A DNA stretch of 64,000 nucleotides from Thermoguttaceae bacterium (GTDB taxonomy: Bacteria > Planctomycetota > Planctomycetia > Pirellulales > Thermoguttaceae): positions 229 through 64,228 of the forward strand of contig JBOFSQ010000111.1 in NCBI GenBank assembly GCA_051651625.1. The letters are read 5' to 3'. Shown piece after piece: positions 1 through 64,000 of this stretch. Numbering within the stretch: the stretch's first letter is position 1; every line of letters starts with the position of its first letter. Made by a program: the position numbers and the translations under genes. The notes under the pieces were generated by a model. The model ran no database searches, was not told where the DNA came from, and saw only the letters and a list, made by a program, of their open reading frames with translations.

Positions 1-2375
1 TCGCACTCGTCGAAGAGTGGCGGTTAACGCTTGCAAAAAACATCGCCAAACAAAATCCGTCGCTCGATTCGCACCTTCTCAATGTTGCCGTTCAGCGAAT
101 CGTTGACCGCATTCTATTTTTGCGAATCGCCGAAGACAGACGCATCGAAGAATACGAAGCTCTTCTCGCCGTCGCGCGAAAGAGCGACATTTACAGCGGT
201 TTGCAGCGTCTCTTCGGTTTTGCCGATGAAAAATACAACGCTGGACTCTTCAAGCACGAAGCGTGGCTGGAAAAAATCCGCATCGACGACAAAGTTCTCA
301 AGCCAATTATTGCGGGGCTTTATTATCCTGAAAGTCCGTATGAGTTTTCGGTCTTGCCGATAGAGATTCTCGGCAGCATATACGAACGCTTCCTCGGCAA
401 GACGATTGTGTTGTCGCCGAGTCACGTTGCGAAAGTCGAGGAGAAGCCGGAAGTTCGCAAGGCGGGCGGAGTTTATTACACGCCGCAATACATCGTCGAT
501 TACATCATCGCCGAAACGGTGGGGGAAAAGTTCGACGCGAATCGCAGCGTCACCGTACTCGATCCAGCGTGTGGCAGTGGGAGTTTTCTCGTCGGCGCGT
601 ACACGTTTCTTTTGAACTCGCATCTCGCGTTTTACACCAACGAAAAGAATCTCAAAAAGTCGCTCAAAAGTGGACTCATTTACGAATCGCGTCAAGAAAC
701 GTATCTGCTTTCGATTGAAGAAAAGCAGCGGATTTTGCTCGCGTCGATTTTCGGCGTAGACATCGACCCGATTGCAGTAGAAGTGACGAAGTTGTCGCTC
801 TACTTGAAACTGCTAGAAAACGAGACCGACGAGTCGGCGGGACTACTGCTGCGGCATTCAACCTTGAAAATGTTGCCGAATCTCGACGCCAACATCCGCT
901 GCGGCAACTCTTTAATCGGCAGCGACTTTTATCGCGACAAAGAAATGCCGCTCTTCGGCGACAACGAAATCCGCCGCATCAACGCCTTCGATTGGCACAA
1001 AGAGTTCCCAGCGATTTTCAAGAGCGGCGGATTCGACTGCGTTATTGGCAATCCGCCGTATGTGCGGCAAGAGACGCTGGATAATGCGACGAAGGAGTAT
1101 TTTCAAACGCATTATTCTGTCTACCACGGCGCGGCGGATTTGTATGCGTATTTCATCGAAAAAGGAATCGGACTTTTGAAGCCGAATGGCAAGTATGGAA
1201 TCATCGTCGCGAACAAATGGCTGCGTGCAAATTATGGCGAACCACTACGAAAGTGGCTGAAAAAATGGAACCTGCTTGAGATCGTTGACTTTGGTGATTT
1301 GCCCGTTTTCGGCAAAGTGACGGCGTATCCGTTGGTTTTCCGCGTGGAGAAAGCGGTTGCCAGCGGAAACAAACTCATCGCATCGCAGGTGCAAAGTTTG
1401 GACTTTGCAAAACTTGCCGAGCACATCGAAGACAAACGCCAACTAATAGACACCGCAACGCTGGACGATTCCGGCTGGCAACTCCGCGACGAACGCGAAA
1501 AGAAGTTGTTCGACAAACTAATCGCGGTCGGCGTTTCGTTGAAAGAATACGTCGGCGGGAAAGTTTATTATGGTATCAAAACCGGTTTGAACGAAGCGTT
1601 TGTGATTGATGCGGCGACGCGCAAGCGACTTATCAAAGAAGATAAACGAAGCGAGGAGATTATCAAACCGTTTCTTGCGGGACGCGACATCAAACGCTAT
1701 GCGCCACTGGAGACGGAGAAGTTTTTGATATTGTTTCCGAAAGGGTTTACGAATGAACATGGCAACAAACCACGAAGCGGTTGGAACTGGCTCTGTGAGA
1801 ATTACTCTGCGATTGCGAATCACCTTGAACCGTTCAAAAAAAGAGGACAGGTACGTCAAGACCAAGGCGATTATTGGTGGGAACTCCGCGCGTGCGATTA
1901 CTACGGCAGTTTTGAACAACCGAAAATCGTGTTCCCTGACATTGCGCTTCGGATGCAGGCGACGTATGACGTTGGCGACATGTACTCGGTTAACACGTCG
2001 TACATCATTCCGCAGGACGACAAATATCTTTTGGCGTTGCTAAACTCGGCGATTGTTCAGTTTGTTTTCGTCAACATCACGTCGCAAATTCGCGGCGGAT
2101 ATTCGCGGTTTTTGCGGCAGTACGTTGAGCGTCTACCGATTTATCGCATCGACGAAAACAGCAAACGCGACCGCGCACACCGCGACAAACTTGTCTCACT
2201 GGTAGAACAGATGCTTTCGGCGCAGGAGAAACTTCTCGCCGCGATTTCCGACACCGACCGCAAAACGCACACACAACGTATCGAAATCCTCGACCAACAA
2301 ATCGACGCGATTGTGTACGAACTCTATGAGCTGACAGATGAGGAAATTCGGATTGTGGAAGGTGTAGAGTTATGA
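1..2375 (+). CDS. Type IIG / Eco57I-family N6-adenine DNA methyltransferase (restriction-modification enzyme), 5' end outside window
   Basis: Frame 3 is open from nt 3 with no stop before the TTG at 120, so the gene is cut by the window edge. Motif I DPACGSGSFLVGAY, motif IV CVIGNPPYVRQE, TaqI-like C-terminal specificity signature GDYWWELRACDYY. Upstream LFLRIAEDR segment is typical of type IIG/PglX-like enzymes. Confidence 0.85.
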   Translation, partial: ALVEEWRLTLAKNIAKQNPSLDSHLLNVAVQRIVDRILFLRIAEDRRIEEYEALLAVARKSDIYSGLQRLFGFADEKYNAGLFKHEAWLEKIRIDDKVLKPIIAGLYYPESPYEFSVLPIEILGSIYERFLGKTIVLSPSHVAKVEEKPEVRKAGGVYYTPQYIVDYIIAETVGEKFDANRSVTVLDPACGSGSFLVGAYTFLLNSHLAFYTNEKNLKKSLKSGLIYESRQETYLLSIEEKQRILLASIFGVDIDPIAVEVTKLSLYLKLLENETDESAGLLLRHSTLKMLPNLDANIRCGNSLIGSDFYRDKEMPLFGDNEIRRINAFDWHKEFPAIFKSGGFDCVIGNPPYVRQETLDNATKEYFQTHYSVYHGAADLYAYFIEKGIGLLKPNGKYGIIVANKWLRANYGEPLRKWLKKWNLLEIVDFGDLPVFGKVTAYPLVFRVEKAVASGNKLIASQVQSLDFAKLAEHIEDKRQLIDTATLDDSGWQLRDEREKKLFDKLIAVGVSLKEYVGGKVYYGIKTGLNEAFVIDAATRKRLIKEDKRSEEIIKPFLAGRDIKRYAPLETEKFLILFPKGFTNEHGNKPRSGWNWLCENYSAIANHLEPFKKRGQVRQDQGDYWWELRACDYYGSFEQPKIVFPDIALRMQATYDVGDMYSVNTSYIIPQDDKYLLALLNSAIVQFVFVNITSQIRGGYSRFLRQYVERLPIYRIDENSKRDRAHRDKLVSLVEQMLSAQEKLLAAISDTDRKTHTQRIEILDQQIDAIVYELYELTDEEIRIVEGVEL

Positions 2376-3028
2376 GCAATACAAAGAAAAGAAAACCAAG
2401 CAATGCTTACATGAAATTTGAAAGCGTAATAAAACGGAGTCTTGGCATGATCGCCACTTGCGAACTCGTCGAAAATTTACTTACTCATTCAGAAGGAAAC
2501 CAACAAAATCGTAATGACCACTCCGATATGATACGCGCCGCAGTTGTATTAGCTATCGCTGCACTGGATTCATATTTTACCAATGTTTTTTCGGAACACT
2601 TGATCACATACATAAAACATTATGGTCCCACAGAAAAGATGGTACACATTCTCAAAGAAGCAGGAGTTGGCACGAAATGCGCCTTGGAGTTGTTGACTAT
2701 GGAAAGACCATATCGAAGAATTCGCTCTATCGTCGTAAAACACTTGGCAAGACAAGTCATGCAGAGAACGGAAGCAATAAACAAACTTTTCGAGGCGTAT
2801 GGTTTCAAAGATTTTTGCGCAGACATCCAAAAAGCAACTCGTCGCAAACAACTCATATCGTCAATAAAAAAGATCATCTCGCGGCGGCATAAAATAGTCC
2901 ATGAAGGTGACATGAATTCCCACGGAAAACTTCAGCCGATCAGTGTTAGCGACACCAAAAAACGGATTCTTGCCATAATAAAGTTTGTGTCTAAAGCCGA
3001 TGAACTCATCACATTGAAAGTGGGGTAA
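2372..3028 (+). CDS. HEPN-domain protein (RiboL-PSP / MAE_28990-like type), putative RNase
   Basis: 218-aa ORF whose ATG overlaps the methyltransferase stop (ATGA at 2372-2375). C-terminal Rx4H motif in KKIISRRHKIVHEGD. Predicted all-helical and AT-rich. Confidence 0.55.
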   Translation: MSNTKKRKPSNAYMKFESVIKRSLGMIATCELVENLLTHSEGNQQNRNDHSDMIRAAVVLAIAALDSYFTNVFSEHLITYIKHYGPTEKMVHILKEAGVGTKCALELLTMERPYRRIRSIVVKHLARQVMQRTEAINKLFEAYGFKDFCADIQKATRRKQLISSIKKIISRRHKIVHEGDMNSHGKLQPISVSDTKKRILAIIKFVSKADELITLKVG

Positions 3029-3031
3029 ACA

Positions 3032-3970
3032 ATGACGAATGTAGAGCATGACAACAAGACAGGTCTGACCATCAAAATAAATCCTATCAGCAAAGTTTCA
3101 GATGATGACGAAACACTGGTGGACGCGAAGACAGTGGGCAAAGTTCTTTTGGCTCTGCCCGAAATGATGAAAGAATTTCATTCAAAAAATACGGCTAGCG
3201 AACAGTTACTCGTTAAAGCCAGACCGTTTGCGAAGGGGAGCTTTGAAATCTCTTTAGAGCTAATTTTGTTTGGATTCGGAGCAATGCCACTCTTGCTGTC
3301 AAATGCGGATTATATCCAGCAGACGATCAAAGAAATACTTGCACGATTCAAAGAGTTTATAGAGATCAAAATAAAACTAGCTGGAGAGGCGGTGCAAGTG
3401 AAAGGAGACAACAATATCATCATAAATAACAGTACGATTAATCTTGATGACAAAGTTATCAACGTGATCAATTCTGATAACCATGCCGAATCACTATTTC
3501 GTGATGCGATCAATGAGCTTGCACAAGATAGCGAAGTGGAATCTCTTGATTTTCAAGTAGGATCAGAGAAGGAAACAATCGCATCAATCAAGTCGTCCCA
3601 ATTCAAGTATTTTACGTCAAGTACACGGCTTGTTTCGGAAACTATACAAGAGAAGAAACGGGTAACGAATGAAAGGACAAGATTGAAACTTAAGCAACCA
3701 GACCTTGCTGGCACATCGAAATGGAATGTATATTACGACTCGAAAACCATCGCAGTAAAAGTGAAAGACGATGATTTTATTGCAATGGTCAAACAAAACA
3801 CAGAGCGGTTTGGAGCAGGCGATGAACTAGATGTTGATTTTGAAACGACAGAGATTTTCGACACTAAAATCGGGGATTTCAGGGTGCAAGGATATGCGAT
3901 TACAAAAGTCCATCAACACCTTGAAAATAAACAAGAACACATGACTTTTTTTGATGAGGCACCACGTTAA
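3032..3970 (+). CDS. Hypothetical protein, 312 aa, no recognisable domain
   Basis: ORF starts 3 nt after the HEPN TAA. Long uninterrupted ORF in an AT-rich stretch where random stops would be frequent. One hydrophobic segment, LELILFGFGAMPLLL. Confidence 0.6.
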   Translation: MTNVEHDNKTGLTIKINPISKVSDDDETLVDAKTVGKVLLALPEMMKEFHSKNTASEQLLVKARPFAKGSFEISLELILFGFGAMPLLLSNADYIQQTIKEILARFKEFIEIKIKLAGEAVQVKGDNNIIINNSTINLDDKVINVINSDNHAESLFRDAINELAQDSEVESLDFQVGSEKETIASIKSSQFKYFTSSTRLVSETIQEKKRVTNERTRLKLKQPDLAGTSKWNVYYDSKTIAVKVKDDDFIAMVKQNTERFGAGDELDVDFETTEIFDTKIGDFRVQGYAITKVHQHLENKQEHMTFFDEAPR

Positions 3971-4099
3971 AGTTTCGCGTGTAATAATATCCGGCATGGA
4001 GCGAAGCGTACAGGCGGATTTGTGGTTTACACTTGTTCACCGTCAATACGGCGAGTACGTTTCCTTTCCGGCTTCTATTGTGTTTTGATTCCTTTTGAT

Positions 4100-4212
4100 A
4101 TTTGTCCCGATGGGACGTGATTTTAATAACCGGCGGTAAGTGCCGCCGCGATAGCGGCAAGCGCAACCGCCGGTGGTGCGGCTAAAATTCGGTGCGTCTG
4201 TAGGACGCGACT
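4100..4212 (-). repeat. Structured ~113-bp repeat, family G, copy 1 (inverted relative to 49690-49803)
   Basis: Reverse complement aligns by eye almost base for base with 49690-49803. Internal inverted repeat accggcggt...accgccggt encloses gccgc-gata-gcggc. Confidence 0.8.
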
Positions 4213-4250
4213 ATACTGCATCACGTCACAAAGTTGGCATTCGGAATTTT

Positions 4251-4314
4251 ACCACGGAGACACAGAGGGCACGGAGAGGATTTGTATTCTCTGTGCTCTC
4301 CGTGTCTCCGTGGT
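4251..4314. repeat. Imperfect palindrome (hairpin-array family E/F type)
   Basis: accacggagacacagagggcacggagagg ... ctctgtgctctccgtgtctccgtggt. Confidence 0.8.
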
Positions 4315-4616
4315 GCAACAAAAAGAAGTAGAGCGAATCGAAAATATCAGGTCAATGGCGGTGCGCGACTATCAATTTCCCCGATAGGGGAAGAATATCA
4401 GTAGAACGAACGACCACACCAGAATCCGGTTTTGCCCGTAGGGCATCAATGATTTCAGCTTCGTTGATATGAATGCCATACGGGCAAGGGAAAAACCTGA
4501 CAAACTCTTCGTGTCCTTTGTGCTCTTTGCATCTTTGTGCGCAAAAAAGAATCGCTAATGATGTCGGCGGTCATGTGAATTGTGAACGCTTACAAAACCA
4601 CTAACGGACAAATCGG

Positions 4617-4877
4617 ATGAACCGCAAACTCCATTGCCTCATCGCAGACCGAGAAAAGAACGTCGCGGAAATGGTGGCGTGGACGTGGGCGAAGACCGAC
4701 CGGCATATCGACATCATCGACTTGCAACTCGGCTGGGCTTACAAACAGTGGAACGACAATGCGATGGAAATACTTGAAGAGTTTCGTCGCCAAGTCGTGA
4801 CCGCACGCTGGATCAAAATCGAACTCGAAGACGACGCTGAAGAAAAACGCAAACCACGCCGCACGCGAAAAAAATAA
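4617..4877 (+). CDS. Hypothetical small protein (86 aa)
   Basis: ORF with a natural-looking composition and a basic C-terminus (KRKPRRTRKK). It lies in a segment bounded by 13-bp direct repeats GTGAACGCTTACA. No homology recognised. Confidence 0.3.
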   Translation: MNRKLHCLIADREKNVAEMVAWTWAKTDRHIDIIDLQLGWAYKQWNDNAMEILEEFRRQVVTARWIKIELEDDAEEKRKPRRTRKK

Positions 4878-4899
4878 ACACCAAAGCGTTCGCGGTATC

Positions 4900-5293
4900 C
4901 GTGAACGCTTACATCGCAGGCGCGAAGCTGCAACATCTCACTTGACCGCATCCCGCTGTGCATCTGGACTTGAACGAGGTCTGCGACAACCAAGTAGGCG
5001 AGGCTTTCGCGGTGATTCGAGAACGATCTGGAGGTTCGCCCGTTCGCCGTGTAGTGTTCTTCCGCGTATTCGAGAAACTGGATGATCGCGTCCTCGATTC
5101 CGAGGTCGGTCTTTGCACGAGTCGGCGGCACTTGTCTACCGTTTGCCAGATACTTGGCAATTTCTTGCTCGTACTTTTGGCGGCTTGCCTTACTTTTGTG
5201 CTTACCGAGGTAGATTGTCCGCCCACCCAGACCGACGATAGCCTGTCCAGTGGATTTGTGGAGGCGGTACGCGGGGACGTTTTGTCGCGGCAT
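4900..5293 (-). pseudogene. Tyrosine recombinase (phage-type integrase) remnant, internally deleted and 3'-truncated
   Basis: N-terminal MPRQNVPAYRLHKSTGQAIVGLGGRTIYLGKHKS...IQFLEYAEEHY is joined after only ~15 aa to box-I-like HSGMRSSEMLQLRACDV. After that the frame turns into low-complexity nonsense. No H-x-x-R or catalytic Tyr region is present. Adjacent to the tRNA 3' end. Confidence 0.7.
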
Positions 5294-5419
5294 GATATGA
5301 CCCTTCCGTGCTAGAGGAACTCGCAAAGTGTGTACTACACACTATAACGGCGTTTCCCAAGACACGCTAGGCCACCCACCCAAACTCGCAAACCCTTCTA
5401 TTTGTAGCGTTTGCGGGAC

Positions 5420-5493
5420 TGGGCGATACAGGGCTCGAACCTGTGACCTTCTGGGTGTAAACCAGACGCTCTAACCAACTGAGCTAATCGCCC
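5420..5493 (-). tRNA. tRNA-Val (anticodon TAC)
   Basis: Minus-strand read is GGGCGATTAGCTCAGTTGGTTAGAGCGTCTGGTTTACACCCAGAAGGTCACAGGTTCGAGCCCTGTATCGCCCA. It has acceptor, D, anticodon (loop TTTACAC) and T arms (GGTTCGAGCC). CCA is not encoded. Confidence 0.9.
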
Positions 5494-6685
5494 GCGTCGC
5501 ATCAAATAAACAGTCGTAGAATTCAGCGTAACTTTCCACCATCGCGGCCAACGACCGAGACTCAAGTGTCACGCTGCGACCAGCGTTCGCAAGACGAAAT
5601 CGCAACGCCTCGTCTTCATAAAGACGCAGAACCGCCTCGCCAAAAAGACGTCGCCGTGCAACTGCGTCACCGCCGCATTCGGGGATAAGTATACCCGTAT
5701 CGCCGTGATTGACAAGATCAGCGTTCCCCGAAATATCAGACGCAATCACCGCCACGCCCGCCGACATCGCCTCAAGAATCGCGTTCGACTCGCCTTCATA
5801 CGCACTCGTCGAGACAACAACATCAAACAACGGCAAAAGCAACGCAACGTCGTTCCGATGACCAATAAAGTGAACGTGGTGAAACAGTCCACGCGAATCG
5901 CGCTCACGCAACAAATCGTCGCGGAGCGGGCCATCGCCGATCACAACGAAATGAATGTCAGCATTGGCGTAGTGCGCAAGCTCCGCAATCCAAAACAGGT
6001 CGTCGAGCCGTTTCTGTTCCCAAAGTCGCGCCACAACGCCAACCAAAAACGTCTCACGCGAACGTTCACCGTGCGGCGTGATCGGAATGTACGCATCCGC
6101 CGTTTCCAGCGGACGAATGTTGAGCGAACGAGCGAGTTGTTCACGTCCGCGCTCACGTTCTTCAGACGTGATAACCGGTGGTGTTACGATGGCGTTCGGG
6201 ATGATTGTGAAACGTTCGCGTGCGATGCCGTGCGTCTCGTAAAAATCGGCGATGCCGCGACTATTCGTGACGAAGGCGTTCGTGACCGGAGCGAGTGCGC
6301 GGTCGATCTTGTGGTGCCACGCTCGTTTCCACGGATCGACGCACCGTTCTGCGGTGACAATTCGCGGGACACCACACCACGCCGCCGCCGAACGTCCGTA
6401 AGCGTTCGCTGCAAAGAGCCAAGTGTGAACGACATCTGGACGCCACGAACGAATCAAGTTCGCCAGCCGCCACCACGCGAGCGGGTCGAGTTTGGCACGC
6501 TTCCCGATGAGCGTCCACGCGACACCGCTGCGGTCGAGGTCGTCCGCGAGCGGGCCGCTCCGCGTGAGAACCGCAACGTGCGTCTCAAAGCGGTCGCGCG
6601 GAAGGTGCGACGCCAAAAGCACGAGTTGCTTTTCAGCCCCCGACCGGTCGAGCGAAGGAATGATGTGAAGGATGCGACGTGACAC
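5471..6685 (-). CDS. Glycosyltransferase family 4 (GT-B fold)
   Basis: EGESNAILEAMSAGVAVIASD (E-x7-E region) and N-terminal ILHIIPSLDRSGAEKQ. The ORF-track start at 6739 translates a family-B repeat (ALAYASRSD), so GTG at 6685 is the more likely start. The stop lies 23 nt inside the tRNA-Val gene. Confidence 0.8.
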   Translation of the reverse strand: MSRRILHIIPSLDRSGAEKQLVLLASHLPRDRFETHVAVLTRSGPLADDLDRSGVAWTLIGKRAKLDPLAWWRLANLIRSWRPDVVHTWLFAANAYGRSAAAWCGVPRIVTAERCVDPWKRAWHHKIDRALAPVTNAFVTNSRGIADFYETHGIARERFTIIPNAIVTPPVITSEERERGREQLARSLNIRPLETADAYIPITPHGERSRETFLVGVVARLWEQKRLDDLFWIAELAHYANADIHFVVIGDGPLRDDLLRERDSRGLFHHVHFIGHRNDVALLLPLFDVVVSTSAYEGESNAILEAMSAGVAVIASDISGNADLVNHGDTGILIPECGGDAVARRRLFGEAVLRLYEDEALRFRLANAGRSVTLESRSLAAMVESYAEFYDCLFDATRAISSVG

Positions 6686-6687
6686 GA

Positions 6688-6716
6688 AATCAGAGCGGGA
6701 AGCGTAAGCGAGTGCC
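6688..6716 (+). repeat. Family B repeat unit (AATCAGAGCGGGAAGCGTAAGCGAGTGCC)
   Basis: Same ~25-29-nt unit recurs at 10 loci in this window. Confidence 0.9.
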
Positions 6717-6835
6717 CAATGGCAGGCGGAGTGGAGCAATGACCTGCCCTACGGTTGACGAGGCGTATTCTACCAACAAACTCGCAACGTGCGTAGGGGC
6801 GATTCACGAATCGCCAAGATGTAGCGAGTGTAATC

Positions 6836-6860
6836 GGAACACGAAGCGTAAGCGAGTGCC
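6836..6860 (+). repeat. Family B repeat unit
   Basis: ggaacacgaagcgtaagcgagtgcc. Confidence 0.9.
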
Positions 6861-6864
6861 AGAG

Positions 6865-6936
6865 CAGTGTGGCGTGTTCAAGCAGTGTGGCGTGTTCAAG
6901 CAGTGTGGCGTGTTCAAGCAGTGTGGCGTGTTCAAT
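6865..6936. repeat. 18-bp tandem repeat x4 (CAGTGTGGCGTGTTCAAG)
   Basis: Four head-to-tail copies. The last copy ends ...TTCAAT. Confidence 0.95.
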
Positions 6937-7026
6937 AGGACGTATAGGTCATATAAGACCTATACGTCCTATTGAACGCGACCCAATAAGACCTATAGGT
7001 CCTATGCGACCTATAGGTCTTATTGG
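6935..7026. repeat. Family D palindromes (ATAGGAC/ATAGGTC words), two adjacent hairpins
   Basis: ataggacgtataggtc-atat-aagacctatacgtcctat and ccaataagacctatagg-tcctatgcg-acctataggtcttattgg. Confidence 0.9.
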
Positions 7027-7065
7027 ATTTGGCGTCGTTGTCGTTGGCGGGTTTGAAACCCGCCC

Positions 7066-8940
7066 CTACGTTGCGTTTTCCGCAGGTTTTCCGTCTTCGC
7101 CGAGTACGACGTCGGCGGTTGCGGTCTTCGATTTGGCGACGGTGATGAGCGACGTGTGAATCGCTTCGCGGTCGCCCTTCGTCAGTTTTGCCACCGCCGT
7201 TGCGACCTCGCCAAGATAACGCAAGAAAATACTGCGACGCTCTCCTTCTTGGCGAACACGGTCACGCCGGTTGAGATAGATGCCAAGTTTGCGACCAACC
7301 GCTTGCAGCGCGAGTCGCAGTTCCTTCTGGATTTCCGGGTACGCCGCTATCGCCTCCTTCGACTCGCTCGTGAACGGCACCCAAACACTTGCGAGGTGAA
7401 CCATCACCGTCACCGGCCCGCGCGGAAACTGGTTGCGCGACTGCGTGAGTCCATACGAACGCCAATTCATCCCCGCCACCGTTTGCGTCGTGAGACACGC
7501 ACCGGGCTGAAACTGTAACGGTACGCGATTCGCGTAACGATACAGCGACATTGATTGACCTTCACTCAAGTTGAGCGACTGGAGAGTCTCGTGCAAATGC
7601 TTCGTCTCTTGCGGCGACATGTTTTTCGGCGAGAGACGCGGACGCAACTTCGCCGCACGAATCAGTTTGTCGGCGGCGTCGTTACCGATTCCGTCGAACG
7701 TTGCGGTAAGGAATTGCCGCATCGTTCGCGCGTCGCTTTCGGCGAGAAGTTCTTCGAGCGACTCGCGCGAGATTTTGTGCGTCGCCGGTGCGCCGCCGTA
7801 AGAGAGCGCGACTTCGATCTGAAACGGATTGCCGCGATAGACCGCCGGTGGCCGCGTCACCGCCGCATAAAACTCGCCGGGGACGACGTGGTGAAGCCCT
7901 TTGAGAAGATTCTCTTCGCCGATTGGTGAGATGCAATCTGTTGACGGCGCGGGGATGCGGGCCTCTTGAATTACCGCGTAGAGTCGCTCGACGCCAGTCC
8001 GGTCGATTTTGTGCGGATGGTGACGCACGCCGAGATTCGATTGTTCACAAATCGTTTTTGCAAGCGATGAGTTAACACGCGAAAACGACTCGACCAAAAA
8101 CTTTGCAAGCGTTGGCTCGTGCGTCTCGTGCAACATTTGGAGGAGACGACCGAGTTCGACGCCGTAAGGGTGCGGCTTGATCTCACGCGGCTCGCGCGGC
8201 AGTTCTTGCGACGACGCGGCGTATTCGTGCGACTCGCCGTCGGGGTCGGTGTAGTGGATAGTGATGTGCGGGTTGGCTATCGCTGTCTGCTCCAAGTATT
8301 CATCGACGCTGCCGCGTCCGCGCTGATATTTCGCTTCGAGTTCGATAGTGACGCGAGTTCCGTGTGCGACTTCGACCCACTCGATCTCTTGCTTTGTTAT
8401 CATCGCGCGACCGGCGTCGTTCGGCGGAATGTCTTCGCCTTCACCGTCGCCGTTGAGGATGTCGGGCGAGTTTGTCTTGGTGTTAATGCGGATGACGTAG
8501 TAATGCGCCGGTTTGTTCTTCGATATTTTCGAGACAATCTTGACCGGCTTTCCGGTCGTGAGAAGTCCGTACATCCCCGCCGCGCTGATGCCGATCCCTT
8601 GTTGCCCGCGACTCATTCGCAGGCGGTGAAACTTCGAGCCGTAGAGCAGCTTTCCGAAGATGAGCGGAATCTGTTTCTTGACGATTCCGGGGCCGTTGTC
8701 TTGGACGCCGACCTTGAAACGACTCGACCCCATCGACTCGATGTGAACCCAGATTTCCGGCAAGATTCCAGCTTCTTCGCACGCATCAAGAGCGTTGTCT
8801 ACCGCTTCTTTGACGGTAGTCAGTAACGCTTTACGCGGGTTGTCAAAACCGAGCAGGTGGCGATTTTTGGCAAAGAACTCGCTCACGGAAATCTCTTTTT
8901 GACCGCGAGCCATTTCTTCGGCAGACGAACGTCGTGACAT
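7066..8940 (-). CDS. top6B: DNA topoisomerase VI subunit B (GHKL ATPase)
   Basis: N-terminal ISVSEFFAKNRHLLGFDNPRKALLTTVKEAVDNALDA is the Top6B Bergerat-fold signature. The 624-aa length fits the long (Methanosarcina-type) form. Confidence 0.8.
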   Translation of the reverse strand: MSRRSSAEEMARGQKEISVSEFFAKNRHLLGFDNPRKALLTTVKEAVDNALDACEEAGILPEIWVHIESMGSSRFKVGVQDNGPGIVKKQIPLIFGKLLYGSKFHRLRMSRGQQGIGISAAGMYGLLTTGKPVKIVSKISKNKPAHYYVIRINTKTNSPDILNGDGEGEDIPPNDAGRAMITKQEIEWVEVAHGTRVTIELEAKYQRGRGSVDEYLEQTAIANPHITIHYTDPDGESHEYAASSQELPREPREIKPHPYGVELGRLLQMLHETHEPTLAKFLVESFSRVNSSLAKTICEQSNLGVRHHPHKIDRTGVERLYAVIQEARIPAPSTDCISPIGEENLLKGLHHVVPGEFYAAVTRPPAVYRGNPFQIEVALSYGGAPATHKISRESLEELLAESDARTMRQFLTATFDGIGNDAADKLIRAAKLRPRLSPKNMSPQETKHLHETLQSLNLSEGQSMSLYRYANRVPLQFQPGACLTTQTVAGMNWRSYGLTQSRNQFPRGPVTVMVHLASVWVPFTSESKEAIAAYPEIQKELRLALQAVGRKLGIYLNRRDRVRQEGERRSIFLRYLGEVATAVAKLTKGDREAIHTSLITVAKSKTATADVVLGEDGKPAENAT

Positions 8941-9183
8941 ATTTGTTAACTGTGCATGCGAGTGTGAAACATTTGGGGTGAAAACGCCGCGTATTGTACG
9001 CCGCGATTCGATTTCCTCTAGGGGCCACCCGCACGATGCAGCATTGGCGGCAACTGTTGGCGTGACCCGTTGCCTCTCGATGAGATATTATTATAATCGC
9101 CCGCCATTGTTCGTGCGTAGAGGGAGCTATCAAGCCCTTACAAGTCTTACCACACGCAGTGTCAACGTCTTGGAGAAAAACAA

Positions 9184-11220
9184 GTGCTCACCAATTTTCG
9201 CATCGGACAAAAGCTATTCGTCAACGCTGGCGTCTTGCTTGCACTGCTACTATTCACGGCTGCAATCGGTTGGCTCGGATTGAGTAGAGTGCGCGACGGA
9301 ATCAACCGCCTCAACGAAGAATGGCGTATTTGCAACCAAGTCGCAAACGTTCAAAGGTCGGTGCGCGACGCCCACCTCGTCGCCGTCAACAACGCACTAA
9401 TGGAAGACCCAAACGCCGAGAAACAGTCGCGCGAGATGCTGGCCGAGATTAAAAGTCATCTCGATTCTATCAAAACCGCACTCGTCGCAAGATTTCCAGA
9501 GTCGCTTTGGAAGGAGCTAGATTCCGCACTGACCAACTACGAAACCACCCTCAATGCGTCGCACAGTATCACCAAAAAGCAAAACGCTGGCGACACGACT
9601 CGTCGCGCGGCGGCAAAGGCAAACGAAAAAGCGTTGAAAGATATTCAGGACGACCTCCAGCAACGTTTGGAAGTCTATAAAAGCGACAACGCCGCAATAC
9701 CGCCAGCACTCGTCGAATGGCTTCGCACCGTCAACGACGCCGCAACCGCACGATGGATCATGGGACGCGCCGTCCGCGACGTTCCCATCACCAAGACGCC
9801 AGACAAACGCAAATCGTCAAACGCTGGTTATCAAACCTACCGCGCCGACTGCGTCAAACGGATCGCCGCACTGCAAGTTAGTCCGCCCGACGACGTGGCC
9901 AGTGTACTCGCCAAAGAAGTGGCAACAACATTTGGCGGATTCCTCGAAACTCTCGACACGTCCGTAAACGACTACAACGACAGCGACAGCGAACTTCGCA
10001 CTCTCCACGCCCGCGCTGTGGTACTCGATGACGTTCTCGACCGACTGACGAAACTCTCGGAGGAGAACTTCGTTCGTGTTTCGGACGACGCCGTCCGCGA
10101 CGAAGTCTGGGCGATTCGGCTCTTGATCGGTTTCGCGGTAATCGCCGTCGTCGTGAGCGTGTTGTTGTCGGTGACAATTTCGCGCGGCATCACCACCGGT
10201 TTGGGGTACGTCGTCGCCGGAATGAACCAAATTGCCGACGATGGCGACATTGCCGTCACCATTCACGACGAACACAAGTCTCGTCGCGACGAGATCGGAA
10301 TGTTGACACGTTCGTTCGCTAAAATTGTCGATGAGTTCGGGCACGTTGCGCAGTTGGCGGCGTCGCTTGGGCGTGGCGATTGGCGTGTCAAAGTGGCGAT
10401 CCGTAGCGACCGCGACGAGATGAACAAGTCTCTCGCAACGATGCTCTCAAACATCCGCGAAACGCTTTCTGCGTTCGCGTCGGCGGTTAACTTGGTTGCT
10501 TCGGGAGCGTCGCAAGTTGCCGGTGCCAGCGACAATCTTTCGCACGGTTCAACAACGTCTGCGGCGAGCATCGAAGAAATTTCTGCCACCATCGGCGAGA
10601 TTAGCGGGCAGACGAAAACCAACGCCGAAAACGCCACGCAAGCCAACGCCCTTTCACAACAAGCGTGTACCGCTGCTGGTTCCGGCCAAGACTTGATGAA
10701 ACGGATGATCGCGTCGATGGAAACGATCACGAAAAACTCTCAAGAAGCGCAGCGAGTCGTCAAGGTGATTGACGACATTTCGTTCCAAACGAATCTTCTC
10801 GCGCTCAATGCTGCTGTCGAGGCGGCGCGTGCGGGTCAGCACGGGAAAGGTTTCGCGGTGGTTGCCGAAGAGGTACGCAATCTCGCCGCTCGCAGTGCGA
10901 AGGCCGCCGCCGAAACGACCGAGATGATCGACAGCAACAACAAACAGATCATCGACGGTGCGCAGCTCGCTACGCAAACTGCGGAGATGCTCAACACGAT
11001 TGTTCGGCAAGTCACGGAAGTTGCTAGGTTTATCGGCGACATTGCCACGGCGAGTAGTGAACAGTCACACGGTATCAGCCAAGTGTCGATTGGCTTGTCG
11101 CAGATCGACTCCGTTACACAGCAAAATACCGCCAACGCCGAGGAGACCGCATCGGTGTCAAATGACATGAGTGCGCAAGCACGACAGCTCCAAACCCTCA
11201 TCGGAAAGTTCCAACTGTGA
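9184..11220 (+). CDS. Methyl-accepting chemotaxis protein (TM-sensor-TM-HAMP-MA)
   Basis: FQTNLLALNAAVEAARAGQHGKGFAVVAEEVRNLAARS signalling hairpin and two hydrophobic segments. GTG start. Confidence 0.9.
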   Translation: MLTNFRIGQKLFVNAGVLLALLLFTAAIGWLGLSRVRDGINRLNEEWRICNQVANVQRSVRDAHLVAVNNALMEDPNAEKQSREMLAEIKSHLDSIKTALVARFPESLWKELDSALTNYETTLNASHSITKKQNAGDTTRRAAAKANEKALKDIQDDLQQRLEVYKSDNAAIPPALVEWLRTVNDAATARWIMGRAVRDVPITKTPDKRKSSNAGYQTYRADCVKRIAALQVSPPDDVASVLAKEVATTFGGFLETLDTSVNDYNDSDSELRTLHARAVVLDDVLDRLTKLSEENFVRVSDDAVRDEVWAIRLLIGFAVIAVVVSVLLSVTISRGITTGLGYVVAGMNQIADDGDIAVTIHDEHKSRRDEIGMLTRSFAKIVDEFGHVAQLAASLGRGDWRVKVAIRSDRDEMNKSLATMLSNIRETLSAFASAVNLVASGASQVAGASDNLSHGSTTSAASIEEISATIGEISGQTKTNAENATQANALSQQACTAAGSGQDLMKRMIASMETITKNSQEAQRVVKVIDDISFQTNLLALNAAVEAARAGQHGKGFAVVAEEVRNLAARSAKAAAETTEMIDSNNKQIIDGAQLATQTAEMLNTIVRQVTEVARFIGDIATASSEQSHGISQVSIGLSQIDSVTQQNTANAEETASVSNDMSAQARQLQTLIGKFQL

Positions 11221-11227
11221 ACCAATA

Positions 11228-11370
11228 GACCTGTTCGGAAACTCGCACCCGCACACAGCGGTTCGGCATAGCCGAACCCTCCAAACGCCTACGGCGTTGA
11301 TAACTGGAGGGTTCGGCTATGCCGAACCAGAACTACCAAATCGCCCCAATTTCATGTTTCCGAACAAGTC
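11228..11370 (+). repeat. Family A MITE/REP-like palindromic element, long form, copy A1
   Basis: Terminal inverted repeats GACCTGTTCGGAAAC / GTTTCCGAACAAGTC. Internal hairpin GGTTCGGCATAGCCGAACCCTCC ... GGAGGGTTCGGCTATGCCGAACC. Starts 7 nt after the MCP stop. Confidence 0.9.
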
Positions 11371-11442
11371 CATTCTTGACAAAGCCTTGTTAGACGCAAA
11401 ACAATCCCGTAAACGTTTACTCCTCTTTAGCAAAGGACAACA

Positions 11443-13425
11443 ATGACAACGACAGCAGCACCGCAGGTTTCGCAGCATCACCCCGCTGGACTTTGGGTTT
11501 TGTTTACAACGGAAATGTGGGAACGGTTCGCGTTCTACGGGATGCGAGCGATTCTGGTTTTGTATCTCGTCTCGGCATCGACGAGCCAGTTCGCGCCGGG
11601 GTTTGGATGGTCTGAAAGCGACGCATACAAACTCTACGCCATCTACACGAGTTGGGTCTACCTGTTCCCGATGATCGGCGGTTGGATCGCCGACCGCTGG
11701 ATCGGTCAACACCGTGCCGTTTTAATCGGTGCGGTGCTGATGGCACTCGGCCAGTTCGCACTCGCGGCGGCGGAGTTCGTGCGAATCGGCGGCGGAGTTC
11801 GCGTAACCGCTGGCACCGACCCTGTCGCACTCTGGACGTTCTACGCCGGACTTGCCTTGATGGTTATCGGAAACGGTTTTTTCAAACCGTGCATCTCCGT
11901 TATGGTCGGCCAGCTCTACGGACAAAACGACCCGCGACGCGACGCCGGATTCAGCATCTTCTATATGGGGATCAACATCGGCGCGTTTGTCTCACCGCTC
12001 GTCGCCGGAACCATCGGCGAAAACTACGGATACCACCTCGGATTCATGATTTCGGGACTCGGCATGATTTTCGGACTGTGTACCTACTCGTTCCTCCGTC
12101 CGCGTTTCATTCCAAATCTTGGGTTGCCGCCGCAGCCAGTACGCGATACCGACAATCTCACCGACGAAGAAAAAGCCAAACGCGAACAACGCGCATACGA
12201 ACAGACTCGTCCACTCACGAAAGTCGATTACGACAAGATGTTCGTCATTCTCATCTTGTCGATTTTCTCAATAGGATTTTGGGTGGCGTTTGAACAGGCG
12301 GGTTCGTCGCTCAACACGTTTGCCAAAGACAAGACGAGTCGCGGCGTCTCCGACGTGATGGTGCGGATGACTCCCGAACTTGCGAAGCCGGTTGTGCTTC
12401 TTGACGACGAGTATCTCATTGACCTTGCAAACACCATTGATGGAGTTGAGGCGACTGAAAAGTCGGTGATTGAGTGTCTCGCACCGTCGGCGGAGGTTAT
12501 TGTTCCGGTGCGTGAGTCGTGGAACGCGAGAATTGCGAGGCTGTTCTCGTTCCGGTCAACGGCAGATGTCGAGAAGCAGCCACCGGCTCTACTCTTCGCG
12601 CGGGCGAAAGAACTTTCTGAACGTCGCTGGATCGCAGATGGAATCGACCTCCAAGTTTTCGTGCGACAAATCGAAGCGAATGCGGCGACTGGCACTTCTA
12701 GCGGCGGCGATGCCGCCAGCGATGCGCACGTCTTGAACCGCGACACCGAACTCACCGCAGAAAAACTCGGCGCGCTCTCGTCGCTCTTGACGAAGTACGA
12801 ACGCCAGTTGCGTTCGCTCGAAGACAAGCGGCGCGGTGCAGAAGAAAAGTATGTCCCCGGAGATGTTCGCCGAACGTTCCCGGCGTCTTGGTATCAGTCG
12901 GTCAATCCGCTTGGGATCGTTTTGTTCACGCCGTTCTTTGCGGTTCTGTGGGTTGCGCTTGCGAAGCGTGGGATCGAGCCGTCAACGCCGGTGAAGTTCG
13001 GAATGGGGCTGCTGCTGCTTTCGGTCGGGTTTTACATGATGGTCCCCGGCGCGATTGACGCTCACAATTCTGGCGGTTACGCGAAGCCGTACTGGCTTGT
13101 CATCTGTTACTGTTTCTGCACTTGGGGCGAGCTTTGCATTTCGCCGGTGGGACTATCAATGGTGACGAAACTCGCGCCGGTGCGTTTGGCGTCGCTCTTT
13201 ATGGGCGTTTGGTTTTTGTGTAGTTCGATTGCGTACTACCTCGCTGGTTACATGGCAGCGATTCTCGGTGCCGACGACGGTGGCGACAAGTTCACGCTCA
13301 TTTTTGGCAAAGCAGGTGGGATGGCCGACTTCTTCTTTGTCCTCGGCACGATCCCAGCGGTGATCGGCGTCATCGCCCTCATCCTCGCGCCGACAATCAA
13401 ACGCAAAATGCACGGGGTGCATTAG
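11443..13425 (+). CDS. Proton-dependent oligopeptide transporter (POT/PTR2 family, DtpT-like) with a large loop insertion
   Basis: TEMWERFAFYGMRAILVLYL PTR2 signature and FEQAGSSL in TM7. A ~190-aa hydrophilic insert precedes PASWYQSVNP. Confidence 0.9.
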   Translation: MTTTAAPQVSQHHPAGLWVLFTTEMWERFAFYGMRAILVLYLVSASTSQFAPGFGWSESDAYKLYAIYTSWVYLFPMIGGWIADRWIGQHRAVLIGAVLMALGQFALAAAEFVRIGGGVRVTAGTDPVALWTFYAGLALMVIGNGFFKPCISVMVGQLYGQNDPRRDAGFSIFYMGINIGAFVSPLVAGTIGENYGYHLGFMISGLGMIFGLCTYSFLRPRFIPNLGLPPQPVRDTDNLTDEEKAKREQRAYEQTRPLTKVDYDKMFVILILSIFSIGFWVAFEQAGSSLNTFAKDKTSRGVSDVMVRMTPELAKPVVLLDDEYLIDLANTIDGVEATEKSVIECLAPSAEVIVPVRESWNARIARLFSFRSTADVEKQPPALLFARAKELSERRWIADGIDLQVFVRQIEANAATGTSSGGDAASDAHVLNRDTELTAEKLGALSSLLTKYERQLRSLEDKRRGAEEKYVPGDVRRTFPASWYQSVNPLGIVLFTPFFAVLWVALAKRGIEPSTPVKFGMGLLLLSVGFYMMVPGAIDAHNSGGYAKPYWLVICYCFCTWGELCISPVGLSMVTKLAPVRLASLFMGVWFLCSSIAYYLAGYMAAILGADDGGDKFTLIFGKAGGMADFFFVLGTIPAVIGVIALILAPTIKRKMHGVH

Positions 13426-13522
13426 AGTTGTTCGGGAACTTGCACCGGCACAGCGGTTCGGCATAGCCGAACCCTCCAAACGCTGGAGGGTTCGGCTATG
13501 CCGAACCTGAAATACTCACCAA
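13425..13522 (+). repeat. Family A element, short form, copy A2
   Basis: Begins at the POT stop codon (TAGAGTTGTTCGGGAAC...). The core hairpin is present with a short loop. Confidence 0.9.
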
Positions 13523-13544
13523 CATATTTCCCCACAATCCACCA

Positions 13545-14126
13545 ATGACCATATCAAAACCGAGTTCGTATTTGTCGTTTCCGTTTGACGTGAAGGTCGA
13601 TTTTGCGACGGGGGCGATTGATTGTCCCGACAACGTATACGACCGTCGTCTCTCGCAGATGGCGGCGATGTACGAAGACCGTGAAGCCGTCGCTGCGCTT
13701 GCTGCGACTGATCCAGTCATCTACCGCGTTTACGAGCGGCAGCTTCCCGCGCTGGCAGGTGAGCTTCAGTGGTGTATGAGTGTGACGTTCCCCGGAAAGG
13801 TCGGACGCGAATACTACATGACCAAGGGGCATTTTCACGCCGTCCGCGAGACTGCCGAGATTTATCTTTGCGTTGCGGGCGAAGGGATGATGATGATGGA
13901 GACCGAAAGCGGCCAGAGCGACATAAAATTGATGACGCCCAATACTTGTGTCTACGTCCCCGCGTTTTGGGCGCACCGTTCGATCAACACCGGTACGACG
14001 CCGCTGATTTCGTTCTGCGTCTATCCGGGCCACGCGGGGCACGACTACGGTTCAATCGAGACTCGCGGTTTCTCAAGACGTGTCGTCGATATTGGCGGCA
14101 AACCGACAGTGATTGATGGCCGGTGA
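13545..14126 (+). CDS. pgiA: Cupin-type glucose-6-phosphate isomerase (archaeal cPGI family)
   Basis: Near-collinear with my recollection of Pyrococcus cPGI: FDVKVDF..., PGKVGREYYMTKGHFHA, YVPAFWAHRSINTG, YPGHAGHDYGSIE. Confidence 0.85.
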   Translation: MTISKPSSYLSFPFDVKVDFATGAIDCPDNVYDRRLSQMAAMYEDREAVAALAATDPVIYRVYERQLPALAGELQWCMSVTFPGKVGREYYMTKGHFHAVRETAEIYLCVAGEGMMMMETESGQSDIKLMTPNTCVYVPAFWAHRSINTGTTPLISFCVYPGHAGHDYGSIETRGFSRRVVDIGGKPTVIDGR

Positions 14127-14127
14127 A

Positions 14128-14237
14128 GTAGTTTGAGTTCGGCATAGCCGAACCCTCCAGTTAACAACGCCGTTGGCGTTTGGAGGGTTCGGCTATGCCG
14201 AACCGCTGTACGGGTGCAACTTTTCGAACAGGTCTAC
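14128..14237 (-). repeat. Family A element, copy A3 (reverse orientation)
   Basis: Starts 1-2 nt after the pgiA TGA (TGAAGTAGTTTGAGTTCGG...) and ends ...CGAACAGGTCTAC. Confidence 0.9.
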
Positions 14238-14359
14238 GACATCCGTAACGGGTCTCGCTGTCGCCTCTCCTTGGCTCCCCGTCTTATTCCGCTAGAATAG
14301 TACCCGTGTTGGCTAGTGTGTTTGTGTTTCACAGTCTCTCAAAGAAAGGTTGGCTCGTT

Positions 14360-15559
14360 ATGAAGAAGCAAATTGTGTCGCTGGCTCTTGCGTTTGTGTT
14401 TGGTGTGGGCGTGGCGTTTGGACAAGCGTCACTCAATGACCCCGCTCTCTTTCAAGTCCCCGAAATCAAAACTGTTGCGGAAGCACAAAACTTCTTGCGT
14501 GAAATCAACGGCAAAGCGAGGCCGCTGGTGAAGTCGCAAGAGGATCAGATGGTGCTTATTGAGAAGATGGCGGACGTGTTCACCACGCTCGGTGACAAAG
14601 TGCTCGCTCTCGCACCCGCCGACGATGCGGTTGCAACTGGGTACGCGCTAAAGTTTCAAGGTGCAGGCATACGTTTGGCGTTTGCCCATAACAGCGACGA
14701 CGCCGAGGCCAAAATCGCTGCGGCCAAGGCAGCTCTTGAAAAGCTGATCGAAGAAGCCGACGCGGTCCCCGAAGCAAAACCGCACGCCGACGACGCACGC
14801 GCCAAACTCTTTATGGAACGTGTCGCGCAGGAACTCCAAAAACTCGACGACACCAATCCAGACCATCGCAAGGTTCTGTTCCTTCGGCTGAAGCCAATCT
14901 TCGTTGAACAGGTCGAAAAATATCCGTCGCCCGCACTCGGTCAGATGTTGTCGGTTCTGATCGGACTCGCCGAAGACGAAAACAACCCTGCCGCTTCCGA
15001 CGCTGCCGCAAGCGAGCTGATTGCGCTGTTCACAAATTCGCCCGATGCGCGTCTCAAAAAAGTCGCTGCTAGTGCGGAAGGTGAACGCCGTCGCAACATC
15101 GGAAAACCGTTCGCAATCAAAGGGAAGACCGTCGCTGGCGACGACTTCGATTGGGAAAAGTACAAGGGAAAGATCGTCTTGATCGACTTCTGGGCGTCGT
15201 GGTGCGGACCGTGTATCGGCGAAGTCCCGAACATGATCAAGGCTTACGAACAGTTCAAAGACAAAGGGTTTGAGATCGTGAGCATCGGCGTTTGGGACGA
15301 GAACGACAAACTCAAGAAGGGGATGGAAGACCACAAAATGACGTGGGTCTCGCTCTCGGAAGACCTCACGACAAAGGACAATCCCGACGCCGCGAAGTTC
15401 GGCGAATCTTACGGGGTTCAAGGTATTCCGACGATGTTCCTCGTTGGTCGTGACGGCAAGATCATCGTTACCGACACGCAGAAGATTCGCGGCCCCAACA
15501 CCCTCATCAAAACGCTCGAAGAAATCATCGCCAAAGAAGAGGCGGAGAAGAAAAAGTAG
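14360..15559 (+). CDS. Secreted TlpA/ResA-like thiol-disulfide oxidoreductase with a helical N-terminal domain
   Basis: Signal peptide MKKQIVSLALAFVFGVGVAFG. C-terminal thioredoxin fold FWASWCGPCIGEVP ... GIPTMFLVGRDGKI. Confidence 0.8.
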   Translation: MKKQIVSLALAFVFGVGVAFGQASLNDPALFQVPEIKTVAEAQNFLREINGKARPLVKSQEDQMVLIEKMADVFTTLGDKVLALAPADDAVATGYALKFQGAGIRLAFAHNSDDAEAKIAAAKAALEKLIEEADAVPEAKPHADDARAKLFMERVAQELQKLDDTNPDHRKVLFLRLKPIFVEQVEKYPSPALGQMLSVLIGLAEDENNPAASDAAASELIALFTNSPDARLKKVAASAEGERRRNIGKPFAIKGKTVAGDDFDWEKYKGKIVLIDFWASWCGPCIGEVPNMIKAYEQFKDKGFEIVSIGVWDENDKLKKGMEDHKMTWVSLSEDLTTKDNPDAAKFGESYGVQGIPTMFLVGRDGKIIVTDTQKIRGPNTLIKTLEEIIAKEEAEKKK

Positions 15560-15711
15560 ACCGCGAATGCACACGACGCTACAATGCAAGCGTGTAAGCG
15601 TTCACAGTTGATTTCGAATTCGTCACCCCCGCGTACTCGGCGGGGGGCTAGAGCTAACGCTTTGGGGTTCGCTTGCGCGAACGCGCTGTCGCGTCTGCTT
15701 GCAGTGTTGTT

Positions 15712-15748
15712 CTCTGGATGCCCGCCGAGTACGCGGGCATGACGGAAC
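15712..15748. repeat. Family C-like hairpin (ATGCCCGCCGAGTACGCGGGCAT)
   Basis: Short palindrome. It accounts for the spurious N-terminal extension of the next ORF. Confidence 0.7.
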
Positions 15749-16206
15749 ATGGCGTGCACGGTTACGCAAATGCAAGGAGATTGTCCGTGGATTCACACAC
15801 TGACGTTGCGATTAACAAGGTCGCCACCATCGAACGGTGCATCAATCGCTTTCGTGAAGAGTATGCGTTTGACCCGACGATGAAAAGTTACACGCATGTT
15901 GACGCGATGATTTTGAATGTCAAACGTGCGTGTCAGGCGTGCGTTGATTTGGCAACGCATCTGATTTTCGTGAAGCGTTTGGGGAACCTACAAACCAGTG
16001 GCGATGCGTTTCTTCTTTTGCAAACGTGCGGACTCATCACCGAAGCGACGGCAAAAAATATGGTGCGTATGGTGACGTTTTGCAACATCGCCGTCCATCA
16101 ATACCAGTCGCTCGACACGAGCGTGCTTGAATCCGTCGCTACGCAACGCTGGCAAGACATGGTTTCCTACTGTGACGAATTGGGATTTGCTGTCAAAGTC
16201 AGGTGA
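15739..16206 (+). CDS. hepT: HepT-like HEPN/DUF86 protein with the catalytic Arg replaced (Cx4HxY)
   Basis: VTFCNIAVHQYQSLD sits where DUF86 proteins have (F/G)RNxxxHxY, with codon TGC instead of CGC. The start is uncertain: ATG 15739 or GTG 15787. No nucleotidyltransferase (MntA) ORF lies upstream. Confidence 0.65.
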   Translation: MTEHGVHGYANARRLSVDSHTDVAINKVATIERCINRFREEYAFDPTMKSYTHVDAMILNVKRACQACVDLATHLIFVKRLGNLQTSGDAFLLLQTCGLITEATAKNMVRMVTFCNIAVHQYQSLDTSVLESVATQRWQDMVSYCDELGFAVKVR

Positions 16207-16225
16207 ACATACAAACGAGGTCGCC

Positions 16226-17785
16226 ATGAAAAAGTTCAACACCACCGGTCTTTGCGTCCCGCGCAAACACTACATGGTTGACATCTCAAACAAGTTGCGA
16301 CAGATTGAACAACTTGTTAACGATGGCGAATACTTCACGATCAATCGTGGTCGGCAGTATGGAAAGACGACGACGTTCGCTTTGCTCGAAAGGTCACTGC
16401 GCGACAAATACTTGGTGCTGGCGACGAGTTTTGAAGCCGTTGGCGATGCGTTTGCGACAATGAACCAGTTCGCATCATCGTTCATCAGACTTTTGTCACG
16501 CGAGTTGGTACGCGAAAACGTTGCCCAAGAAATTGTTGAAGAGTGGAATCGCGGCAGCGATGCGATTGACTTGGTCGATCAGTTGGGGGAAAAAATCACA
16601 ACGCTTTGCAAAAGCGTTGACAAAGAAGTTGTTGTGATGATCGACGAAGTTGACAAGAGCAGCAACAACCAGCTTTTCTTGTTCTTCCTTGGCATGCTTC
16701 GTAACAAATACCTCGATGCCGACAACGACAAAGATGTTACGTTTCACAGCGTCATACTCGCGGGCGTGTACGACGTGAAAAACTTGAAACTCAAATTGCG
16801 TCCCGAAGACGAGAAGAAGTTCAACTCGCCGTGGAATATCGCAGCAGATTTTGAAGTTGACATGTCGTTCAATCCCGACGAAATTGCAACGATGCTCGTC
16901 GAATACGAGAACGATCATAAAACTGGAATGAACATCCCAGAGATCGCAGACGAAATCCACTACTACACAAGTGGTTATCCGTTCTTGGTGAGCAGACTTT
17001 GCAAAACGATTGACGAAAAGCTAAGCAAAGATTGGACTCCGCGCGGCGTCAAAGAAGCGGTCAACAATACGCTCAACAGCGAAAATCTGTTGTTTGACGA
17101 TTTGTTCAAGAATCTCGAAAACTACCGAGATTTGTACGATTTGATCTATGCGATCATGGTTGACGGAAAAAGGTTCTCGTTTGATTTGTCGCACCCGATG
17201 ATTAAGCTTTCGAGTGCATTTGCGATCATCAAAAATGAACGCCAAACGGTGGAAATCTCCAACCTGATTTTCGAGTCAAAGCTCTACACCTACTTCACGC
17301 TCAAGCGAGAAATTGCAGACGCAACCAAACGCGAAAACGGAAACAGCGACCGTTTTTCGGACAACGTTGTCAAAAACGGTCGTTTGAACATGGAACTCTT
17401 GCTGACGAAGTTTGCGGAGTTTTTGTACAGCGAGCACCGCGAGCGTGACCAGAAGTTTATCGAGCGTGAAGGGCGGCTTTTGTTTCTGTGTTTTTTGAAA
17501 CCGATTATCAACGGCGGAGGGTTTTACTTTGTCGAACCGGAAACGCGACACGACCGTCGGATGGACATCGTAGTAGTTTGGGGCACCGAAAAGTTCGTGC
17601 TCGAACTAAAAATCTGGTACGGCGAAAACAAACTCGAAGAAGGGTACGCGCAGCTTGCGGACTATCTTGATTCACAAAAACTCGACACGGGTTATTTGCT
17701 AACGTTTAACTTCAACAAAGTTCACGAGAGCAAAACCGAGTGGCTTGACGTGAACGGCAAGAAAATCTTCTCGGTGATGGTATAA
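16226..17785 (+). CDS. Predicted AAA-ATPase fused to a PD-(D/E)XK nuclease domain (PF09820 + PF08011-like architecture)
   Basis: N-terminal MKKFNTTGLCVPRKHYMVD...INRGRQYGKTTT (Walker A), MIDEVDK (Walker B), C-terminal RRMDIVVVWGTEKFVLELKIW (D...ExK). ATG at 16226 lies 19 nt after the hepT stop. Confidence 0.8.
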   Translation: MKKFNTTGLCVPRKHYMVDISNKLRQIEQLVNDGEYFTINRGRQYGKTTTFALLERSLRDKYLVLATSFEAVGDAFATMNQFASSFIRLLSRELVRENVAQEIVEEWNRGSDAIDLVDQLGEKITTLCKSVDKEVVVMIDEVDKSSNNQLFLFFLGMLRNKYLDADNDKDVTFHSVILAGVYDVKNLKLKLRPEDEKKFNSPWNIAADFEVDMSFNPDEIATMLVEYENDHKTGMNIPEIADEIHYYTSGYPFLVSRLCKTIDEKLSKDWTPRGVKEAVNNTLNSENLLFDDLFKNLENYRDLYDLIYAIMVDGKRFSFDLSHPMIKLSSAFAIIKNERQTVEISNLIFESKLYTYFTLKREIADATKRENGNSDRFSDNVVKNGRLNMELLLTKFAEFLYSEHRERDQKFIEREGRLLFLCFLKPIINGGGFYFVEPETRHDRRMDIVVVWGTEKFVLELKIWYGENKLEEGYAQLADYLDSQKLDTGYLLTFNFNKVHESKTEWLDVNGKKIFSVMV

Positions 17786-17796
17786 CCTGCCCCGAA

Positions 17797-17852
17797 CAGG
17801 AGCACGAAGCGTAAGCGAGTGTCATTAGGAACGCGAAGCGTAAGCGAGTGCC
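17797..17852 (+). repeat. Family B repeat, two tandem units
   Basis: gcacgaagcgtaagcgagtgtc ... aacgcgaagcgtaagcgagtgcc. Confidence 0.9.
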
Positions 17853-17874
17853 CGAACAAGAACGGATACAAACG

Positions 17875-18882
17875 ATGAGAGACGACCTTTTTTCCGAGAC
17901 GACGATGAGTTTTGGCGAGCATCTCGACGAGCTGCGAGTCTGTCTCTGGTTTTCGATGATGTGGCTTGCGGGCGGATTTATCGTCGGTCTGTGGCTTGGC
18001 GGTTATGTGGTGGCGTTCATTCAGGTTCCACTTACAAAATCGCTCGAAACCTACTACATCAACCGCGCGACCAAACACCTCACAGAGCTTGCACCGTCGC
18101 TCTCTACCGAAGGACACCCGTCCGAAGTTGCGACGATCCCACAAAAGCGGAAGATGGTGCCGCGCGAGTTCTGGGTCTACCCCGGCGAGATCGAACGCAC
18201 ACTCATATACAAAGGTCAAACGCCGGAAACACCAGCGGAAATAGTGAACGTTGACTACACCGCCGAACCGGTACGCATCTTGTTTTTCCAGAAGATTGCC
18301 GAGAGCGATCAAGTCCGTACAAAGTCGCTCAGCCAACACGAGACGTTTTCGATCTACATCAAGGCGTCGTTCGTTGTGGGGCTGTTTCTTGCCAGTCCGG
18401 GAGTGATCTATCACATCTGGACGTTCATCGCAGCCGGACTTTACCCACAAGAAAAACGGTACGTTTATTTCTTCGTCCCGTTCAGTGTGATTCTGTTTGT
18501 CGGCGGTGCGCTCTTTGCGTTTTTTGTCGTGTTTCAATATGTGCTCGACTTTTTGCTCCTGTTCAACGACTGGCTCAACGTCGATCCCGACCCGCGAATA
18601 TCAGAGTGGCTCTCGTTCGCACTGATGTTGCCGCTCGGATTCGGGATAAGTTTTCAGTTGCCGCTGGTGATGTTCGTTTTGGAACGGATTCACATTTTCA
18701 GCGTCGCCGACTATATGGCAAAGTGGCGTGTCGCGGTGCTGGTGATTGCAATCGCGTCGATGCTGCTCACGCCTTCCGACCCGTGGAGTATGCTCCTGAT
18801 GTTCGTGCCGCTGACGTGTTTGTACTTCGTCGGCGTCGCGCTTGCGGCGTTCCTGCCACGCGGGAAACGTGACGTGGAGTGA
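17875..18882 (+). CDS. tatC: Twin-arginine translocase subunit TatC (with an extended first periplasmic loop)
   Basis: FGEHLDELRVCLW and GISFQLPLVMFVLERI, six hydrophobic segments. The ORF-track start at 17848 lies in the family B repeat. Confidence 0.85.
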   Translation: MRDDLFSETTMSFGEHLDELRVCLWFSMMWLAGGFIVGLWLGGYVVAFIQVPLTKSLETYYINRATKHLTELAPSLSTEGHPSEVATIPQKRKMVPREFWVYPGEIERTLIYKGQTPETPAEIVNVDYTAEPVRILFFQKIAESDQVRTKSLSQHETFSIYIKASFVVGLFLASPGVIYHIWTFIAAGLYPQEKRYVYFFVPFSVILFVGGALFAFFVVFQYVLDFLLLFNDWLNVDPDPRISEWLSFALMLPLGFGISFQLPLVMFVLERIHIFSVADYMAKWRVAVLVIAIASMLLTPSDPWSMLLMFVPLTCLYFVGVALAAFLPRGKRDVE

Positions 18883-18921
18883 TCGCCACCAACCTCTCGC
18901 CTCTAGCCCCTCGCCTCTCAA

Positions 18922-19866
18922 ATGCTCACTCCCGCTACAGTGCCGACGATGTATTTCGTCGGTGTAACGACGGCGCAGTCGTCGATTATGAAAGTCTTTC
19001 CTCGCTGGGCAGAAGTGCTCGGCATCGACGCGGTGATGCGCGGGATCGATCTCCCGATTCACGCACCGGCGGACGAGTATCGCCGCGTCGTTCGGTTCAT
19101 GAAAGACGACCCGCTCTCGCGCGGCGCGCTGGTCACGACGCACAAACTCGATTTGCTGATGGCAGCCCGCGACCTGTTCGACTTTCTCGACCCGTATGCC
19201 GACCTCTTGAGCGAAGTCAGTTCGATCTCGAAACGTGATGAGAAACTGTGCGGCCACGCGAAAGACCCAATCACAAGCGGACTCGCTCTCGAAGCGTTCA
19301 TCCCGCCAAACTGGTGGACGCAGCACCGCAACGCCGAAGCACTCCTCATTGGTGCAGGCGGCTCGTCGCTGGCAATTTCGATCTACCTTCTCGACAAGCG
19401 GCACGGTGCGAATCGTCCCGCGAAACTTGTCGTGACTAATCGTTCGCAGCCGCGTCTCGATCACATGAAAGCGATTCAAGAGAAAATCGCCGCAGGCATT
19501 CCGATAGAGTATCGGTACTGTCCGACGTTTGAAGAGAACGACGCCGCTGTCGCTTCAATGCCACCGTGTTCTCTGGTCGTCAACGCAACTGGTCTCGGCA
19601 AGGACGCTCCGGGGTCGCCGCTCACTGATGCTGCGGTCTTCCCCGAAAACGCACTGGCTTGGGAGTTCAACTATCGCGGTGACCTCAAGTTTTTGCACCA
19701 ATCACTCGCACAGCAGTCGCGGCGAAATCTTCGCGTCGAAGACGGCTGGATTTACTTCATCCACGGCTGGTCGCAAGTGATCGCAGAAGTCTTCGACATC
19801 ACACTGACACCAGAGATCGTCGCCGAATTGAGTCGTGTTGCGTCGGATTTGCGGCCAGCGCGATAG
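18922..19866 (+). CDS. Shikimate/quinate dehydrogenase-family protein (AroE-like)
   Basis: ALVTTHKLD (compare NVTxPHK), Rossmann LLIGAGGSSLAISIYL, VVTNRS, LVVNATGLGKD. Confidence 0.55.
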   Translation: MLTPATVPTMYFVGVTTAQSSIMKVFPRWAEVLGIDAVMRGIDLPIHAPADEYRRVVRFMKDDPLSRGALVTTHKLDLLMAARDLFDFLDPYADLLSEVSSISKRDEKLCGHAKDPITSGLALEAFIPPNWWTQHRNAEALLIGAGGSSLAISIYLLDKRHGANRPAKLVVTNRSQPRLDHMKAIQEKIAAGIPIEYRYCPTFEENDAAVASMPPCSLVVNATGLGKDAPGSPLTDAAVFPENALAWEFNYRGDLKFLHQSLAQQSRRNLRVEDGWIYFIHGWSQVIAEVFDITLTPEIVAELSRVASDLRPAR

Positions 19867-19867
19867 A

Positions 19868-19978
19868 GTAGACTTGCTTGGAAACTTGCACCAGCACAGC
19901 GGTTCGGCATAGCCGAACCCTCCAAACACCTACCGCGTTGATAACCGGAGGGTTCGGCTATGCCGAACCTGAACTACT
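19868..19978 (+). repeat. Family A element, short form, copy A4
   Basis: Lies exactly between the convergent stop codons at 19864-19866 (+) and 19974-19976 (-). Confidence 0.9.
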
Positions 19979-21248
19979 CCGCAAATACAACTTTGCCGCC
20001 GACGATGGTTGCTGTCGCGCGGCCTGTTAGTTCGTGACCAAGAAATGCAGAGTTGTGGCTCTTACTTGCCAGTTCGTTCGGCGTGACGTGCCAGCGGCGG
20101 TGCGGATCGATGATCGTTACGTCGGCGTCGCCACCGATGCGAAGTGTTCCTTTGCTGGTAAGCCCCAAGATTGTCGCTGGATTTGTTGACATCTTCTGTA
20201 CGAGCGTCGCCCAGTCGATGATTTTTGTTGCGACGAGATTCGTGACCACAACCGCCAGCGATGTCTCAAGGCCGATTACGCCGAACGGTGCCTTGTCGAG
20301 TTCGCGCATCTTCTTTTCGGCGGCGTGTGGGGCGTGGTCGGAAGCGATTGCGTCGATTGTTCCGTCGCGGAGTCCTTCGATGCACGCCTCGACATGCTGG
20401 CGTCCACGCAGCGGCGGACTCATTTTGACGTTTGTGCTAAACGTGCGCAGTTCCTCGTCGGTGAGCGTGAGGTGGTGCGGCGTAACCTCCGCCGTCACGC
20501 GGACGCCACGAAGTTTCGCGCGGCGAATCGCTTGAATCGCACCGTCGGTCGATGCGTGCATAACGTGGAGTCTTCCGCCAGTAAGTTCTGCAAGCGTGAT
20601 GTCGCGTGCGACCATCACGTCTTCGGCAGCGGCGGGAATTCCACGCAAGCCCAGTGCGAGTGAGACCGCACCTTCGTGCATCACGCCACCTTGTGTAAGC
20701 GACGTGTCTTCGGCGTGCGACAACACCGGTTTGTCGAACATCAAGCAATACTCGAAAGCCCGTCGCATCAGTTCGGCGTCGCTTACCGGTGCGCCGTCGT
20801 CGCTGCACGCAACCGCGCCTGCCTCGAAGAGTTGACCAAGTTCGGCGAGTTCTTTCCCTTCGCGTCCGCGTGAGATCGCGCAGATTACTTTGACGTTACA
20901 CCGCGCGGCCTTCGCTGCCTTCTGTCGCACGAGTTCTACGGTCGCCTGCGTATCGAGTGGCGGCTGCGTGTTGGGGCAACAAGCGATGGTCGTGAATCCG
21001 CCGCGCACCGCTGCGAGTGTCCCCGTTTCGATTGTTTCGTCTTCCTCAAAACCGGGGTCGCGGAGGTGAACGTGCATGTCGATCAGTCCCGGCACGACAA
21101 TCTTGTCGCGGGCATCAACGACGCTGTCGCCACTTGCCACCGGCAAGTCAAACCCGACGACACGCCCATCCGCCAAATGCAGCGACGCAACACGATCCAA
21201 GCCCTGACTCGGATCAACAATTCTTCCACCAATGATGACAAGTGACAT
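19974..21248 (-). CDS. pyrC: Dihydroorotase (class I)
   Basis: GLIDMHVHLRDPGFE, later HASTDG and SDHAPH metal-ligand motifs. 424 aa. Confidence 0.9.
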   Translation of the reverse strand: MSLVIIGGRIVDPSQGLDRVASLHLADGRVVGFDLPVASGDSVVDARDKIVVPGLIDMHVHLRDPGFEEDETIETGTLAAVRGGFTTIACCPNTQPPLDTQATVELVRQKAAKAARCNVKVICAISRGREGKELAELGQLFEAGAVACSDDGAPVSDAELMRRAFEYCLMFDKPVLSHAEDTSLTQGGVMHEGAVSLALGLRGIPAAAEDVMVARDITLAELTGGRLHVMHASTDGAIQAIRRAKLRGVRVTAEVTPHHLTLTDEELRTFSTNVKMSPPLRGRQHVEACIEGLRDGTIDAIASDHAPHAAEKKMRELDKAPFGVIGLETSLAVVVTNLVATKIIDWATLVQKMSTNPATILGLTSKGTLRIGGDADVTIIDPHRRWHVTPNELASKSHNSAFLGHELTGRATATIVGGKVVFAE

Positions 21249-21264
21249 GTGTAGAGTGGCTGAA

Positions 21265-21352
21265 AATCAGAACACGAAACGTAAGTGAGTGCATCAGAAC
21301 ACGAAGCGTAAGCGAGTGCCCTGAATCGGAACGGGAAGCGTAAGCGAGTAGA
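21265..21352 (+). repeat. Family B repeat, three tandem units
   Basis: aatcagaacacgaaacgtaagtgagtgc / atcagaacacgaagcgtaagcgagtgcc / ctgaatcggaacgggaagcgtaagcgagta. Confidence 0.9.
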
Positions 21353-21373
21353 GTCACCACCACGCAACCGCGT

Positions 21374-22174
21374 TCACGAAATCTTCGTTGTGAAGTCGTA
21401 TCGGAAGAGTTCTGTGAGCAGAATCGTTGCGGCGAGTACGGCAGCCATCATCGAGAGACACAAAATGAACGTGTAGACCGACGCCTTGTCGTCTTTTTTC
21501 TCGGTGCGTAGCAACATAATCGGCGCGGCCAGTGCCGCACATCCGAAGGTGTTCAAGATCGCAAGGTAAATGATGAGCGATGTTGTGGATGTAGCCGCTG
21601 GCGGAGCAACGATTGTTGCAACATTTCCCGCCAGTAACACCGCGCCCCACGCACACGCAACACCGAGCCAACGACGATTGAGCCTCACAAGTTCTTCGTC
21701 ACGATGTACTTCGACGCCCTGTGGGACAGTGCGCTTCTTCTCACCTTTGCCGCCACGCGACCACGGCCATCGCCGCTTCTTCTCCGTCTTTCCATCGTTC
21801 GCGTCTGCGACAGCGGTGCCTGCGGCGTCGTCGGGAGACGCCTCGTCGCCCGATGCCACAACACCTTCACTGGATTCTTCCGACGCAGACGCCTCATACG
21901 CAGCGGCACCGACAGTAGCACCAACCGCAGCATCAGCGAATTCGTTCACATCGTCCGCAGTTTCGTCGGAAACGGTGCCCTCGCTCGGCTCGTCGACCGG
22001 CACATCGCCCGCAGAACCAAAAATCCCTTCTTCGGGAAATGTAGAAATTCCCACAGCGAACGGGTCATCGCTCGGCTGAGGCTGCGCGAAGAACTCGTCG
22101 AAATTGAAGTCTTTGTCACTGACGACATTCTCGCTGTCTTGACCAACCGATTTGGGATCGCCATTGTTCGCCAT
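21374..22174 (-). CDS. Hypothetical membrane protein (acidic disordered N-terminus, 3-4 C-terminal TM helices)
   Basis: 266-aa ORF with D/E/A/S-rich first ~130 aa, then a KKRRWPWSRGGKGEKKR basic patch and hydrophobic segments. Confidence 0.55.
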   Translation of the reverse strand: MANNGDPKSVGQDSENVVSDKDFNFDEFFAQPQPSDDPFAVGISTFPEEGIFGSAGDVPVDEPSEGTVSDETADDVNEFADAAVGATVGAAAYEASASEESSEGVVASGDEASPDDAAGTAVADANDGKTEKKRRWPWSRGGKGEKKRTVPQGVEVHRDEELVRLNRRWLGVACAWGAVLLAGNVATIVAPPAATSTTSLIIYLAILNTFGCAALAAPIMLLRTEKKDDKASVYTFILCLSMMAAVLAATILLTELFRYDFTTKIS

Positions 22175-22366
22175 TGGAGAACCTCACAAAACTTCAGACT
22201 CAAAAACCTTGCCCCACAGACCGACTTCGCTGGAATCGGCGAACTGCGTCGCGGGAGTTTCCCCAAAGCGGTGAATCAACCGATGACACGCAGAGACAAG
22301 CTGCTACAACACAAAGACATCACGCAAACTCACATACATTCCCCGTTTGCCAAATCGTCATATCTT

Positions 22367-23575
22367 CTATTGATTCCGCAATGACGCCCAGCCTTCAATC
22401 TCAACAAGCAAATCGGGGCGACAGACATCGGCTTGCGTGAATAGCAGTGGCACCAGCGGCATACGCTCACGACAGACAGCTTCTATTGCGACGACATCTT
22501 GAGGCCGCTTGATGTAAACGCGGGCGACAGCGAGATCGTGAAGCGTTGCCCCCATCGCCTTGACTCCGTGGTGCGAAAGATTTTTGGCGGCAATCAGAGC
22601 GGCGATGTTGTCGAGTGTTTGGTGTGTCTGCGCAACGGGATCGCCAGCGTGTACACTCTCGGAGTCAACGATGCTTGCCGTGCCAGAAACAAAGACCCAT
22701 CCGAAGTCGTCCTGCGTGAGTGCCATCGCGCGGACAAACCGTGGACTCTCTACGCCATAATTTTTGTCGTATTGAAACGCCGCATTTTGCTTCGGATTTT
22801 CGAGCGGCGTGCAGCGAACACCGCCAGCCTTCGCACTCACCGCCAGTCCGCTGACGGTGATGTCCCAGTCGTCACTGCCGATTCCCGTGCTCGCGGGAAA
22901 CGTTGTACCACCAAACTCTGCTGGCAAAAACTGTCCGAGAAACTTGTGTCCGCGAAAGAAGTCGGCGCGAGCGCGATTGAGTTCGTGATAACGCTGTGGT
23001 GCGGTGTTGTGATCGGTATCGCGTCCAGTGAGGTGTCCTTGATAGAGCCACGTTCGGACAGTTTGCTCAATACTCGCGCCACTCGCTTTGAACGATTTTT
23101 CAAGTTCTTCAAACGCAGCAAACGATCTCGCGTAAGCACCAATCGGCGCGGGTGGCGGAACAACGTCGCCAACGAAGTGGAGACAAAACGTCTCCGAATC
23201 GGAACGATTGATCGTTACGTTCACTGCGCGACCGGGGCACGAACGTTCCAGCGTGACTTCATCACCAGCGAAGGCGACGAGTTCAAACCAGTACGCCGCA
23301 CCGTCGCAAGGCTTCTGCGGGACGAACGTAATCGCTGGCATCGCCGACTCGAAGAGTCCGCCCAGTTCGGAGCGGAGTCGCTGCTTCAGTCCCATATCGC
23401 GGAGGAACAGCGTCATCATCGCCACGTTATCGGCGAAGTCGTTGTCGCACAGGAACCTGTATACTGCTGCGAGATCGCGTCCAATCAAGACCAGCCGGCG
23501 GCACGGGCCGCTCTGGGAAAGCGAGAACGAAAGACCAAAAGGGTGCGACTCGCGGAGAGGTTGTTCGACAGACAT
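22367..23575 (-). CDS. YjgF/RidA-fold protein, possibly an FkbO/Hyg5-type chorismatase
   Basis: C-terminal VFVSGTASIVD...AQTHQTLDNIAALI...ARVYIKR...VEIEGWA resembles the RidA/chorismatase fold. The size (~400 aa) fits two YjgF-like halves. The product call is weak. Confidence 0.45.
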   Translation of the reverse strand: MSVEQPLRESHPFGLSFSLSQSGPCRRLVLIGRDLAAVYRFLCDNDFADNVAMMTLFLRDMGLKQRLRSELGGLFESAMPAITFVPQKPCDGAAYWFELVAFAGDEVTLERSCPGRAVNVTINRSDSETFCLHFVGDVVPPPAPIGAYARSFAAFEELEKSFKASGASIEQTVRTWLYQGHLTGRDTDHNTAPQRYHELNRARADFFRGHKFLGQFLPAEFGGTTFPASTGIGSDDWDITVSGLAVSAKAGGVRCTPLENPKQNAAFQYDKNYGVESPRFVRAMALTQDDFGWVFVSGTASIVDSESVHAGDPVAQTHQTLDNIAALIAAKNLSHHGVKAMGATLHDLAVARVYIKRPQDVVAIEAVCRERMPLVPLLFTQADVCRPDLLVEIEGWASLRNQ

Positions 23576-23665
23576 GAGCGTGATGTGTGTAAGTTAATTC
23601 GACAGCAGCAAAATACGAAAAATAGTGCGTGAAGTCTAGGCCGAAACGATGTTTTGTCAAGCCCC

Positions 23666-23792
23666 AGACAAACACGGATACACGGACAAACACGGACTGA
23701 CACGGACAAACACGGACGAATCAAATGAAAACTGTCCGTGTAAGTCTGTGTAAGTCCGTGTTCGTCCGTGTGTCCGTGTTCCTGTGTTTGGT
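23666..23792. repeat. ~127-bp imperfect hairpin built from tandem ACACGGAC-type words (family F)
   Basis: caaacacggatacacggacaaacacggactgacacggacaaacacggacgaa - loop - tgtccgtgtaagtctgtgtaagtccgtgttcgtccgtgtgtccgtgttcctgtgtttg. Confidence 0.9.
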
Positions 23793-23886
23793 GGGGCGGC
23801 TTTGAAACCTGCCTCATAAGCGTTACAATGCGTGGCACGCTTTGGTAGCGAGAATTGTGTCTGTCAAAATCTTTGGTGAAAATGTT

Positions 23887-24864
23887 ATGGAATCATTACG
23901 CTATCTCATCACTGGCGGAGCGGGATTTATTGGTTCGCACCTCGCCGAACGGCTCATCGACGAAGGTCACTTCGTCACGGTCATCGACGATCTTTCGACA
24001 GGTTCGTGGTCGAACGTCGCGGCTCTTGAACGCAATCGCCGTTTTCGTGCAATCATATCTGACGCCGCCGACGAACGTCTCATCGGTGAAGAAGTTCCGA
24101 AGTCGCAGTACATTTTTCATTTGGCAAGTGCGGTTGGCGTGCAGTTAATTGTTGACAGACCGGTCGATTCGGTGCAACGGATCATCCGCGCGACCGATAC
24201 CGTTGTCGCCGCTGCCGCCAAGTTTCGCACGCCGATTCTGCTCACGTCAACGAGTGAAGTTTACGGAAAGTCCAGCGCGATCCCGTTCCGGGAAGACGCC
24301 GATGTTGTTCTCGGTGCGACGCAGAAGTGTCGTTGGGCGTATGCGGCGGCGAAGATGGTCGATGAGTTTTTGATGCTGGCGCACTTCCGCGAGACGAGTC
24401 TGCCGGTCGTCATTGCGCGACTCTTCAACACGGTTGGTCGTCGCCAGTCGCCGCATTACGGGATGGTTTTGCCGCGTTTTGTTGACGCTGCTGTTGCGGG
24501 GCGTTCGCTGCGCGTGTTCGGTGACGGTCAGCAGACGCGATGTTTTTGCAGCGTTAACGACGTTACAAGTGGCCTCGTCGCTCTTTCGCGCACGCCAAAC
24601 GCAGTCGGACAAGTCGTCAACATCGGGAGCGACGAAGAGGTAACGATCAACGACTTGGCCTGCCGCGTGATTGCGCTTGCGTCATCGACTTCGGCGATTG
24701 AACTTGTTCCGTATCACGCAGCGTACTCGAGCGACATCGACGACACTCCTCGCCGCGTCCCCGACCTCACCCGCGCACGAAAGCTGATAAACTGGCAACC
24801 GCAACAACGACTCGACGACATCATCCGCGACGTGCTGAAACACAAATCAGAACACGAAGCGTAA
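23887..24864 (+). CDS. NAD-dependent nucleotide-sugar epimerase/dehydratase (SDR, UDP-glucuronate decarboxylase-like)
   Basis: ITGGAGFIGSHLAERL, catalytic YAAAK. The last codons and the stop (EHEA-TAA) lie inside a family B repeat unit. Confidence 0.9.
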   Translation: MESLRYLITGGAGFIGSHLAERLIDEGHFVTVIDDLSTGSWSNVAALERNRRFRAIISDAADERLIGEEVPKSQYIFHLASAVGVQLIVDRPVDSVQRIIRATDTVVAAAAKFRTPILLTSTSEVYGKSSAIPFREDADVVLGATQKCRWAYAAAKMVDEFLMLAHFRETSLPVVIARLFNTVGRRQSPHYGMVLPRFVDAAVAGRSLRVFGDGQQTRCFCSVNDVTSGLVALSRTPNAVGQVVNIGSDEEVTINDLACRVIALASSTSAIELVPYHAAYSSDIDDTPRRVPDLTRARKLINWQPQQRLDDIIRDVLKHKSEHEA

Positions 24865-24983
24865 GCGAATGAATAAGAACACGAAGCGTAAGCGAGTGCC
24901 CGAATCAGGACAGACGCAACATCAACGAAGTGCTGTCAGGATGGATTCCCGCCTGCGCGGGAATGACGGTATGGGGCGGGAAT
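24846..24983 (+). repeat. Composite repeat: two family B units + spacer + family C hairpin (ATTCCC-N8-GGGAAT)
   Basis: Positions 24871-24975 align by eye with the reverse complement of 50830-50935. Core ggattcccgcctgcgcgggaatgacgg. Confidence 0.9.
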
Positions 24984-26016
24984 GGCGAAACAACCAGTGA
25001 ACATCTACCAAACCTACAACTCACTTGTGCGTGGCGAAACGCGCGGCGTTCTGGCGACGCTGGCACGCGGCGGACTCTCGCTTATTGCGGTGCCTTATGG
25101 TGTTGCGGTTAACTGTCGCAACGTGCTCTACGACAAACGTCTGCTCAAAGTTGGTCACGCGGGAGTGCCGACGATTGCGGTTGGAAATCTCACGCTTGGC
25201 GGGACGGGGAAGTCGCCGATGGTTGCGTGGCTCATGGCGTGGAGCGAGTCGCGCGGATTGCGTGCGGGCGTGGTGAGTCGCGGTTATCACGCTGCGTCAG
25301 AAAATCGAGTCAACGACGAAGTCGCCGAACTGTTGCGAAAATTTCCGTCGCTTCCGCACGCGGAGTCGCCTAACCGTTTGCGTGCCGCAGCCGAACTGCG
25401 TGCATCGTCGCCAGTCGAAATTCTCATTCTCGACGACGCCTTCCAACACCGTCGCATCGCACGCGACCTCGACATCGTTCTGCTCGACGCGACGGCACCG
25501 TTCGGACACGACCGCATCTTTCCACGCGGGACGCTCCGCGAACCGATAACGTCGCTCCGCCGCGCCGACGTTGTTGTGTTATCGCGTGCGACGATGATCG
25601 ACGCCGATGCGCGACGCCAAATCGCCGACCGCGTTCGCAGTATCAATCCGCGAGTAACTTGGTGTGAAGCGACGCACCGCGCCAGCGGCGAAACGGCGTC
25701 GTGGCTCGCCGGACGCTGCGTTGTCGCGTTCTGCGGGATCGGAAACCCGAACGGATTCCACCACACACTCAATTCGTGCGGCGCGATTGTCGGTGAGCTT
25801 GTTGCGTTCCCCGATCACCACCACTTCACGCACGACGATTTGTCGTTGCTGATCGCAACCGCAAACCGACACAACGCGCCGCTCGTCTGCACGACGAAAG
25901 ACCGCGTTAAACTCCCGACCGACTTTCCCGCACGCAGCATCGAAATCGAGATCGACTTTCTCACCGGCGAAGACGAACTCAAAGAACGTCTCGCAACGGC
26001 AGTCCGCGCGACGTGA
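24982..26016 (+). CDS. lpxK: Tetraacyldisaccharide 4'-kinase
   Basis: VGNLTLGGTGKSPMV P-loop typical of LpxK. 344 aa. Confidence 0.9.
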   Translation: MAKQPVNIYQTYNSLVRGETRGVLATLARGGLSLIAVPYGVAVNCRNVLYDKRLLKVGHAGVPTIAVGNLTLGGTGKSPMVAWLMAWSESRGLRAGVVSRGYHAASENRVNDEVAELLRKFPSLPHAESPNRLRAAAELRASSPVEILILDDAFQHRRIARDLDIVLLDATAPFGHDRIFPRGTLREPITSLRRADVVVLSRATMIDADARRQIADRVRSINPRVTWCEATHRASGETASWLAGRCVVAFCGIGNPNGFHHTLNSCGAIVGELVAFPDHHHFTHDDLSLLIATANRHNAPLVCTTKDRVKLPTDFPARSIEIEIDFLTGEDELKERLATAVRAT

Positions 26017-27433
26017 GTTCGCGGCGGATTTGCGTGAGCGACAACTCGCCGCGATGCAAAACTCCGGCGAGAATCGCGGCGGTCGCCTCCGTCTTTTCGA
26101 TCACGTCGGCAATGTGTTGCACCGAACCAGCACCGCCCGACGCCACCACCGGAATCGAAAGCTGCGACGCGAGAAGTCCAGTAAGTTCTAACTCGAAACC
26201 GGCCCGCGTTCCGTCGCGGTCAACCGAGTTTACAACGACTTCGCCGACGCCGAGCTGTTCACAACGCTTCACCCACTCGACCGCATCGAGTCCCGTGCGC
26301 AACCGAAAACCGTGCGTCGTAATCTCGTAGCCACTCGGAAACTTTTCAACGTCATCGCTGGCGACAGGATCAATTCCGAGGACGAGACACTGCCGACCAA
26401 ACGCCTTCACCGCTTCAGCGATCATCGCCGGTTCGGCGACGGCCAGCGAATTGACCGAGACCTTTTCCGCACCCGCATCAAGAATGTTGTGCATATCGTC
26501 TACACAAGAAATTCCGCCGCCAACCGCAAACGGAATATGCACAACGCTGGCGACTTCGCGCACCATCGCAATATCAATCTTACGCCGCTGTGACGATGCG
26601 GTGATGTCGTAGAACACAAGCTCGTCTGCACCTTCGTCGTAGTATTTCTTGGCGAGGAAAGCAGGGTCGCCGCAATCGACGTTGTTCTGAAACTTTACTC
26701 CTTTGGTGACTCGTTTGTCTGTAACGTCAAGACAAGGAATAATGCGAAACTTTTTTCCAGCGCGATGCGTGTTCGTTGTTTGCGAGTTCGGACTCGGATT
26801 CCAGAGTCCATTCCACGCGGCGAAGTTGCGAAGTAGCCGCAGCCCTGCGGGGCCAGACTTTTCAGGGTGAAACTGCACCGCGACAACGCTCCCCCGTGCA
26901 ACCGCCGACGCAAACTCGATCCCTGCGTAGTTTGTAACTGCGACGACGTTTTCGTCGTGCGTTGGCTTCGCAACGTAACTGTGAACGAAGTAGAAATCGT
27001 TTCCACTGTTGCGCACACTGTCGAGACCATCGAAGACGGGGTGCGTTTTGATTGGCCTCGCAACGTTCCAACCGATTTGCGGTACTTTGCTTTTTGCGTC
27101 GCGCGAAGTGATTCGCACAACGTTTCCGGGAACGATACCGAGAGTTGGCGTGCCGCCGTCTTCTTCGGACGAGTCGAGCAAGACTTGCATTCCGAGACAG
27201 ATTCCGAGAAACGGTACGCCGCGTTTGATTGCGCCGAAAATTGGTTCGACCAGTCCGCTGCTGCGTAAGTGTTGCATTGCCCACGCCGCCGCGCCGACTC
27301 CCGGAAAGACCAGCCGCGACGCCGCCGCAATCACCGCCGCGTCACGCGAAACGACCGACTCAATACCAAGCGTGTCAAACGCCAACTTCACACTCGCCGG
27401 ATTCCCAGCACCGTAATCTATAATGACAATCAT
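25979..27433 (-). CDS. hisHF: Fused imidazole glycerol phosphate synthase (HisH glutaminase + HisF cyclase in one polypeptide)
   Basis: N-terminal VIIDYGAGNPASV...GICLGMQ...HSY (class I GATase). Linker, then RIIPCLDV...GADE...VVASGGAG (HisF barrel). The 3' end overlaps lpxK convergently by 38 nt. Confidence 0.9.
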   Translation of the reverse strand: MIVIIDYGAGNPASVKLAFDTLGIESVVSRDAAVIAAASRLVFPGVGAAAWAMQHLRSSGLVEPIFGAIKRGVPFLGICLGMQVLLDSSEEDGGTPTLGIVPGNVVRITSRDAKSKVPQIGWNVARPIKTHPVFDGLDSVRNSGNDFYFVHSYVAKPTHDENVVAVTNYAGIEFASAVARGSVVAVQFHPEKSGPAGLRLLRNFAAWNGLWNPSPNSQTTNTHRAGKKFRIIPCLDVTDKRVTKGVKFQNNVDCGDPAFLAKKYYDEGADELVFYDITASSQRRKIDIAMVREVASVVHIPFAVGGGISCVDDMHNILDAGAEKVSVNSLAVAEPAMIAEAVKAFGRQCLVLGIDPVASDDVEKFPSGYEITTHGFRLRTGLDAVEWVKRCEQLGVGEVVVNSVDRDGTRAGFELELTGLLASQLSIPVVASGGAGSVQHIADVIEKTEATAAILAGVLHRGELSLTQIRRELTSRGLPLRDVL

Positions 27434-27452
27434 TTTGATTTTCTGTAAACGT

Positions 27453-28460
27453 TCACCACAAGCAAATCAGTGCGAGCGTGCTGTAACCGAGCGTCATCAT
27501 CATTGGTGTATCCATCGAATGTGGCGAGTATGCCTCGGCGAACGTCATCAGTGGTGGTATCACGATCAGTGCAGCGATGAACGACCGCGTCGTGTTGAAC
27601 TCCGCGTGGAAAAGGCCAACGCAAATCAGTCCGGCGATGAAGACACACGCACTCCCCGCATACGACCGGACGTAACGTTTTTGCATCGTCCACGATGGCA
27701 CGGTGTATTTTCGCTTGCCAAGATAGACGCCCACCGGTTCGGCAAAACCGTCGCCAAAACCGATGATCAAAACGATAATCAGCGGCAAATACGGTTCGTT
27801 GAGCGAGAAGAATAGCTGCTGAAAGAGCGTACTCAAAACGAGTGCTGGAATCAAGTTTCCGCAGACAATCCAGCGTAACGTGTTGGGCCGGTCTTCGGGC
27901 CGGTCCATTGAGTTGAACTGAAGCATGAAGAGCGTAGAGCGTTCGCGTATCGGCTTGATCAAAAGCAAAAACGCGAGCAGAACGAAGAGCGATTCCCAAA
28001 CGTGCGGCAAAATCCCAGCGGGGTTTGCGGCGTCGTGGTGGGCAGACCCCAAGAGCGGAATCAAGTACGCCGCGAAGTGCTGAAGTTTTCGGGTGTAGTT
28101 AACCCTGAACCATTTGTGCGACCCCGCAACGATGTAGCCGCGTTCGTCGGCCTTGCAGTAGTAACGACACAACATCCCGCCAAGCGTACCGATGACGCAC
28201 ATCACCGCAATTTTGATCGCACAAAACTGGAAGAATCCATACGCGCGAAAAATCTCCGGCTGCCAAATTGTCGTGACGACGAGCATTATCGCCACCGCAA
28301 CAACCCAACCGATGAGAAATTGCAAGTCAAACGTCTGCGTCCATTTCTTGGAATAGTCGCCGATGTTTTTGTATGTGTCGTCGTGGTTCATGGTTGTTTG
28401 TTGAAGGTGAGTGGTGTGTCTGTCAATTTTTGTAATCATTCTTGCTTCGCATGACATCAT
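27453..28460 (-). CDS. Integral membrane protein, polyprenol/phytol kinase-like (CTP-dependent kinase family)
   Basis: Multiple TM segments. GFGDGFAEPVGVYLGKRKY...RSYAGSACVF resembles the GDGxAdxvGrxxG...KSxxGS motif of dolichol/phytol kinases. Start uncertain (28460 or ~28391). Confidence 0.5.
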   Translation of the reverse strand: MMSCEARMITKIDRHTTHLQQTTMNHDDTYKNIGDYSKKWTQTFDLQFLIGWVVAVAIMLVVTTIWQPEIFRAYGFFQFCAIKIAVMCVIGTLGGMLCRYYCKADERGYIVAGSHKWFRVNYTRKLQHFAAYLIPLLGSAHHDAANPAGILPHVWESLFVLLAFLLLIKPIRERSTLFMLQFNSMDRPEDRPNTLRWIVCGNLIPALVLSTLFQQLFFSLNEPYLPLIIVLIIGFGDGFAEPVGVYLGKRKYTVPSWTMQKRYVRSYAGSACVFIAGLICVGLFHAEFNTTRSFIAALIVIPPLMTFAEAYSPHSMDTPMMMTLGYSTLALICLW

Positions 28461-28481
28461 ACTTCAATGGCGGTTCTTTTT

Positions 28482-28629
28482 CTCACACAAAGGCACGAAG
28501 AGGAGAGGAGAGAGAACGCGGAACACGCGGAAAAACGGAAGACGCGGAATGCTGAACTTCCGCGTCTTTCCGCCCTTCCGTGATTTCCGCATTAAAATTC
28601 TTCTTTGTGCCTTCGTGCCTTTGTGTGAG
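28482..28629. repeat. 148-bp nested hairpin (family E), 19-bp perfect outer arms
   Basis: ctcacacaaaggcacgaag ... cttcgtgcctttgtgtgag, with inner ggaagacgcggaa..ttccgcgtctttcc. Confidence 0.9.
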
Positions 28630-28679
28630 GCTCCTCAAAAACCATGTACAGTTGCGAAAATTGACAGGTACCGAGTGGC

Positions 28680-30056
28680 TTATCGCCCCGCGATTTCTCG
28701 CACTTCGCGGCAGAGTGATTCGGCGGCACTGGGCGTCATCGCTTCGGCTATGACGCGGACTATCGGTTCGGTGTTGCTCGCACGCAATAGCACCCACGAA
28801 CGGTTTTCGTCGAAGTCGATGCGAAGTCCGTCGAGACGACTCGTGCGGTGGCCGCGTCCGAGTTTTTCTTCAACGGCATCGAGCGTTGCAGTAATACGAT
28901 CAGCGTCGAGAACAATCTTTTCTTTTCGCATCGCGTATCGCGGGAGCGTACTTGCAAGCTGCGAAAGTGTTTGACCAGTCAAGGCGAGTGCGTCGAGGAC
29001 AATCGCCATCCCGACGAAGCTGTCGCGTACTAGTCCGATCTGCGGGTCAATCGGCCCGCCGTTCCCTTCACCGCCGAAGACCGCACCGTGCGAGATGATC
29101 GCATCGACGACGTTCGCCTCGCCTACCGCTGTACGAACGAGCGTCGCACCGCAACGCTTTGCAACGTCTTCAGTCATTCGGCTTGTCGCGCAGTTAATCA
29201 CAACCGTACCAACACCACGCCGCGACAAGACGTGTTGTGCGCAGAGCGGCACCGTATATTCTTCGCCGATGTAGTGTCCGGTTTCGTCGATGAGTGCAAG
29301 CCTGTCGGCGTCGGGGTCTTGGCAAAATGCAACGTCGCATTCCGACGCCGCAACGCGCGACGCAACATCGGTCAGGTTTTCCGCTGTCGGTTCCGGTGTG
29401 TGGGCGAACGCACCATTTGGCGTTTCACCGAGGATCGTCACTTCGCAACCGAGTTGTTCAAGAAGCAGTCGCCCCGCCGCGCCGCCCGCACCGTTGTTGG
29501 CATCGAGCAGTACGCGAAAACGACGACTCCTGATCGCATCGACATCAACCGTTTTGAGAATCAACGCGACGTGTTCGGTGAGCGGACTAGTCTCGACTGA
29601 TGGCGTTCCGATTCGGTTGTGTGTGACCCAGTTGAAACCGGTGTCGTCTTGGGCCAGCAAATTGTAGCGTGCGAGAACTTCCGCACCCGGCGCGGCTGGA
29701 ATGACGCGACCATCGCACGAGAACAGTTTGATCCCGTTGTATTCGCTCGGATTGTGACTGGCGGAGATTTGAATCCCGCCCGCCGCACGGTGTTGGCGAA
29801 CGAGTACGCCGGTTGTCGGCGTTGGTGCGATTCCGGCGTCGATGGTGTCGCGTCCGAGTGCATTGAGCGAGGAAGTGATTGCGGCAGCGAGGAAGTGCCC
29901 CGAAGGCCGCGAGTCGCGCGTGACGACGATACTGCCGATCCCTTGCGGCAACGTCGAGTGAAACGCCGCCGCATAACGAATCGCAACCAGCGGCGTAAGC
30001 GTCTCGCCAATCACGCCGCGAAGACCTGATACACTTATGATGAGTGGGTGTGACAT
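28680..30056 (-). CDS. Phosphohexomutase (GlmM/ManB-like)
   Basis: Active-site ISASHNPSEYNGIKL, start MSHPLIISVSGLRGVIG. The ORF-track start at 30191 translates the family A repeat. Confidence 0.9.
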   Translation of the reverse strand: MSHPLIISVSGLRGVIGETLTPLVAIRYAAAFHSTLPQGIGSIVVTRDSRPSGHFLAAAITSSLNALGRDTIDAGIAPTPTTGVLVRQHRAAGGIQISASHNPSEYNGIKLFSCDGRVIPAAPGAEVLARYNLLAQDDTGFNWVTHNRIGTPSVETSPLTEHVALILKTVDVDAIRSRRFRVLLDANNGAGGAAGRLLLEQLGCEVTILGETPNGAFAHTPEPTAENLTDVASRVAASECDVAFCQDPDADRLALIDETGHYIGEEYTVPLCAQHVLSRRGVGTVVINCATSRMTEDVAKRCGATLVRTAVGEANVVDAIISHGAVFGGEGNGGPIDPQIGLVRDSFVGMAIVLDALALTGQTLSQLASTLPRYAMRKEKIVLDADRITATLDAVEEKLGRGHRTSRLDGLRIDFDENRSWVLLRASNTEPIVRVIAEAMTPSAAESLCREVREIAGR

Positions 30057-30077
30057 TGGTGTCTTTGTTCTTTGGTA

Positions 30078-30225
30078 AGTAGACCTGTTTGGAAACTTGC
30101 ACCCGCACAGCGGTTCGGCATAGCCGAACCCTCCAAACGCCCACGGCGTCGATAACTGGAGGGTTCGGCTACGCCGAACCTGAACTACCAAATAGTCCGA
30201 ACTTGATGTTTCCGAACAAATCTAG
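30078..30225 (+). repeat. Family A element, long form, copy A5
   Basis: GTAGACCTGTTTGGAAAC ... core hairpin ... GTTTCCGAACAAATCTAG. Confidence 0.9.
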
Positions 30226-30246
30226 TGTTCACGGATACGAGCCGTC

Positions 30247-30873
30247 TCACCATTCTTTAGGCGTGAACGGTTTGGGATTGGTGACGACGGCACCATTCCC
30301 CGTAGCGACGATAGTGAAAAGTCCTTTGCTTTGCGCGAACTTCGCGGCGTGCGCAGCTTCGTGCAAAAACGCTACCGCGCCAATTACGCGACGATTGTAA
30401 CACTCGCTCAGCGAGTCGCGAGCATATCCCAGCTTCTCAACGAACCACTCAACGTCGTCAGGCCGTAACGTCGTTTTCACTTCAACGAGAACGACTTTGT
30501 CGCCGTCGTGGGCGATGATGTCGATCTCGAACTCTTTGCCTTTATAGTGACCGGTACGCCGCTTGGAAGTGTCCATAACGGGAATACCTTGTTCACGAAG
30601 AAGCGGCAATAACTGGTTCTTCACGAGCGATTCGACGAGGCGTCCCCATTGACTATGGAAGTCGTTTGCTATCTTGCGAACGACCGCTTCGGTCTTGCGC
30701 TGCGACGCCTCGGTCTTTTTGCGTTCTTCTTCGATGGACGCTTTCAACTCCGCAGTCTGCGCGGCGGCTTTCGCTTCCAGCTCCGCAGACCGTGCGGCGT
30801 TTTCGGCGATGAACGCGTCAACGCGACGCCCCAAATTGGCGACAATCTCCCGCAATTCGTCCATTGTTGTCAT
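30247..30873 (-). CDS. Coiled-coil + PD-(D/E)XK nuclease-fold protein (DUF3782-like)
   Basis: N-terminal A/E/K-rich coiled coil. C-terminal EFEIDIIAHDGDKVVLVEVKTT (D...ExK). Confidence 0.55.
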   Translation of the reverse strand: MTTMDELREIVANLGRRVDAFIAENAARSAELEAKAAAQTAELKASIEEERKKTEASQRKTEAVVRKIANDFHSQWGRLVESLVKNQLLPLLREQGIPVMDTSKRRTGHYKGKEFEIDIIAHDGDKVVLVEVKTTLRPDDVEWFVEKLGYARDSLSECYNRRVIGAVAFLHEAAHAAKFAQSKGLFTIVATGNGAVVTNPKPFTPKEW

Positions 30874-30927
30874 CTTGAGTTCTCCTTTGTTTACACATGT
30901 CGTGTGTTCGTACCCCCGTAACGGGTC

Positions 30928-32952
30928 TCACAGCCCCCAAACAATCGTTGCATTTCCGCCGCTTGAAACGGCGGACTTTCCGTCGGGCGAAATTGCTACC
31001 GACGTTACCGGCAGCGGCGGCGGTGGTGGCGGTGTCCCGCGAACTTTCATCGTCGCGTACTTCGGATCAGGCAAACCGCGAACAACACCCGCACGCTTGA
31101 GACGCCCGTCATTCAAACCGATCTCAACGACAACGCCTTCACGCGAACCCGCCAAAATCGACGCCCCATCCGGCGTCACTGCCAGTGATGTTACCGCGCC
31201 GGTGAAGTCGTTTATGCGCCGCTCTTGCGTCCACTCCATTTTTGCAGGGTCGTCGCTCGCCGCAGTTTGTTTCCAAACGATTACGCTCTTGTCGTCGGAT
31301 GCGGTTATGAGTCGCTGTCCGTCGGGCGTGAACGCCGCCGCAGTTACGCCGCCGGTGTGGTCGGTGAGAGTTTGAACTGTCTTGAACGTCGCCGGACTCC
31401 AAATGCGAACAGTTTTGTCGTCGGAACCTGTCACGATGCACGTCAGATTCGGATCGATAGCGACGGCGCGAACGCTCGCGGTGTGCCCCGCAAGAGTTCC
31501 GAGAACGCGAGCTTTGCTGGCGTCCCAAAGGTGAGCGAGGTTGTCGTCGGAGCCGGTGACGAGGCGTTGACCGTCGGGCGTGAACGCTATCGCACGCACG
31601 GGTTTTGTGTGTTTGTCGAGCTTCGCTTCTTGTTGACCAGTGCGAACATCATACGCCCGAATCGCACCATCATTCGCGCCGACAACAACAAGGTGCGCGT
31701 CGGGCGTGAACGTGATCGACGTGAGCGGTGAGGTGTGTTCAAAAACGACTGGTGTTTTTGACGTGTCAGAAACGCTGCGAATTTCTCCGCGTCCGCCGTC
31801 GAGTGTGATTCCGATCTCGCCGCGCGAACTTACCGCGACACACGACGCGCCGCTCGTCGTCGCTTCGTCCCAGCGGTGTTTCACGTCGAGTGGCGGCAAC
31901 TTGAATAGTGGTGATGTTGACGTTGCTTGTGCATCGTCGGCGACGAGGAGACCGAGTTCGTTCGCCGTGTAGAGAGTTGCTTTGCCATCGTTTGCGAGGA
32001 AGACAAACTTCGTTCGGCTGCTGTCGGTCGCGCCCGCTGTAACTGGGGTTTCAAAATCGTAAGTCGTCCAAACTTTCGGCTTCTTTTCGTCTTGCTGTTT
32101 GGCGTCCCACTGCTGAAGCGTCTTGCCAGCGACGCCGACGACGGTTCCGGCGTCGGGGCCGATGGCGACGAACGTTACCACGCCGCGATCAACGGTGAAT
32201 CGCGTGGCCTCTTCGATGCGACGATCTTTTCCTTCGCCGCGAACTTCCCACAAAATTACGGCGCGGTCGTTGCCGCCGCTCACGATTACGTCGGCTCTGC
32301 CGCTGGTAATACGCTGTTTCCCCTGACCAACTGCAAGCGACGCAACGCCGTCTTTGTGACCGGCTATCGGAATGAACGCTCCGGGAGGTGCGGTCGCGTC
32401 GATGCTGCACAGTTTTATTACCGGTTCGCTCGCGGCGGTGAGTACATATTTGTCGTTTATGAACTCTATCGCTGTTACGCTCTTCGCGTGTCCGGCGAGT
32501 GGCATCACCGGTTTGACAGTCGCAACGTCCCACACGGCACACCCGCCGCTCTTGTTGCCGGTGATGAGTTGCGTTCCGTCGGGACTGAATGCTATCGCAA
32601 CAACGTCGCCGCTATGTTCGAGCGGCTGCGATTTTTTCCCGTCGGAGAGTCGCCAAAGGAGTACCGACTTCCCCGACGCCGACGCGAGAACCGTTCCGTC
32701 GTGACTGAACGCGAGCGCGGCAACGGCGTCTTTGTGACCTTCGAGTTTCTGCGGCGACGACGCAGCGTTTTGCGTTTGGTGAACGAGAATTGTTTTGTCG
32801 CGTCCGCCCGTGGCGACTTGCGCCCCGTCCGGCGAGACCGCGACCGCCGCCACGCCGCCGCGATGGCCGTCAAGCGGCGTCCCGATTTCTGCGCCGAGAC
32901 AGAATGTTAGCGTACACAAAACGCAAATCGAAAATGCAAATGGACGTTTCAT
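30928..32952 (-). CDS. Secreted WD40-repeat protein (~14 blades)
   Basis: Signal peptide MKRPFAFSICVLCTLTFCLGA. Repeated GH..V.....PDG....TGS.D.T..(L/I)W units, e.g. GHTASVRAVAIDPNLTCIVTGSDDKTVRIWS. Confidence 0.9.
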   Translation of the reverse strand: MKRPFAFSICVLCTLTFCLGAEIGTPLDGHRGGVAAVAVSPDGAQVATGGRDKTILVHQTQNAASSPQKLEGHKDAVAALAFSHDGTVLASASGKSVLLWRLSDGKKSQPLEHSGDVVAIAFSPDGTQLITGNKSGGCAVWDVATVKPVMPLAGHAKSVTAIEFINDKYVLTAASEPVIKLCSIDATAPPGAFIPIAGHKDGVASLAVGQGKQRITSGRADVIVSGGNDRAVILWEVRGEGKDRRIEEATRFTVDRGVVTFVAIGPDAGTVVGVAGKTLQQWDAKQQDEKKPKVWTTYDFETPVTAGATDSSRTKFVFLANDGKATLYTANELGLLVADDAQATSTSPLFKLPPLDVKHRWDEATTSGASCVAVSSRGEIGITLDGGRGEIRSVSDTSKTPVVFEHTSPLTSITFTPDAHLVVVGANDGAIRAYDVRTGQQEAKLDKHTKPVRAIAFTPDGQRLVTGSDDNLAHLWDASKARVLGTLAGHTASVRAVAIDPNLTCIVTGSDDKTVRIWSPATFKTVQTLTDHTGGVTAAAFTPDGQRLITASDDKSVIVWKQTAASDDPAKMEWTQERRINDFTGAVTSLAVTPDGASILAGSREGVVVEIGLNDGRLKRAGVVRGLPDPKYATMKVRGTPPPPPPLPVTSVAISPDGKSAVSSGGNATIVWGL

Positions 32953-32956
32953 TGGA

Positions 32957-33069
32957 GTAGTTTTGGTTCGGCATAGCCGAACCCTCCATAGTTATCAACG
33001 CCGCAGGCGTTTGGAGGGTTCTGCTATGCCGAACCGATGTGCGAGTGCAAGTTTCCGAACAGGTCTACT
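32957..33069 (-). repeat. Family A element, copy A6 (reverse orientation)
   Basis: Lies between the WD40 start (32952) and the hom stop (33071). One arm is mutated (ggagggttctgctatgcc). Confidence 0.9.
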
Positions 33070-33070
33070 A

Positions 33071-34387
33071 TTATTCCACGCCGAACCTGACAATCGGCCC
33101 GCGCACTGACGCGAGATTTTCAAGCGCAGCTATCGCCGCCGTAAACTGCGATTCCGGTGCCGGATGCGTGAGCAATATAAGCGGCGTCGTGTCGGGAATC
33201 GTAGCGACGAACGTTTCGTCATCGTCGTCGGTCGCAGGTGCGTCGTGCTGCAAGACCGATGAGACGCTGATATTGTTTCGTCCAATCACGCTCGTGATCT
33301 CGCCCAAGACGCCGGGGCGGTCGTCAACGGTGAGTCGCAAATACGAGCGACTCACAATCGCACTCGTCGGCAAGACCGGCATCGCACCGTTCGCGCTGTC
33401 GCTCCACAAATCGAGTGCGGAAAACGTGATCGCCGTTCGCCCAAGGAGCGTGTCGATGACATCGGAGACAACCGCCGACGCCGTCGGAAACTGTCCCGCT
33501 CCCGCACCGTGATAGAAGAGACGACCAACGTTGTCGCCGACAACTTCGAGTGCATTGTTTGGGCCTTCCACACGCGAGAGCATACTGTCGGCGCGAACGA
33601 GCGTCGGCAGCACGGACAGTGCCAGCCCTTGCGGCGTCGCCTCCGCCGATGCGACCAGTTTGATCGCGTAACCAAAATCTTGTGCGTAGAGAAAGTCTAT
33701 CGGTGCGACTGACGTGATTCCGCGTCGCGTGATTTTTTTCCAATCGACGTCAACGCCGAACGCCAGTTGCGTGAGGATCGCAAGTTTTTGCGCGGCGTCG
33801 CTCCCATCGACATCCATCGCCGGATTCGCCTCTGCGTAACCGAGCTGCTGCGCCAGTACCAACTCCGCTTCGTAAGACGTGTCGTTTGCGTCCATCGACG
33901 AGAGGATGAAGTTACTCGTCCCGTTGAGAATCCCGCGAATCGACTTGATTGTGTTGGCTTGCAGCGATGTCGCCAGCGACGCGATCACCGGTATTCCGCC
34001 CGCAACTGCGGCCTCAAAACTGATTGTGCGTCCGTGTTTTCTCGCGGTCTCGAAGAGTTCTCGTCCGTGGTTTGCAAGCAACGCTTTGTTTGCAGTCACG
34101 ACGTTTTTGCCGCTCTTGAGAAGGTCGATGACAATAGTTCGTGCCGGTTCGAGACCGCCGATTAACTCGACCGCAACGTCAATCGTTTTGTCGTCAATGA
34201 CTTTGCGAACGTCGTTTGTGAAGAGACCGTCTGGTAGCGACTCACCAGCGTTTGAATCTTTGTCGCAGACGGCGACGAGTCGCACGTCGTCGCCGACTGC
34301 GCGGGCGACTCTTGCTGCGTTTTTGAGCAAAATTGTTGATACGCCGCGACCGATGGTCCCGTGTCCGATGATGGCAATGTGTTTCAT
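33071..34387 (-). CDS. hom: Homoserine dehydrogenase with a C-terminal ACT domain
   Basis: IIGHGTIGRGV Rossmann, LNGTSNFIL, YGAGAG-like HGAGAGQFPTASAV. Confidence 0.9.
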   Translation of the reverse strand: MKHIAIIGHGTIGRGVSTILLKNAARVARAVGDDVRLVAVCDKDSNAGESLPDGLFTNDVRKVIDDKTIDVAVELIGGLEPARTIVIDLLKSGKNVVTANKALLANHGRELFETARKHGRTISFEAAVAGGIPVIASLATSLQANTIKSIRGILNGTSNFILSSMDANDTSYEAELVLAQQLGYAEANPAMDVDGSDAAQKLAILTQLAFGVDVDWKKITRRGITSVAPIDFLYAQDFGYAIKLVASAEATPQGLALSVLPTLVRADSMLSRVEGPNNALEVVGDNVGRLFYHGAGAGQFPTASAVVSDVIDTLLGRTAITFSALDLWSDSANGAMPVLPTSAIVSRSYLRLTVDDRPGVLGEITSVIGRNNISVSSVLQHDAPATDDDDETFVATIPDTTPLILLTHPAPESQFTAAIAALENLASVRGPIVRFGVE

Positions 34388-34449
34388 AGCCGTATTCTAC
34401 CACGCACCGCCGCATCCGCAAGCCGCGGCGGTATCCGTTAACGGATAGG

Positions 34450-34548
34450 AACAAGAACACGAAGCGTAAGCGAGTGGCCAGCTGTGAAGACACCGCACTG
34501 CGGGAAACCAGTCACTCCAGTCATCCCCGCAGAGTACGCGGGAATGAT
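34450..34548 (+). repeat. Family B unit followed by a family C-like hairpin
   Basis: aacaagaacacgaagcgtaagcgagtggcc ... catccccgcagagtacgcgggaatg. Confidence 0.8.
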
Positions 34549-34632
34549 TGGAGGCAGAGGTGGGCATTCCTTTAGTTGTTTGTGCGGTAACAATAGGGCA
34601 GGTCAAAGTCCTTTCGGGAGTGAAAGAAGTTT

Positions 34633-35643
34633 TCACCGCAGTGATTCTTCGAACTCTTCAATCGACTTGCACTCCAGTGCGAACTCCGTTAGCGATTCGA
34701 GGACGACTGAATCACGAATTGCCATCACGCGGTCTTCGACATGCTGTGGCACCGTGCGAAGACGCTTCTTAAGAATGCGAAGAAGTGTGCGTGCCGCGCC
34801 TTCCACCCTGCCTCGTGCTTCGCCTTCTGCTCTCCAAACCTCTACCATCGTTGGCATTTTATCGTCTCCTGTTTCTTGTTGAATTATCGGGGCAAACTGT
34901 TCGTAGTTGCGTTTTAGTCGCTTCGCGCTGCTGACCAAATAAAGCCAAATCAATCTCGCCAAACGCAAGTATTCCGGCTCAACCAAATTTTGCGTCTTTA
35001 GCTCGCGAAAAACTTCTATCGCCATCGTACCCACATCGCGCCGAAAAACTGCTCGCAAAATTGTGAGTACGGCTTTGAGTTCGGGCACTTCCGCGTCGCA
35101 TGGAATTTCATCGTTCTGGCTCAAATCGAAAAGAATCGCTTCCATCCGTGGGAAGTAACGCTCGACGCCCGGAAGCTGCGAAAACATGTCGAAAAGTTGC
35201 GTCACTCCCGTAAACGCCGACTCGCCGTGGTAGACAATGATCGGCACCACCGGCGGAAAACGATACTTCTTCGCACTGAACCGTTTCTTAGCTTGCGATT
35301 CGCGCAAGTTCATCTGACAAATTAACTGGACATAACACCAAAGCTGAAAAATTGTCAGCGCGTCGTTGTAACTCTTGTGCTCAAGCACTGCAAAAAAGTC
35401 AACGTGTTGTTTTGTGCGTTTGATCGGTACGCGATAAATTACGTCGGCGACTTTGCCTTTGAAGAGGTCGCTTGAAAGGTCGCGCGGCAAGACATTGAGT
35501 TTTTTCAAGTCGAGAAACGGTAGCGTCTTCGGCGGGAGCGTTTTTTTGAGGAATGCTTCCGCGAACCGTTTTTCCCCAAACGTTTCGAGAAAAAACGTGT
35601 TGTGCGTTACTTCTGCCGGCACTTGAAAATGTTCACCGCTCAT
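34633..35643 (-). CDS. Rpn-family recombination-promoting nuclease / putative transposase (YhgA-like PD-(D/E)XK)
   Basis: HNTFFLETFGEKRFAEAFLKKTLP...ADVIYRV...DFFAVLEHKSYND matches the Rpn N-terminal nuclease pattern. Start MSGEHF at 35643. Confidence 0.7.
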   Translation of the reverse strand: MSGEHFQVPAEVTHNTFFLETFGEKRFAEAFLKKTLPPKTLPFLDLKKLNVLPRDLSSDLFKGKVADVIYRVPIKRTKQHVDFFAVLEHKSYNDALTIFQLWCYVQLICQMNLRESQAKKRFSAKKYRFPPVVPIIVYHGESAFTGVTQLFDMFSQLPGVERYFPRMEAILFDLSQNDEIPCDAEVPELKAVLTILRAVFRRDVGTMAIEVFRELKTQNLVEPEYLRLARLIWLYLVSSAKRLKRNYEQFAPIIQQETGDDKMPTMVEVWRAEGEARGRVEGAARTLLRILKKRLRTVPQHVEDRVMAIRDSVVLESLTEFALECKSIEEFEESLR

Positions 35644-35705
35644 GGCGTGACATTGTAACCGCGACGATGGAAAATCGTAGGGGGCACGAGAGAGACGTGG
35701 CGAGG

Positions 35706-35820
35706 AATCAGAGCGGGAAGCGTAAGCGAGTGCCGCGTCAGAGAAGACGCAGCACAAACGAAATACCATCAGGATTGGTTCCCGCTTTCGCGCCGAACGA
35801 CGGTATGTGGCGGGAATGGT
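35706..35820 (+). repeat. Family B unit + degenerate family C segment
   Basis: aatcagagcgggaagcgtaagcgagtgcc ... ggttcccgctttcgcg ... ggcgggaatgg. Confidence 0.8.
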
Positions 35821-35823
35821 TAC

Positions 35824-36294
35824 TTACTTCTTGCCAGCCGATGGTTTTTCTACAACGATGTCTCGCTTAATAGCACCACTCCCTTTGGCAATTTCGAGCG
35901 TCATACCTGAAGTTGCACCTTCAAAGTATTTCTGATCAATAAGCGGTATTTGCTTTGGCATTGCTCTTGGTGCTGCATGACGCCCCGCTCCACCACCAGA
36001 CGTTGACGCAGAATCGGCAAATGTTCCGATAAACCATCCTTTGTACGTTCCGGGTGGCACACCATCATTAACAGTGACACCACCCAGCGTAAACTCACCT
36101 TTGGCGGTAAGGGGCGACGAAACACGCGTAGTCGCGGACTCGAAGACAATAGTCCCCTTCGTTAGTGGTGTACCATCTTCAAACTTAACCGTCCCTTTGA
36201 CCACCGTGTTCTGCGAACATCCAACGACAAACACAAGTGAACAACAAGTAATGAGCGAACCTACAAGACGCGTAAGTGATAGTGGCAGATGCAT
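35824..36294 (-). CDS. Small lipoprotein (carboxypeptidase-regulatory-like beta domain), DUF1559 companion
   Basis: Lipobox LVFVVGC, then GTVKFEDGTPLTKGTIVFES. Paralogous to 54124-54534. Confidence 0.7.
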   Translation of the reverse strand: MHLPLSLTRLVGSLITCCSLVFVVGCSQNTVVKGTVKFEDGTPLTKGTIVFESATTRVSSPLTAKGEFTLGGVTVNDGVPPGTYKGWFIGTFADSASTSGGGAGRHAAPRAMPKQIPLIDQKYFEGATSGMTLEIAKGSGAIKRDIVVEKPSAGKK

Positions 36295-36358
36295 GAGAAT
36301 CTCCTTCTAGTGTTCCAAAATGAACGCGAAAATAGTATCAGAAACTCGGTGCGCAATG

Positions 36359-37546
36359 TTACGGCAATGAGACGGACACACCATCATTCACTCGCGCCAG
36401 AGCGGATAACACGCTGCCCGGTGTTGTGTTGCTGATAGCACGCACTGAACCATCACCTATCGCAAAATTGCAAACGCCTGCGTGATAACTACCAAACCCA
36501 AAACCAAAGTGGGCATCGCCATTTCCGCGAAAATCATTTGGACCACGGGCAATTGTTGGACCGTTACGATGAATGGCACGCGCCACATTGAACCTCGCAC
36601 CAACATTCCACCATGCCTGCGTCAGATAGCTCCCGTCAATATCCCAACCAGCGGCATTGTATGGCGGTGAACCAACATTTTCGCTCTGATAAAAGTCAAC
36701 GACGGTCATCCCACTAACACTACCACCACCGAGCATATCTTGTGGAATATGCTTTTCCCCAACAATCAACTGATTCGACGTACCGTCTCGCCACCAAGCC
36801 ATCGTGTCGCGCGGCTCCCATTCGGCTCCAGTCAGCCCTTTTTCCCAATCGTCGTACTCGTTTGATCCGGGGCCAGCATACCGAAATGGTCCCTCAATTT
36901 CTTGTGGATAACCGAGCTGCCAGAGCCATCCCCAAGCACTACTATTCGCGGCGTCACCGTTTGTACGAATGTAGACACAGGCATAGTCGCTCAACGGGCC
37001 GTTACCATATATCCACTGTCCTGTGTCGGGGGCCGCACTGGTTGTTGCTACACCTGAACGCCGTGTCGGACACTTGTAGATTGACACGCTACCAAGCCCT
37101 TTGCGTTGTTCTTCTTTCAGTGAAGCCCACCATTTTGTATCATAGCTGCACGGCACTGTCCCTGAAATATCCTTTTCCATCTGAATCGGCAGTAGCAAAT
37201 CATAGAGAGCCTGCTGTTCAATGAACGGGTAGAGAAGTGGCCAAAACGACATCTTCTCTGGCCAAGTCATAATTGGAGGAAGTCCACGGCGAGCATCTTC
37301 AAAGTTATGGACAGCTAAAGCCACTTGTTTCAGATGGTTGGTACACTGCATCCGTCTTGCCGCTTCGCGGGCAGCTTGGACGGCGGGCAAGAGTAGGGCA
37401 ACGAGAACGCCAATAATGGCGATCACTACCAACAGTTCGACGAGAGTGAAGCCGCGAGAGCGACATCGAGAAGTAGTGGGAACAGCGGCGTCAGAGAAGA
37501 CGCCAAAGACATCACAGAGTTTGCCAACTCTGCCCCCCCCCCCCAT
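36359..37546 (-). CDS. DUF1559 / H-X9-DG protein with a prepilin-type N-terminal cleavage/methylation domain
   Basis: [37 protein letters not shown]; C-terminal [14 protein letters not shown] (H-X9-DG). The candidate ATG at 37546 is followed directly by the G12 tract. The ORF stays open up to 37708. Confidence 0.85.
37533..37544 (-). repeat. Homopolymer G12 (C12 on the + strand) right after a candidate start codon
   Basis: Minus strand reads TGTTAAGATGGGGGGGGGGGGCAGAG. Confidence 0.95.
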
Positions 37547-37788
37547 CTTAACATTCGGCGAGCCACAAGCAGCGCACGCCGCATCGAGCATCGTTTCCAG
37601 TCCACAAACCAAAATCATCAAAGTCTTGTACATAGTTGGTCTCCTTTCAAAAAGCGAAACACGAGAAAACGTCTGGCCACAAACAGTAGCAACCAGCAAA
37701 CACGACAAGCGGAATCGTAGCGAAAGAAATGTTAGGCGTCAATGGGGAGTGGGGAAGAAAACGTTGGTGAGGCGGGGAACGTGTGTCT

Positions 37789-37866
37789 CCATAGGACATA
37801 TAGGTCTTATATGACCTATATGTCCTATGGCACTCGCTCACCACTCGCTTACGCTTCCCGCTCCGG
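37789..37866. repeat. Family D palindrome + inverted family B unit
   Basis: ccataggacatataggtcttatatgacctatatgtcctatgg followed by cactcgctcaccactcgcttacgcttcccgctc. Confidence 0.9.
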
Positions 37867-37930
37867 TTCTTCGCGGAAACGACGAAAGAAAGCTCTTGAC
37901 AGTCGCGGCGGTTTTCGTTACGCTTCCGCG

Positions 37931-39841
37931 ATGCCTTATATTCGCAACTTACTGATACTGTTTGTTTCGTCCACCTTGATTGGTGGTGCGGGGCTGGCCG
38001 TTGTGCCGCGAACGGAAGATGACAAACCAGCGGCAAACGACGTTCACCCCGTTCTGATCGATGCCGTGTCGCCAGTCGCACCCCTGATCACAACGCAACC
38101 ACCAGCACCGGTGCCGCCGCTCGTCGTGCCGGAGACGCTTTCACAACCCGAAAGTATCATCCCCGCAACAACCGCGTCGCCGCCACCCGCAAAGTCGCAA
38201 GCGATGTTGTCGATTCCGGGTATGCCTACGCAAACGCAGTCCGCGCCAACGGTCGCACCGCAAACACCAGCCGCAACAGTACCAACCGACACCGAGTTCG
38301 AGAAACTGATACGTCTCACCGACGTTCGTTCACCGCAAGCGTGGACGCAGTTTTTTCTCAACGCATACCAAGAACGCGACTACAGAACCGCAGAGTGGTG
38401 CGTCGATTTTGAGGGGACTCGTTATCAAACCGCGTCGCTCCGCCGCGACTGTCTCTACCGGCTCGACTACGTTCTGCTGCGGCTCGCCGACACCAAACAC
38501 GTCACGTTTCCCGACAACGACAAAGAGTGCGTTGTCCGATTTCGGACGAAGGAAAACTTCGTCGATCTCACATTCGTCCGTCAACAGCACGGCCACTGGC
38601 AACTGAGCGGAACTTCGGTCGGCCAAATCGACCAGCTTTATCACGCACTCTACGGCAAGCCGCCGATTCGTATTCACTGGGTTATACAGTATCTTCCCGA
38701 ATGGATGTTTCGGATGTACTTCGGCCTGACGTGGTTTCAGTGGCTGTTTATGATCGGTGGTCTCTTTGGCGGCGTTGTCGTCTACTGGATCGTTTTGGGG
38801 ATATTCCACTTCGTCGCGCGGGCGTGGATGCATGTCATTTACCACCGCGAAATGACGCTGTCGCGGAAAGCGTGGACACCGCTTGCGATCATGGCAATGG
38901 TGACGACGTGGTACGGATTCTGCCGCGGATTTAACGGTCTACCGCCCGCCGTGACAGATACAATTCACTACACCACAACGACCATCGTCGTTGCGATGAC
39001 GGTCTTGATGATGCTCCGCGTTGTCGATCTGGTTTCGGCACTCGTTCGCAAACGCGGGCTTGGTCACAATCCGAGTATTGACGCGGTGATTGTGCCGCTG
39101 TTTTCGAGATCGGCGAAGATTCTTGTCATCTTCACGGGGCTTCTCATCGTCGCGCAAACTTACCGCTGGGAAGTGCTGCCGCTCTTGAGTGGAATGGGAA
39201 TCGGCGGTATCGCCGTCGCGTTCGCCGCGAAAGAGACGCTCGCAAACTTGTTCGGATCGCTGACCGTGCTCATTGATCGTCCGTTCATCGTTGGCGATTG
39301 GATCATAACCGGCAACGTCGAAGGGACAGTCGAAGCTGTCGGCATGCGGAGTACGCGAATTCGGACGTTCTACAACTCGCTCGTAACGATCCCGAACAAC
39401 AACCTCACGACCGCGACCATCGACAACATGGGGAGCCGTCATTTTCGGCGTTACAAGACGCTTCTCAACATACAATACGACACACCGCCCGACCGCATTG
39501 AGGCGTTTTGCGAGGGGATACGCGAACTGGTGCGGCGTCATCCGTACACTCGCAAAGACGTGTTCCATGTATACTTGCACGAGTTTTCGTCTGCGTCGCT
39601 CGATATTTTGCTGAATGTGTTTTTCGTCTGTCCCGACACGAGCATCGAGTACCGCGAACGCGGCAATCTCATCAGCGACATTCTCCACTTGGCAAACGAT
39701 CTTGACGTGCGATTTGCGTTCCCAACGCAGACAGTTCATCTCGTAAACGAATCGGATCGCCAGTACGTCGCGCTCAAGGGCGACCCGATCACCGTCGGTC
39801 GCGCCGCCGCCGCGAAGTGGCGTCCGCTCGATGATGAGTAG
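37931..39841 (+). CDS. MscS-family mechanosensitive channel with a long Pro-rich periplasmic N-terminal region
   Basis: GIGGIAVAFAAKETLANLFGSLTVLIDRPFIVGDWI. Start MPYIRNLLILFV at 37931; upstream ORF sequence is repeat-derived. Confidence 0.85.
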   Translation: MPYIRNLLILFVSSTLIGGAGLAVVPRTEDDKPAANDVHPVLIDAVSPVAPLITTQPPAPVPPLVVPETLSQPESIIPATTASPPPAKSQAMLSIPGMPTQTQSAPTVAPQTPAATVPTDTEFEKLIRLTDVRSPQAWTQFFLNAYQERDYRTAEWCVDFEGTRYQTASLRRDCLYRLDYVLLRLADTKHVTFPDNDKECVVRFRTKENFVDLTFVRQQHGHWQLSGTSVGQIDQLYHALYGKPPIRIHWVIQYLPEWMFRMYFGLTWFQWLFMIGGLFGGVVVYWIVLGIFHFVARAWMHVIYHREMTLSRKAWTPLAIMAMVTTWYGFCRGFNGLPPAVTDTIHYTTTTIVVAMTVLMMLRVVDLVSALVRKRGLGHNPSIDAVIVPLFSRSAKILVIFTGLLIVAQTYRWEVLPLLSGMGIGGIAVAFAAKETLANLFGSLTVLIDRPFIVGDWIITGNVEGTVEAVGMRSTRIRTFYNSLVTIPNNNLTTATIDNMGSRHFRRYKTLLNIQYDTPPDRIEAFCEGIRELVRRHPYTRKDVFHVYLHEFSSASLDILLNVFFVCPDTSIEYRERGNLISDILHLANDLDVRFAFPTQTVHLVNESDRQYVALKGDPITVGRAAAAKWRPLDDE

Positions 39842-39924
39842 TTCAGGTTCGGCATAGCCGAACCCTCCAGTTGTCATACGCCGCAGGCGTGGAGGGTTCG
39901 GCTATGCCGAACCGCTGTGCGGGC
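39840..39924 (-). repeat. Family A element, truncated, copy A7
   Basis: The MscS stop TAG is the first triplet of GAGTAGTTCAGGTTCGGCATAGCC... Confidence 0.9.
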
Positions 39925-39988
39925 CAAAAGCCCGCCTTAATCCCGAAGTTAGAGCTGGCCTTTGGCCCTACGGATTCGACGCGGCGTG

Positions 39989-41050
39989 TTAAGCCGTACT
40001 CACCGCGCCATCGACGATGCGGATGAGTCGGTCGGCGCGTTCGGCGAGAGACATGTCGTGCGTGACCATGACGATGGTTAACCCAGTCTGATTGAGTTCG
40101 CGGAGAAGCGAGAGAATCTCCGCCGATGCGTGGGTGTCAAGATTTCCGGTCGGTTCGTCGGCGAGTAAAACTTTCGGCTGCGCAATCAGTGCCCGCGCTA
40201 TCGCAACTCGCTGCATCTCACCGCCGGATAGCGCATTCGGTTTGTGATGACCTCGATGCGAAAGTCCAACGCGGTCGAGAAGTTCCTGCGCACGCTTGAT
40301 GTATTCTCGCCTCCGCCAACAGTAACCGAAAACACCGTCGCGGATCATCAGCGGTGACAACACGTTCTCGAGCGCAGTCAACTCTGGCAGCAAATGGTAA
40401 AACTGGAAAATGAAACCGATGAACCGGTTTCGTAGCAAGTCGCGTTCGACAGACGAGAGCCGATCAATTCGTTCGCCTTCAAAGTGAATCTGCCCGCTGT
40501 CGGGAACATCGAGCGTACCGAGAAGGTGAAGCAGCGTGCTCTTTCCGCTACCGCTCTGGCCGACGATTGAGAGAAACTCTCCCGCGCCGACACTCATCTC
40601 GATCCCGCGCAGCACCTCAACACGGTTCGCCCCCATTGGATAACTCTTCGTGAGTTGCGTCGTTGCAAGCAACGTCGGACGCTGTACTTGCGGCGGCGAC
40701 GACGGCACTTGCGGCATGGCTACTGGTGCGACGAACGCGACTGGCTCAACCGACAACGAAACGCTGTCGCTCCGTGAACGAGAATCGAACGCTGACTCAA
40801 ACGGCGATTCAGTCGGCGACTCGTCGAAGTTGCGCGACGGCGCGAAACGTGAGACCATCGTCAATGGTGATTCACCGTTCGCACGACTCGTCGTCTCGTT
40901 TGGAAAGAGTGCGTCGAGTTCGGCCAGCGCGTTTGCACGTTGACGCAGCGGCGTGGGGTGCGTTTGACGCGGCAACGCCGTCGCGGTGTCGAGACCGCGT
41001 GCAAGAAGGTGTTCACGAAACGATGAAGATGGTGGCGAAGATGCGGTCAA
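39989..41050 (-). CDS. ABC transporter ATP-binding protein (LolD/MacB-type) with a ~120-aa disordered N-terminal extension
   Basis: GQSGSGKSTLLHLLG, LSGGEMQRVAIARAL, LLADEPTGNLD. Confidence 0.9.
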   Translation of the reverse strand: MTASSPPSSSFREHLLARGLDTATALPRQTHPTPLRQRANALAELDALFPNETTSRANGESPLTMVSRFAPSRNFDESPTESPFESAFDSRSRSDSVSLSVEPVAFVAPVAMPQVPSSPPQVQRPTLLATTQLTKSYPMGANRVEVLRGIEMSVGAGEFLSIVGQSGSGKSTLLHLLGTLDVPDSGQIHFEGERIDRLSSVERDLLRNRFIGFIFQFYHLLPELTALENVLSPLMIRDGVFGYCWRRREYIKRAQELLDRVGLSHRGHHKPNALSGGEMQRVAIARALIAQPKVLLADEPTGNLDTHASAEILSLLRELNQTGLTIVMVTHDMSLAERADRLIRIVDGAVSTA

Positions 41051-41072
41051 TGTATTTGCAGTGCGTTGAGCA

Positions 41073-41170
41073 AATCAGAGCGGGAAGCGTAAGCGAGTGA
41101 ATAAGAACACGAAGCGTAAGCGAGTGCCCGAATCAGGATGGATTCCCGCCTACGCGGGAATGACGAAACG
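41073..41170 (+). repeat. Composite repeat: two family B units + family C hairpin (short form)
   Basis: aatcagagcgggaagcgtaagcgagtgaataagaacacgaagcgtaagcgagtgcccgaatcaggatggattcccgcctacgcgggaatgacg. Confidence 0.9.
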
Positions 41171-41194
41171 TGCGTGGGATTCCCGCAACTGCGG

Positions 41195-44100
41195 CTACAT
41201 TCTCATGAATCCAACGTTGAATGTGAAGAGCTGGTTCTGGTCGTTTGGCCCTTTGACGAGCGGGAAGGCGAAGTCGAGTGCGATTGGCATTGGCCCCATC
41301 ATCGGTACGGTTACGCGCAGACCAAAGCCGACCGAAACGCGGTACGGATCGTTCCACTTCGAGCCAATCGTTTGAACAGTTCCGGTATCGCAGAAGAGCG
41401 AGCCGCGAACCATGTCGTCGGCGGTGATTGGGAAGATGAGTTCTGCGGAGTTGTAAAACTCGAAACAGCCGCCGACCGGCATTCCGGTGTACGTTTGCGG
41501 GCCGAAGTCGCGCGGCGAGACGGTGCGATATTGGAAACCGCGAAGGCTCGAAAATCCGCCAGCGAAATATCGTTCGAAGATCGGCGTCGTCGATTCGGAA
41601 ATGCCGACAGCGTTGCGAATACCGAGAACCCAGCGTCCACTGCGGTCGGGGCGTTCGCGGAGCATCAAGTAGTGATTGATCTCCGCACTACCGCGAATAT
41701 ACTGATAGCCGCCAATCGTCTGCTCAACTCCGGCGGTGTAACGATGCCCTTGCGTGGCGAGATACTGATTGTCGCGCGTGTCGTGCGTCGCCGATATTCC
41801 GAACGTATAAAGCGGGTGACTTCCGAGTGCGGTCATCAAGTCGTATGCCGGAAGCTGCGGGTGATAGATGCGAGCTTCCTGACCTTGAAACGTGAGTGCG
41901 GTCGAAAAGTCTTTCGTCCAGTTTTTGCCGAGCGTTACGGTTCCGCCGACGCGGTCTTCGTACCACTCATCGTATCCGCGCTGGTAGTAGTAACCGGAGA
42001 GGCCGAGCGAGTAGTCGAGGTTGAAGAGGTACGGCGTTTGCCAACTCGCTTCGTAACGGTTGACGTTTACACCCGGCATCGCTTCGAGTCTGAATCGCTG
42101 TCCCGCACCACGGAACGAGTTGCGCCAATCTTCGAGACGAAACGGCGAACGCGGCCACCGCAGGATGTCGAAGTTTTGTTCTTCGAGAACGAATCGTCCC
42201 ATAAGTCCGGCGTCGGAGTTGACAGCAACCGACATCATCACTTGTCCGGTTCGCGTCTCTTGCACGCGAACTTTCATCGGCACGTCGTAGAGCGGACGCG
42301 GCGGACCGGAATCGTATGTCGAATTCGCCGTGTTACCGGTGATCGGGACGACGCCCAAGTTCGCTGGGCCGCGCGTCTGACCAGCGGTGACATCAGACGT
42401 TCCACCGATGCTCCCGTAAGGTGCAAACGGATTCGCAGGTTGCTGCTGCTGACCACGGTACACGGCTGAAACTTGTGGTGGTGCGAACGAAGTTTGCACA
42501 AACGAAGCCGGTGCAACTTGTGTCGGTGCAACAACTGGTGTTGGCGCGAACGAAGTTGGCGCATGCGACATTGGTGTCGGCACTGGCGCAACGTTTGTTG
42601 GCACGACTTGTTGTGGCGCAACTTGTTGCGGCGCGGTGTACCGGAATCGGAAGAAGTCGCTGTACGGCTGGAGTGCGGCGGCTTCGCGGGCTGCTTTTGC
42701 GTTTGCGGCGGCTTCCTGCATTGAGCGCGGAGTCTGTCCGCGGAAGTTCGTATCCGATGGCGGTGGCGACGCCATTTTCGTTGTGCGTTCTTCGTCGTCG
42801 CGGAGTGCTTGTTTCGGATATTCAAACGTGATTTCCGGCGGCGTTCCTTCCATCGGGTTTGTCGAAAAGATTCCCGCATACGAGAGACGACGACGACTGT
42901 CATCGACTTCGCGCGTGCTGAGAACGTCGCCGGGTTTGATCGACATGCGATTCAAAACCGTTTGCAGTTTTGTGTACGGCGCGGAACCTTCGCCGCCGAG
43001 GATTTCGACTTGTATGTCGCCCGCGCGGCAACGCGGCCCTTCTTTGACGTTGAGGACGAGGTGAACTTGATCGTCGTCGATCCGCGGCTCGACTTTCACG
43101 TCGGCGAAGACGTACCCCAAGACGCCGTATTTTTCTTTGATGCGTTTGAGGTCGGCGTCGATTGTGACTTGGTCGTAGTATTCGCCGAGCGAACTTTTGA
43201 TGTCTTGGTAGAGTTGTTCTTCGGTGAAGAGTTCGTTGCCGATGAACCGCATATCGGTGAGGCGACAACGCGGCCCTTCGTCGATCAGAAACTTGACGCT
43301 GATCCACGAGTTCGGTTTTCCCATCCCCGTATACCCTTCGCCTTCGTCGAAGAGTCTGTCAACTTTGGCGTAGAAAAATCCGAGGTTGCGGTAGTACGCG
43401 GTTAACTTTTCGACATCGCTGTCGAGCTTTTCGCGTGTGAACTGTCCATTAACAAAGTACCAGAAAATGCCGGGCTTCGACTCGATGACGGTCTTGAGTC
43501 GTCCGTCGCTGGCGATGGTATTCCCTTCAAACTTTACGTCTAACACTCGCGGTTTCGAGACGCGATAGAAAAACGCGCCGCGTGTCTCGCCTTCATCGAC
43601 GAGAAAGACTGCGCTGCGGTCGCCGACGCGGTCGCCGGAGAGAATTTCGATGTGAATGTTTGTGAAACCTTCGTCTTTGTAGAACGCTTCGAGTCGTTCT
43701 TTTGCTTGTCGAATGGCGATTGGGTCGAGTGCGTCGCCTGCTTTGAGGCCCGACTCTTCTTGCAGCTTTTTCTTGGTGTGGTGCGAATTTCCGACGAAAC
43801 GTACCGCGTGAATTATCGGACGCTCGATGAATTGAAACGTGACGACATATCCACTCGGCGTCCGTTCGACGCGCGGGTGAACGTCGATGAACCAACCTTT
43901 TTGCATCAGGGCGCGTTTGTCTTCCTCGATTAGGTCGCTGCTGAACGGTCGGTCTTTTCGGGTCTTGATAACTTTGTGAATTGTCTTGGCATCGATCTGG
44001 CGGTTGCCGTCGATTCTAACGTCGATGATGTTGTTGGCATCGTTTTGAGTTGCTGCGGCATCGGTTGGCGTCACGACGGGCGCGACGACGGCGGGCGTGT

Positions 44101-44212
44101 CGCCGCAAACTTCTTCTGCGAAGCACGACAACATCACGCAGAGCGCAGCGAGGCAAACGCGAGCGAAAGTTTGTCCTGTCGGACACGGATTGTGCAATGA
44201 TTTCTCGGTCAT
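41195..44212 (-). CDS. bamA: Outer-membrane protein assembly factor BamA (POTRA repeats + Omp85 barrel) with a low-complexity insert
   Basis: POTRA-like IDVRIDGNRQIDAKTIHKVIKTRKDRPF..., VRFVGN, C-terminal barrel ending ...FTFNVGFMRM. Start MTEKSL at 44212 is plausible. Confidence 0.9.
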   Translation of the reverse strand: MTEKSLHNPCPTGQTFARVCLAALCVMLSCFAEEVCGDTPAVVAPVVTPTDAAATQNDANNIIDVRIDGNRQIDAKTIHKVIKTRKDRPFSSDLIEEDKRALMQKGWFIDVHPRVERTPSGYVVTFQFIERPIIHAVRFVGNSHHTKKKLQEESGLKAGDALDPIAIRQAKERLEAFYKDEGFTNIHIEILSGDRVGDRSAVFLVDEGETRGAFFYRVSKPRVLDVKFEGNTIASDGRLKTVIESKPGIFWYFVNGQFTREKLDSDVEKLTAYYRNLGFFYAKVDRLFDEGEGYTGMGKPNSWISVKFLIDEGPRCRLTDMRFIGNELFTEEQLYQDIKSSLGEYYDQVTIDADLKRIKEKYGVLGYVFADVKVEPRIDDDQVHLVLNVKEGPRCRAGDIQVEILGGEGSAPYTKLQTVLNRMSIKPGDVLSTREVDDSRRRLSYAGIFSTNPMEGTPPEITFEYPKQALRDDEERTTKMASPPPSDTNFRGQTPRSMQEAAANAKAAREAAALQPYSDFFRFRYTAPQQVAPQQVVPTNVAPVPTPMSHAPTSFAPTPVVAPTQVAPASFVQTSFAPPQVSAVYRGQQQQPANPFAPYGSIGGTSDVTAGQTRGPANLGVVPITGNTANSTYDSGPPRPLYDVPMKVRVQETRTGQVMMSVAVNSDAGLMGRFVLEEQNFDILRWPRSPFRLEDWRNSFRGAGQRFRLEAMPGVNVNRYEASWQTPYLFNLDYSLGLSGYYYQRGYDEWYEDRVGGTVTLGKNWTKDFSTALTFQGQEARIYHPQLPAYDLMTALGSHPLYTFGISATHDTRDNQYLATQGHRYTAGVEQTIGGYQYIRGSAEINHYLMLRERPDRSGRWVLGIRNAVGISESTTPIFERYFAGGFSSLRGFQYRTVSPRDFGPQTYTGMPVGGCFEFYNSAELIFPITADDMVRGSLFCDTGTVQTIGSKWNDPYRVSVGFGLRVTVPMMGPMPIALDFAFPLVKGPNDQNQLFTFNVGFMRM

Positions 44213-44381
44213 GCTGATGCTGGATTTGCTGAACAATGTGAGACGATTTCCGCGTGGCAACGGTGAAGCGTACCGATTTTCCAAGCACGCTGCAAGAGGA
44301 AATCAGCGGAAAGAAAGGCCACGTCGGTACACAACACCGAGCGGCGCATCAAAAGAGAGAGGCTGGGAAAGATAGGCCCAT

Positions 44382-44477
44382 AACGGGTCGATTTGTAGGC
44401 TTCTCCCCCCTCGCGCCGCGGCCTTGCTGGGTCGCTACCGTTTTGGTACAGGAAATTCAATCCGTCTTGAGTATACC
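44382..44477 (+). other. Conserved ~95-nt element, family H, copy 1 (possible structured RNA / 5' leader)
   Basis: Aligns by eye with the reverse complement of 61973-62067 (GGTATACTCAAGAyGGwTTGAATTTCCyGTACCAAAACGGTAGCGrCCCA...GGCCGCGG...GAAGCCTACAAATCG). Confidence 0.6.
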
Positions 44478-44589
44478 ACACCAGCCTTTCCGTTTTGGAT
44501 TTGCGTGGCCTTGTTTTGTCGCTGATTTGGAATACAATACCAACCCTCATAGGTGGCGCGACATTTTTTCTACACACGCGGGGCCAGAG

Positions 44590-45525
44590 ATGGATTCCCT
44601 CAAGTTTACTGATCTTTTCAGACATTTTCTCGAAACGGCGGAACACACCCATCGTGAAGTGGATGCGTCCGCCATTGTGTTTTTGATTGAGGGGAAGGTC
44701 GATTGGGCGCGTCTGCGTAAGTCAGTCGCCAGCGACATCTCGATCATTGCTGCGGGGACAGACCGCGATTGGTTTGAGGGTGCCAAAGAAGCAAACATCC
44801 ACACCGTCTATCTCGACCAACACAACGATGCACCAATCTACGACCGACTAACACACGCGATTCTTGAGTCGGTCGCCGACGATCTTATCCCGCACGGAAG
44901 TCGAATCGTAGCGATCTATAGCGGATTCGATCCGAACTTGTACGACTCGCTCAGCGTCATCAATTTGCGTGAACATCTCGACCGCCTTTCGGGACGCGAC
45001 TTGCGGCAACTCGAAAGTCGCGTCCCGCTGACGACACTCAAGTGGGTTGTCGATCTCGCACTCGAAATCGGTCGTGAAGGACGTGAAGGAAAGGCGGTCG
45101 GTACGCTCTTCGTCGTTGGTGACACGCGAAAGGTGATGCACCAAAGTAAACCCGCTGGGTTTGACCCCGTTCGCGGTTATCAGCGGCGCGAACGGACGCT
45201 TGCCGACCCGCGCGTCCGCGAAGGGATCAAGGAAATCGCGCAGCTCGATGGTGCGTTCATCGTTGCAACCGATGGCGTAGTTGAAGCGGCGTGCCGTTAT
45301 CTCGATACCGCCACAACGACCATATCGCTCCCAAAAGGACTCGGCGCGCGACACTGGGCAGCCGCCGCAGTCAGCCACACGACGAAAGCTCTTGCCATCG
45401 TCGTCAGCCAGTCGAGTGGAACGGTGCGCATATTCCAGAAGGGTGAAGTTGTACTTCGTATCGAGTCGCGGCATCGTCGCCCGATGGTTTGGCGCGACTT
45501 CGATTACGAAGCCCCAACGGAGTAG
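44590..45525 (+). CDS. Diadenylate cyclase (DAC/DisA_N) domain protein with an unassigned N-terminal domain
   Basis: LDGAFIVATDG (DGA motif) and GLGARHWAAAAVS (compare RHR motif). Start MDSLKF at 44590. Confidence 0.6.
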   Translation: MDSLKFTDLFRHFLETAEHTHREVDASAIVFLIEGKVDWARLRKSVASDISIIAAGTDRDWFEGAKEANIHTVYLDQHNDAPIYDRLTHAILESVADDLIPHGSRIVAIYSGFDPNLYDSLSVINLREHLDRLSGRDLRQLESRVPLTTLKWVVDLALEIGREGREGKAVGTLFVVGDTRKVMHQSKPAGFDPVRGYQRRERTLADPRVREGIKEIAQLDGAFIVATDGVVEAACRYLDTATTTISLPKGLGARHWAAAAVSHTTKALAIVVSQSSGTVRIFQKGEVVLRIESRHRRPMVWRDFDYEAPTE

Positions 45526-45528
45526 TCG

Positions 45529-47673
45529 ATGATCGAATCTGCATCCCAAGAAACTGCGGTAAGCACCAACACTGCCAACGCTTCGGCGAGTGTAGCGATG
45601 TCGTCGGCGGCGTCGCTGTTGCCAGCGTTTCCGATGGCCGACATCGAACACATTCTCACCCAAGCGCAGCTCGGCCTTTGGGAGATTGCCGAAGGAGGTG
45701 ACGGGTTCGTATTTATCATTAATGACGTTGGGTGTAAAATGCACGGGCTTCCGCCCGACCGCGGGCACTGGAAACTGGAAGAGTTTCTAGCACAGTGTTG
45801 TCACCCCGACGACATATCGCGTACACGCCTTACCTTTGAACGACTCGTCAAGTATCCGACGCTGCGGCAGACGCTCGACATTCGCATCATGCACGCCCCG
45901 ACTAGTCAGTGGCGATGGTCGCGGTTCTTCGCACGCGGACACACCGCAAAACCCGAAGAGGCGTCGAAAAATGTGCGAGTCATCGGCGCGGTGCAAGACA
46001 TTCACGATGTCTTCGCATACCAAAGTCTGCTCGTTGAACACCGCGAGTCGCAGCGTCACATCGCGTCGATGCTCAACATGATTCCGATAGCGGCGTCGGT
46101 CTGGACGGAGGAGATGACCGTAATCGACATCAATCAAACGTGGCTCAAAGCGTTTGCATTGGACGACAAAGGCCCGATGCTCGCCGCCCCGTTTTCGTTC
46201 GTTGCTGCGGCATCGTGTGAAGGCGATTCGTCGAAAGATGAGTTGCTTCGCCGCATTCTTCAAGCGTTTCGAGAAGGTGATGACGGCGAGAACGATGCGG
46301 CGGAACTCACGTTCGTCTCCGCTAGTGGCGAACCGATTCCAGCGACGGTGCGTTTCGTTCGGATAACGATGGATTCGCGTCCGGTGGTGGTCTGTTTCTT
46401 GTATGACCTTCGTAAGGTGAAGGCTGCGATGGCGGCGGTCGAAGAGGCCCGCCACCTCGCCGAGGAGAGTGCCCGTGCCAAGGGCGACTTCCTCGCAAAC
46501 ATGAGTCACGAAATTCGTACTCCAATGAACGCCATTCTGGGGATGACTTACCTCCTCCTCCAAATGGACAACAATCCAAAGCAAAAAGATTTTCTCGACA
46601 AGATCATTCACTCCGCGCAACTCCTGCTCCGCATTCTCAACGACATTCTCGACTTCTCCAAAATCGAAGCAGGAAAACTTGAGATCGAACAGATTTCGTT
46701 TTCGATACGAAAGTGTCTCGAACAGATCGAGACGCTCCTCCGCGAAACGGCGCAAAAGAAGGGAGTTGCGTTAACGCTTCGTGTGGCCGACGATGTCCCC
46801 GACGAACTTATTGGCGACCCAGTACGTCTTGGCCAGATCGTTATGAATCTCATGACCAACGCGATCAAGTTCACTCCCAAAGGTGGCGTGACGGTGACGA
46901 TCACGGCGGCACTTCCAGACGAAGTTCCTGTCGAGCAGCGTGGCGTGGTTGCGGGTAATGTCTTTGCACTTCACGCCACGGTTCGTGACAGCGGAATCGG
47001 AATGACGCCGGAGCAGAGCGCGCGTTTGTTCCAACCGTTCGTGCAGGCTGATTCATCGACGACGCGAAAGTTCGGCGGCACGGGACTCGGACTTGCGATC
47101 TCGAAAAATCTCGTGGAGCAAATGCACGGCGTGATTTGGTGTGAGAGTGCGGTCGGGTTTGGGTCGTCGTTTCACTTTGTCGTGCAGTTGCCGATTTCAG
47201 ATGTCGTCAAAGATGCAGATGATCCGTCGTCTGCGGATGAGTTTCGCAGTCACGCGGCGACGGGGTCGGCGATTACGAGGCTCAACGGTAGCAAGATTCT
47301 GCTGGCTGAAGACAACGCAATCAATCAAATCGTCGCCGTCGAGATGCTCAAGACGCACGGTTGTATCGTCGATGTCGCTGCCAACGGACGCGAGGCGATA
47401 GATGCGCTTGAACGTGGCACGGCGTATGAAATAATTCTGATGGACATCCAAATGCCGGAAATGGACGGCCTACAAGCGACAGCCATCATTCGTAACAAGA
47501 AAGAATACGATCACGTTCCGATCATCGCAATGACAGCCCACGCAATGAGCGGCGACCGCGAACGACTCCTTGAAGCAGGAATGGACGACTACATCACCAA
47601 ACCAATCGTCCCCGAAAAACTGTACAGCACGCTCGTTCGCTGGTTGAAACGAAGTGATGAATCGCACGATTGA
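45529..47673 (+). CDS. Hybrid sensor histidine kinase / response regulator (PAS-PAS-HisKA-HATPase-REC)
   Basis: FLANMSHEIRTPMNAILGM, GGTGLGLAISKNLVE, REC ILLAEDN...ILMDIQMPEMDG. Starts 3 nt after the DAC gene stop. Confidence 0.9.
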   Translation: MIESASQETAVSTNTANASASVAMSSAASLLPAFPMADIEHILTQAQLGLWEIAEGGDGFVFIINDVGCKMHGLPPDRGHWKLEEFLAQCCHPDDISRTRLTFERLVKYPTLRQTLDIRIMHAPTSQWRWSRFFARGHTAKPEEASKNVRVIGAVQDIHDVFAYQSLLVEHRESQRHIASMLNMIPIAASVWTEEMTVIDINQTWLKAFALDDKGPMLAAPFSFVAAASCEGDSSKDELLRRILQAFREGDDGENDAAELTFVSASGEPIPATVRFVRITMDSRPVVVCFLYDLRKVKAAMAAVEEARHLAEESARAKGDFLANMSHEIRTPMNAILGMTYLLLQMDNNPKQKDFLDKIIHSAQLLLRILNDILDFSKIEAGKLEIEQISFSIRKCLEQIETLLRETAQKKGVALTLRVADDVPDELIGDPVRLGQIVMNLMTNAIKFTPKGGVTVTITAALPDEVPVEQRGVVAGNVFALHATVRDSGIGMTPEQSARLFQPFVQADSSTTRKFGGTGLGLAISKNLVEQMHGVIWCESAVGFGSSFHFVVQLPISDVVKDADDPSSADEFRSHAATGSAITRLNGSKILLAEDNAINQIVAVEMLKTHGCIVDVAANGREAIDALERGTAYEIILMDIQMPEMDGLQATAIIRNKKEYDHVPIIAMTAHAMSGDRERLLEAGMDDYITKPIVPEKLYSTLVRWLKRSDESHD

Positions 47674-47738
47674 GTAGTTCAGGTTCGGCATAGCCAAACC
47701 CTCCAGCGTTTGGAGGGTTCGGCTATGCCGAACCGCAG
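47674..47738 (-). repeat. Family A element, core only, copy A8
   Basis: Follows the kinase stop directly: TGAGTAGTTCAGGTTCGGCATAGCCAAACCCTCC... Confidence 0.9.
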
Positions 47739-48527
47739 TCACCGCGCCGCCAGCATCATCGTCACAAGTATCTGAATCGGAACGTACACATTGAGAATCG
47801 TTACGACGGCGAAGAAGATACGTTCGGGAACGATGCGGAAGAGATGCTGGCCGACAATCGCGCCGACAAAGATCGCAGGGACAAAGGCGAGGTCGAGTTT
47901 GAGTGTGTCGCTCGTCACCATTCCGAGGCCTACGACGACGGGTAGTTTGGACAAGTTCACCAGAGCGAAGAAGACGACATAAGTCCCCATGAAGTCGGCC
48001 TTGTTTCGGTCTTGGGCCATGAGGTATACCGACATCACTGGCCCTGCGGCGTTGCCGATCATCGTCGTTGCACCAGCGAGAAAACCGAAGAACCACGTCT
48101 GCCACAATCCCCACCATGCGACATTGCTTTTCGGTGTAGAGACGTTGTTTTTACGACGCACGAAACGGCGACTTTGTTCGGCGACGACGAGAATTAATAT
48201 CAGCACAGCGAGGACGACGCGAAAGAGCGCATCGTCGAGCGACCAGAGAACGACGGAGCCGCAGGCCATTCCGATGGCGACGGACGGAACCATACGCATA
48301 AGTTGCCTCCAATCGCAGCGGGCATAGTGATAGAAAACAGCGAGCAAGTCTGCGACGATGAGGAGCGGTACCATTACTCCCATCGAGGTTTTTTCGGCTC
48401 CGGGTAGCGCGAGTGCCATCAGGAGTACACTCACGATCCCCAGCCCCGGTACACCCGTCTTCGACATCCCAACCAGCATCGCCGCCAGCGATCCAAAAAC
48501 AAATAACATCATCGCGGCATTATACAT
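47739..48527 (-). CDS. TauE/SafE (TSUP) family anion exporter
   Basis: Eight hydrophobic segments with GVPGLGIVSVLLMALA and GNAAGPVMSVYL motifs. Start uncertain (48557, 48527 or 48512). Confidence 0.75.
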   Translation of the reverse strand: MYNAAMMLFVFGSLAAMLVGMSKTGVPGLGIVSVLLMALALPGAEKTSMGVMVPLLIVADLLAVFYHYARCDWRQLMRMVPSVAIGMACGSVVLWSLDDALFRVVLAVLILILVVAEQSRRFVRRKNNVSTPKSNVAWWGLWQTWFFGFLAGATTMIGNAAGPVMSVYLMAQDRNKADFMGTYVVFFALVNLSKLPVVVGLGMVTSDTLKLDLAFVPAIFVGAIVGQHLFRIVPERIFFAVVTILNVYVPIQILVTMMLAAR

Positions 48528-49464
48528 GACCAAAATCGCGTCCGCAACGCCCACCACCGTTCAACACCAGAATCTTGCCGTCAGTGCGATGGCGCGGATT
48601 ACTTGGATCGGAATGATTGTCAACATCTTTCTCACGCTGGGAAAGTTCGGAGTCGGTTCTTACGCGCACAGCCAAGTTTTGATCGCAGACGCCGTTCACA
48701 GTCTTTCTGATCTTGTCACCGACGCGGCGGTGATCATCGGTGCGCGTTACTGGACGCAGCCCGCCGACGAAAATCATCCGCACGGCCACTCGAAGATCGA
48801 GACGCTCGTCACGCTCTTTATCGGTGCGGCTTTGGCGATGGTTGGGCTTCAGCTCATCGACGGTGCGGTGGAGTCACTCCACACGCCGACCACACCGGAG
48901 ACGATGGGGTTGCCATCGTATTTGGCGTTATCAGTGGCGTTAACTTCTATCGTGGTCAAAGAGATACTGTATCGGGCGACGGCGGTTGTTGGCCGGCGTT
49001 ATCGTTCGTCTGCGGTGATTGCGAATGCGTGGCACCATCGCAGCGACGCATTGAGTTCGATCCCTGCGGCAATATCTATCGCGGCGTGTATGATTCTTGG
49101 GCCATCGTTTGCGTTTCTCGATCCGGTTGGTACAATCGTCGTGGCGGCGATGATTTTGTACACATCTTGGAAGCTGGCAGAGCCGACGTTTGCTACGCTC
49201 CTTGATGTTGGGGCGACACGCGACCAGCGTCTCGCCATCGAAGAGGTTGTCCGAACTTTCCCTGATGTCTGCGGGATTCACAAGGTTCGTACTCGTCCGC
49301 TCGGTGCGGGGAGTATCGCGGTCGATTTGCACACCGAGATCGACGGAGAAACAAGTGTCACCGCAGCGCACGCACTCTCGCACGCCATCGTTCACAAACT
49401 CAAATCGACGCTGCCGTATGTCGTCGATGTCGTCATTCATATCGAACCGTTTGAGAAAACGTGA
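48526..49464 (+). CDS. Cation diffusion facilitator (CDF) metal efflux transporter
   Basis: ADAVHSLSDLVTD and HPHGHSKIETL. The ORF-track start at 48358 is antisense to the TauE gene; ATG at 48526 fits. Confidence 0.9.
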   Translation: MTKIASATPTTVQHQNLAVSAMARITWIGMIVNIFLTLGKFGVGSYAHSQVLIADAVHSLSDLVTDAAVIIGARYWTQPADENHPHGHSKIETLVTLFIGAALAMVGLQLIDGAVESLHTPTTPETMGLPSYLALSVALTSIVVKEILYRATAVVGRRYRSSAVIANAWHHRSDALSSIPAAISIAACMILGPSFAFLDPVGTIVVAAMILYTSWKLAEPTFATLLDVGATRDQRLAIEEVVRTFPDVCGIHKVRTRPLGAGSIAVDLHTEIDGETSVTAAHALSHAIVHKLKSTLPYVVDVVIHIEPFEKT

Positions 49465-49469
49465 ACACA

Positions 49470-49515
49470 TTCCGTCATTCCTGCGGAGGCAGGAATCCAT
49501 CCTGACGGAATGCGT
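49470..49515. repeat. Family C hairpin variant (ATTCCT-N8-AGGAAT)
   Basis: cattccgtcattcctgcggaggcaggaatccatcctgacggaatg. Confidence 0.85.
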
Positions 49516-49689
49516 GTTAGCGTCGTGGCATGAACAATCGCAACACTTGTCTTCGTCTCGATAGGGATGGCGTGTGTTGAAAAATTTCAATAACCGTATG
49601 CAAGCGGTACTCCGCGCAGCTTACGGTAGCGACACCACAAAAACCGAGCGTCTGTAAGACGCCACCAATCGCAGAGTTGACGCAAAACG

Positions 49690-49803
49690 TGGTAGCGTCC
49701 TACCGGACGCACCGGGTTTTGGTCGCGTCACCGGCGGTTGCGTTTGCCGCTATCGCGGCTGCACTTACCGCCGGTTATTGAAATTGCTGCCCCGTTGGGG
49801 CAA
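49690..49803 (+). repeat. Structured repeat, family G, copy 2
   Basis: ggtagcgtcctaccggacgcaccgggttttggtcgcgtcaccggcggttgcgtttgccgctatcgcggctgcacttaccgccggttattgaaattgctgccccgttggggcaaag. Confidence 0.8.
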
Positions 49804-49871
49804 AGACGCCAACGGCAACGCGGTCACAATCAGTAAAAGCTTACAACCCTTTTTGAGGAGCCTCCCAACAC

Positions 49872-50795
49872 ATGTTTTCAGGAATTTTCACAAAGATCAA
49901 ACAGGGTCTCGCCAAGACGGCGCGGATTCTCAACACCGACATCCGCGACATCTTCAAGACGCAGGGGCGGCTCGTTGATGCCGAGTTTTTGAAGGAGATG
50001 TTTGAGACGTTTGTCAAAACCGATATGGGCGTAGTTACGTCGAAAGAAATTACCGACGAAATTTCGGCACAACACTTAAATCGCGTCGTGCATCTCGAAG
50101 ACGTTTTGCGAACGACCCGCGACAAACTCAAAGAGCTGATGCGACAAGGCGTTGAGCCGATTCGGATGGCGTCGTCGCCGCCGACGGTGGTGATGGTGTG
50201 CGGTGTGAACGGTTGCGGCAAGACGACGACTATCGCAAAGTTAACGCAACTCTTTTCGCGTGAGAAAAAGAAAGTCGTGCTCGGTGCAGCAGACACGTTT
50301 CGCGCTGCCGCCGTTGAGCAGCTTACCGTTTGGGCGGAGCGACTCGGCGCAGAAATTGTGACGGGCGCAGCGGGGAGCGATCCGGCAAGTGTGGCACATA
50401 AGGCGGTGAGTCGTGCCCGCGAAATTGGGGCCGATGTTTGCATCGTCGATACCGCCGGACGCCTTCAAACGCAACGCCATCTGATGCAAGAACTCGGAAA
50501 AATCGGTCGCGTCATCGGTAAACAAGTCGAGGGCGGGCCGCACGAAGTTCTCCTTGTCATCGACGCGACGACGGGACAAAACGGTCTCAGTCAAGCGAAA
50601 CACTTCAGCGACGCTGCGAAGTGTTCTGGTATCGTGCTTACCAAACTCGACGGCACGGCGAAGGGCGGAATCGTCGTCGCCATCCGTAAACATCTCGACA
50701 TCCCCGTCAGATATATTGGCGTCGGTGAAACCGCCGACGACCTCGTCCCGTTCGATGCCGATGCGTTCGTTGACGGAATGTTTGCCGATGAGTGA
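49872..50795 (+). CDS. ftsY: Signal recognition particle receptor FtsY (NG domain only)
   Basis: VCGVNGCGKTTTIAKL, DTAGRLQ, TKLDGTAKGG. Confidence 0.9.
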   Translation: MFSGIFTKIKQGLAKTARILNTDIRDIFKTQGRLVDAEFLKEMFETFVKTDMGVVTSKEITDEISAQHLNRVVHLEDVLRTTRDKLKELMRQGVEPIRMASSPPTVVMVCGVNGCGKTTTIAKLTQLFSREKKKVVLGAADTFRAAAVEQLTVWAERLGAEIVTGAAGSDPASVAHKAVSRAREIGADVCIVDTAGRLQTQRHLMQELGKIGRVIGKQVEGGPHEVLLVIDATTGQNGLSQAKHFSDAAKCSGIVLTKLDGTAKGGIVVAIRKHLDIPVRYIGVGETADDLVPFDADAFVDGMFADE

Positions 50796-50824
50796 ACGTT
50801 CACGGATTTTTTCGTTATTTCCAC

Positions 50825-50985
50825 CACCCACCGTCATTCCCGCGAAGGCGGGAATCCAGCCTGACAGCACTTCGTTGATGTTATGTCTGTGCTGAGTCGG
50901 GCACTCGCTTACGCTTCGTGTTCTTATTGACGTAACGCATTAAGAACACGAAGCGTAAGCGAGTGCCATGAACGAGTGCCATGAA
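50825..50985 (-). repeat. Composite family C + B repeat (reverse orientation) plus an inverted B unit
   Basis: gtcattcccgcgaaggcgggaatccagcctgacagcac ... ggcactcgcttacgcttcgtgttcttatt ... aagaacacgaagcgtaagcgagtgcc. Confidence 0.9.
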
Positions 50986-51026
50986 TCATAACACGACAAC
51001 GCAACCAAATACCCTAGAAACGCTCG

Positions 51027-52046
51027 ATGGAAATCATTCGTCGCAAAACTTATGCCCGTGCGGGGCTTTTGGGGAATCCGTCCGATGGTTACGGTGGACG
51101 CACGATCTCGGTCATCGTCCGCGAACTAGCTGCGACAGTCACGCTCTACGAGTGGGAGACGCTTGAAATCGTCTCGACGCAAAACGATGAAAGCGTCTTT
51201 CGTTCAATCGACGACCTCTGCCGCGACGTGCGACTTCACGGTTACTACGGCGGTATCAGGTTAATCAAGGCGGCGATCAAAGGGTTCGCCGACTATTGCC
51301 ATCAGCGGTCGATTCGGTTACACAATCGAAACTTCTCGGTGCGGTACGATTCGTCGATACCGCGTCAAGTTGGGCTTGCCGGTTCGAGTGCGATTATCGT
51401 CGCCACGCTCCGAACATTGATGGCGTTTTACAACGTCGAAATCGACCAGCGTGTTCTTCCGTCGCTCGTTCTCTCGGTCGAGCGCGAGCAACTCGGTATT
51501 CCCGCCGGACTGCAAGACCGCGTTATTCAAGTCTACGAAGGTTGCGTCTCGATGGACTTCGGCCCCGATGCGATGGAGACAATCGACGGCTTCGTCTGCG
51601 GTCGTTACGAACCGCTCGACCCAGCTATTTTGCCGCCGCTCTACATTGCTTATGCAACGCAGTTTGGCGAGCCGACCGAAGTTTTGCACAGCGACTTGCG
51701 TTTTAGATTTGAACGCGGCGACGCCGATGTCGTTTCGGCGATGCGGCGTTTTGCGTCTTTTGCTGCCGACGGACGCGATGCGATTCTCGCCCGTGACACA
51801 CAAAAACTCAACCGCCTCATCAACGACAACTTCGATCTGCGACGTTCGATTTGTCACCTGTTGCGTGAACACATCGAGATGGTTGAAGTTGCGAGGAGCT
51901 GCGGTGTCTCGGCAAAGTTTGCGGGGAGCGGCGGTGCAATCATTGGTGTCTGTCCAGACGACGCAACGCTAAAAAAACTGACCGATGTGATGCGACCACT
52001 CGGTTGCAACGTCTGTCGCATCAGTCCGTGCGACTCGGCAAAATAG
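51027..52046 (+). CDS. GHMP-family sugar kinase, glucuronokinase-like
   Basis: GHMP motif GLAGSSAIIVATL. ARAGLLGNPSDGYGGRTISV, HGYYGGIRL and NFSVRYDSSIPRQVGLAGSS match my recollection of plant glucuronokinase closely. Confidence 0.75.
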   Translation: MEIIRRKTYARAGLLGNPSDGYGGRTISVIVRELAATVTLYEWETLEIVSTQNDESVFRSIDDLCRDVRLHGYYGGIRLIKAAIKGFADYCHQRSIRLHNRNFSVRYDSSIPRQVGLAGSSAIIVATLRTLMAFYNVEIDQRVLPSLVLSVEREQLGIPAGLQDRVIQVYEGCVSMDFGPDAMETIDGFVCGRYEPLDPAILPPLYIAYATQFGEPTEVLHSDLRFRFERGDADVVSAMRRFASFAADGRDAILARDTQKLNRLINDNFDLRRSICHLLREHIEMVEVARSCGVSAKFAGSGGAIIGVCPDDATLKKLTDVMRPLGCNVCRISPCDSAK

Positions 52047-52200
52047 CAAACGTTTTTCTGTGAGGCAAGATGCGCGGTGCGCCAGCGACTCCGCTTGACT
52101 GCGGGCGAGCCGATGGCCGATAGACCACGAAGAGTGATGCTGTCATTCTTCGTGGTTGCTTGTTTGTCACGCCGCGCACTTTCAACGTCGAGAACGTTTG

Positions 52201-52992
52201 ATGCCGTTTCCAAGTTCGATAACGCAGGAAGAGTTCTGCACCGATCTCAAGTCGCCCCACACGTTCGATCCGGTTGCGGAGATTCGGCGTTTGCGGCGTG
52301 AGCTTACGGAGCTTGCTGGCGCGTTCGATTCGCTAGTTCCGCCCAGAGATTCAGTCGCTACTCATTGTGCTGGCGAAGAACGTGATACTTGGTGTGAGGG
52401 TGACGTTGTGCGTTATGCGTCGCACTCGGCACTTGTTCCAGCGATTGCTACGTCGCGTGGGCGTCTTGCTGAACTTGTCGAGTTCTCTCCGCGTCTCGAC
52501 TTGCCACCACTCGAAACCGTTCAAATACGAAAACCACTCGGACTTGGCGAACGACAATCATCAGTGGCGAGTAGTGAGACGTTGCCTTCGGCCCGCGATG
52601 TTGTAATGACAGGTGCTCCGTCGGCGCGATGCGACAGTGTTTTACCGGTACGTTGCGATAGTGCGCACGAGATCGGTTGGGGGCGACACGGCGTACAGCG
52701 TCTTCGTGAGCTACAGTCGTCGTCGCGTGTGACTGCGCCGCTCCAGCCGCGTTACAGTTTGCATCGTCCTGTTGTCAGCACCTCGCACGAAGTATCGCGT
52801 TCAAGTGACTTGGCAGCGTTCCTTACGCTTTTGGGCGTTGCGGCGGTTGTTGTTGGTACGACGTTATATTTTCGCAGTTACCAAGTAGGTGGTAGTAACC
52901 TTGAGGCGTTGGGACTACAGGTCGGTTTTGTCGGCGCGATTGTCCTTGCTATTCGCCTAGTTGGTGAGGCGTTCACGCCGAAAGCATCGTGA
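52201..52992 (+). CDS. Hypothetical protein with two C-terminal TM helices
   Basis: ORF; C-terminal LAAFLTLLGVAAVVVGTTLYF and LGLQVGFVGAIVLAIRLV. Start MPFPSS at 52201 assumed. Confidence 0.45.
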   Translation: MPFPSSITQEEFCTDLKSPHTFDPVAEIRRLRRELTELAGAFDSLVPPRDSVATHCAGEERDTWCEGDVVRYASHSALVPAIATSRGRLAELVEFSPRLDLPPLETVQIRKPLGLGERQSSVASSETLPSARDVVMTGAPSARCDSVLPVRCDSAHEIGWGRHGVQRLRELQSSSRVTAPLQPRYSLHRPVVSTSHEVSRSSDLAAFLTLLGVAAVVVGTTLYFRSYQVGGSNLEALGLQVGFVGAIVLAIRLVGEAFTPKAS

Positions 52993-53603
52993 AATTGAGT
53001 CACAATCCATTTTCGAGTCGGTACGTTTTGCCTGATGTTGTTCCGTTTTTTTTTCCGGCAGCGGAAGCGGTGCAGGTTGAAACGCTTATCGAACAGTTTC
53101 TGTCGCGTGGCGGATTCGGACAGATTGTCGGGCCGCACGGGAGCGGGAAAACGACGCTGCTGGCCGAGATTGTGCGCGGACTTCGCCAGCGTAGTGTAAA
53201 CGTCTTGGAGCTGACGTTCCGCGACCGTCAGCGAACGCTCACCGCCGCACAGTGGGACGCCGCCGCAGAATTCGGACGACGTTCAAACAGCACGACAACT
53301 TCTGTTGTCGTCATTGATGGTTTCGAGCAACTCTCGTTTTGCGAATCGTTTCGTGTTCGCATTCTGCTTCGCCGCTGCGGACTTCTTTTGACGGCACATC
53401 GACGTGTGCTTTGGCTGCTGGGATTTGCGGTACTTTACACAACTCATCCGTCGCTTGAGACCACGGAGCGAGTCATCGCTTACTTGCTGCGTGATGTGAC
53501 GTGGCGTCCGTCGCATGAGGAAGTCGCCGCGCTCTACACGCTCCACCGCGGCAACACCCGCCTCGTAGTTAGCGACCTGTACGATCTCTACGAAGCACGC
53601 TAA
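52989..53603 (+). CDS. Small P-loop NTPase (AAA-like), function unknown
   Basis: Walker A GPHGSGKTTLL, Walker B VVVIDGFEQL. The GTG start overlaps the upstream stop (GTGA). Confidence 0.6.
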   Translation: MKLSHNPFSSRYVLPDVVPFFFPAAEAVQVETLIEQFLSRGGFGQIVGPHGSGKTTLLAEIVRGLRQRSVNVLELTFRDRQRTLTAAQWDAAAEFGRRSNSTTTSVVVIDGFEQLSFCESFRVRILLRRCGLLLTAHRRVLWLLGFAVLYTTHPSLETTERVIAYLLRDVTWRPSHEEVAALYTLHRGNTRLVVSDLYDLYEAR

Positions 53604-53616
53604 TCGTACCACAAAC

Positions 53617-53658
53617 AAACACGGGGCAGGCCAAACTGGCCCGCCCCGTGTTTTTCAC
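53617..53658 (+). terminator. Rho-independent terminator hairpin
   Basis: aaacacggggc-aggccaaactggcc-cgccccgtgttttt: GC-rich stem followed by a T run, 14 nt after the stop at 53603. Confidence 0.65.
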
Positions 53659-53677
53659 GAGAGATGCAACTGCATCA

Positions 53678-53965
53678 TCAGGCATTTTTTACGATGTCTG
53701 TAAAGTCTGACCAATCTTCCACTTTGAACACGCGAATATCACGAACCGACTGCTTAAACCACTCAATAGCCGACAGGCGATTAATGGCTTTGTAGACGAC
53801 CGCAATGCCATTTTCGCTACCTTGATAAAGATACACGCTGCCTTGCGTCGCCTCAAAGCCAAACTTTTTCAGCTCGGCACCAATCTCCGAATACGCATTG
53901 TTATACGGATCGCCATAGTTTATTTTTAGGTCGGATATTAGCATATCGAAAGCAATTGCGTACAT
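53678..53965 (-). CDS. vapD: VapD-family endoribonuclease (Cas2 superfamily)
   Basis: [14 protein letters not shown]...[10 protein letters not shown]...[18 protein letters not shown] is collinear with VapD as I remember it. The 95-aa form starts at ATG 53965. Confidence 0.8.
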
Positions 53966-54054
53966 AGCCCATCTCCCCAACAGCGTTGACACAAACAACC
54001 AAAACACACAAGGCGTATTATCGCCAATTCGACACAAAAAACAAGGGCAAAAAG

Positions 54055-54092
54055 AAAAAAGGGCAGGCCAAACTGGCCCGCCCCGTGTTTGC
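54055..54092 (-). terminator. Rho-independent terminator (second copy of the same 30-bp sequence), serving the minus-strand lipoprotein gene
   Basis: Minus strand reads aaacacggggcgggccagtttggcctgccc followed by ttttttcttttt. Confidence 0.55.
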
Positions 54093-54123
54093 GTGCGCAA
54101 TTTGTAAACGCAAAGCCTACTCG

Positions 54124-54534
54124 TTACGGTTTCTCAACGGTGATGTTAAACACAGTCGCACCTTTCACGTCGCACGTCAGACCAGATGTCTCGCGGCTGG
54201 CGAACTTCTTGGCGACCATTTCCGTAACGACTGCCTTACTAGGATCGGGCGAACCTTTGCTGTCAACAACTTGCGTTCCTACTATGAACACTTGGTACGT
54301 TCCCCCTGGAATTCCGCTTCCTTTCGTTGCGCCTTCTAGTTTGTAGGTTCCATCGGGGGCGATGAAACCCGACACCAAATCTTTATCGCTCTGAAAGTTT
54401 ACTTCACCTTTGGTTACAGGCGTTCCATCGGGAAACGTCACCTTGCCCGAAACACCAACACCGCCACTGCAACCGCTCAAGAATACGGCTACTGCAAGCA
54501 CACACAAACTACACACAAACTTTCGCTTCAGCAT
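54124..54534 (-). CDS. Small lipoprotein (carboxypeptidase-regulatory-like), DUF1559 companion
   Basis: Lipobox VFLSGC, then [20 protein letters not shown]. Paralogue of 35824-36294. Confidence 0.7.
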
Positions 54535-54577
54535 ATATCAACTCGCTTTCTAGTTCAAAACATGACAACAGTTAACG

Positions 54578-54612
54578 CTTCATTCCGTCATTCCTGCGTA
54601 GGCAGGAATCTA
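54578..54612. repeat. Family C hairpin variant
   Basis: cattccgtcattcctgcgtaggcaggaatc. Confidence 0.85.
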
Positions 54613-54844
54613 AAGAGAAATCGAAAATCACACGATTGCATCCGTTGTATCGAATCCAAAGCCCCAAAGGGGCGACAAGAACTTAGCCGTGGGTGAGCGG
54701 TATTCCGCGAACCCACGGTAGGCGACCCCAAAAAATCCGTAGCCCCAACGGGGCGCAAGAATCTCACCGTGTCATCTCTTTCGCCCCGTTGGGGCAACGC
54801 TGTCGCATTTCGCGTCAAAGGACGTTCAATAATCCACAAACACA

Positions 54845-55930
54845 CTACGGCAACGACACACTCTCGCCATCAGATACGTCTGAAAGTGGGCAGAGAATAG
54901 TGTCCATTGGCGTGGTATTACTCACGGATCGCACGGCACCGTCACCCAGCAAAAAATTACAAACACCAGCATGACTGCTACCAAAGCCATAATTATGGAA
55001 AGGGTTATTCGGAGACAAATAATCATTTGGTCCCTTGGCAAGACGTTGCCCGTCCCCCATTTGACGTACCGCTGATGGTGCCCCCCAACCAGCGACGGTA
55101 AAAATACTGCAATCTCCTTGCGTGTGAAGACCAGCGTTTCCATCACACTTACCGATTACGTCTTGCGGCACATGCTTTTCACCTACCACGAGTTGGTTAC
55201 TCGAACCATCTTTCCACCACGACATCTTGTCGCGTGGCTTGTTGTTATTTGTGTTCGTACCCATAAGCCGGGCAACACGCAACGGACCAAAATGCAGGTC
55301 GGCCATTCCGCCATCGCCTGAGTTGAAACAATAAATCCAGTCGAGATTCCCAGCAGGTAGGTTGCGTCGCCGTACAATACACGCATAATCACCGCAAGGT
55401 CCAATTGGCATCTCTGGCAAGTCTGTCGTCGTTGTCATCTGTACTCCGGTGCGCCGCGATGGACACTTGAAGATGGGGACGGAACCATACGCCTTGCGGT
55501 CTGTATCGTCTAACAGATTGAGCCACCAACTATAGTAACGCGCCCTAGCGAGGTTGGTACCAGTGGTAACGCTTGGGTCTTGCAATGCGCTTTCTTGCCC
55601 TTTAGCATAGATGCGGTCGTATGTGGCATTTTGTTCCATATACGGCATCAGCAACACGAAAAAACCCGGGCGTGACTCGTGAATCACAACCGGTGGCAAC
55701 ATCCCGCCGGACGAGTCGATGAAGTTGTGTACACCCAACCCAAACTGTTTGAGATTGTTGGTACAGGTCATTCGTCTTGCCGCTTCGCGTGCGGCTTGCA
55801 CTGCGGGAAGCAAAAGCGCAACCAACACGCCGATGATCGCAATGACCACCAGCAATTCTACTAGCGTGAACCCAGACGATTTTTTTGTGTTATACAGCAT
55901 TGTAAAGTCTCCTTGTAAAAGAAGTGTCAT
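54845..55930 (-). CDS. DUF1559 / H-X9-DG prepilin-type protein
   Basis: [39 protein letters not shown]-terminal [14 protein letters not shown]. The likely start MLYNTKK at 55900 gives a normal 10-aa leader. Confidence 0.85.
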
Positions 55931-55960
55931 TGAAACGTAAATGGAAATCTAACGAGCACG

Positions 55961-55994
55961 CTTATAGGTCATATAGGCCCTATGTGTCCTATAG
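55961..55994. repeat. Family D palindrome
   Basis: cttataggtcatataggccctatgtgtcctatag. Confidence 0.8.
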
Positions 55995-56217
55995 CGTGAT
56001 TTTCTTTTCTGTGCCAACCTAACAAAATCCTTTCCACGTTAGGGGAATAAATATCAATAGAAACGCGACCATAATAGAATCTGTTTTGCCCGTATGGCAT
56101 CAACGATTCTCCAACTCAGATGAATGCCCTACGGGCAAAACAATTCCTGTTAGCCGGCCTCGTTCTATTGATGTTGTTGCCCTGCGGGCAGAAGGAAATC
56201 TACACGCAACCGAACTC

Positions 56218-57498
56218 CTACGGCGCAACCGATTCTCCGCCATTGATCGAACCAAGCGCACCCCAAACCCCAAATTGTGATGCACCACTTGTGACGGGTT
56301 TCGCCGCATTTGTGGCTGCTCCCGTCGGATCGTTTGAATAACCCGTCGTGATTGCACTGATTGTATCAGAGACAAACTGCACGGAGCCATCAACTCGTGC
56401 CACGCAAACTCCGCCAGAGTGTTCGCTGGAAGCCGACATCGCCGCGCGAAAACTACAGAAGTCTATTAGTGGGGCGGCAGCGGTTCCTTGGAGAGTGCAA
56501 CTAGGAGAATTGGGAGGCAAGAGCGTGGTGAAACTCGTGAAGACAGGGCGTCCGTCAGACCACCGCTTGCCAGTCAACCGCCCTCGGTCATCTGCCGGGA
56601 CACCTGCCGCAAGATACTCCTTACGCCCATCAATGGTGCTCATGCACGCATATACCGGCAGGCTGGTCACCGCCGTTGTAGCCATGCCGGGAATTTCTGC
56701 CCACGCACCTTTGATGGGAAACGTGTTGCGCTTCGTCTTCGCGTTGCCCGCAACACACTTTTCCGAGAAGATGATTGTATTACTTGTGCCATCAACGACC
56801 GACGCCATTGAGTTCCAACGTGGTCCGGGGGAGAATACACCACGCGGATTGTCTGCGACAGTAGCAGCACTTGGCCAGTCACCAAGCGAATAGGCATACG
56901 AAATGGCTGCCCCTTCTTTCGCGTTTCGATCTGATGGGCACTGCACGGTTAGAATTTCCGCGCCGAATGGTTCCAAGTGTGGTTCCGGATCAAGACCTGC
57001 ATTCGCACCCGATACCGCCAAGTCGTAAATGGCTTGCTGTTCTATGAACGGTGTCAACATCATGAATGGGCTGTAGTAGGAGATGGCCCGCGGCACAGGT
57101 GGAGTGCCAACCATAATCGTCGGATGCTTGATGTAACCATTTCCGGCCGGAAACGAACCGTTGGTGTCGTGGTAGTTTTGTGCGGCGAGTGCGAGTTGTT
57201 TGAGTTGGTTTGTACACGTCATTCTTCTTGCAGCTTCTCGTGCGGCTTGCACGGCGGGGAGAAGGAGCGCGACGAGTACGCCGATGATCGCGATGACGAC
57301 CAGCAGTTCGACGAGAGTGAATGCGCGGCGGAGAAGAGAGCCACCGTTACGCAGATCGACACTGTGCAGATCGAAGTCGAGAGAACGACTTCGTGAGGAA
57401 GAGAAGGGTGTTTGGACGCGAAGACTTCGCGTTTTACGCGAGCTGCCCCCCCCCCCCCAGCTTAACAAACTTAACAGCAATCGCTGACAGGTGGTCAA
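56218..57498 (-). CDS. DUF1559 / H-X9-DG prepilin-type protein with a long leader containing a G13 tract
   Basis: [40 protein letters not shown]-terminal [14 protein letters not shown]. There is no in-frame ATG between the G13 tract and the pilin motif, so translation must start upstream of the tract. Confidence 0.8.
57446..57458 (-). repeat. Homopolymer G13 (C13 on the + strand) inside the 5' coding leader
   Basis: Minus strand reads TGTTAAGCTGGGGGGGGGGGGGCAGCT. Confidence 0.95.
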
Positions 57499-57925
57499 CT
57501 ATCGCAACCCAGAGACACCAGCAAAACCGGTCCATACGTTCCTCCTCAAGAAATGGAAGTAAAGGGTTCACCAAGAAAACAACTGAGCGTGCGCACCGAG
57601 CAAACACGTCGCGTGTGAGTTTAGCCCCGCAGCGAGGATGTGTCAAGAGGGAAGTGAAAAGTTTTGTGAAGCCGTTCGCGGATTTGCTGCCGTTTTGGCG
57701 TCCTTTCCTCAATCCCGTAGGGATTTCGTTATGGTAGAAAACGAGTGATAATGCGTTCCAAACCCCGCTAGGGGTTCCGTTATGGTAGAGAACGTGTGCC
57801 GACCATAACGCAACTCCTACGGAGTTGTTTTCGTTACACGTCGCGTGCGTGCTACCATAACGGAATGCCTAACGGCATTCGAGAACGGAATAAAACCGTG
57901 AACGCTTACAGTTTTTTGAAACCGT

Positions 57926-60900
57926 TCATGGATTGTCGCGTCGCGGTGAACCATCACGCGGCGGCCCGCTACTTCGTGGACGATTGCCACCTCCACCGAA
58001 CGGACGGTCGCCGCGAGGGCGATCATCTCGCGGTCGGTCGCTGCGTGGACGATCACCACCTCCGCCGAATGGACGGTCGCCGCGAGGGCGATCATCACGC
58101 GGTCGGTCGTTGCGTGGACGATCACCACCTCCGCCGAACGGACGATCTCCGCGTGGGCGATCACCGCCACCGAATGGACGGTCGCCGCGTGGGCGATCAT
58201 CACGCGGCCTGTCGCTGCGTGGACGATCACCACCACCGCCGAATGGACGGTCGCCGCGTGAGCGATCATCACGCGGTCGGTCGTTGCGTGGACGATCACC
58301 GCCACCGCCGAATGGACGGTCGCCGCGAGGGCGATCATCACGTGGTCGGTCGCTGCGTGGACGATCACCGCCACCACCGAATGGACGGTCGCCGCGTGGG
58401 CGATCATCACGTGGTCGGTCGCTTCGTGGACGATCACCGCCACCGCCGAATGGACGGTCGCCGCGAGGGCGATCATCGCGTGGTCGGTCGCTTCGTGGAC
58501 GATCACCACCGCCGCCGAATGGACGGTCGCCGCGTGGGCGATCATCACGCGGTCGGTCGTTGCGTGGACGATCACCACCACCGCCGAATGGACGGTCGCC
58601 GCGTGGGCGATCATCACGCGGCCTGTCGCTTCGTGGACGATCACCACCACCGCCGAATGGACGGTCTCCGCGCGGGCGATCATCACGCGGTCTGTCGCTT
58701 CGTGGACGATCACCACCGCCACCGAACGGACGATCTCCGCGTGGGCGATCATCACGCGGCCTGTCGCTTCGTGGACGATCACCGCCGCCACCGAACGGAC
58801 GGTCGCCACGCGGGCGATCATCACGCGGTCTGTCGTTTCGTGGACGATCACCGCCACCGAATGGACGGTCGCCGCGTGGGCGATCATCACGCGGGCGGTC
58901 TTCGCGTGGTCGCCACTCGCCTCTCGCCTCTCGTCTCTCGCCACTTCTTCCGCCGGCACCGAACGAACGTTCGCCACGCGGTCTGTCTTCGCGCGGTCGC
59001 CACTCGCCTCTCGATTCTCGCCTCTCGAATGGTCTACCATAGCGCGGACGTTCGCGCGAAGCGGCGCGTTCTTCTGCAACCTTTTCGCGGGCGAGACGGT
59101 CTTCCTCACGCTGCGCCTCTTCGAGTCGCTTCTTCGCAAGCTGCTGCATCTGCAAACGTTTGACACGCGACGACTGCCGAATCGCCTGCTCCTTCGACGG
59201 ATATTTCGGAATCAAAACGCCAATCAAGTCCTCACGCTGCGCCTCTTTGAGTGCCGACTTGACATCGTGATAAAACGCCGGATCGTAGTAGAGCAAGAGT
59301 GCCTTTTGGAGCCGCCGACCTCGCAGTCCCTTCTCTGTTATCACTCGCTCGCCATTGATTGGATTGAGGCCAGTGTAATACATACACGTTGCCAGCGTCA
59401 TCGGCGTCGGGATAAAGTCTTGAACCTGTTCAGGGCGGATGCGTTCACGCATCAAAAACTCTGCAACGTTAACCATTGATGAAAGTGTCGCACCGGGGAG
59501 TCCCGCCATCAAGTATGGTACGAGATAAAGCTCACGCCCGTGCCGCGCCGCTGATGCGAAAAATGCCCGCGTGAAATCGTTGTGCGACTCTATCGCCGGC
59601 TTGTTGATGAGTGCCAACACGCGCGGATCGGTATGCTCTGGTGCCGTCTTGAGATGGCCGCCGACGTGATGACCGACAATTTCGTCGATGTAATGTTCGT
59701 CGCACAGTGCCAAATCGGTTCGCACTCCCGACGCAATGAACACCGCCTTCACGCCGTCCTGCTCGCGTGCCTTTTTCATCAGAGTAATAATCGCGTGATG
59801 ATCGGTGGAGAGCTTTTCACACCGCTTCGGCACGAGACACGAAAGTCGCTGACAAACCTTGCGACGTTCGTTGTCGGTACAACCGAGTTTGTACATATTC
59901 GCCGACGGCCCGCCGATGTCGGACACGACTCCGCGACTCGCTGAGTTCGCCACGACCGCCGCAACCTCCGCGAGAATCGATCCCTCACTGCGACTCTGTA
60001 TCACCTTCCCCTGATGCAGCGTGAGCGAACAGAATGCACAACCGCCAAAACATCCGCGATGAGAAATGATCGAATCGCGAACTACAGTGAACGCCGGAAT
60101 GGGCGACTTCGCATACGACGGATGCGGACGCCGCACGAACGGAAGCGACGCAATCTGGTCCATCGCATCTTGCGAGAGCGGCAGACTCGGCGGATTGATT
60201 ACAACCGCCTCCTGATCAAACTGTTGCACCAACGTCGCCGCCGAATAAGGATTGGCGTTGCTATACACTGCGTTAGTCATCGCAACAAAGAAACGACGAC
60301 CGGCATCGCTGTCTTCCGCAACCTCTTCGTGACTCGGCAAGTAAACCGTCTCTGGCGTCTCTTCGGGGATGTCTTCCGACGCACCGATTCTGTACGCCGT
60401 TCCGCGAACGTTCCGAATTGTACGAATCGCTTCGCCACGCTGGAGCGACTGGACAACTTCACGAATCGCCGTCTCGCCATTTCCGTAGACGAGTAAGTCG
60501 GCCTTGCTGTCGAAGATAATTGAACGGCGAACTTTGTCGCTCCAGAAGTCGTAGTGACTTATCCGCCGCAACGACGCCTCAATTCCACCAATGATAATTG
60601 GTACTCCTTGAAACGCCTCGCGGGCACGCTGCGCGTAGACGCTCGTCGCGCGGTCAGGACGCAAACCGCCAAGCCCCGCCGGAGAATAGGCGTCGTCGTT
60701 GCGACGTTTGCGACTCGCGGTGTAGTGGTTCACCATCGAATCGACGTTCCCCGCCGAGATGCAAAACGCAAGTCGCGGTTCACCAAACGTCTTCCACGCC
60801 TCGCAGTCTTTCCAGTCGGGCTGCGACAGAATCGCAACGCGAAGTTGCTCCGCCTCAAGAACGCGGCCAATTACCGCCGCGGCAAAACTAGGGTGATCGA

Positions 60901-61015
60901 CGTAGGCGTCGCCCGTCACCAAAACAATATCGACGCTGTCCCAACCCCGCGCGAGCATCTCGTCGCGCGTCATCGGCAAAAATTGGTGTGAGGACGCGTC
61001 GGATGTTGATGTCAT
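57926..61015 (-). CDS. ygiQ: YgiQ-family radical SAM protein (UPF0313) with a ~375-aa Arg/Asp/Pro/Gly repeat tail
   Basis: [22 protein letters not shown] and CxxxCxxC in [11 protein letters not shown]. Start MTSTSD at 61015. The tail is [23 protein letters not shown] repeated. Confidence 0.85.
57960..58885. repeat. 69-bp tandem repeat, ~13 units (coding, in ygiQ 3' region)
   Basis: ggacggtcgccgcg(a/t)gggcgatcatc recurs at 58002, 58071 and so on with period 69. All three + frames and the other - frames stay open, producing several shadow ORFs. Confidence 0.9.
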
Positions 61016-61084
61016 GTGTGGGTACTCGATGTTGGTTTGGGTGTAAGTGTTCACGGATTTTGCGATTACGAGCGGCTCTTTTTT

Positions 61085-61168
61085 CGCACGAAGGCGCAAA
61101 GAGCACAAAGGACACGAAGAGGATTGAAGTTGCAAACGTTCCTTTGTGATCTTCGTGTACTTCGTGGG
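61085..61168. repeat. Family E hairpin (CACGAAG/CACAAAGG words)
   Basis: gcacgaaggcgcaaagagcacaaaggacacgaagagg ... cctttgtgatcttcgtgtacttcgtg. Confidence 0.8.
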
Positions 61169-61225
61169 CAAAAAAGAACGGTCAATCGGCGATGCTACTT
61201 GCAACCGCGAACGGTTACACGAAAA

Positions 61226-61936
61226 TCACTTGCTGGGTTTCTTGCCCACTTTTTTCTTGGCCGTTTTTTTGCGCGGTGAGCCGATGCGAGGTGGGGCGAG
61301 ACCAGCTTGTTCGGCCATTTCGCTGATCATTTCGATCATCTGCACCATCTCTTCTGGCGTAAGTTCTTCGGCGTCGTTGTCGTCATCATCATCGTCGTCG
61401 TCATCAGAACGTTGCGAAGATGCCGCAATCGGCAACTCCGAGATCAGGTCGATCATTTCGAGTGCGGCTTCGGCGACTTCCGCACCTTTGTTTCCGGCGG
61501 TCGGATCGACTCCCTTGTCTCGCAACGACGCCTTGCCACCACACCGTGCGATTGCCTGATCCATTGAGTCGCAAGTCAAAATGCCGAATAGAATCGGCGT
61601 CTCTTGGTGACAATGAATCTGTGAGAGCGTCTTGCTGACGGCGTGATTAATGTAGACGTTGTGATCGGTCTCACCGCGAATGACGGCACCCAAACAAATG
61701 ATCGCCGCAAAGTTTGCGCGATAAGCAAGCCGCGCGGCGATACACGGAATCTCAAACGCGCCGGGGACCCAGCAAACGGTGATGTCTTTGTCGTCAACGC
61801 CGTTACGTTTGAGCGTGCTGACGGCACCTTCGAGAAGGCGGTCGGTAATGCTCCGGTTAAACTTCGAGACAACGATTGCAATTTTCCGCATGTCATCGGG
61901 CGGCGGACATACCCTTCCTTCATAGGTCATCATCAA
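61226..61936 (-). CDS. ribH: 6,7-dimethyl-8-ribityllumazine synthase with a ~75-aa C-terminal acidic/basic extension
   Basis: IAIVVSKFNRSITDRLLEGA, WVPGAFEIP, GAVIRGETDH, NKGAEVAEAALEM. Then SDDDDDDDDDNDAEEL...PRKKTAKKKVGKKPSK. Confidence 0.9.
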   Translation of the reverse strand: MMMTYEGRVCPPPDDMRKIAIVVSKFNRSITDRLLEGAVSTLKRNGVDDKDITVCWVPGAFEIPCIAARLAYRANFAAIICLGAVIRGETDHNVYINHAVSKTLSQIHCHQETPILFGILTCDSMDQAIARCGGKASLRDKGVDPTAGNKGAEVAEAALEMIDLISELPIAASSQRSDDDDDDDDDNDAEELTPEEMVQMIEMISEMAEQAGLAPPRIGSPRKKTAKKKVGKKPSK

Positions 61937-61972
61937 AAAGTGTCCTCAATCTTACGGGGGGAAATTGTCACG

Positions 61973-62067
61973 GGTATACTCAAGATGGTTTGAATTTCCC
62001 GTACCAAAACGGTAGCGGCCCATCGAGGCCGCGGTCTTACGGTGGGCGAAGCCTACAAATCGCCCCG
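61973..62067 (-). other. Conserved ~95-nt element, family H, copy 2
   Basis: Reverse complement matches 44382-44477. Lies 36 nt upstream of the ribH start on the minus strand. Confidence 0.6.
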
Positions 62068-62083
62068 TCACGGGGCTTGGCCG

Positions 62084-62527
62084 TCACGACAGGCCGATAC
62101 GTTTTTCAATGTCTACGATTTTTGCGAGTCGTTGGTCGTGGCGACCGCCGTCGTATGGTGCGTTGAGCCAGTGTCGCACGATCCCAAATAACACATCGCG
62201 TCCTAGCAGATTCGCCGAGAGGCACAGAACGTTTGCGTCGTTGTGACGCCGACTTATCTCGGCCACCACTTGATTTGCGCACGTCACCGCGCGCACTCCA
62301 GTGAACTTGTTCGCGGCTATCGACATTCCGATTCCGGTGCCGCACAGGAGTATTCCGACATCGGCATCGCCTTGGGCGACACGCCGAGCGACTTCACCCG
62401 CAACATCGGGGTAGTCGTTCGACGACGGCACGGCGACAGCATCGTGTCCTTCCGCGACGAGGGTGTCGGTCAAAAGTTGGCACATCTCAACGCCGCGGTG
62501 GTCGCTACCAACAGCAATCCGCTTCAT
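62084..62527 (-). CDS. rpiB: Ribose-5-phosphate isomerase B
   Basis: IAVGSDHRG, LLCGTGIGMSIAANK. 147 aa. Confidence 0.9.
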   Translation of the reverse strand: MKRIAVGSDHRGVEMCQLLTDTLVAEGHDAVAVPSSNDYPDVAGEVARRVAQGDADVGILLCGTGIGMSIAANKFTGVRAVTCANQVVAEISRRHNDANVLCLSANLLGRDVLFGIVRHWLNAPYDGGRHDQRLAKIVDIEKRIGLS

Positions 62528-62684
62528 AAGACACCATCACCTTTCTACAGCAACGCTTTAACTGCCCGGCGACTCGACACTGGGAAATCAACAGGGACGG
62601 AGTATACCACAGACTCCACCAGTTGCCACTCCCCGCGAGAAACTTAAGCCGTTCTGCCAACAAGTTTCATCATCGCTCACGATT

Positions 62685-62780
62685 AGACTTGTTCGGAAAA
62701 CGTCAATTTGGGGTGATTTGGTAGTTCTGGTTCGGCTATGCCGAACCGATGCGTGGGTGCAAGTTTCTGAACAGGTCTAT
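62685..62780 (-). repeat. Family A element with collapsed core (one arm only), copy A9
   Basis: agacttgttcggaaaa ... tggtagttctggttcggctatgccgaacc ... gcaagtttctgaacaggtct. Confidence 0.8.
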
Positions 62781-62963
62781 TTGTCTCTTCGGATGAGGTT
62801 CTACAATGTGGCGGTTTGGGGGGAATAGCCAGACTCGTCGCCACAAATGTTAAGATTTTCTGGTTGGATAGCCTAAAGCGACTTTGCCTTTTGTGACGAT
62901 AGTGACGCCACGATACTTCCCTTTCGGGTTCAAACCTGCGTCTGAATTTACGCTGCAAGTCAC

Positions 62964-64000
62964 ATGTCACACAACACTTTCTCAACGCCGTCCCGCTCGC
63001 CTGTCGCAACTAACGTTGGGTTACAGTCGTCACCGCAACAGATGCTCGACGAAGTGGCCCATCGTGAGAGCCGGCTCAACGCCCGCGTCGCGCAGTTTGA
63101 AAACTTGGTTCGGCAGACGAAACTCGCTCTACAAAATCAGAGCGACGATTTAGACCGTCGAGAACGGCAACTAGGTGAACAAGATACGCAGATTCAGAGT
63201 CAAAGAGTCATGCACGAAGAGCGACTCCGAATCGAGCAGCAGCAAGTCGAGCACGAGCGTTTGGAGCTTCAAGCGAGAAAGTCGGCGGTTGACGACCGCT
63301 TGCAACGACGTGAACGCGAACTCCACGAACTCGCCCAGCAGCGCGAACGCGAAATGACGCTCAAACTAGAGCAACACCGCGAAATGCTCGAAACTCGTCT
63401 CGAAGAGTTCAAGGCCGACCTCCAGCGACGTTATCACCAAAAATGCGACGAACTCGAAAACAGCTACACCGTCTCAACACACGAAGCGAAGACGCAATTT
63501 GAAGAAGAACGTCGCGCAATCGAAGTCGCATTTTCGCAGCGTGCAGACCGTCTCGAACGCGACTACGAAGAACGTCGCGCGGTCATCGAACGCGAGTCAA
63601 AGGCGTTACTCGAATCGCAGCAGCGTCAACTCCAGAGTCACAAGGCTGAACTCGACGAAGCAGTTCTGAAACGACAGCGACAGTGGGAAGAAGACTGGCT
63701 CTCGGCTCGCCGCGAAATGGAAGAAAAACTCGCACGCCGCGAACAAGAACTCAAAGACCGCGACGCAATGCTCCACACAATGGAGACCGAGTGGGAAGTC
63801 CGCCGCACAACGTTTGAGTCGCAGTGGAACGAGTACGAAAAAGTTCGGCAAGAACGACTGACGGAGTTCGCGCAGCGTGAGGCAACTCTCGTCGAACGCG
63901 AGCAAGAAGTAATCGCACGCGAAAAGCAGATACGCGACTGCGAACACAATCTCGCCGCACGCGAAGACCTCGTTTGTTTGACGCAGCAGCAGTGCGAACA
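62964..64000 (+). CDS. Coiled-coil protein (E/R/Q-rich), 3' end outside window
   Basis: It is not in the ORF track because no stop occurs. I translated from ATG 62964: MSHNTFSTPSRSPVATNVGLQSSPQQMLDEVAHRESRLNARVAQFENLVRQ...EREQEVIAREKQIRDCEHNLAAREDLVCLTQQQCE. The frame stays open for all 345 codons. Confidence 0.6.
   Translation, partial: MSHNTFSTPSRSPVATNVGLQSSPQQMLDEVAHRESRLNARVAQFENLVRQTKLALQNQSDDLDRRERQLGEQDTQIQSQRVMHEERLRIEQQQVEHERLELQARKSAVDDRLQRRERELHELAQQREREMTLKLEQHREMLETRLEEFKADLQRRYHQKCDELENSYTVSTHEAKTQFEEERRAIEVAFSQRADRLERDYEERRAVIERESKALLESQQRQLQSHKAELDEAVLKRQRQWEEDWLSARREMEEKLARREQELKDRDAMLHTMETEWEVRRTTFESQWNEYEKVRQERLTEFAQREATLVEREQEVIAREKQIRDCEHNLAAREDLVCLTQQQCE

Follow-up and report, generated by a model that had tools for sequence, protein, structure and literature searches.

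A recurrent HEPN and PDC-S42-like gene pair beside restriction-modification genes: a candidate back-up phage-defence cassette

RnlA-RnlB and LsoA-LsoB are anti-phage toxin-antitoxin systems in which a HEPN toxin gene is followed by an antitoxin gene. RnlAB has been described in PMC8266594. The concept of a HEPN RNase carried in a restriction-modification (RM) operon as a back-up on restriction failure is found in the portion of a survey of HEPN domains drawn on here (Anantharaman et al., 2013; PMC3710099), which also records the RiboL-PSP-HEPN family (PF18735) in fusion with endoRNase L-PSP and in an operon with ParB. In DARNA (PD-T7-3), the HEPN RNase is activated by ssDNA that a phage SSB presents (bioRxiv 10.64898/2026.02.22.705581). 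Furthermore, PDC-S42 has been put forward as a single-gene phage-defence candidate, picked for its embedding in BREX, DISARM or type I RM systems ("guilt-by-embedding"; Payne et al., bioRxiv 10.1101/2024.01.29.577857).

The locus considered here opens the window, that is, the whole 64,000-nucleotide stretch of Thermoguttaceae bacterium DNA that was analysed, and its features are as follows.

Window start to 2375, + strand: type IIG-like ORF, C-terminal ~790 aa only, with the frame open from base 3.
2372 to 2375, + strand: ATGA overlap of the type IIG stop and the HEPN start (ATG 2372-2374, TGA 2373-2375; read in the sequence).
2372 to 3028, + strand: HEPN ORF of 218 aa, predicted RNase effector, with its stop TAA at 3026-3028.
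2885 to 2902, + strand: Rx4H codons (R172-H-K-I-V-H177), the catalytic signature of HEPN.
3029 to 3031, + strand: ACA spacer, 3 nt, from HEPN stop to partner start (read in the sequence).
3032 to 3970, + strand: 312-aa partner ORF, assigned by profile matches to LAPAL_fam, PHROG 3243 and PADLOC PDC-S42, predicted sensor or regulator.
3656 to 3922, + strand: OB-like beta-barrel of the 312-aa protein, residues ~209-297 (AlphaFold model, Foldseek, alignment).

Both the ORF list and the sequence place the three genes in a tight co-oriented unit. An earlier note on this DNA had proposed such an operon, and its ATGA overlap at 2372-2375, 3-nt gap and SRRHKIVHEGD motif are all borne out. The upstream gene, incomplete in these data, encodes a type IIG RM enzyme, the putative RM partner of the pair, with Pfam matches to Eco57I (5.6e-49), TaqI_C (1.3e-19), N6_Mtase and MmeI_Mtase. 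The type IIG call made earlier agrees with the best PADLOC type IIG profile (REase_MTase_IIG PDLC03604, 1.7e-128, profile positions 245-1004 of 1011), with the qualification that the fragment covers the methyltransferase and target-recognition parts while the N-terminal nuclease part falls beyond both the window and the contig end (contig 64,291 bp).

The 218-aa protein is, by profile and motif, a RiboL-PSP-type HEPN with an intact Rx4H site and a predicted RNase. It matches PF18735 over residues 33-213 (6.2e-11; 43 bits against a Pfam curated cut-off of 28.4) and phrog_13503 (8e-08), and PF18735 is present in 40/40 HEPN homologues. SRRHKIVHEGD occupies residues 170-180 with R172-x4-H177 inside it, and 29 homologues of 33-75% identity keep R171, R172, H177, G179 and D180 without exception (alignment A4), in agreement with the HEPN and Rx4H assignment first made by eye. 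The AlphaFold model is all-alpha (pLDDT 89.1, pTM 0.85); a fold search gave no significant confirmation, its best consistent matches being HepT toxins (prob 0.5-0.7, TM about 0.5, E>0.9), and no PADLOC model recognised the protein. The protein scores above the profile cut-off of the RiboL-PSP-HEPN family, which is bacterial, and conserves Rx4-6H. Unlike the recorded contexts of that family, the window locus has neither an L-PSP fusion nor a ParB operon, and a LAPAL/PDC-S42 partnership is not among the contexts given in the portion of PMC3710099 drawn on here.

The 312-aa protein had been thought unrecognisable, which it is not: it matches NCBIfam NF053583 LAPAL_fam (2.1e-34, 119 bits, cut-off 60), phrog_3243 (8.3e-33) and, nearly end to end over residues 30-301, the PADLOC PDC-S42 model PDLC05015 (3.6e-17), a model that partners at other loci match at 6e-18 to 3e-41. 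At E<=1e-3 the family comprises 1,040 representative clusters, most of them, with few exceptions, 285-310 aa long, and a literature search found no paper naming PDC-S42, phrog_3243, NF053583 or the "LAPAL motif". In a confident AlphaFold model (pLDDT 89.8), the protein is a three-domain member of about 300 aa of this LAPAL / PHROG 3243 / PDC-S42 family that ends in an OB-like barrel. The beta-rich C-terminal half noticed previously is confirmed by this model, where the secondary-structure order of the C-terminal part is beta-beta-beta-alpha-beta-beta. The OB-like assignment comes from weak Foldseek matches to the Rim1 SSB (prob 0.96, TM 0.51-0.54), the eIF5A C-terminal domain and DNA-ligase OB domains, and the barrel carries most of the family-invariant residues (W231, D246, F249, F260, G263, D264 and V293; alignment A2). 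PDB relatives were found neither by sequence nor by fold at E<1e-3, and the protein has no catalytic motif. The hydrophobic segment noticed previously (residues 73-90, approximately) forms a beta strand and loop in the model and its hydrophobicity is not consistent among homologues, so that a conserved membrane helix there was ruled out.

Across genomes, about 25 non-identical loci have the partner behind the HEPN gene, co-oriented with it and at a spacing of -4 to +16 nt. The 44 non-identical HEPN loci divide into 25 paired, 17 solo and 2 at contig ends; L069 and L071 are counted as paired, having been labelled solo automatically only owing to ORF overlap. Obligate partnership is not a family trait, because both partners have solo relatives: most of the partner family is solo, as are the 17 HEPN loci. 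One could picture two single-gene defence or accessory units that travel together with no functional coupling, the partner acting alone as its solo relatives must and the HEPN as its solo sister clade does; their mostly or often solo occurrence and the single-gene PADLOC model of PDC-S42 would allow this. Such independence is quite unlikely given how the pair has evolved. In the HEPN neighbour-joining tree all paired loci fall into a single clade, as do the HEPN-paired partners in the partner tree, and the two trees are congruent. Over 18 pairs, identities between HEPN proteins track those between partners (r = 0.89, Mantel p about 2e-4); orientation and spacing are strictly kept over 20-99% sequence divergence, and wherever the flank permitted a test, no member of the paired clade lacked its mate. 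The HEPN-partner association has a single origin and the two genes have diverged together.

The pair adjoins RM systems of at least five kinds or stands alone, and its recurrence next to RM systems at other loci takes several architectures. A type IIG gene is the neighbour at the window locus, at L001-3 (at L001 the type IIG/HEPN junction is an 8-nt overlap) and at L053, where the HEPN start lies about 45 nt downstream of the end of a type IIG-like C-terminus (…VYELYGLTEEEVRIIEK*). Other copies accompany an N6_N4 Mod-like methylase (type III-like) and ResIII (L011, L014, L062), a PLD-SNF2 gene with a type ISP-like methylase (L073), a MmeI-family enzyme (L069) or a SNF2 helicase that overlaps the HEPN start (L012), and one lies next to type I hsdRMS and Mrr within an island holding SIR2 and PLD. 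In about 40% of the cassette contexts with usable flanks (L004, L008, L021, L060, L091) an RM gene is absent, and at L008 and L091 the cassette sits among housekeeping genes. What is conserved of the module originally suggested is the two-gene HEPN-partner cassette, not the three-gene arrangement, as the RM neighbour varies or is absent.

Base composition also sets the pair apart. Its G+C is 40.0% (GC3 0.40-0.42; HEPN 40.5%, 312-aa gene 39.7%), compared with 49.8% (GC3 0.60) for the type IIG gene and 54.6% for the window, and it is the lowest among all 1,599-nt windows of the 64 kb (mean 0.547, sd 0.036; ~4 sd low). G+C drops at about 2300-2400, with a step of 10 points at the type IIG/HEPN junction, and returns at about 4100. 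Thus the claim that the pair looks foreign even relative to the methyltransferase is upheld, and the hand counts behind it (24/60, 17/60 and 36/60) were exact on recount. Elsewhere the pair lies 4-14 points under the G+C of its own contig at 12/12 loci checked; the nearly identical pairs of L069 and L073 stand alongside different RM systems; and between the window and L001 the type IIG proteins share 24% identity, the HEPN proteins 69% and the partners 54%. The best reading is that HEPN and partner form a horizontally mobile two-gene cassette. That the two proteins instead serve the type IIG enzyme as dedicated accessory subunits, tuning its cleavage or specificity for instance, might be suggested by the ATGA overlap and by the closest relatives (L001-3, L053) also lying behind a type IIG gene, but it is very improbable in view of the unrelated or missing RM types elsewhere, the 24% identity of the type IIG partners and the compositional step at the junction.

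Relatives of the partner occur in phages (22 viral contigs and cultured phages). Solo copies in temperate phages occupy lysogeny-module or moron-like positions: Lactobacillus phage A2 ORF19 (NP_680501.1; phrog_3243 3e-87) has its own terminator and is flanked by endolysin and int, Listeria phage vB_LmoS_188 ORF27 (YP_009204870.1; 7.5e-93) has a "superinfection immunity protein" on one side and the integrase on the other, and in IMG/VR contigs the gene adjoins an integrase, repressor or late regulator. The A2 and vB_LmoS_188 proteins resemble the window protein in family (PHROG 3243), length and architecture, but are solo, without HEPN, and fall outside the HEPN-paired clade. The NCBIfam name "putative phage structural protein" and the PHROG membership invite the view that the 312-aa gene was left behind by a prophage, codes for a structural protein and has its HEPN/RM neighbourhood by chance. 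This is scarcely credible, since the gene was never in a head or tail module among the phage loci examined, PHROG 3243 is itself labelled "unknown function", none of the window ORFs around the pair is a phage gene, and the HEPN pairing is conserved in non-phage contexts. Taken with the results above, the partner does not fall in a well-characterised family unrelated to defence, the pair co-occurs in other genomes and the HEPN assignment survives profile searches, each of which the earlier note had named as a point on which its proposal could fail.

On balance, the mobile cassette is probably a module of the abortive-infection or toxin type that serves as a back-up defence behind restriction. 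The predicted HEPN effector would be an RNA endonuclease cleaving cellular and/or phage RNA, and the PDC-S42-like partner may sense infection and/or restrain this RNase. Because the ATGA overlap docks the cassette on the 3' end of the type IIG gene, all three genes would be expressed together in this genome, and the cassette could act as a second line when restriction is the first, a role for which PrrC with EcoprrI, or RnlA-RnlB, offers a functional analogy. We infer RNase activity, a coupling between the two proteins that is physical or regulatory, an anti-phage function and nucleic-acid binding by the OB-like domain. An undescribed RM-linked defence module had been proposed; the RM-linked recurrent pair stands, while its partner was already listed as the candidate PDC-S42 and defence is read from context.

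A plain toxin-antitoxin addiction module is a lesser possibility, in which the 312-aa protein would be a proteic antitoxin to the HEPN toxin, stabilising the RM gene or island with any phage effect incidental. The order of toxin then inhibitor with tight coupling, as in RnlA-RnlB and LsoA-LsoB, the co-divergence of the two proteins and the RM-free copies at L008 and L091 would suit it. However, the partner (~300 aa, three domains) is far larger than typical antitoxins, with no DNA-binding or HTH domain detected by Pfam and NCBIfam profiles; solo partners abound in phage lysogeny modules where the toxin is absent, solo HEPNs exist with no antitoxin, and the cassette is found next to RM genes in five or more architectures.

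The back-up defence reading can be set against the described systems in turn. The pair shares with RnlA-RnlB and LsoA-LsoB a tight operon with the HEPN gene first and a plausibly inhibitory partner second, but PADLOC and Pfam returned no Rnl or Lso matches, no sequence or profile relation was found, and the window partner, with its OB-like domain, is three times larger than RnlB. HEPN and 312-aa ORFs share a reading frame at the window locus; programmed read-through between them is not conserved, because frames differ and spacing runs from -4 to +16 nt at other loci. As in PrrC-EcoprrI, the HEPN RNase gene is built into or joined onto an RM operon, although PrrC, an anticodon nuclease, has its own ABC-ATPase regulatory domain and belongs to a type Ic system, whereas the HEPN of the window is no more than a 218-aa domain, its partner is a separate and unrelated protein, and its RM hosts are several. 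Relatives of the 312-aa protein are embedded in RM systems like the founding members of PDC-S42. Unlike that single-gene definition, the gene here and at about 25 other loci is the second in a fixed HEPN pair. DARNA joins a HEPN effector to a non-catalytic module reading a nucleic-acid cue, a precedent for the mechanism proposed for the OB-like partner, but it does so in a single polypeptide whose C-terminal domain is all-helical, and the window HEPN is unrelated to it in sequence (no PADLOC match).

The HEPN gene and the gene for its 312-aa partner directly follow an upstream reading frame at the start of the window, and every coordinate given for them in the earlier note was borne out by the ORF map and the sequence:

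Upstream ORF, + strand, open from the window's first bases, its stop codon ending at 2375
ATGA, 2372-2375, + strand, in which the upstream gene stops and the HEPN gene starts
HEPN ORF, 218 aa, + strand, start at 2372, TAA stop at 3026-3028
SRRHKIVHEGD, read in the sequence at HEPN residues 170-180
Partner ORF, 312 aa, + strand, 3032-3970, beginning 3 bases after the HEPN stop

The hand counts of G+C made previously on single 60-nt lines (24/60, 17/60 and 36/60) were exact on recount. The pair has a G+C content of 40.0% (GC3 0.40-0.42); the upstream gene has 49.8% (GC3 0.60) and the whole window 54.6%, and the pair is the G+C minimum among all 1,599-nt windows (mean 0.547, sd 0.036). The composition steps down at ~2300-2400 and back up at ~4100, matching the two ends of the pair. 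Promoter and terminator scans around the operon gave counts no better than shuffled sequence. A fusion protein made by stop-codon read-through would be compatible with the two ORFs here, which share one frame, but spacing and frame vary between loci and no relative among the top 150 reaches fusion length, so this explanation was rejected.

The upstream protein carries the Pfam domains Eco57I (5.6e-49), TaqI_C (1.3e-19), N6_Mtase and MmeI_Mtase, combines a gamma-class N6-adenine methyltransferase with a TaqI_C-type specificity domain in a single polypeptide, and matches the PADLOC REase_MTase_IIG profile at 1.7e-128 from profile position 245 onwards. From this domain set and profile match it is taken to be a type IIG RM enzyme, with the nuclease end lying outside the data. 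The identity first proposed for it as a type IIG methyltransferase is thus retained, but not as a whole gene: only the C-terminal ~790 aa are present, ~245 upstream profile positions are absent, and the gene runs past the window and the end of the 64,291-bp contig.

The HEPN assignment, for which the earlier note had proposed a profile search, was upheld by PF18735 (RiboL-PSP-HEPN), which matches above the Pfam gathering score (43 bits against a cut-off of 28.4, E 6.2e-11) with residues 33-213 aligned to profile positions 10-189 of 191, and which is carried by all 40 of 40 HEPN homologues. The Rx4-6H motif is present and intact as R172-HKIV-H177, and across 29 aligned homologues (33-75% identity) no substitution is seen at R171, R172, H177, G179 or D180. 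The AlphaFold model is all-alpha with nine helices (pLDDT 89.1, pTM 0.85). Foldseek of this model against the PDB gave no match at E<1e-3, and the sole recurrent matches, at TM ~0.5, were HepT toxins (6m6u, 6m6w, 5yep and 7bxo; prob 0.5-0.7), while a profile search of PDB sequences with the HEPN protein returned none; the predicted fold thus lends weak support to the HEPN identity. Fusion to an endoRNase L-PSP domain or an operon with ParB is the eponymous context that the HEPN survey describes for RiboL-PSP-HEPN (Anantharaman et al., 2013; PMC3710099). The window HEPN belongs to PF18735, yet neither an L-PSP nor a ParB domain was found in the protein or its neighbouring genes; this context is a trait of some members and is not required for membership of the family.

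The 312-aa protein, described initially as carrying no motif that could be placed, has no Pfam family (its NARF hit is sub-threshold at 0.066, 14 bits against 25) but does belong to a family under three other labels. NCBIfam NF053583 (LAPAL_fam, 'LAPAL motif-containing putative phage structural protein') matches at 119.3 bits against a cut-off of 60, with residues 28-297 covering profile positions 13-291 of 292. Similarly, PHROG 3243, labelled as function unknown, matches at 8e-33, and the PADLOC PDC-S42 model PDLC05015, a model for which PADLOC has no curated cut-off, matches at 3.6e-17 (residues 30-301 on profile positions 20-294 of 302), with a second PDC-S42 HMM, PDLC05016, at 9.6e-07. The PDC models represent 145 candidate systems, picked out for being embedded in BREX, DISARM or type I RM loci ('guilt-by-embedding'; Payne et al., bioRxiv 10.1101/2024.01.29.577857). 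One family thus unites three labels that were curated separately: the PADLOC candidate, the PHROG without an assigned function and the 'structural protein' of NCBIfam.

This family is large. A word-indexed search with an 88-sequence profile recovered 4 proteins, and in an exhaustive HMMER search 1,040 representative clusters passed E<=1e-3, 344 of them also E<=1e-10, with nearly all of 285-310 aa; at 50% identity the family comprises at least 1,000 clusters, with no solved relative. In the LAPAL-motif region the phage members read DLAPSLLAL and the window protein VLLALPEMM at the aligned place, of which only L39, A41 and L42 recur in its own clade. The AlphaFold model of the partner (pLDDT 89.8) has an N-terminal alpha/beta part, a middle alpha/beta part and a C-terminal barrel, whose modelled strand-helix order is that of an OB fold and in which most of the family-invariant residues sit (W231, D246, F249, F260, G263, D264 and V293). 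The partner has no PDB relative by sequence, and its weak PDB fold matches are to OB domains (Rim1 SSB, a ligase OB and the eIF5A C-terminal domain) and ferredoxin-like dimerisation domains; in the BFVD viral structure library the significant matches are uncharacterised phage proteins. The hydrophobic segment remarked on previously lacks conservation, and the model shows it as a strand and a loop, so a conserved membrane helix is rejected.

The two genes form a conserved unit. Pooling HEPN homologues with a genome scan and a metagenome scan gave 44 non-identical HEPN loci, and in 25 of these a partner homologue lies directly downstream on the same strand (absent in 17/44; contig edge in 2/44). 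L069 and L071, which were labelled automatically as solo solely through overlapping ORFs, are counted here as paired. In a neighbour-joining tree the paired HEPNs form one clade with every solo HEPN outside it, and in the partner tree the paired copies likewise form one clade, with viral and other solo copies outside. When partner representatives are scored against the close profile, P0045 and P0063, at E<=1e-30, turn out to be paired, and P0083, P0090, P0127, P0190 and P0204, at 1e-23 or weaker, to be solo. Both families therefore have solo relatives, and within the cassette the two genes have diverged together: pairwise identities of HEPN and partner correlate at r = 0.89 (18 full-length pairs, Mantel p ~2e-4), with spacing between the genes ranging from a 4-nt overlap to 16 nt. 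The operon of three genes proposed earlier is accordingly confirmed in that the HEPN gene and the 312-aa gene recur together elsewhere, but the conserved unit is of two genes only. Its hosts are mostly Planctomycetota, including Thermoguttaceae (the window), Pirellulaceae and Planctomycetaceae, and further copies come from a Bipolaricaulota MAG and from termite-gut and sediment metagenomes. In three contigs from termite guts (L001 5195-6158, L002 5611-6574 and L003 1652-2615) a frameshift or an assembly error divides the partner gene into pieces of 277 and 54 aa, and the HEPN and type IIG genes there are intact.

Other partners for the solo HEPNs were considered and rejected, as their downstream ORFs are mostly spurious, high in G+C and mutually dissimilar, with no Pfam or PADLOC match. 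At one solo-clade locus (L015 3626-9252) the HEPN gene lies between same-strand ORFs of 1,264 aa upstream and 365 aa downstream, neither of which has a Pfam or PADLOC match, and this may be a different HEPN-containing system.

The RM genes beside the cassette differ from locus to locus:

Window, L001-L003 and L053: cassette straight after a type IIG enzyme
L006/L007: hsdR-hsdM-hsdS, then the cassette, then Mrr, on an island that also has SIR2 and PLD genes
L011, L014 and L062: cassette before an N6_N4 methylase, followed in L011 and L062 by a ResIII protein
L073, 1228-2774: cassette before a PLD-SNF2 nuclease-helicase and a type ISP-like methylase
L069, 452-1998: cassette near an MmeI-family enzyme
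L012: SNF2 helicase gene overlapping the HEPN start
L004, L008, L021, L060 and L091: RM genes not seen in the flanks available

Overall, where the flanks were usable, ~40% of the cassette contexts show no RM genes. Embedding in BREX, DISARM or type I RM, through which PDC-S42 became a candidate, is found at L006/L007, and the window pair is attached to a type IIG enzyme. Between the window and L001 the type IIG proteins share 24% identity, the HEPN proteins 69% and the partners 54%. Nucleotide similarity to the closest relative, L053, begins 15 nt past the HEPN ATG and stops within the partner gene. Moreover, the G+C content of the pair is below that of its own contig by 4-14 points in all 12 of the 12 loci checked. 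These identities, limits of similarity and G+C deficits point to the cassette as a mobile unit docking beside RM genes and not a dedicated subunit of any one of these. The L069 and L073 pairs, from related metagenomes, are nearly identical yet stand beside different RM systems, which suggests recent shuffling of the cassette or of the RM genes between these contexts.

Downstream of the window cassette, an ORF of 195 aa at 4739-5326 (-) was considered as the remnant of an integrase N-terminus, but it has no Pfam or PHROG match and no similarity to three phage integrases. It adjoins a tRNA-Val(TAC) at 5420-5493 (-), ~1.4 kb downstream of the cassette. With the integrase remnant unsupported, it is the G+C step that suggests a possible tRNA-linked island. 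A perfect 18-nt tandem repeat of 4.1 copies (AGCAGTGTGGCGTGTTCA) occupies the intergenic stretch at 6863-6935 between ORF 5471-6739 (-), which resembles, by eye only, a glycosyltransferase gene, and ORF 7066-8940 (-), 624 aa, which, also by eye, resembles topoisomerase VI subunit B.

Outside the cassette, relatives of the partner are found in phages. Viral relatives were located with a Firmicute-like sub-alignment of the partner, and family members were found on 22 IMG/VR contigs, on none of which (0/22) a RiboL-PSP HEPN stands beside them; their nameable neighbours are an integrase, a repressor-type regulator or a late regulator just ahead of the terminase. Furthermore, core PHROG 3243 members occur in two cultured temperate phages, Lactobacillus phage A2 and Listeria phage vB_LmoS_188:

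A2 ORF19 (NP_680501.1), L089 4001-4903: between endolysin and int, with its own annotated terminator
vB_LmoS_188 ORF27 (YP_009204870.1), L090 3986-4873: between a 'putative superinfection immunity protein' and the integrase

Among the phage and viral loci examined, judged by gene position, no family gene lies in a head or tail module. The two genes in the cultured phages occupy lysogeny-module or moron positions, where defence and exclusion genes carried by prophages are commonly found. Such positions lie outside the structural modules, so 'putative phage structural protein', the name given in NCBIfam, looks misleading for the family. Searches by tblastn of the window 312-aa protein and of the family representative P0117 against cultured phages found nothing, as did megablast of locus L045 against E. 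coli genomes. The sole plasmid match is a PDC-S42-family gene (2.9e-41 against PDLC05015) on Cupriavidus necator N-1 pBB1 (NC_015727.1, ~688.4-690.7 kb; L010 7404-9714); its 5' end is truncated by an IS3-type insertion (HTH_Tnp_1 and rve ORFs), and it is therefore uninformative on pairing.

The most likely reading of these results is that the HEPN protein would act as an RNA-cleaving effector, with the PDC-S42-like protein as its predicted sensor and/or inhibitor, and that the cassette could thereby give an abortive-infection-type back-up to restriction. The analysis itself shows the family memberships, the intact motif, a pair that is monophyletic and has diverged together, its adjacency to RM genes, its mobility and the phage setting of its relatives; from these we infer that the HEPN protein cleaves RNA, that the two proteins are coupled, that the OB-like barrel binds nucleic acid and that the cassette acts against phages. 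To our knowledge, PrrC is one of few RM-linked HEPN RNases to have been characterised in detail. The HEPN survey had predicted that such enzymes would serve generally as a second line of defence (Anantharaman et al., 2013; PMC3710099).

Several known systems offer precedents for individual aspects of the cassette. PrrC-EcoprrI is a precedent for an RM-linked HEPN RNase, and the cassette would work alike without being a member, since PrrC has an N-terminal ABC-ATPase fused to HEPN whereas the 218-aa window protein is a HEPN domain only and has no PADLOC PrrC match. HepT-MntA (type VII TA), which the cassette would likewise resemble in its working without belonging to it, has an adjacent MNT nucleotidyltransferase antitoxin, whereas the window partner is without a nucleotidyltransferase domain. 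RnlA-RnlB provides a precedent for the gene order, with which the cassette would share a way of working without homology. In addition, DARNA/PD-T7-3 is a precedent for a HEPN RNase turned on by a nucleic-acid cue through a non-catalytic module (bioRxiv 10.64898/2026.02.22.705581). PDC-S42 itself was defined as a single-gene system, whereas the partner here and at ~25 other loci is fixed downstream of a HEPN gene.

A broader proposal, which is tentative and on balance rather unlikely, is that the LAPAL/PHROG 3243/PDC-S42 family could be a widespread infection-sensor or immunity class with an OB-like nucleic-acid-reading domain, solo in phage lysogeny modules (A2, Listeria phage 188) and, in one bacterial clade, hard-wired to a HEPN RNase as a new two-component abortive-infection system plugging into many RM types.

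RM-linked HEPN modules are a known theme that would not surprise a specialist, and the HEPN-PDC-S42 cassette is a new variation on it. A search of the searchable literature found no paper naming PDC-S42, PHROG 3243 (phrog_3243), NF053583 or the 'LAPAL motif', and hence none describing the HEPN-PDC-S42 pairing. The cassette is a compact and clearly bounded example of an RM-linked HEPN, in which the catalytic motif is intact and the partner has no solved relative. It is also clean, occurs widely in environmental bacteria and opens a direct way for experiments on a large uncharacterised family. The window host is an uncultured Thermoguttaceae bacterium, but members of the family are also found in the cultured and genetically tractable temperate phages A2 of Lactobacillus and vB_LmoS_188 of Listeria, which makes PDC-S42 function directly testable.

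What the first reader, a model, noticed from the sequence alone, without database searches (positions are those of the whole stretch)
15739..17785. Orphan HepT-like HEPN gene with catalytic Arg->Cys, paired with an AAA-ATPase/PD-(D/E)XK gene in a repeat-flanked cassette
DUF86/HepT toxins carry Rx4HxY and are normally preceded by the MntA nucleotidyltransferase antitoxin. Here the motif reads FCNIAVHQY (TGC where CGC is expected, a one-base difference). No MntA ORF is present; only repeats occupy 15560-15740. Nineteen nt downstream starts a 519-aa AAA-ATPase + PD-(D/E)XK fusion. The two genes are visibly more AT-rich than their neighbours and are bracketed by repeat families C (15712-15748) and B (17797-17852), between housekeeping tlpA-like and tatC genes. 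This could be a degenerate type VII TA remnant, or a HEPN-plus-ATPase-nuclease defence pair not described as such.
Basis: partly seen in the sequence, partly recalled or inferred. Interest (0 to 1): 0.6.

Follow-up and report, generated by a model that had tools for sequence, protein, structure and literature searches.

The report
Disarmed orphan HepT toxin beside unrelated ATPase-nuclease
This is a leftover toxin gene from a toxin-antitoxin pair: it lost its antitoxin gene by deletion and its catalytic arginine by mutation, and it merely sits next to an unrelated, widespread ATPase-nuclease gene of unknown function, so it is ordinary gene decay and not a new defence system.

Summary
hepT is a 139-aa gene (GTG start 15787, not ATG 15739; stop 16206). 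It matches the type VII HepT toxin model strongly but reads FCNIAVHQY where the family has FRNIAVHQY. No mntA gene precedes it. A 519-aa AAA+ ATPase/PD-(D/E)XK gene starts 19 nt downstream, and both genes are AT-richer than their flanks.

The "HEPN plus ATPase-nuclease pair" reading fails.
- The closest HepT relatives (70% aa in L001-L005; 85-97% nt in metagenome contigs) all carry Arg.
- Their homology to the window starts at 15772. Upstream of that point they have the 3' end of mntA, where the window has a palindromic genome repeat.
- No relative's contig joins hepT to the ATPase gene.
- Of 116 loci with ATPase homologues, none has a HepT gene immediately upstream, and their neighbours are unrelated to one another.

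Two other lineages show the same decay: a clean deletion of mntA together with loss of the catalytic Arg (P0145 versus P0277; P0006 versus P0005). Cys variants are scattered singletons, not a clade.

Verdict: a disarmed orphan remnant of a HepT/MntA module, next to an independently acquired, intact, standalone ATPase-nuclease of unknown function.

The parts
15621..15744 (.). REP-like palindromic repeat: two inverted 33-nt arms, each itself a GC hairpin around GAGTAC. It occupies the place where relatives have mntA.
   Evidence: I1, 82% complementary; the core CCGCCGAGTACGCGGG occurs twice here and again near 34527; word depth about 1000-1660 in metagenome X1, so it is multicopy in relatives.
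15772..15803 (+). 3' remnant of mntA. The last ~10 codons read KEIVRGFTH* in the mntA frame, with the TGA at 15801-15803. It overlaps the hepT start by 17 nt, exactly as the intact mntA does in L001. The deletion breakpoint lies at 15771/15772.
   Evidence: the alignment with the L001 mntA-hepT junction (REIIRGFVR*) starts here; four X1 contigs start to match at 15772/15774, and the unmatched sequence before that point is the mntA 3' end (..GGAATGTACTGCAACTTTAGC.., compare L001 GGAATGTATTGTAATTTTAAT). Depth is 0 at 15745-15768.
15774..15780 (+). Shine-Dalgarno sequence AAGGAGA, 6-7 nt before the GTG start of hepT.
   Evidence: Read directly from the sequence. It is conserved in L001.
15787..16206 (+). 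hepT, 139 aa: HEPN-fold type VII toxin homologue with the catalytic Arg replaced by Cys. The His and the Tyr AMPylation site are retained.
   Evidence: (gene call of 139 aa).
16081..16083 (+). Codon 99, TGC (Cys), at the Arg position of the Rx4HxY motif.
   Evidence: L001 has AGA; three closer X1 contigs have CGG. R in 136 of 156 family representatives.
16226..17785 (+). Standalone ORC/STAND-like AAA+ ATPase with a winged-helix region and a C-terminal PD-(D/E)XK nuclease, 519 aa. The catalytic motifs are intact.
   Evidence: PF09820, PF13366; invariant G46 K47 T48, D140 E141, E437, E460-L-K462, and D447 in at least 90%; pLDDT 84.7; best fold matches 2fna, 2qen, ORC2/Cdc6, Avs3, MalT.
17798..17850 (+). 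Two tandem units of the dispersed intergenic repeat family B (..CGAAGCGTAAGCGAGTG), lying between the ATPase stop and the tatC start.
   Evidence: D1; 16 copies in the window against 0.33 expected.

Best explanation
The locus is a mosaic of two unrelated items.

- The antitoxin gene mntA was deleted down to its last ~10 codons. The breakpoint is at 15771/15772, beside a dispersed palindromic repeat.
- The catalytic Arg of the Rx4HxY RNase motif is now Cys.
- Unmodified HepT arrests growth, and MntA neutralises it by AMPylating the motif Tyr (PMC7641770). A cell without mntA should therefore only tolerate a HepT that is catalytically dead or strongly weakened.
- My inference is that the Arg-to-Cys change disarmed the toxin and made the antitoxin dispensable, or was selected once the antitoxin was lost. 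The ORF is still intact because the event is recent.

(2) The downstream gene is an independently acquired, AT-rich member of a very large, horizontally spread, often multicopy family. It is a standalone ORC/STAND-like AAA+ ATPase fused to a PD-(D/E)XK nuclease.
- Its Walker A, Walker B and nuclease residues are intact.
- It most likely acts alone as an NTP-dependent DNA nuclease, either as a single-gene defence or as a selfish element. Its biological role is unknown.

The 19-nt spacing probably means the two genes are co-transcribed here, but the adjacency is an accident of this genome and not a system.

Shown by the data: gene identities, loss of mntA, the breakpoint, Arg in all close relatives, no conserved adjacency, and the same decay path in two other lineages. 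Inferred: loss of RNase activity, the order of events, and the function of the ATPase-nuclease.
For: Identity of hepT: NF047751 at 114 bits and PF01934 at 63 bits.

The closest homologue, P0002 (70% aa), has FRNIAVHQY and a 126-aa Polbeta/MntA gene that overlaps it by 17 nt. Its neighbours are CofD and PTS-HPr, with no ATPase gene.

Metagenome X1 holds closer relatives (85-97% nt).
- All have CGG (Arg) at codon 99.
- Their match to the window begins at 15772, with the mntA 3' end before that point.
- None spans 16200-16207. The hepT contigs diverge after 16197, and the ATPase contigs have other upstream sequences.

The ATPase homologue at 69% identity follows a MaoC dehydratase gene.

Across 116 homologous ATPase loci:
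- No HepT gene lies immediately upstream. Only 3 weak HEPN-like ORFs lie within 3 kb.
- The upstream neighbours of 65 of these loci fall into 136 different Pfam families with no recurrent partner.

The loss of Arg goes with the loss of mntA.
- All four Arg-bearing HepTs that I checked have an overlapping mntA: P0002, P0277, P0005 and P0003.
- All four non-Arg HepTs lack it: the window, P0145, P0228 and P0006.
- L088 against L133 shows a clean 0.9-kb deletion that removes mntA. L134 against L135 shows a clean 0.5-kb deletion.

The Cys variants are scattered singletons.
- On the family tree they need 5 changes, no fewer than shuffled labels.
- The 118 nearest homologues of P0145 all have Arg.

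The window lineage looks somewhat faster-evolving: terminal branch 0.35 against 0.12 for its sister, and 10 against 4 derived residues.

The ATPase-nuclease has no PADLOC or PHROG hit.
Against: - The hepT ORF is full-length with a good Shine-Dalgarno sequence. Differences from the X1 relatives are mostly synonymous (26 synonymous changes against about 11 nonsynonymous codons). The excess of derived changes is not significant (p = 0.18). Continued selection for some function is therefore not excluded.
- The loss of RNase activity in a Cys variant is inferred from the role of the motif, not measured.
- No sequencing run of this organism itself was available. T16081 rests on a single assembly.
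- The 19-nt spacing is compatible with co-transcription.
Confidence: 0.8

Rival explanations
1. The Cys-HepT and the ATPase-nuclease form a functional two-gene defence module. The HEPN protein would act as sensor or second effector, and the ATPase-nuclease as partner.
For: The spacing is 19 nt on the same strand, and both genes are AT-richer than their flanks. HEPN domains and ATPase-nuclease proteins both occur in known defence systems (established knowledge; PMC10952713 lists PF09820 among defence ATPase domains).
Against: - The adjacency is absent from every relative examined.
- It is absent from 116 homologous ATPase loci.
- hepT is visibly derived from an mntA-hepT module, and a remnant of mntA is still attached.
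- The catalytic Arg is missing.
- Neither protein has a PADLOC hit.
- The neighbours are housekeeping genes, not a defence island.
Confidence: 0.04
2. The HepT is still an active or weakened toxin and is kept in check in trans by an MntA paralogue encoded elsewhere in the genome. HepT/MntA modules are often multicopy.
For: The ORF is intact, and the His and the Tyr104-equivalent AMPylation site are retained. Substitutions against relatives are mostly synonymous. The rest of the genome could not be searched.
Against: - The Arg of Rx4H is part of the RNase active site (PMC7641770; HEPN literature, from my own knowledge).
- The same Arg loss accompanies mntA deletion in two other independent lineages. 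That pattern is what disarmament predicts, and trans-neutralisation does not require it.
Confidence: 0.08
3. The catalytically dead HepT has been co-opted as a non-enzymatic RNA-binding or regulatory protein and is kept by selection.
For: The reading frame and Shine-Dalgarno sequence are preserved. Nonsynonymous divergence from relatives is low. Other Arg-less orphan HepTs persist as intact ORFs in several samples.
Against: - The Cys variants are terminal singletons, and their nearest relatives carry Arg. No conserved Arg-less subfamily emerged.
- Six of the 7 Cys variants have terminal branches above the median, which suggests relaxed constraint.
- The low dN/dS mostly reflects the time before inactivation.
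Confidence: 0.07

Closest known systems
Type VII HepT/MntA (HEPN/MNT) toxin-antitoxin system, e.g. Shewanella oneidensis SO_3166/SO_3165 (PMC7641770)
   Same: The toxin has the same fold and family (NF047751 equivalog score 114 bits). Its length is the same (about 139 aa). The His and the AMPylated Tyr of Rx4HxY are retained. The remnant of the upstream antitoxin gene overlaps the toxin start, as in intact modules.
   Different: The antitoxin gene is deleted, and the catalytic Arg is Cys. This is therefore a remnant and not a working TA pair.
DUF1703-type proteins: N-terminal AAA-ATPase_like (PF09820) plus C-terminal PD-(D/E)XK (PF08011). These are uncharacterised, spread by HGT, and multicopy in some genomes (PMC6387759; Knizewski et al. 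2007, PMC1913061).
   Same: The two-domain architecture and size are the same, PF09820 is matched, and the Walker and nuclease motifs are intact. Like those proteins, this family is scattered across phyla and shows paralogues within one genome.
   Different: The nuclease domain scores with PF13366 (PDDEXK_3/GxxExxY-like) and not with PF08011. Homologues are mostly tagged PF14516 (AAA_35). The function of either group is unknown.
Archaeal Arch_ATPase/ORC-Cdc6-like and STAND NTPases (PDB 2fna, 2qen, 1w5s; Avs3 8dgc; MalT 8bob)
   Same: They are the best structural matches to the N-terminal ~400 residues of the model (Foldseek E 2e-7 to 7e-5).
   Different: Sequence identity is only 10-14%. None of them has the C-terminal PD-(D/E)XK domain in this arrangement. 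Avs proteins carry large C-terminal sensor repeats that are absent here.

Membership tests
HepT toxin (type VII TA, PF01934 / NF047751) | Sequence match to the family model above the curated cutoff | tested here: met
   NF047751 at 114.1 bits (cutoff 60); PF01934 at 63.1 bits (cutoff 23.5).
HepT toxin (type VII TA, PF01934 / NF047751) | Rx4HxY motif: catalytic Arg and His, plus the Tyr that is AMPylated | tested here: not met
   The motif reads FCNIAVHQY. The Arg is replaced by Cys (TGC 16081-16083), while His104 and Tyr106 are kept. Arg is present in 136 of 156 family representatives.
HepT toxin (type VII TA, PF01934 / NF047751) | Adjacent, usually overlapping, upstream MntA nucleotidyltransferase gene | tested here: not met
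   There is no MntA in the window. Only the last ~10 codons remain, at 15772-15803.
HepT toxin (type VII TA, PF01934 / NF047751) | RNase activity and growth toxicity that MntA neutralises | not testable with these tools
   This needs expression and assay.
AAA-ATPase_like + PD-(D/E)XK (DUF1703-type architecture) | N-terminal PF09820 ATPase domain with Walker A and Walker B | tested here: met
   PF09820 at 29.8 bits (cutoff 26.1). GKT at 46-48 and DE at 140-141 are invariant in 75 homologues. The fold is ORC/STAND-like.
AAA-ATPase_like + PD-(D/E)XK (DUF1703-type architecture) | C-terminal PF08011 (PDDEXK_9) domain | tested here: not met
   There is no PF08011 hit at E <= 0.01. Instead PF13366 (PDDEXK_3) scores 22.9 bits (cutoff 22) at residues 441-498. 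The E437, D447 and E460-x-K462 residues are conserved.
Known anti-phage defence systems (PADLOC-DB v2) | Match of either protein to a defence-system model | tested here: not met
   There are 0 families for both proteins, and 0 PHROGs.
   Of 116 ATPase loci, none has a HepT gene adjacent upstream, and 3 have a weak HEPN-like ORF within 3 kb. The upstream neighbours are heterogeneous. The closest relatives of each gene lie in other contexts.

The most novel reading that the evidence does not exclude
The disarmed Cys99 HepT is not junk. It would be retained and co-transcribed with the ATPase-nuclease as a non-catalytic RNA-binding sensor or regulator, making a lineage-specific new module assembled from a dead toxin. 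A milder, better supported generalisation is that deletion of mntA is repeatedly coupled to substitution of the HepT catalytic Arg: three independent lineages here, and 4 of 4 against 0 of 4 in the genes I checked.
Probability: 0.05. Interest if true: 0.5.

Novelty: new member of a known kind. Interest (0 to 1): 0.2.

Why it matters
The locus itself matters little. It is a clear example of how a toxin-antitoxin module decays: the antitoxin gene is deleted and the toxin is disarmed at its catalytic Arg. The deletion breakpoint can be mapped to the base. Two independent parallel cases elsewhere show the same path.

It also warns against reading tight spacing plus low GC as a "system". The ATPase-nuclease belongs to a very large uncharacterised family (more than 8000 homologues) whose function is still open. 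This locus adds no partner or context clue for that family.

Tried and rejected
- I could not count HepT/MntA paralogues in the genome or look at synteny in relatives.
- The context of the closest ATPase homologue, P0008 (71%, Thermoguttaceae MAG), is not on record.
- A metagenome scan with the ATPase found nothing closer than 50% identity.
- A TatC-based search for an "empty site" gave only one relative, at 49% identity and without synteny.
- The CofD, HPr and MaoC neighbours of the relatives' genes are not in the window.
- A PDB sequence search with the ATPase profile found nothing meaningful.
- PADLOC and PHROGs gave no hits.
- The promoter and terminator scan was uninformative.
- The only public run that shares words with the region, X1, holds relatives and not this organism (share 0.05). 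The T at 16081 could not be checked in reads, and expression could not be assessed.
- I considered a conserved Cys-bearing HepT subfamily and rejected it.
- I considered a transposon-like cassette bounded by matching repeats and rejected it, because the two flanking repeat families differ and both are genome-wide.
Full report
**What is there**

The ORF table and sequence show a HepT-like ORF that ends at 16206. A 519-aa ORF follows at 16226-17785, after a 19-nt spacer.

hepT:
- It matches PF01934 at 63 bits and the NCBIfam equivalog NF047751 "type VII TA system HepT family RNase toxin" at 114 bits, against a cutoff of 60.
- A strong Shine-Dalgarno sequence, AAGGAGA (15774-15780), precedes a GTG at 15787.
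- The public collection's gene call and all homologues are about 139 aa. The gene is therefore 15787-16206.
- Codon 99 is TGC, giving FCNIAVHQY where the family has FRNIAVHQY. The His and the Tyr are kept.

The downstream protein:
- It matches PF09820 at 29.8 bits (cutoff 26.1) over residues 23-184, and PF13366 (PDDEXK_3) at 22.9 bits (cutoff 22) over residues 441-498. It does not match PF08011.

Composition and repeats:
- GC falls to 44-50% across the two genes, against 53-61% on either side.
- The spacer upstream of hepT holds an inverted repeat at 15621-15653 / 15712-15744. The spacer before tatC holds two family-B units at 17798-17850.
- Both repeat types are dispersed in the window. Family B has 16 copies against 0.33 expected. 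The palindrome core has 5 matches against about 1 expected.
- Earlier notes on this genome describe the same repeat families.
- They are ordinary intergenic repeats of this genome and not cassette ends.

**hepT is the remnant of an mntA-hepT module**

The closest full-length homologue:
- P0002 (70% aa) occurs on five contigs of one study (L001-L005).
- In each it is preceded by a 126-aa Polbeta-family MntA gene that overlaps it by 17 nt. The pair lies between a CofD gene and a PTS-HPr gene.
- It has AGA (Arg) at codon 99.

The junction:
- I aligned the L001 junction with the window. Similarity starts at the Shine-Dalgarno sequence.
- In the mntA reading frame the window still reads KEIVRGFTH*, against REIIRGFVR* in L001. 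The stop codon is at the same place, 15801-15803.

Closer relatives in metagenome X1:
- The one public run that shares words with the region is X1, a frog metagenome. It holds relatives at 85-97% nt identity.
- Four contigs begin to match the window at 15772/15774. Their unmatched upstream sequence (..GGAATGTACTGCAACTTTAGC..) is the 3' end of mntA; compare L001 GGAATGTATTGTAATTTTAAT.
- Nothing in X1 covers 15745-15768.
- The mntA deletion breakpoint therefore lies at 15771/15772, just right of the palindromic repeat.
- At codon 99, the three contigs closest to the window read CGG (Arg).

No MntA-like sequence exists anywhere in the window.

**The Cys is a singleton, and loss of Arg goes with loss of mntA**

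Frequency in the family:
- Among 156 HepT sequences (150 representatives at 50% identity plus the near homologues), the position holds R in 136 and C in 7. Smaller numbers have L, P, A, S, K, Q or I.
- On a maximum-likelihood tree the seven Cys sequences need 5 changes, no fewer than shuffled labels. Six of the seven have terminal branches above the median.

Gene neighbourhoods:

| HepT | Residue at the Arg position | Upstream neighbour |
|---|---|---|
| P0002 | Arg | overlapping mntA |
| P0277 | Arg | overlapping mntA |
| P0005 | Arg | overlapping mntA |
| P0003 | Arg | overlapping mntA |
| window | Cys | palindromic repeat, mntA remnant only |
| P0145 | Cys | FAD monooxygenase |
| P0228 | Cys | HIT-like gene |
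| P0006 | Leu | BNR-repeat gene |

Two of these are matched pairs on syntenic DNA:
- P0145 is 92% identical to P0277. L088 differs from L133 by a clean deletion of about 0.9 kb that removes DUF2783 and mntA, up to 1 nt before the hepT start.
- L134 (P0006) differs from L135 (P0005) by a deletion of about 0.5 kb that removes mntA and the first ~22 codons of hepT.

The 118 nearest homologues of P0145 all have Arg.

The tally is 4 of 4 against 0 of 4, which by my own arithmetic gives a two-sided Fisher p of about 0.03. This is what the biology predicts. Unmodified HepT cleaves mRNA and arrests growth. MntA neutralises it by tri-AMPylating the motif Tyr (PMC7641770). Loss of the antitoxin should therefore be survivable only with a disarmed toxin.

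**How decayed is the window's copy?**

- Differences from the X1 relatives are mostly synonymous: 26 synonymous changes against about 11 nonsynonymous codons among the variants the tool lists.
- Polarising against outgroups, the window lineage has 10 derived residues against 4 in P0002. R99C and I53V are at conserved positions. The excess is not significant (p = 0.18).
- Its terminal branch is 0.35 against 0.12 for P0002.
- I read this as recent inactivation with the start of relaxed constraint. It does not exclude a retained non-catalytic role.

**The ATPase-nuclease is a separate, standalone gene**

- It has more than 8000 homologues. The nearest are at 71% (a Thermoguttaceae MAG) and 69%. 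The rest are at about 45-55% in Clostridia, Bacteroidales, spirochaetes, Fibrobacterota, Desulfobacterales and others, often with several copies in one MAG.
- Invariant or nearly invariant residues in 75 homologues include Walker A (G46 K47 T48), Walker B (D140 E141) and a PD-(D/E)XK set (E437, D447, E460-L-K462).
- An AlphaFold model built with that alignment has pLDDT 84.7.
- Its best PDB matches are archaeal ORC-like ATPases (2fna, 2qen), ORC2/Cdc6, Avs3 and MalT. The N-terminal ~400 residues are therefore an ORC/STAND-like AAA+ module with helical and winged-helix parts. The nuclease follows.
- There is no PADLOC or PHROG hit.
- The architecture equals that of the uncharacterised DUF1703 proteins (PF09820 + PF08011), which are described as HGT-prone and expanded in some genomes (PMC6387759). 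The nuclease Pfam entry differs here.

**Is the adjacency conserved? No.**

- P0002's contigs have PTS-HPr after hepT.
- The 69% ATPase homologue, from the same study, follows a MaoC dehydratase gene.
- In X1 no contig crosses 16200-16207. The hepT contigs diverge after 16197, and the ATPase contigs start to match at 16212/16226 with at least two different upstream sequences.
- Among 80 genome loci and 36 metagenome loci that encode homologues, a HepT profile finds no adjacent upstream HepT. It finds only three weak HEPN-like ORFs within 2.5-3 kb, in L078, L099 and L115.
- The nearest upstream ORFs of 65 loci fall into 136 Pfam families. The most frequent, at 3 loci each, are another paralogue of the same ATPase and response regulators.

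**Conclusion**

The region is a disarmed, orphaned HepT: mntA is deleted and the catalytic Arg is now Cys. It sits next to an independently acquired, intact, standalone AAA+/PD-(D/E)XK gene of unknown role, between housekeeping genes in a repeat-rich planctomycete-like genome.

The caveats are these:
- The inactivity of the Cys form is inferred.
- The single base T16081 could not be checked in reads from this organism.

Noticed in passing
L092:2583-3794 (also L093-L095): Another Arg-to-Cys HepT (P0228, FCKLAVHDY) sits between a weakly HIT-like 128-140-aa gene (32-nt gap) and an unknown 128-aa gene that overlaps it by 4 nt. The arrangement is the same in contigs from four samples. HIT enzymes act on nucleotidylated substrates, so this could be a different partner arrangement for a HepT-like protein.
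   Followed up: partly
window 15772-15896 compared with 14329-14895: One X1 contig is 97% identical to the 5' part of hepT (4 differences in 125 nt). The housekeeping tlpA-like gene next door is only about 83% identical to its best X1 contig (94 differences in 567 nt). This suggests recent exchange of the mntA-hepT module among related planctomycetes.
   Followed up: no
window 15556-15712 and 17754-17910: The word depth of metagenome X1 rises to about 1660 and about 710 over the two repeat-bearing spacers, against 5-130 elsewhere. The palindromic repeat and the family-B repeat are therefore highly multicopy in related organisms too.
   Followed up: no
L078:1498-2342 (Clostridium gasigenes DSM 12272): Two small HEPN-like ORFs lie about 0.7-1.5 kb upstream of an ATPase-nuclease homologue. 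One has RNKIAHGY and weak RiboL-PSP-HEPN/HepT-like hits. This is the only such case among 80 genome loci, so it is probably coincidence.
   Followed up: partly
L013 and L025; L020 and L036; L033 and L041; L046 and L061; L055 and L057; L060 and L064; L065 and L079: Several MAGs carry two or more copies of the ATPase-nuclease family on different contigs. At 3 of 65 loci the upstream neighbour is another PF09820 paralogue. The family behaves as a multicopy, mobile gene.
   Followed up: no
L006:525-2231: The called product of the 69%-identical ATPase homologue (568 aa) only translates with TGA read as Trp. The extension reads through the stop of the preceding MaoC gene. This looks like a gene-calling artefact, and the real protein is probably about 519 aa.
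   Followed up: no

Follow-up and report, generated by a model that had tools for sequence, protein, structure and literature searches.

A G12 tract in the leader of a planctomycetal DUF1559 prepilin-like gene as a candidate multi-locus phase-variation switch

The G12 tract and its gene

The window, a 64,000-nt stretch of one contig, belongs to the 3.9-Mb assembly of an uncultured planctomycete (111 contigs, 54.5% G+C, 92% complete). On its minus strand, the open reading frame (ORF) 36359..37708 matched the N_methyl family (PF07963, E = 9.9e-9) and DUF1559/SBP_bac_10 (PF07596, E = 1.2e-33), and the product contains a G↓FTL(V/I)E-type motif with a hydrophobic helix (the arrow marks the cleavage site). 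The original prediction of a run of 12 Gs on the coding strand of a DUF1559 pilin-like gene was confirmed by direct reading of the sequence and by both domain matches. The coding-strand context of the run is AAT GTT AAG ATG GGG GGG GGG GGC AGA GTT, and the plus strand shows it as C12. In coding order the run extends from 37544 to 37533, where its first G is at the same time the third base of the ATG at 37546–37544, and this ATG is followed by 11 more Gs.

The codons at the cleavage site are those for G at 37453–37451 and for F at 37450–37448, and a prepilin peptidase is encoded in the genome (PF01478 match in a 344-aa frame, C16). This peptidase is predicted to remove a 61-aa leader at G↓F. 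The length of 61 aa is counted from the ATG at 37633, and counting from the ATG at 37546 gives 32 aa; a short basic leader, which is typical although not strictly defining of pilins, was not found in this gene.

As had been claimed, the ATG at 37546 is the last in-frame start before the prepilin motif, with no ATG, GTG or TTG between the run and G↓FTLVELL. The further claim that the tract immediately follows the real start codon did not hold. Tract-bearing pilin-like genes of this genome have an ATG ∼29 codons 5' of the tract, which is preceded by a Shine-Dalgarno (SD)-like GGAG or GAGG in nearly all of the 46 copies, and their upstream ORF runs free of stop codons into GTT AAG ATG. Given this conserved combination of SD and upstream ATG, represented here by the ATG at 37633, translation probably begins at 37633 and not at 37546, where the ATG is part of a conserved flank. 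Two in-frame ATGs had been proposed upstream of the tract, of which the one at 37633 was supported by its SD (Table 1) and the one at 37708 turned out to be a TTG.

A small lipoprotein-like ORF follows the DUF1559 gene. It had no match in Pfam and is, we infer, probably co-transcribed with the gene, and for this reason the switch may reach it through polarity. The window also contains a second copy of the element, at another DUF1559 gene, which is out of frame with its own SD and ATG. Judged by its reading frame, the copy with G12 is ON.

Table 1. Positions of the G12 tract, its gene and neighboring features in the window
Feature	Position	Strand	Remark
G12 homopolymer, putative slippage switch	37533..37544	-	in frame (ON) with upstream start
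Conserved flank TGTTAAGAT	37545..37553	-	abuts the tract on its 5' side
Shine-Dalgarno AGGAGA	37640..37645	-	6 nt before ATG 37633
Probable true start codon, ATG	37631..37633	-	424-aa product equals the gene call in a public protein collection (P0001)
N-terminal leader extension 5' of the tract, 30 residues	37545..37633	-	kept among paralogues in any tract state
Leader from tract to cleavage site	37454..37532	-	no in-frame ATG/GTG/TTG
Hairpin 1, CAGAGTT-GGCA-AACTCTG	37515..37532	-	directly 3' of the tract
Hairpin 2, TGGCGTC-TTCTCT-GACGCCG	37486..37505	-	conserved UUCUCU loop
Whole CDS, candidate tract-controlled DUF1559 prepilin-like gene	36359..37633	-	424 aa
Prepilin N-terminal cleavage/methylation motif RG↓FTLVELL	37388..37462	-	PF07963
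DUF1559 (SBP_bac_10) domain of the mature protein	36422..37378	-	PF07596
Small lipoprotein-like ORF (MHLPLSLTRLVGSLITCCSLVFVVGCSQ...)	35824..36294	-	64 nt 3' of the DUF1559 gene
Second copy of the element, TGTTAAGCT + G13, other DUF1559 gene	57446..57458	-	state b

A genome-wide family of G runs with a common 5' module

Runs of G or C were counted by length in the entire genome. There were 40 runs of 7, 9 of 8, 3 of 9 and 2 of 10, and for lengths from 11 to 18 the counts were 6, 20, 25, 4, 2, 2, 2 and 1, respectively. The distribution is bimodal, with 62 runs of 11–18 and a mode at 12–13, while the longest A/T runs did not exceed 10. A G run of 12 is far beyond chance. The narrow peak at 12–13 could partly reflect errors of short-read consensus calling in long G runs. 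Loss of mismatch repair was considered as an enabling factor and rejected, since MutS is present in the genome.

Common flanks, oriented on the G strand, were shared by ∼55 of the 67 runs of at least 9. The common layout of these ∼55 runs consists of (A)TGTTAAGAT, G11–15, a C and a short hairpin, often followed by TCTTTGGCGTCTTCTCTGACGCC. The 9-mer TGTTAAGAT occurred at 41 genomic sites, and a run of at least 10 Gs stood directly after it in 26 of them. Most of the runs were located 28–121 nt (usually 79 or 88 nt) 5' of a 10-residue motif that opens an ORF of 325–430 aa. In the survey of paralogues for 5' poly-G tracts that had been suggested with the original prediction, at least 10 Gs were present within 220 nt upstream in 46 of the 85 prepilin-like genes. 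In the other 39, the leaders were of ordinary short length and the runs did not exceed 6, and upstream runs of 7–9 Gs were found in none of the 85.

The run was also carried by genes for autotransporters (PF03797, PATR repeats), where it lies between the start codon and the core of the signal peptide; at least four autotransporters had the module, with one tract state ON and two OFF. A few further runs were intergenic, about 90–130 nt upstream of genes for secreted proteins. Elsewhere in the leaders, GGG made up 2 of 86 glycine codons. Given this rarity of GGG, and run lengths that are often not a multiple of three, the pure G runs appear to be kept at the nucleotide level and not as a glycine linker.

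The similarity among tract-bearing paralogues was concentrated at their 5' ends, where a module of ∼400 nt had 85–92% identity between paralogues, compared with about 65–70% for the gene bodies. This suggests either gene conversion or a strong constraint at the nucleotide level. Pairs of contigs with different run lengths were considered as haplotigs and rejected, for they are paralogues that are alike over the ∼400-nt module alone.

Two local hairpins were supported in the leader. A hairpin starting 0–4 nt after the run was found in 28–42% of the copies and in 2–12% of the controls, and stems with at least six Watson-Crick pairs in 28 and 2%, respectively. The stem sequences of this first hairpin differ between subfamilies, and it weakly resembles a terminator. 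The second hairpin showed compensatory double changes in three of its seven pairs and was replaced in other subfamilies by alternative stems, either GAAGTCG/CGACTTC or GGCGACGCC/GGTGTCGCT. The RNA fold of the leader as a whole was no more stable than that of shuffled sequences (z = 0.55), and an Rfam scan of the leader returned chance microRNA-like matches alone, on an unrelated palindrome. A 42-bp palindrome at 37830–37789 was considered as an operator and rejected, because it recurs as a dispersed repeat in 60 or more copies that are unrelated to the tract genes.

Frame states and the proposed switch

Among the 46 tract-bearing copies, 24 were in frame (ON), 17 were at +1 (mostly with G13) and 5 were at +2. 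All of the 22 out-of-frame copies keep an upstream ORF together with an intact downstream ORF (325–430 aa), and since both are intact these copies do not appear to be decaying pseudogenes. The share of ON copies was above the chance level of one-third (binomial p = 0.006, 46 paralogues), and the run length modulo 3 followed the frame requirement of each individual copy (permutation p = 0.0135), although the significance of these figures and of the codon statistics below is overstated because paralogues are not independent. The copies that need a length other than 3n were ON in seven of nine cases. The enrichment of ON states and the agreement of run length with the frame requirement together indicate that the length of the run in the DNA matters.

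The stretch between the run and the cleavage site was then compared among its three frames. In the gene frame, 3 of 1167 codons were ATG, GTG or TTG, and 43 of the 46 copies had no such codon at all. The other two frames of the same stretch had 89 and 34 start-capable codons, shuffled sequences had 51 ± 6.6 and the frequency in gene bodies was 5.6%. Valine was encoded by GTG in 0 of 82 cases in the post-run leader (27% in gene bodies), leucine by TTG in 3 of 93 (24% in gene bodies), and methionine was absent (2.35% in gene bodies). With in-frame start codons almost absent before the cleavage site, it is the run that decides the reading frame, and exactly such an avoidance of start codons would be expected if a tight OFF state were selected for.

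On these grounds we consider, with a probability of roughly 0.7, that the G12 run belongs to a switch for phase variation at many loci, which slipped-strand mispairing would drive. The bimodal run lengths, the ∼55 copies with pure Gs, the three frame states, the scarcity of start codons after the run and the surplus of ON copies support the original prediction that a slippage-prone tract switches the frame of a surface-protein gene. In the proposed mechanism, translation would proceed from the SD-preceded ATG at 37633 through 29 codons to the flank GTT AAG ATG, the G run would be read as Gly4, and 26 more leader codons would lead to RG↓FTLVELL, where the prepilin peptidase would cut. Slipped-strand mispairing in replication would add or remove one G, and such a change would uncouple the gene from its start because no in-frame start codon lies between the run and the cleavage site. 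Besides 46 of the 85 prepilin-like genes, the same module would control at least four genes for autotransporters, and it would act at a few promoter-proximal sites as well; being placed at so many surface-protein genes, it could allow a population to display many combinations of surface proteins. We infer that changes in length are frequent and reversible within the population and that the proteins are exposed on the surface.

The undecayed state of the 22 out-of-frame copies among the 46 would also be expected if the frame were corrected in the RNA, by transcriptional slippage or ribosomal frameshifting at the G run with the aid of the hairpin, in which case all of the copies would be expressed whatever the length of the run in the DNA. 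A G run is slippery for both tRNA-Gly and RNA polymerase, and the frequency with which a hairpin begins directly after the run would fit this explanation. In known programmed frameshifts, however, the downstream ORF always stands in the same frame relative to the upstream ORF, whereas here relations of 0, +1 and +2 were all observed. Most of the out-of-frame copies would need a shift of +1, which downstream hairpins do not usually promote, and relatives with short leaders have no hairpin. Programmed frameshifting is not favored, given the mixed frame relations and the enrichment of in-frame DNA states that follow the requirement of each copy, and we regard recoding as unlikely.

An error in the data was weighed in the same way. 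If the runs were real and their lengths miscalled, all of the copies could be in frame and stable, and the run would encode a fixed glycine-rich linker. Long G runs are prone to errors in sequencing and library PCR, the lengths deviate by ±1 around 12, and several contigs break at or near the runs. Yet runs with mixed frames recur in independent assemblies and with different assemblers, the most common deviation is +1, although stutter in PCR would mainly shorten the runs, and lengths of 10–18 occur. A fixed Gly4 linker could be encoded without pure GGG codons, which are rare here, and the avoidance of start codons downstream of the run would be left unexplained. Such an artefact of consensus calling is therefore considered very unlikely, the least probable among the explanations discussed here.

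The flank of the run shows a pattern of its own, in which TG, T4, A5 and T9 are invariant, T3 and A6 are also invariant or nearly so and positions 7–8 are free. Together with its neighboring bases, the flank of the window gene places an ATG at 37554–37552 in frame b (reading ‘MLRW’), a TAA at 37550–37548 in frame c and an ATG at 37546–37544 in frame a; in general, (A)TGTTAAGATG gives an NTG in one frame, a TAA in the second and an NTG, mostly ATG, in the third. We favor the reading that two of the three frames would receive a start codon from the flank and the remaining one a stop codon. Run lengths of 3n, 3n+1 and 3n+2 would then give strong, weak and no expression of one mature protein, which would be the same at all levels as the leader is cut off anyway. 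The claim that one G more or less puts the gene out of frame is upheld as far as the shift itself is concerned. A gain of one G need not mean fully OFF, though, as the ATG at 37554 in the flank would come into frame.

The same flank pattern also matches the extended −10 box of sigma-70 promoters, TGnTAnnnT (TGTTAAGAT and variants), and might thus be a promoter element with transcription starting in the run, the length of which would tune reiterative initiation, the length of the 5'-UTR or an SD-like strength. Both the invariant TG, T4, A5 and T9 and the free positions 7–8 fit this box, while the invariance of T3 and A6 is not required by it, and no conserved −35 element was found. AT-rich relatives carry the flank version TGTTAAAAT; flank and run are located 4 nt before an ATG in one family (L067/L105, see below), and some runs are intergenic, about 90–130 nt upstream of genes. 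In 43 of the 46 DUF1559 copies and in the short-leader relatives, however, no start codon lies between the run and the cleavage site, and the upstream ATG is conserved in tract-bearing copies, nearly always with an SD. With no start codon after the run, a promoter does not explain the main role of the flank in the DUF1559 genes, and we judge this explanation improbable overall. Neither the arrangement of start, stop and start codons nor the −10 box accounts for the invariant T at position 3.

Plain slippage would require neither the near-invariant flank nor the two hairpins, so the mechanism of the slippage switch may have more parts. The flank and the G run may form a portable variation cassette, specified by its sequence, that has become distributed over different classes of gut-dwelling Planctomycetota and acts as more than a binary switch, either by a three-level output or as a cis element (an in-tract promoter or a protein-binding site) that drives tract instability or gene conversion between 5' modules. 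In Neisseria, the promoter at pilE stands next to a G4 motif, which offers a comparison for a flank acting as a cis element. We put this extension forward tentatively; it is rather doubtful, although less so than recoding or a promoter.

Distribution among other genomes and comparison with known systems

An exact scan for TGTTAAGATG10 across 185,579 species genomes detected 38 loci in 13 other metagenome-assembled genomes (MAGs), all but one of which were labelled Planctomycetota and most of which came from animal guts. They included termite-gut Planctomycetaceae (∼21 loci in Th196P3bin88), a Phycisphaerales MAG, Thermoguttaceae (one from goat rectum) and a lake MAG. A scan of metagenomes gave 61 loci with flank and run, mostly from the same termite samples. 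The degenerate pattern TGTTAARNTG10 was found in 0 of 40 relatives and in 0 of 400 genomes drawn evenly from the phylum, indicating that the element is patchy; a plain scan of the 400 phylum genomes for G12 was uninformative, because many MAGs have poly-G at the ends of contigs.

The relatives in the 13 MAGs have short leaders, for example M-K and 15 residues before ↓FTLVELL, and do not have the hairpins, which belong to the long-leader version of the present genome. All three frames of the flank are in use among their non-redundant copies, with 19 in the VKM frame (a), 11 in the LRW frame (b) and 7 behind the TAA (c). One cluster of proteins with at least 90% identity from several MAGs had annotated starts inside the transmembrane helix. 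In the DNA of this cluster, ATGTTAAAATGG is followed by 9 nt and then G12 or G9AGG, and the gene is in the TAA frame, that is, OFF; with the leader out of frame, the public annotation of these relatives places the start within the transmembrane helix of the pilin.

The genus consists of this genome only, and the nearest protein homologue is 68% identical. The closer homologues of the window gene (57–68% identity) had interrupted runs behind TGTTAAAATG, namely GGGGTGGGGAGG, G8TGGG and A+G10, with interrupted runs seen in P0002 and P0011. Within the present genome, paralogue C3 has kept the flank, lost the run and is in frame. By their sequences, the interrupted runs of P0002 and P0011 and the runless flank of C3 look like decayed or locked versions of the element.

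Variation in length between closely related copies was seen at L067 and L105, two loci of one metagenome with 97% identity over 245 nt that had G10 and G13, respectively, which is a hint only. Against variation in length, the total run length was 12 in all of three related MAGs at an orthologous gene. Two samples had the same G10, in a look-up that is biased toward identical proteins. A near-identical strain gave no match by exact look-up of a neighboring protein or by a scan of metagenomes for the pattern of the locus type.

A literature search found no account of phase variation or of poly-G tracts for DUF1559 or the Planctomycetes, in line with the remark in the original prediction that no such case was known for planctomycetal DUF1559 families; the mechanism is well known in pathogens and was not found described for Planctomycetota. 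Few gene families of this phylum are as large, or as poorly understood, as that of the DUF1559 proteins. The placement of more than half of the prepilin-like genes, together with autotransporters, behind a mutable G run suggests that they form surface-exposed structures and that phages, the immunity of the host or the attachment niche exert a selection that fluctuates. If so, large-scale contingency loci would extend from a few genera of pathogens to uncultured gut commensals of the PVC superphylum, with two features not found in classical slippage switches, the conserved flank and the structured leader. There is also a practical consequence, in that automated annotation of these MAGs miscalls many of the tract-bearing genes, either as apparent pseudogenes or with truncated starts inside the transmembrane helix, since it is the OFF state of the switch that the assembled consensus shows.

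By analogy, the closest known case appears to be pilC of Neisseria, where pilC1 and pilC2 of N. gonorrhoeae and N. meningitidis reportedly undergo phase variation by poly-G. As in the present genome, pilC is said to have a run of ∼11–13 Gs on the coding strand in the part encoding the signal or leader, where one G more or less puts the mature protein out of frame. One or two loci are reportedly involved there, compared with ∼55 here that share one module, and the conserved 9-nt flank, the long SD-started N-terminal extension and the paired hairpins seen here are said to be absent. Switching in Neisseria was demonstrated experimentally, whereas here it is predicted from the sequence, and the phylum and the lifestyle differ. 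MutS is present here as in Neisseria, unlike in Campylobacter, which is without MutS/MutL-type repair.

The pmp autotransporter genes of Chlamydia pneumoniae also contain poly-G tracts, and the Chlamydiae belong to the same PVC superphylum. As here, members of a family of surface autotransporters are switched by the length of poly-G, but few genes are involved and they are not known to have a common flank.

In Campylobacter, the poly-G/C phasome comprises 5–81 phase-variable genes per strain (PMC6321876, PMC8355987). As in the present genome, there are dozens of tracts, mostly within ORFs, with G on the coding strand, a narrow peak of lengths and mixed ON and OFF states, but the peak is at 9–10 Gs in contrast to 12–13 here (PMC6321876, PMC8355987). 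The tracts of Campylobacter are located in unrelated genes without a common flank, whereas here one paralogous family and the autotransporters share a leader module.

The pil1 locus of Streptococcus gallolyticus, which is controlled by a leader-peptide repeat and attenuation at a terminator, resembles the present case in that a variable repeat lies in an SD-started leader ORF of pilus genes and is followed by stem-loops (PMC3894217). There, a separate leader peptide is encoded and a GCAGA repeat shifts the stop of the ribosome relative to the terminator (PMC3894217), whereas in the present gene a homopolymer serves as the repeat and lies in a leader that is continuous with the pilin-like protein. 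In sum, the present family of G runs is set apart from the known systems by its phylum, by one module at ∼55 loci, by the length peak at 12–13, by the flank and by the long cleaved leader.

The shared 5' module and its structured leader

The promoter and leader of the DUF1559 prepilin-like genes form a module of ~400 nt that is 85–92% identical among paralogues, against only ~65–70% for the coding bodies, and this difference suggests gene conversion or strong constraint at the nucleotide level. Within the translated leader, upstream of the prepilin cleavage site, lies a hairpin with a UUCUCU loop, which is conserved with covarying stems in the window and at the equivalent sites in ~35 paralogues. 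The peptide motif at the hairpin alternates between FGVFSDA and FGDAFSGVA with a swap of the stem halves, a pattern suggesting that the structure of the RNA or DNA, and not the peptide, is under selection.

The palindrome upstream of the main tract gene is a dispersed REP-like repeat with at least 60 copies, which across the genome have no tie to the tract genes; it was also the cause of spurious microRNA matches in Rfam. The gene pair that encodes the DUF1559 protein and the small lipoprotein is immediately followed by a gene for a YhgA-like putative transposase (PF04754 and DUF4351).

G runs elsewhere in the same genome

The window contains a second tract-bearing DUF1559 gene, and runs of G12–G17 were also found in large autotransporter genes (900 to >2000 aa), where they follow the start codon and precede the signal peptide. 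The element, which consists of a conserved 9-nt flank and a G run, has two further copies that are either decayed or locked, an intergenic one on contig C103 and one in a DUF1559 paralogue on contig C3.

Coordinates of the features in the window and on other contigs (C-numbers) of its assembly
Feature	Location	Strand	Sequence	Frame
YhgA-like putative transposase	window 34633–35769	−
UUCUCU-loop hairpin	window 37486–37505
5' module, example pair compared	window 37565–38000 and C92:33397–33832
Perfect 18-bp inverted repeat, 6-nt spacer	window 37789–37830		CCATAGGACATATAGGTC ATATAA GACCTATATGTCCTATGG
Second DUF1559 gene tract	window 57446–57458	−	TGTTAAGCT + G13	upstream SD+ATG ORF out of frame with gene (state +1)
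Autotransporter G run	C61:43988			in frame
Autotransporter G run	C63:12487			out of frame
Autotransporter G run	C63:18423
Autotransporter G run	C107:6799			out of frame
Decayed or locked element, intergenic	C103:113192		TGTTAAGAT + G6, another G8 nearby
DUF1559 paralogue lacking a G run	C3, near 4608 of reverse complement	−	SD+ATG and TGTTAAAATG kept	in frame

Start annotation and tandem flanks in relatives

In three genes of related termite-gut MAGs (L125, L126 and L127; GCA_031282885.1, GCA_031264685.1 and GCA_031266315.1), the G run puts the leader out of frame, and the publicly annotated starts consequently fall within the transmembrane helix of the pilin (MVIAIIG..., MVELL...). These mis-called starts are a systematic annotation artefact of the proposed slippage switch.

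A separate family, seen at four loci (L067, L105, L072 and L046) from the termite-gut metagenome Ga0099364 and a related MAG, carries a tandem flank in which TGTTAAAATG is followed by 12 nt, TGTTAAGAT and then G10–G15, with only 4 nt between the run and an ATG. Despite 97% identity across 245 nt, the run is G10 in L067 and G13 in L105.

Follow-up and report, generated by a model that had tools for sequence, protein, structure and literature searches.

Phase variation by homopolymer slippage is textbook knowledge for a few host-adapted pathogens (Neisseria, Haemophilus, Campylobacter and Helicobacter). In Neisseria, a poly-G tract in the signal-peptide sequence of pilC mediates phase variation by frameshift (PMC13017665). 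For Campylobacter jejuni and Helicobacter, two reports describe poly-G/C contingency loci whose lengths differ both between and within populations (PMC4965091, PMC2823697). At the G4 sequence of Neisseria pilE, the adjoining promoter of the gar sRNA is needed for the diversity-generating event (PMC3547852, PMC13463697), and in Helicobacter pylori the C/U-rich sRNA RepG targets a length-variable G repeat in the mRNA leader of tlpB (PMC8295292). A search for literature linking homopolymer phase variation to DUF1559, Planctomycetes or Thermoguttaceae found none.

The stretch of DNA analyzed here (64,000 nucleotides from a Thermoguttaceae bacterium, referred to as the window) encodes three DUF1559 paralogues, all with an N_methyl and a DUF1559 domain. 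One of the genes contains a run of 13 G (G13; 57446-57458, minus strand), which we interpret, with a probability of about 0.75, as a slipped-strand contingency locus in the leader of a prepilin-type DUF1559 gene. Slipped-strand mispairing at replication would add G residues to the tract or remove them, and each such change would shift the DUF1559 body into or out of frame with promoter, Shine-Dalgarno sequence (SD) and ATG. Loss of one G from G13 would turn the gene ON, with the leader MDRF...RRA↓FTLVELL. Since the Gly run sits in the leader that prepilin peptidase would remove, changes among the in-frame lengths G9, G12 and G15 should be harmless and cost nothing. We infer that the tract switches in the organism of the window, reversibly and at high frequency.

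On the minus strand, the locus reads GCTGTTAAGTT TGTTAAGCT GGGGGGGGGGGGG CAGCTCGCGTAAAACGCG. The flank motif TGTTAAGCT (57459-57467), a variant of the family consensus TGTTAA(A/G)NT, abuts the tract, a second, tandem copy of it, TGTTAAGTT (57468-57476), lies directly before, and CAGCT follows the tract directly. Upstream duplication of the motif also occurs in related loci (e.g. L044, L183, L232, L233). An ATG with good signals (57533-57535) opens a frame of 33 codons (residue 60 of the ORF 57434-57712); it is preceded at 5 nt by the Shine-Dalgarno sequence GAGGAGG (57541-57547) and farther upstream by a predicted sigma-70-type promoter, TTGACA-17-TAAACT (57618-57646), which matches at 10 of 12 positions. 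Directly 3′ of the tract lies the hairpin TCGCG-TAAAA-CGCGA (57427-57441). The mature pseudopilin-like body, from the F of RRA↓FTLVELL to the stop codon, occupies 56218-57321 (PF07963 N_methyl, 7e-06; PF07596 DUF1559, 1e-41), and the product combines an N-terminal methylation/cleavage motif, a hydrophobic helix and a DUF1559 domain, as in prepilin-type proteins. Gly is the usual residue before a prepilin cleavage site. At position -1 of the predicted site (57321, minus strand) the G13 gene has Ala and both other paralogues have Gly; Ala at -1 is also frequent among related loci.

Runs of at least 9 G or C occur in the 64-kb window at two places only, the G13 tract and a G12 tract in a second paralogue, against an average of 0.03 matches in dinucleotide-preserving shuffles of the window. 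Beyond these two cassettes the window holds no further copy of TGTTAARNTG. Re-reading the minus strand reproduced the original prediction with respect to the coordinates of G13 and to the likeness of its flank to that of G12 (TGTTAAGCT and TGTTAAGAT).

In the assembled sequence, the G13 gene is OFF. The frame opened by the ATG at 57535 crosses the tract and ends three codons past it, at a TAA (57436-57434) that is part of the hairpin, and the frame of the DUF1559 body is open only back to a TAG (57501-57499), with TTG codons as its only starts and no SD. By base count, a tract of 9, 12 or 15 G would join the ATG frame to the body; 13 does not. The tract thus sits where changes by a single G, such as that from G13 to G12, would switch translation of the body on or off. 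The original prediction held that no ATG separates G13 from FTLVELL in the body frame, and reading the codons confirmed this, with GTG and TTG absent from that interval too. The conclusion attached to it, that the tract must be translated, is correct for in-frame lengths but not for G13, where the start that bears the signals lies in another frame. The gene caller began this gene at a TTG. In practical terms, gene callers truncate or mis-start genes of this kind.

The paralogue with the G12 tract (37533-37544, minus strand; in frame) is ON, being continuous from its own SD (AAGGAG, 37646-37641) and ATG (37633-37631) through the body, with 424 aa encoded from the ATG at 37633 (gene at 36359-37633, minus strand). 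Its flank TGTTAAGAT occupies 37545-37553 (minus strand), CAGAG follows the tract, and a hairpin, CAGAGTT-GGCA-AACTCTG, lies directly 3′ of G12 (37515-37532, minus strand). The third DUF1559 gene (54845-55930, minus strand; 54845-55900 as delimited here), which served for comparison, has the short, tract-free leader originally described: the leader precedes FTLVELL directly and has no G run. The two tract genes, said in the original prediction to have otherwise unrelated leaders, proved to have more in common, namely similar -35 hexamers (TTGACA in the G13 gene, TTGACG in the G12 gene) and a CGTGTTTGCT block early in the 5′ UTR (57599-57608 and 37695-37704, both minus strand). Their 5′ regions are thus paralogous beyond the cassette. 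The window's two cassettes are therefore probably paralogous copies, as judged from these common elements, and not independent acquisitions, and the two copies alone are little proof against chance.

The G13 tract would be one member of a large switch family in gut-associated Planctomycetota (Thermoguttaceae-like MAGs) with a common 9-nt flank. Across 185,579 species genomes (one genome per species), TGTTAAGNT followed by at least 11 G was found at 47 loci. Planctomycetota gut MAGs, whose sources include termite guts and goat rectum, account for 45 of these, and one termite-gut MAG alone has at least 16. This distribution supports the original view that flank and homopolymer do not occur together by chance and form a phase-variation cassette. 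The proposed motif search, followed by inspection of the genes downstream, showed that at least 28 of 50 analyzed cassettes, the window's two included, precede an FTLVELL pilin motif, and most cassettes lie 6-15 codons past an SD and ATG and 4-8 codons ahead of (A/G)↓FTLVELL. A flank-blind scan (at least 11 G, a gap of 6-24 nt, then FTLVE) identified at least 120 further loci, and every match listed came from a gut Thermoguttaceae or Planctomycetaceae MAG. When the search was relaxed to AAGNT followed by at least 11 G in all phyla, the matches listed from outside Planctomycetota had random upstream bases and were often poly-G contig ends, which indicates that the flank is lineage-specific. Metagenome scans gave 0 matches, and three matches on phage contigs were found without the gene context.

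Other genes that follow the cassette encode a GT4 glycosyltransferase, a PATR/PEP-CTERM protein of 1635 aa and secreted proteins of unknown kind. With pseudopilins, a giant PATR/PEP-CTERM surface protein and the GT4 enzyme, the cassette genes have the content typical of phasomes. For the G13 gene of the window, an orthologue search gave none above 40% identity; the nearest protein in a large protein collection, 67% identical, belongs to a Thermoguttaceae MAG, and its leader as called is short. Neither the closest homologue nor any of three window proteins had an exact match in protein look-ups. No sequencing runs were found for either window locus or for a termite-MAG locus, and no independent assembly of the window's organism was found.

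Two structural variants of the cassette were seen in relatives. The DUF1559 gene beside a G12 cassette gene at L282:4344-4390 (same site in L283-L288) has a short cassette, TGGTAAAAT-G6-TAAACG, with the leader MKLGKMGGKRG↓F, unchanged in seven assemblies; the TGGTAAAAT-G6 form is possibly a precursor or a collapsed state of the long tract. In about ten related loci (e.g. L161, L173, L228, L240, L243, L251), hexamers resembling direct repeats bracket the tract, as in TAAACT-Gn-TAAACT and TAAAAT-G13-TAAAAT. These could reflect K-L codons on both sides or the mode of tract origin.

Tract lengths in the family range from 9 to 18 with a mode of 12, and both window tracts exceed the length of about 8 G/C that is regarded as hypermutable. 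Of the 95 loci whose SD start is recognizable, 49 are in frame and 46 are not; G12 is ON in 34 of 48 loci and G11 is OFF in 24 of 33. The start codons behind these counts were called automatically and with some errors, and at least one locus scored as OFF proves ON when read from a different ATG.

These figures bear on the concern that the OFF state of the window's G13 gene is a homopolymer consensus error, the true tract being G12 or another in-frame length. Runs of 12-13 G are difficult on every sequencing platform, and contigs end or break at many of the cassette loci. The other long ORFs read in the window are intact, however, so that the assembly does not have the appearance of one riddled with indels, and the out-of-frame loci make up about half of the 95 and come from many projects. 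Moreover, the alleles of relatives differ by 2-3 G with the alternatives preferentially in frame (G9, G12), a preference that random error would not produce. A miscount is in our estimation unlikely; it would bear on the state of this one allele and would leave room for the tract to be a mutable repeat.

Length variation was traced in relatives, with differences of 1-3 G among orthologues and among samples of one strain, in support of the original expectation that tract lengths are not fixed. The run data concern a goat-gut relative and consist of assembler contigs, in which minority alleles are hidden, and homopolymer assembly errors could mimic part of the variation between assemblies. At L200 (goat-gut MAG RGIG3054), the MAG has G11, which is out of frame, run X2 has G12 and runs X3 and X4 have G9, both of the latter lengths being in frame; in run X1 the contig ends inside the tract. 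Apart from the tract, the L200 sequences differ over 336 nt at no more than one position in X1, X2 and X4 and at four in X3. At L161, G11 stands against G12 in seven other independent assemblies, 99.4% identical over 7.1 kb, in a look-up that could find the in-frame product only; the species of L161 was absent from the goat-gut runs searched. At L015, the MAG and run X1 have G14, three runs from other studies have G11, and the contigs break at the tract in three of four runs (X2-X4). Orthologue pairs differ as well (L167 G11 and L206 G13; L177 G11 and L190 G12; L187 G14 and L193 G12). The length was constant at L198 and L178 in four of four goat-gut samples and at L217 in three of four. Over the DUF1559 N-terminal coding block (L198:3720-3840 and L178:3490-3590), summed contig depth in four gut metagenomes was 30-60x that of the flanks, which fits dozens of paralogues per genome and accounts for the assembly breaks there.

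The general form of the flank is TGTTAA(A>>G)NT. Exact TGTTAA was found within about 30 nt upstream of the tract in 66 of 103 flank-blind loci, compared with 1 of 103 in a control stretch further upstream, and in 42 loci it lies exactly 9 nt from the first G. AARNT stands directly before the tract in 55 of the 103. At the four unselected positions preceding it, these 55 loci have T in 51, G in 54, T in 49 and T in 45, which gives the consensus (A)A-TGTTAAA-N-T; the base ahead of the final T is A, C or T, never G. The form TGTTAAG..CAG of the original prediction is accordingly upheld for the flank itself, while its AAG is a minority variant of TGTTAAANT and the trailing CAG reduces to a weak preference for (C/T)A(A/G). 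The site L200:5298 is TGGTAAACT in the MAG reference and the canonical TGTTAAACT in contigs from runs X1-X5, X8 and X9 (the X12 contig ends before the site).

The flank and G run could simply be an inherited leader peptide, ...N-V-K-(L/M)-G-G-G-G..., with the out-of-frame copies as pseudogenes and no switch at all. Indeed, translation from the SD and ATG gives N-V-K-(L/M)-G4 for the motif at about 70% of loci, the variants GTT/GTC and AAA/AAG look synonymous, a neighboring paralogue has the same leader with only G6, and the 5′ regions of both window genes are paralogous. A peptide would nevertheless leave synonymous positions free, and they are frozen: the four Gly codons are all GGG in more than 100 loci, and the T at -9, which is the third position of 13 different codons (AAT, TTT, TCT, TAT, CCT, ATT, TGT and others), is found in 51 of the 55 loci, compared with a T frequency of 43% in the NNY codons of these genes (P about 1e-14). 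GTT occurs 45 times in 55 where 41% would be expected (P about 5e-10), and AAA 53 times in 55 where 71% would be; these statistics treat the loci as independent despite their relatedness. At least six loci with canonical SD and ATG use a second frame, in which the motif becomes (M/L)-L-(K/N)-W-G4, and these loci are in frame at G13 and not at G12. Near-identical strains differ by non-multiples of three, and the cassette stands ahead of a cytoplasmic glycosyltransferase as well. We therefore give an inherited leader without a switch very little credence, and the codon-position statistics together with the use in two frames lead us to reject a peptide-only account of the flank. Because synonymous positions are frozen and the motif is read in two frames, the flank is constrained at the level of DNA or RNA. 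The positions just outside the 9-mer are close to random, so common descent alone is not enough to explain so sharp a boundary.

An out-of-frame allele could also be expressed by programmed recoding, if RNA polymerase slipped or ribosomes shifted frame on the G run with the aid of a downstream hairpin, in which case the tract would be a recoding site and there would be no switch at the DNA level. Long homopolymers cause transcriptional slippage. The G run is slippery in every frame, and small hairpins lie directly 3′ of both window tracts. Most family members, on the other hand, have 10-20 nt from tract to FTLVE without a conserved structure, and the conserved stimulatory structure 5-9 nt past the slippery sequence that marks programmed frameshifting was found neither in the window nor in the family. 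Overall, the two window tract regions fold no better than shuffles (z = +0.8 and +0.4), and an Rfam search gave no match for them. DNA lengths, moreover, vary between strains and peak at an in-frame length, and a fixed recoding site would do neither. We regard recoding as improbable and retain slippage of the tract during replication as the preferred reading.

What the flank might do is a separate matter. That TGTTAA(A/G)NT is a cis-acting DNA or RNA element acting together with the G run, and not a leader remnant or chance, is a tentative proposal that we consider doubtful. The pattern of conservation would be fitted best by an extended -10-like sigma-70 site with a G-rich discriminator. Both TGTTAAGCT and the consensus TGTTAAANT match the extended -10 pattern TGnTAnnnT at TG and at hexamer positions A2 and T6, as a pattern match only; the corresponding bases are T-9 in 51, G-8 in 54, and A-5 and T-1 in all 55 loci, the last two having been selection criteria. 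RNA polymerase held at the 5′ edge of the tract, with the duplex opened there, could raise or regulate slippage, or couple switching to transcription. Across the cassettes there is no -35 signal ahead of the flank and no start codon downstream. Outside them, 1.03 Mb of related loci showed no enrichment of the flank motif, which speaks against a general promoter. The G13 gene's own promoter has TAAACT as its -10 element.

Alternatively, flank and G run could be the common target of one small RNA controlling all switchable genes. A search of the window for such a partner gave a single match outside the cassettes, the intergenic CCCTCCAGTTAACA (14153-14166, plus strand) just past an ORF ending at 14126, which would pair, with one bulge, to the flank and the beginning of the G run. 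Chance alone would give an estimated three or so such matches, and this one is probably meaningless.

Should slippage at these tracts operate as proposed, a mechanism otherwise associated with a few pathogens would operate at large scale in uncultured planctomycetes from termite and ruminant guts, concentrated on the enigmatic and massively expanded family of DUF1559 pseudopilins. This concentration suggests that the DUF1559 proteins lie exposed, that no single one is indispensable and that selection on them fluctuates, with phages, host immunity or substrates as possible agents. No counterpart of the nucleotide-conserved flank is known from the classical systems. A flank that controls the switch would add a new layer of regulation to mutational bet-hedging, and if its role in cis is true, the cassette, more than a bare repeat, would be a portable module for phase variation with its own control element.

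Of the known systems, the promoter of gar at pilE resembles the present locus in that a promoter element stands beside a G-rich sequence near a pilin gene, the flank described here fitting, by its pattern, an extended -10 element. That system, however, works by RecA-dependent gene conversion and has interrupted G3 runs, whereas slippage is proposed here and the element lies inside the coding leader. The likeness to RepG is that flank and G run would make a common target of 20 nt, with the difference that the repeat in our case lies in coding sequence and shifts the frame. With gar and RepG as precedents, a function of the flank in cis is conceivable. In pilC1 and pilC2 of Neisseria gonorrhoeae and N. 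meningitidis, a poly-G tract likewise lies in the leader of a pilus-related gene that is turned ON and OFF by frameshift (PMC13017665). Here, the phylum is Planctomycetota, the genes are DUF1559 pseudopilin-like and present in dozens of copies, many loci per genome have one and the same 9-nt flank, and switching is predicted from sequence. To our knowledge, no nucleotide-conserved flank of such a kind has been described for pilC. The phasome of Campylobacter and Helicobacter is similar: in these likewise gut-associated bacteria, each genome has dozens of G/C tracts, about 8-13 nt long, in the 5′ portions of genes for surface structures and glycosyltransferases. We know of no report that these tracts share a flanking motif; in the planctomycetes, in contrast, AARNT precedes the tract in 55 of 103 flank-blind loci, with the bases of TGTT before it in 45-54 of 55. 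The G13 locus would thus most likely represent a slipped-strand contingency switch of a known kind, new in its phylum and in its conserved flank.
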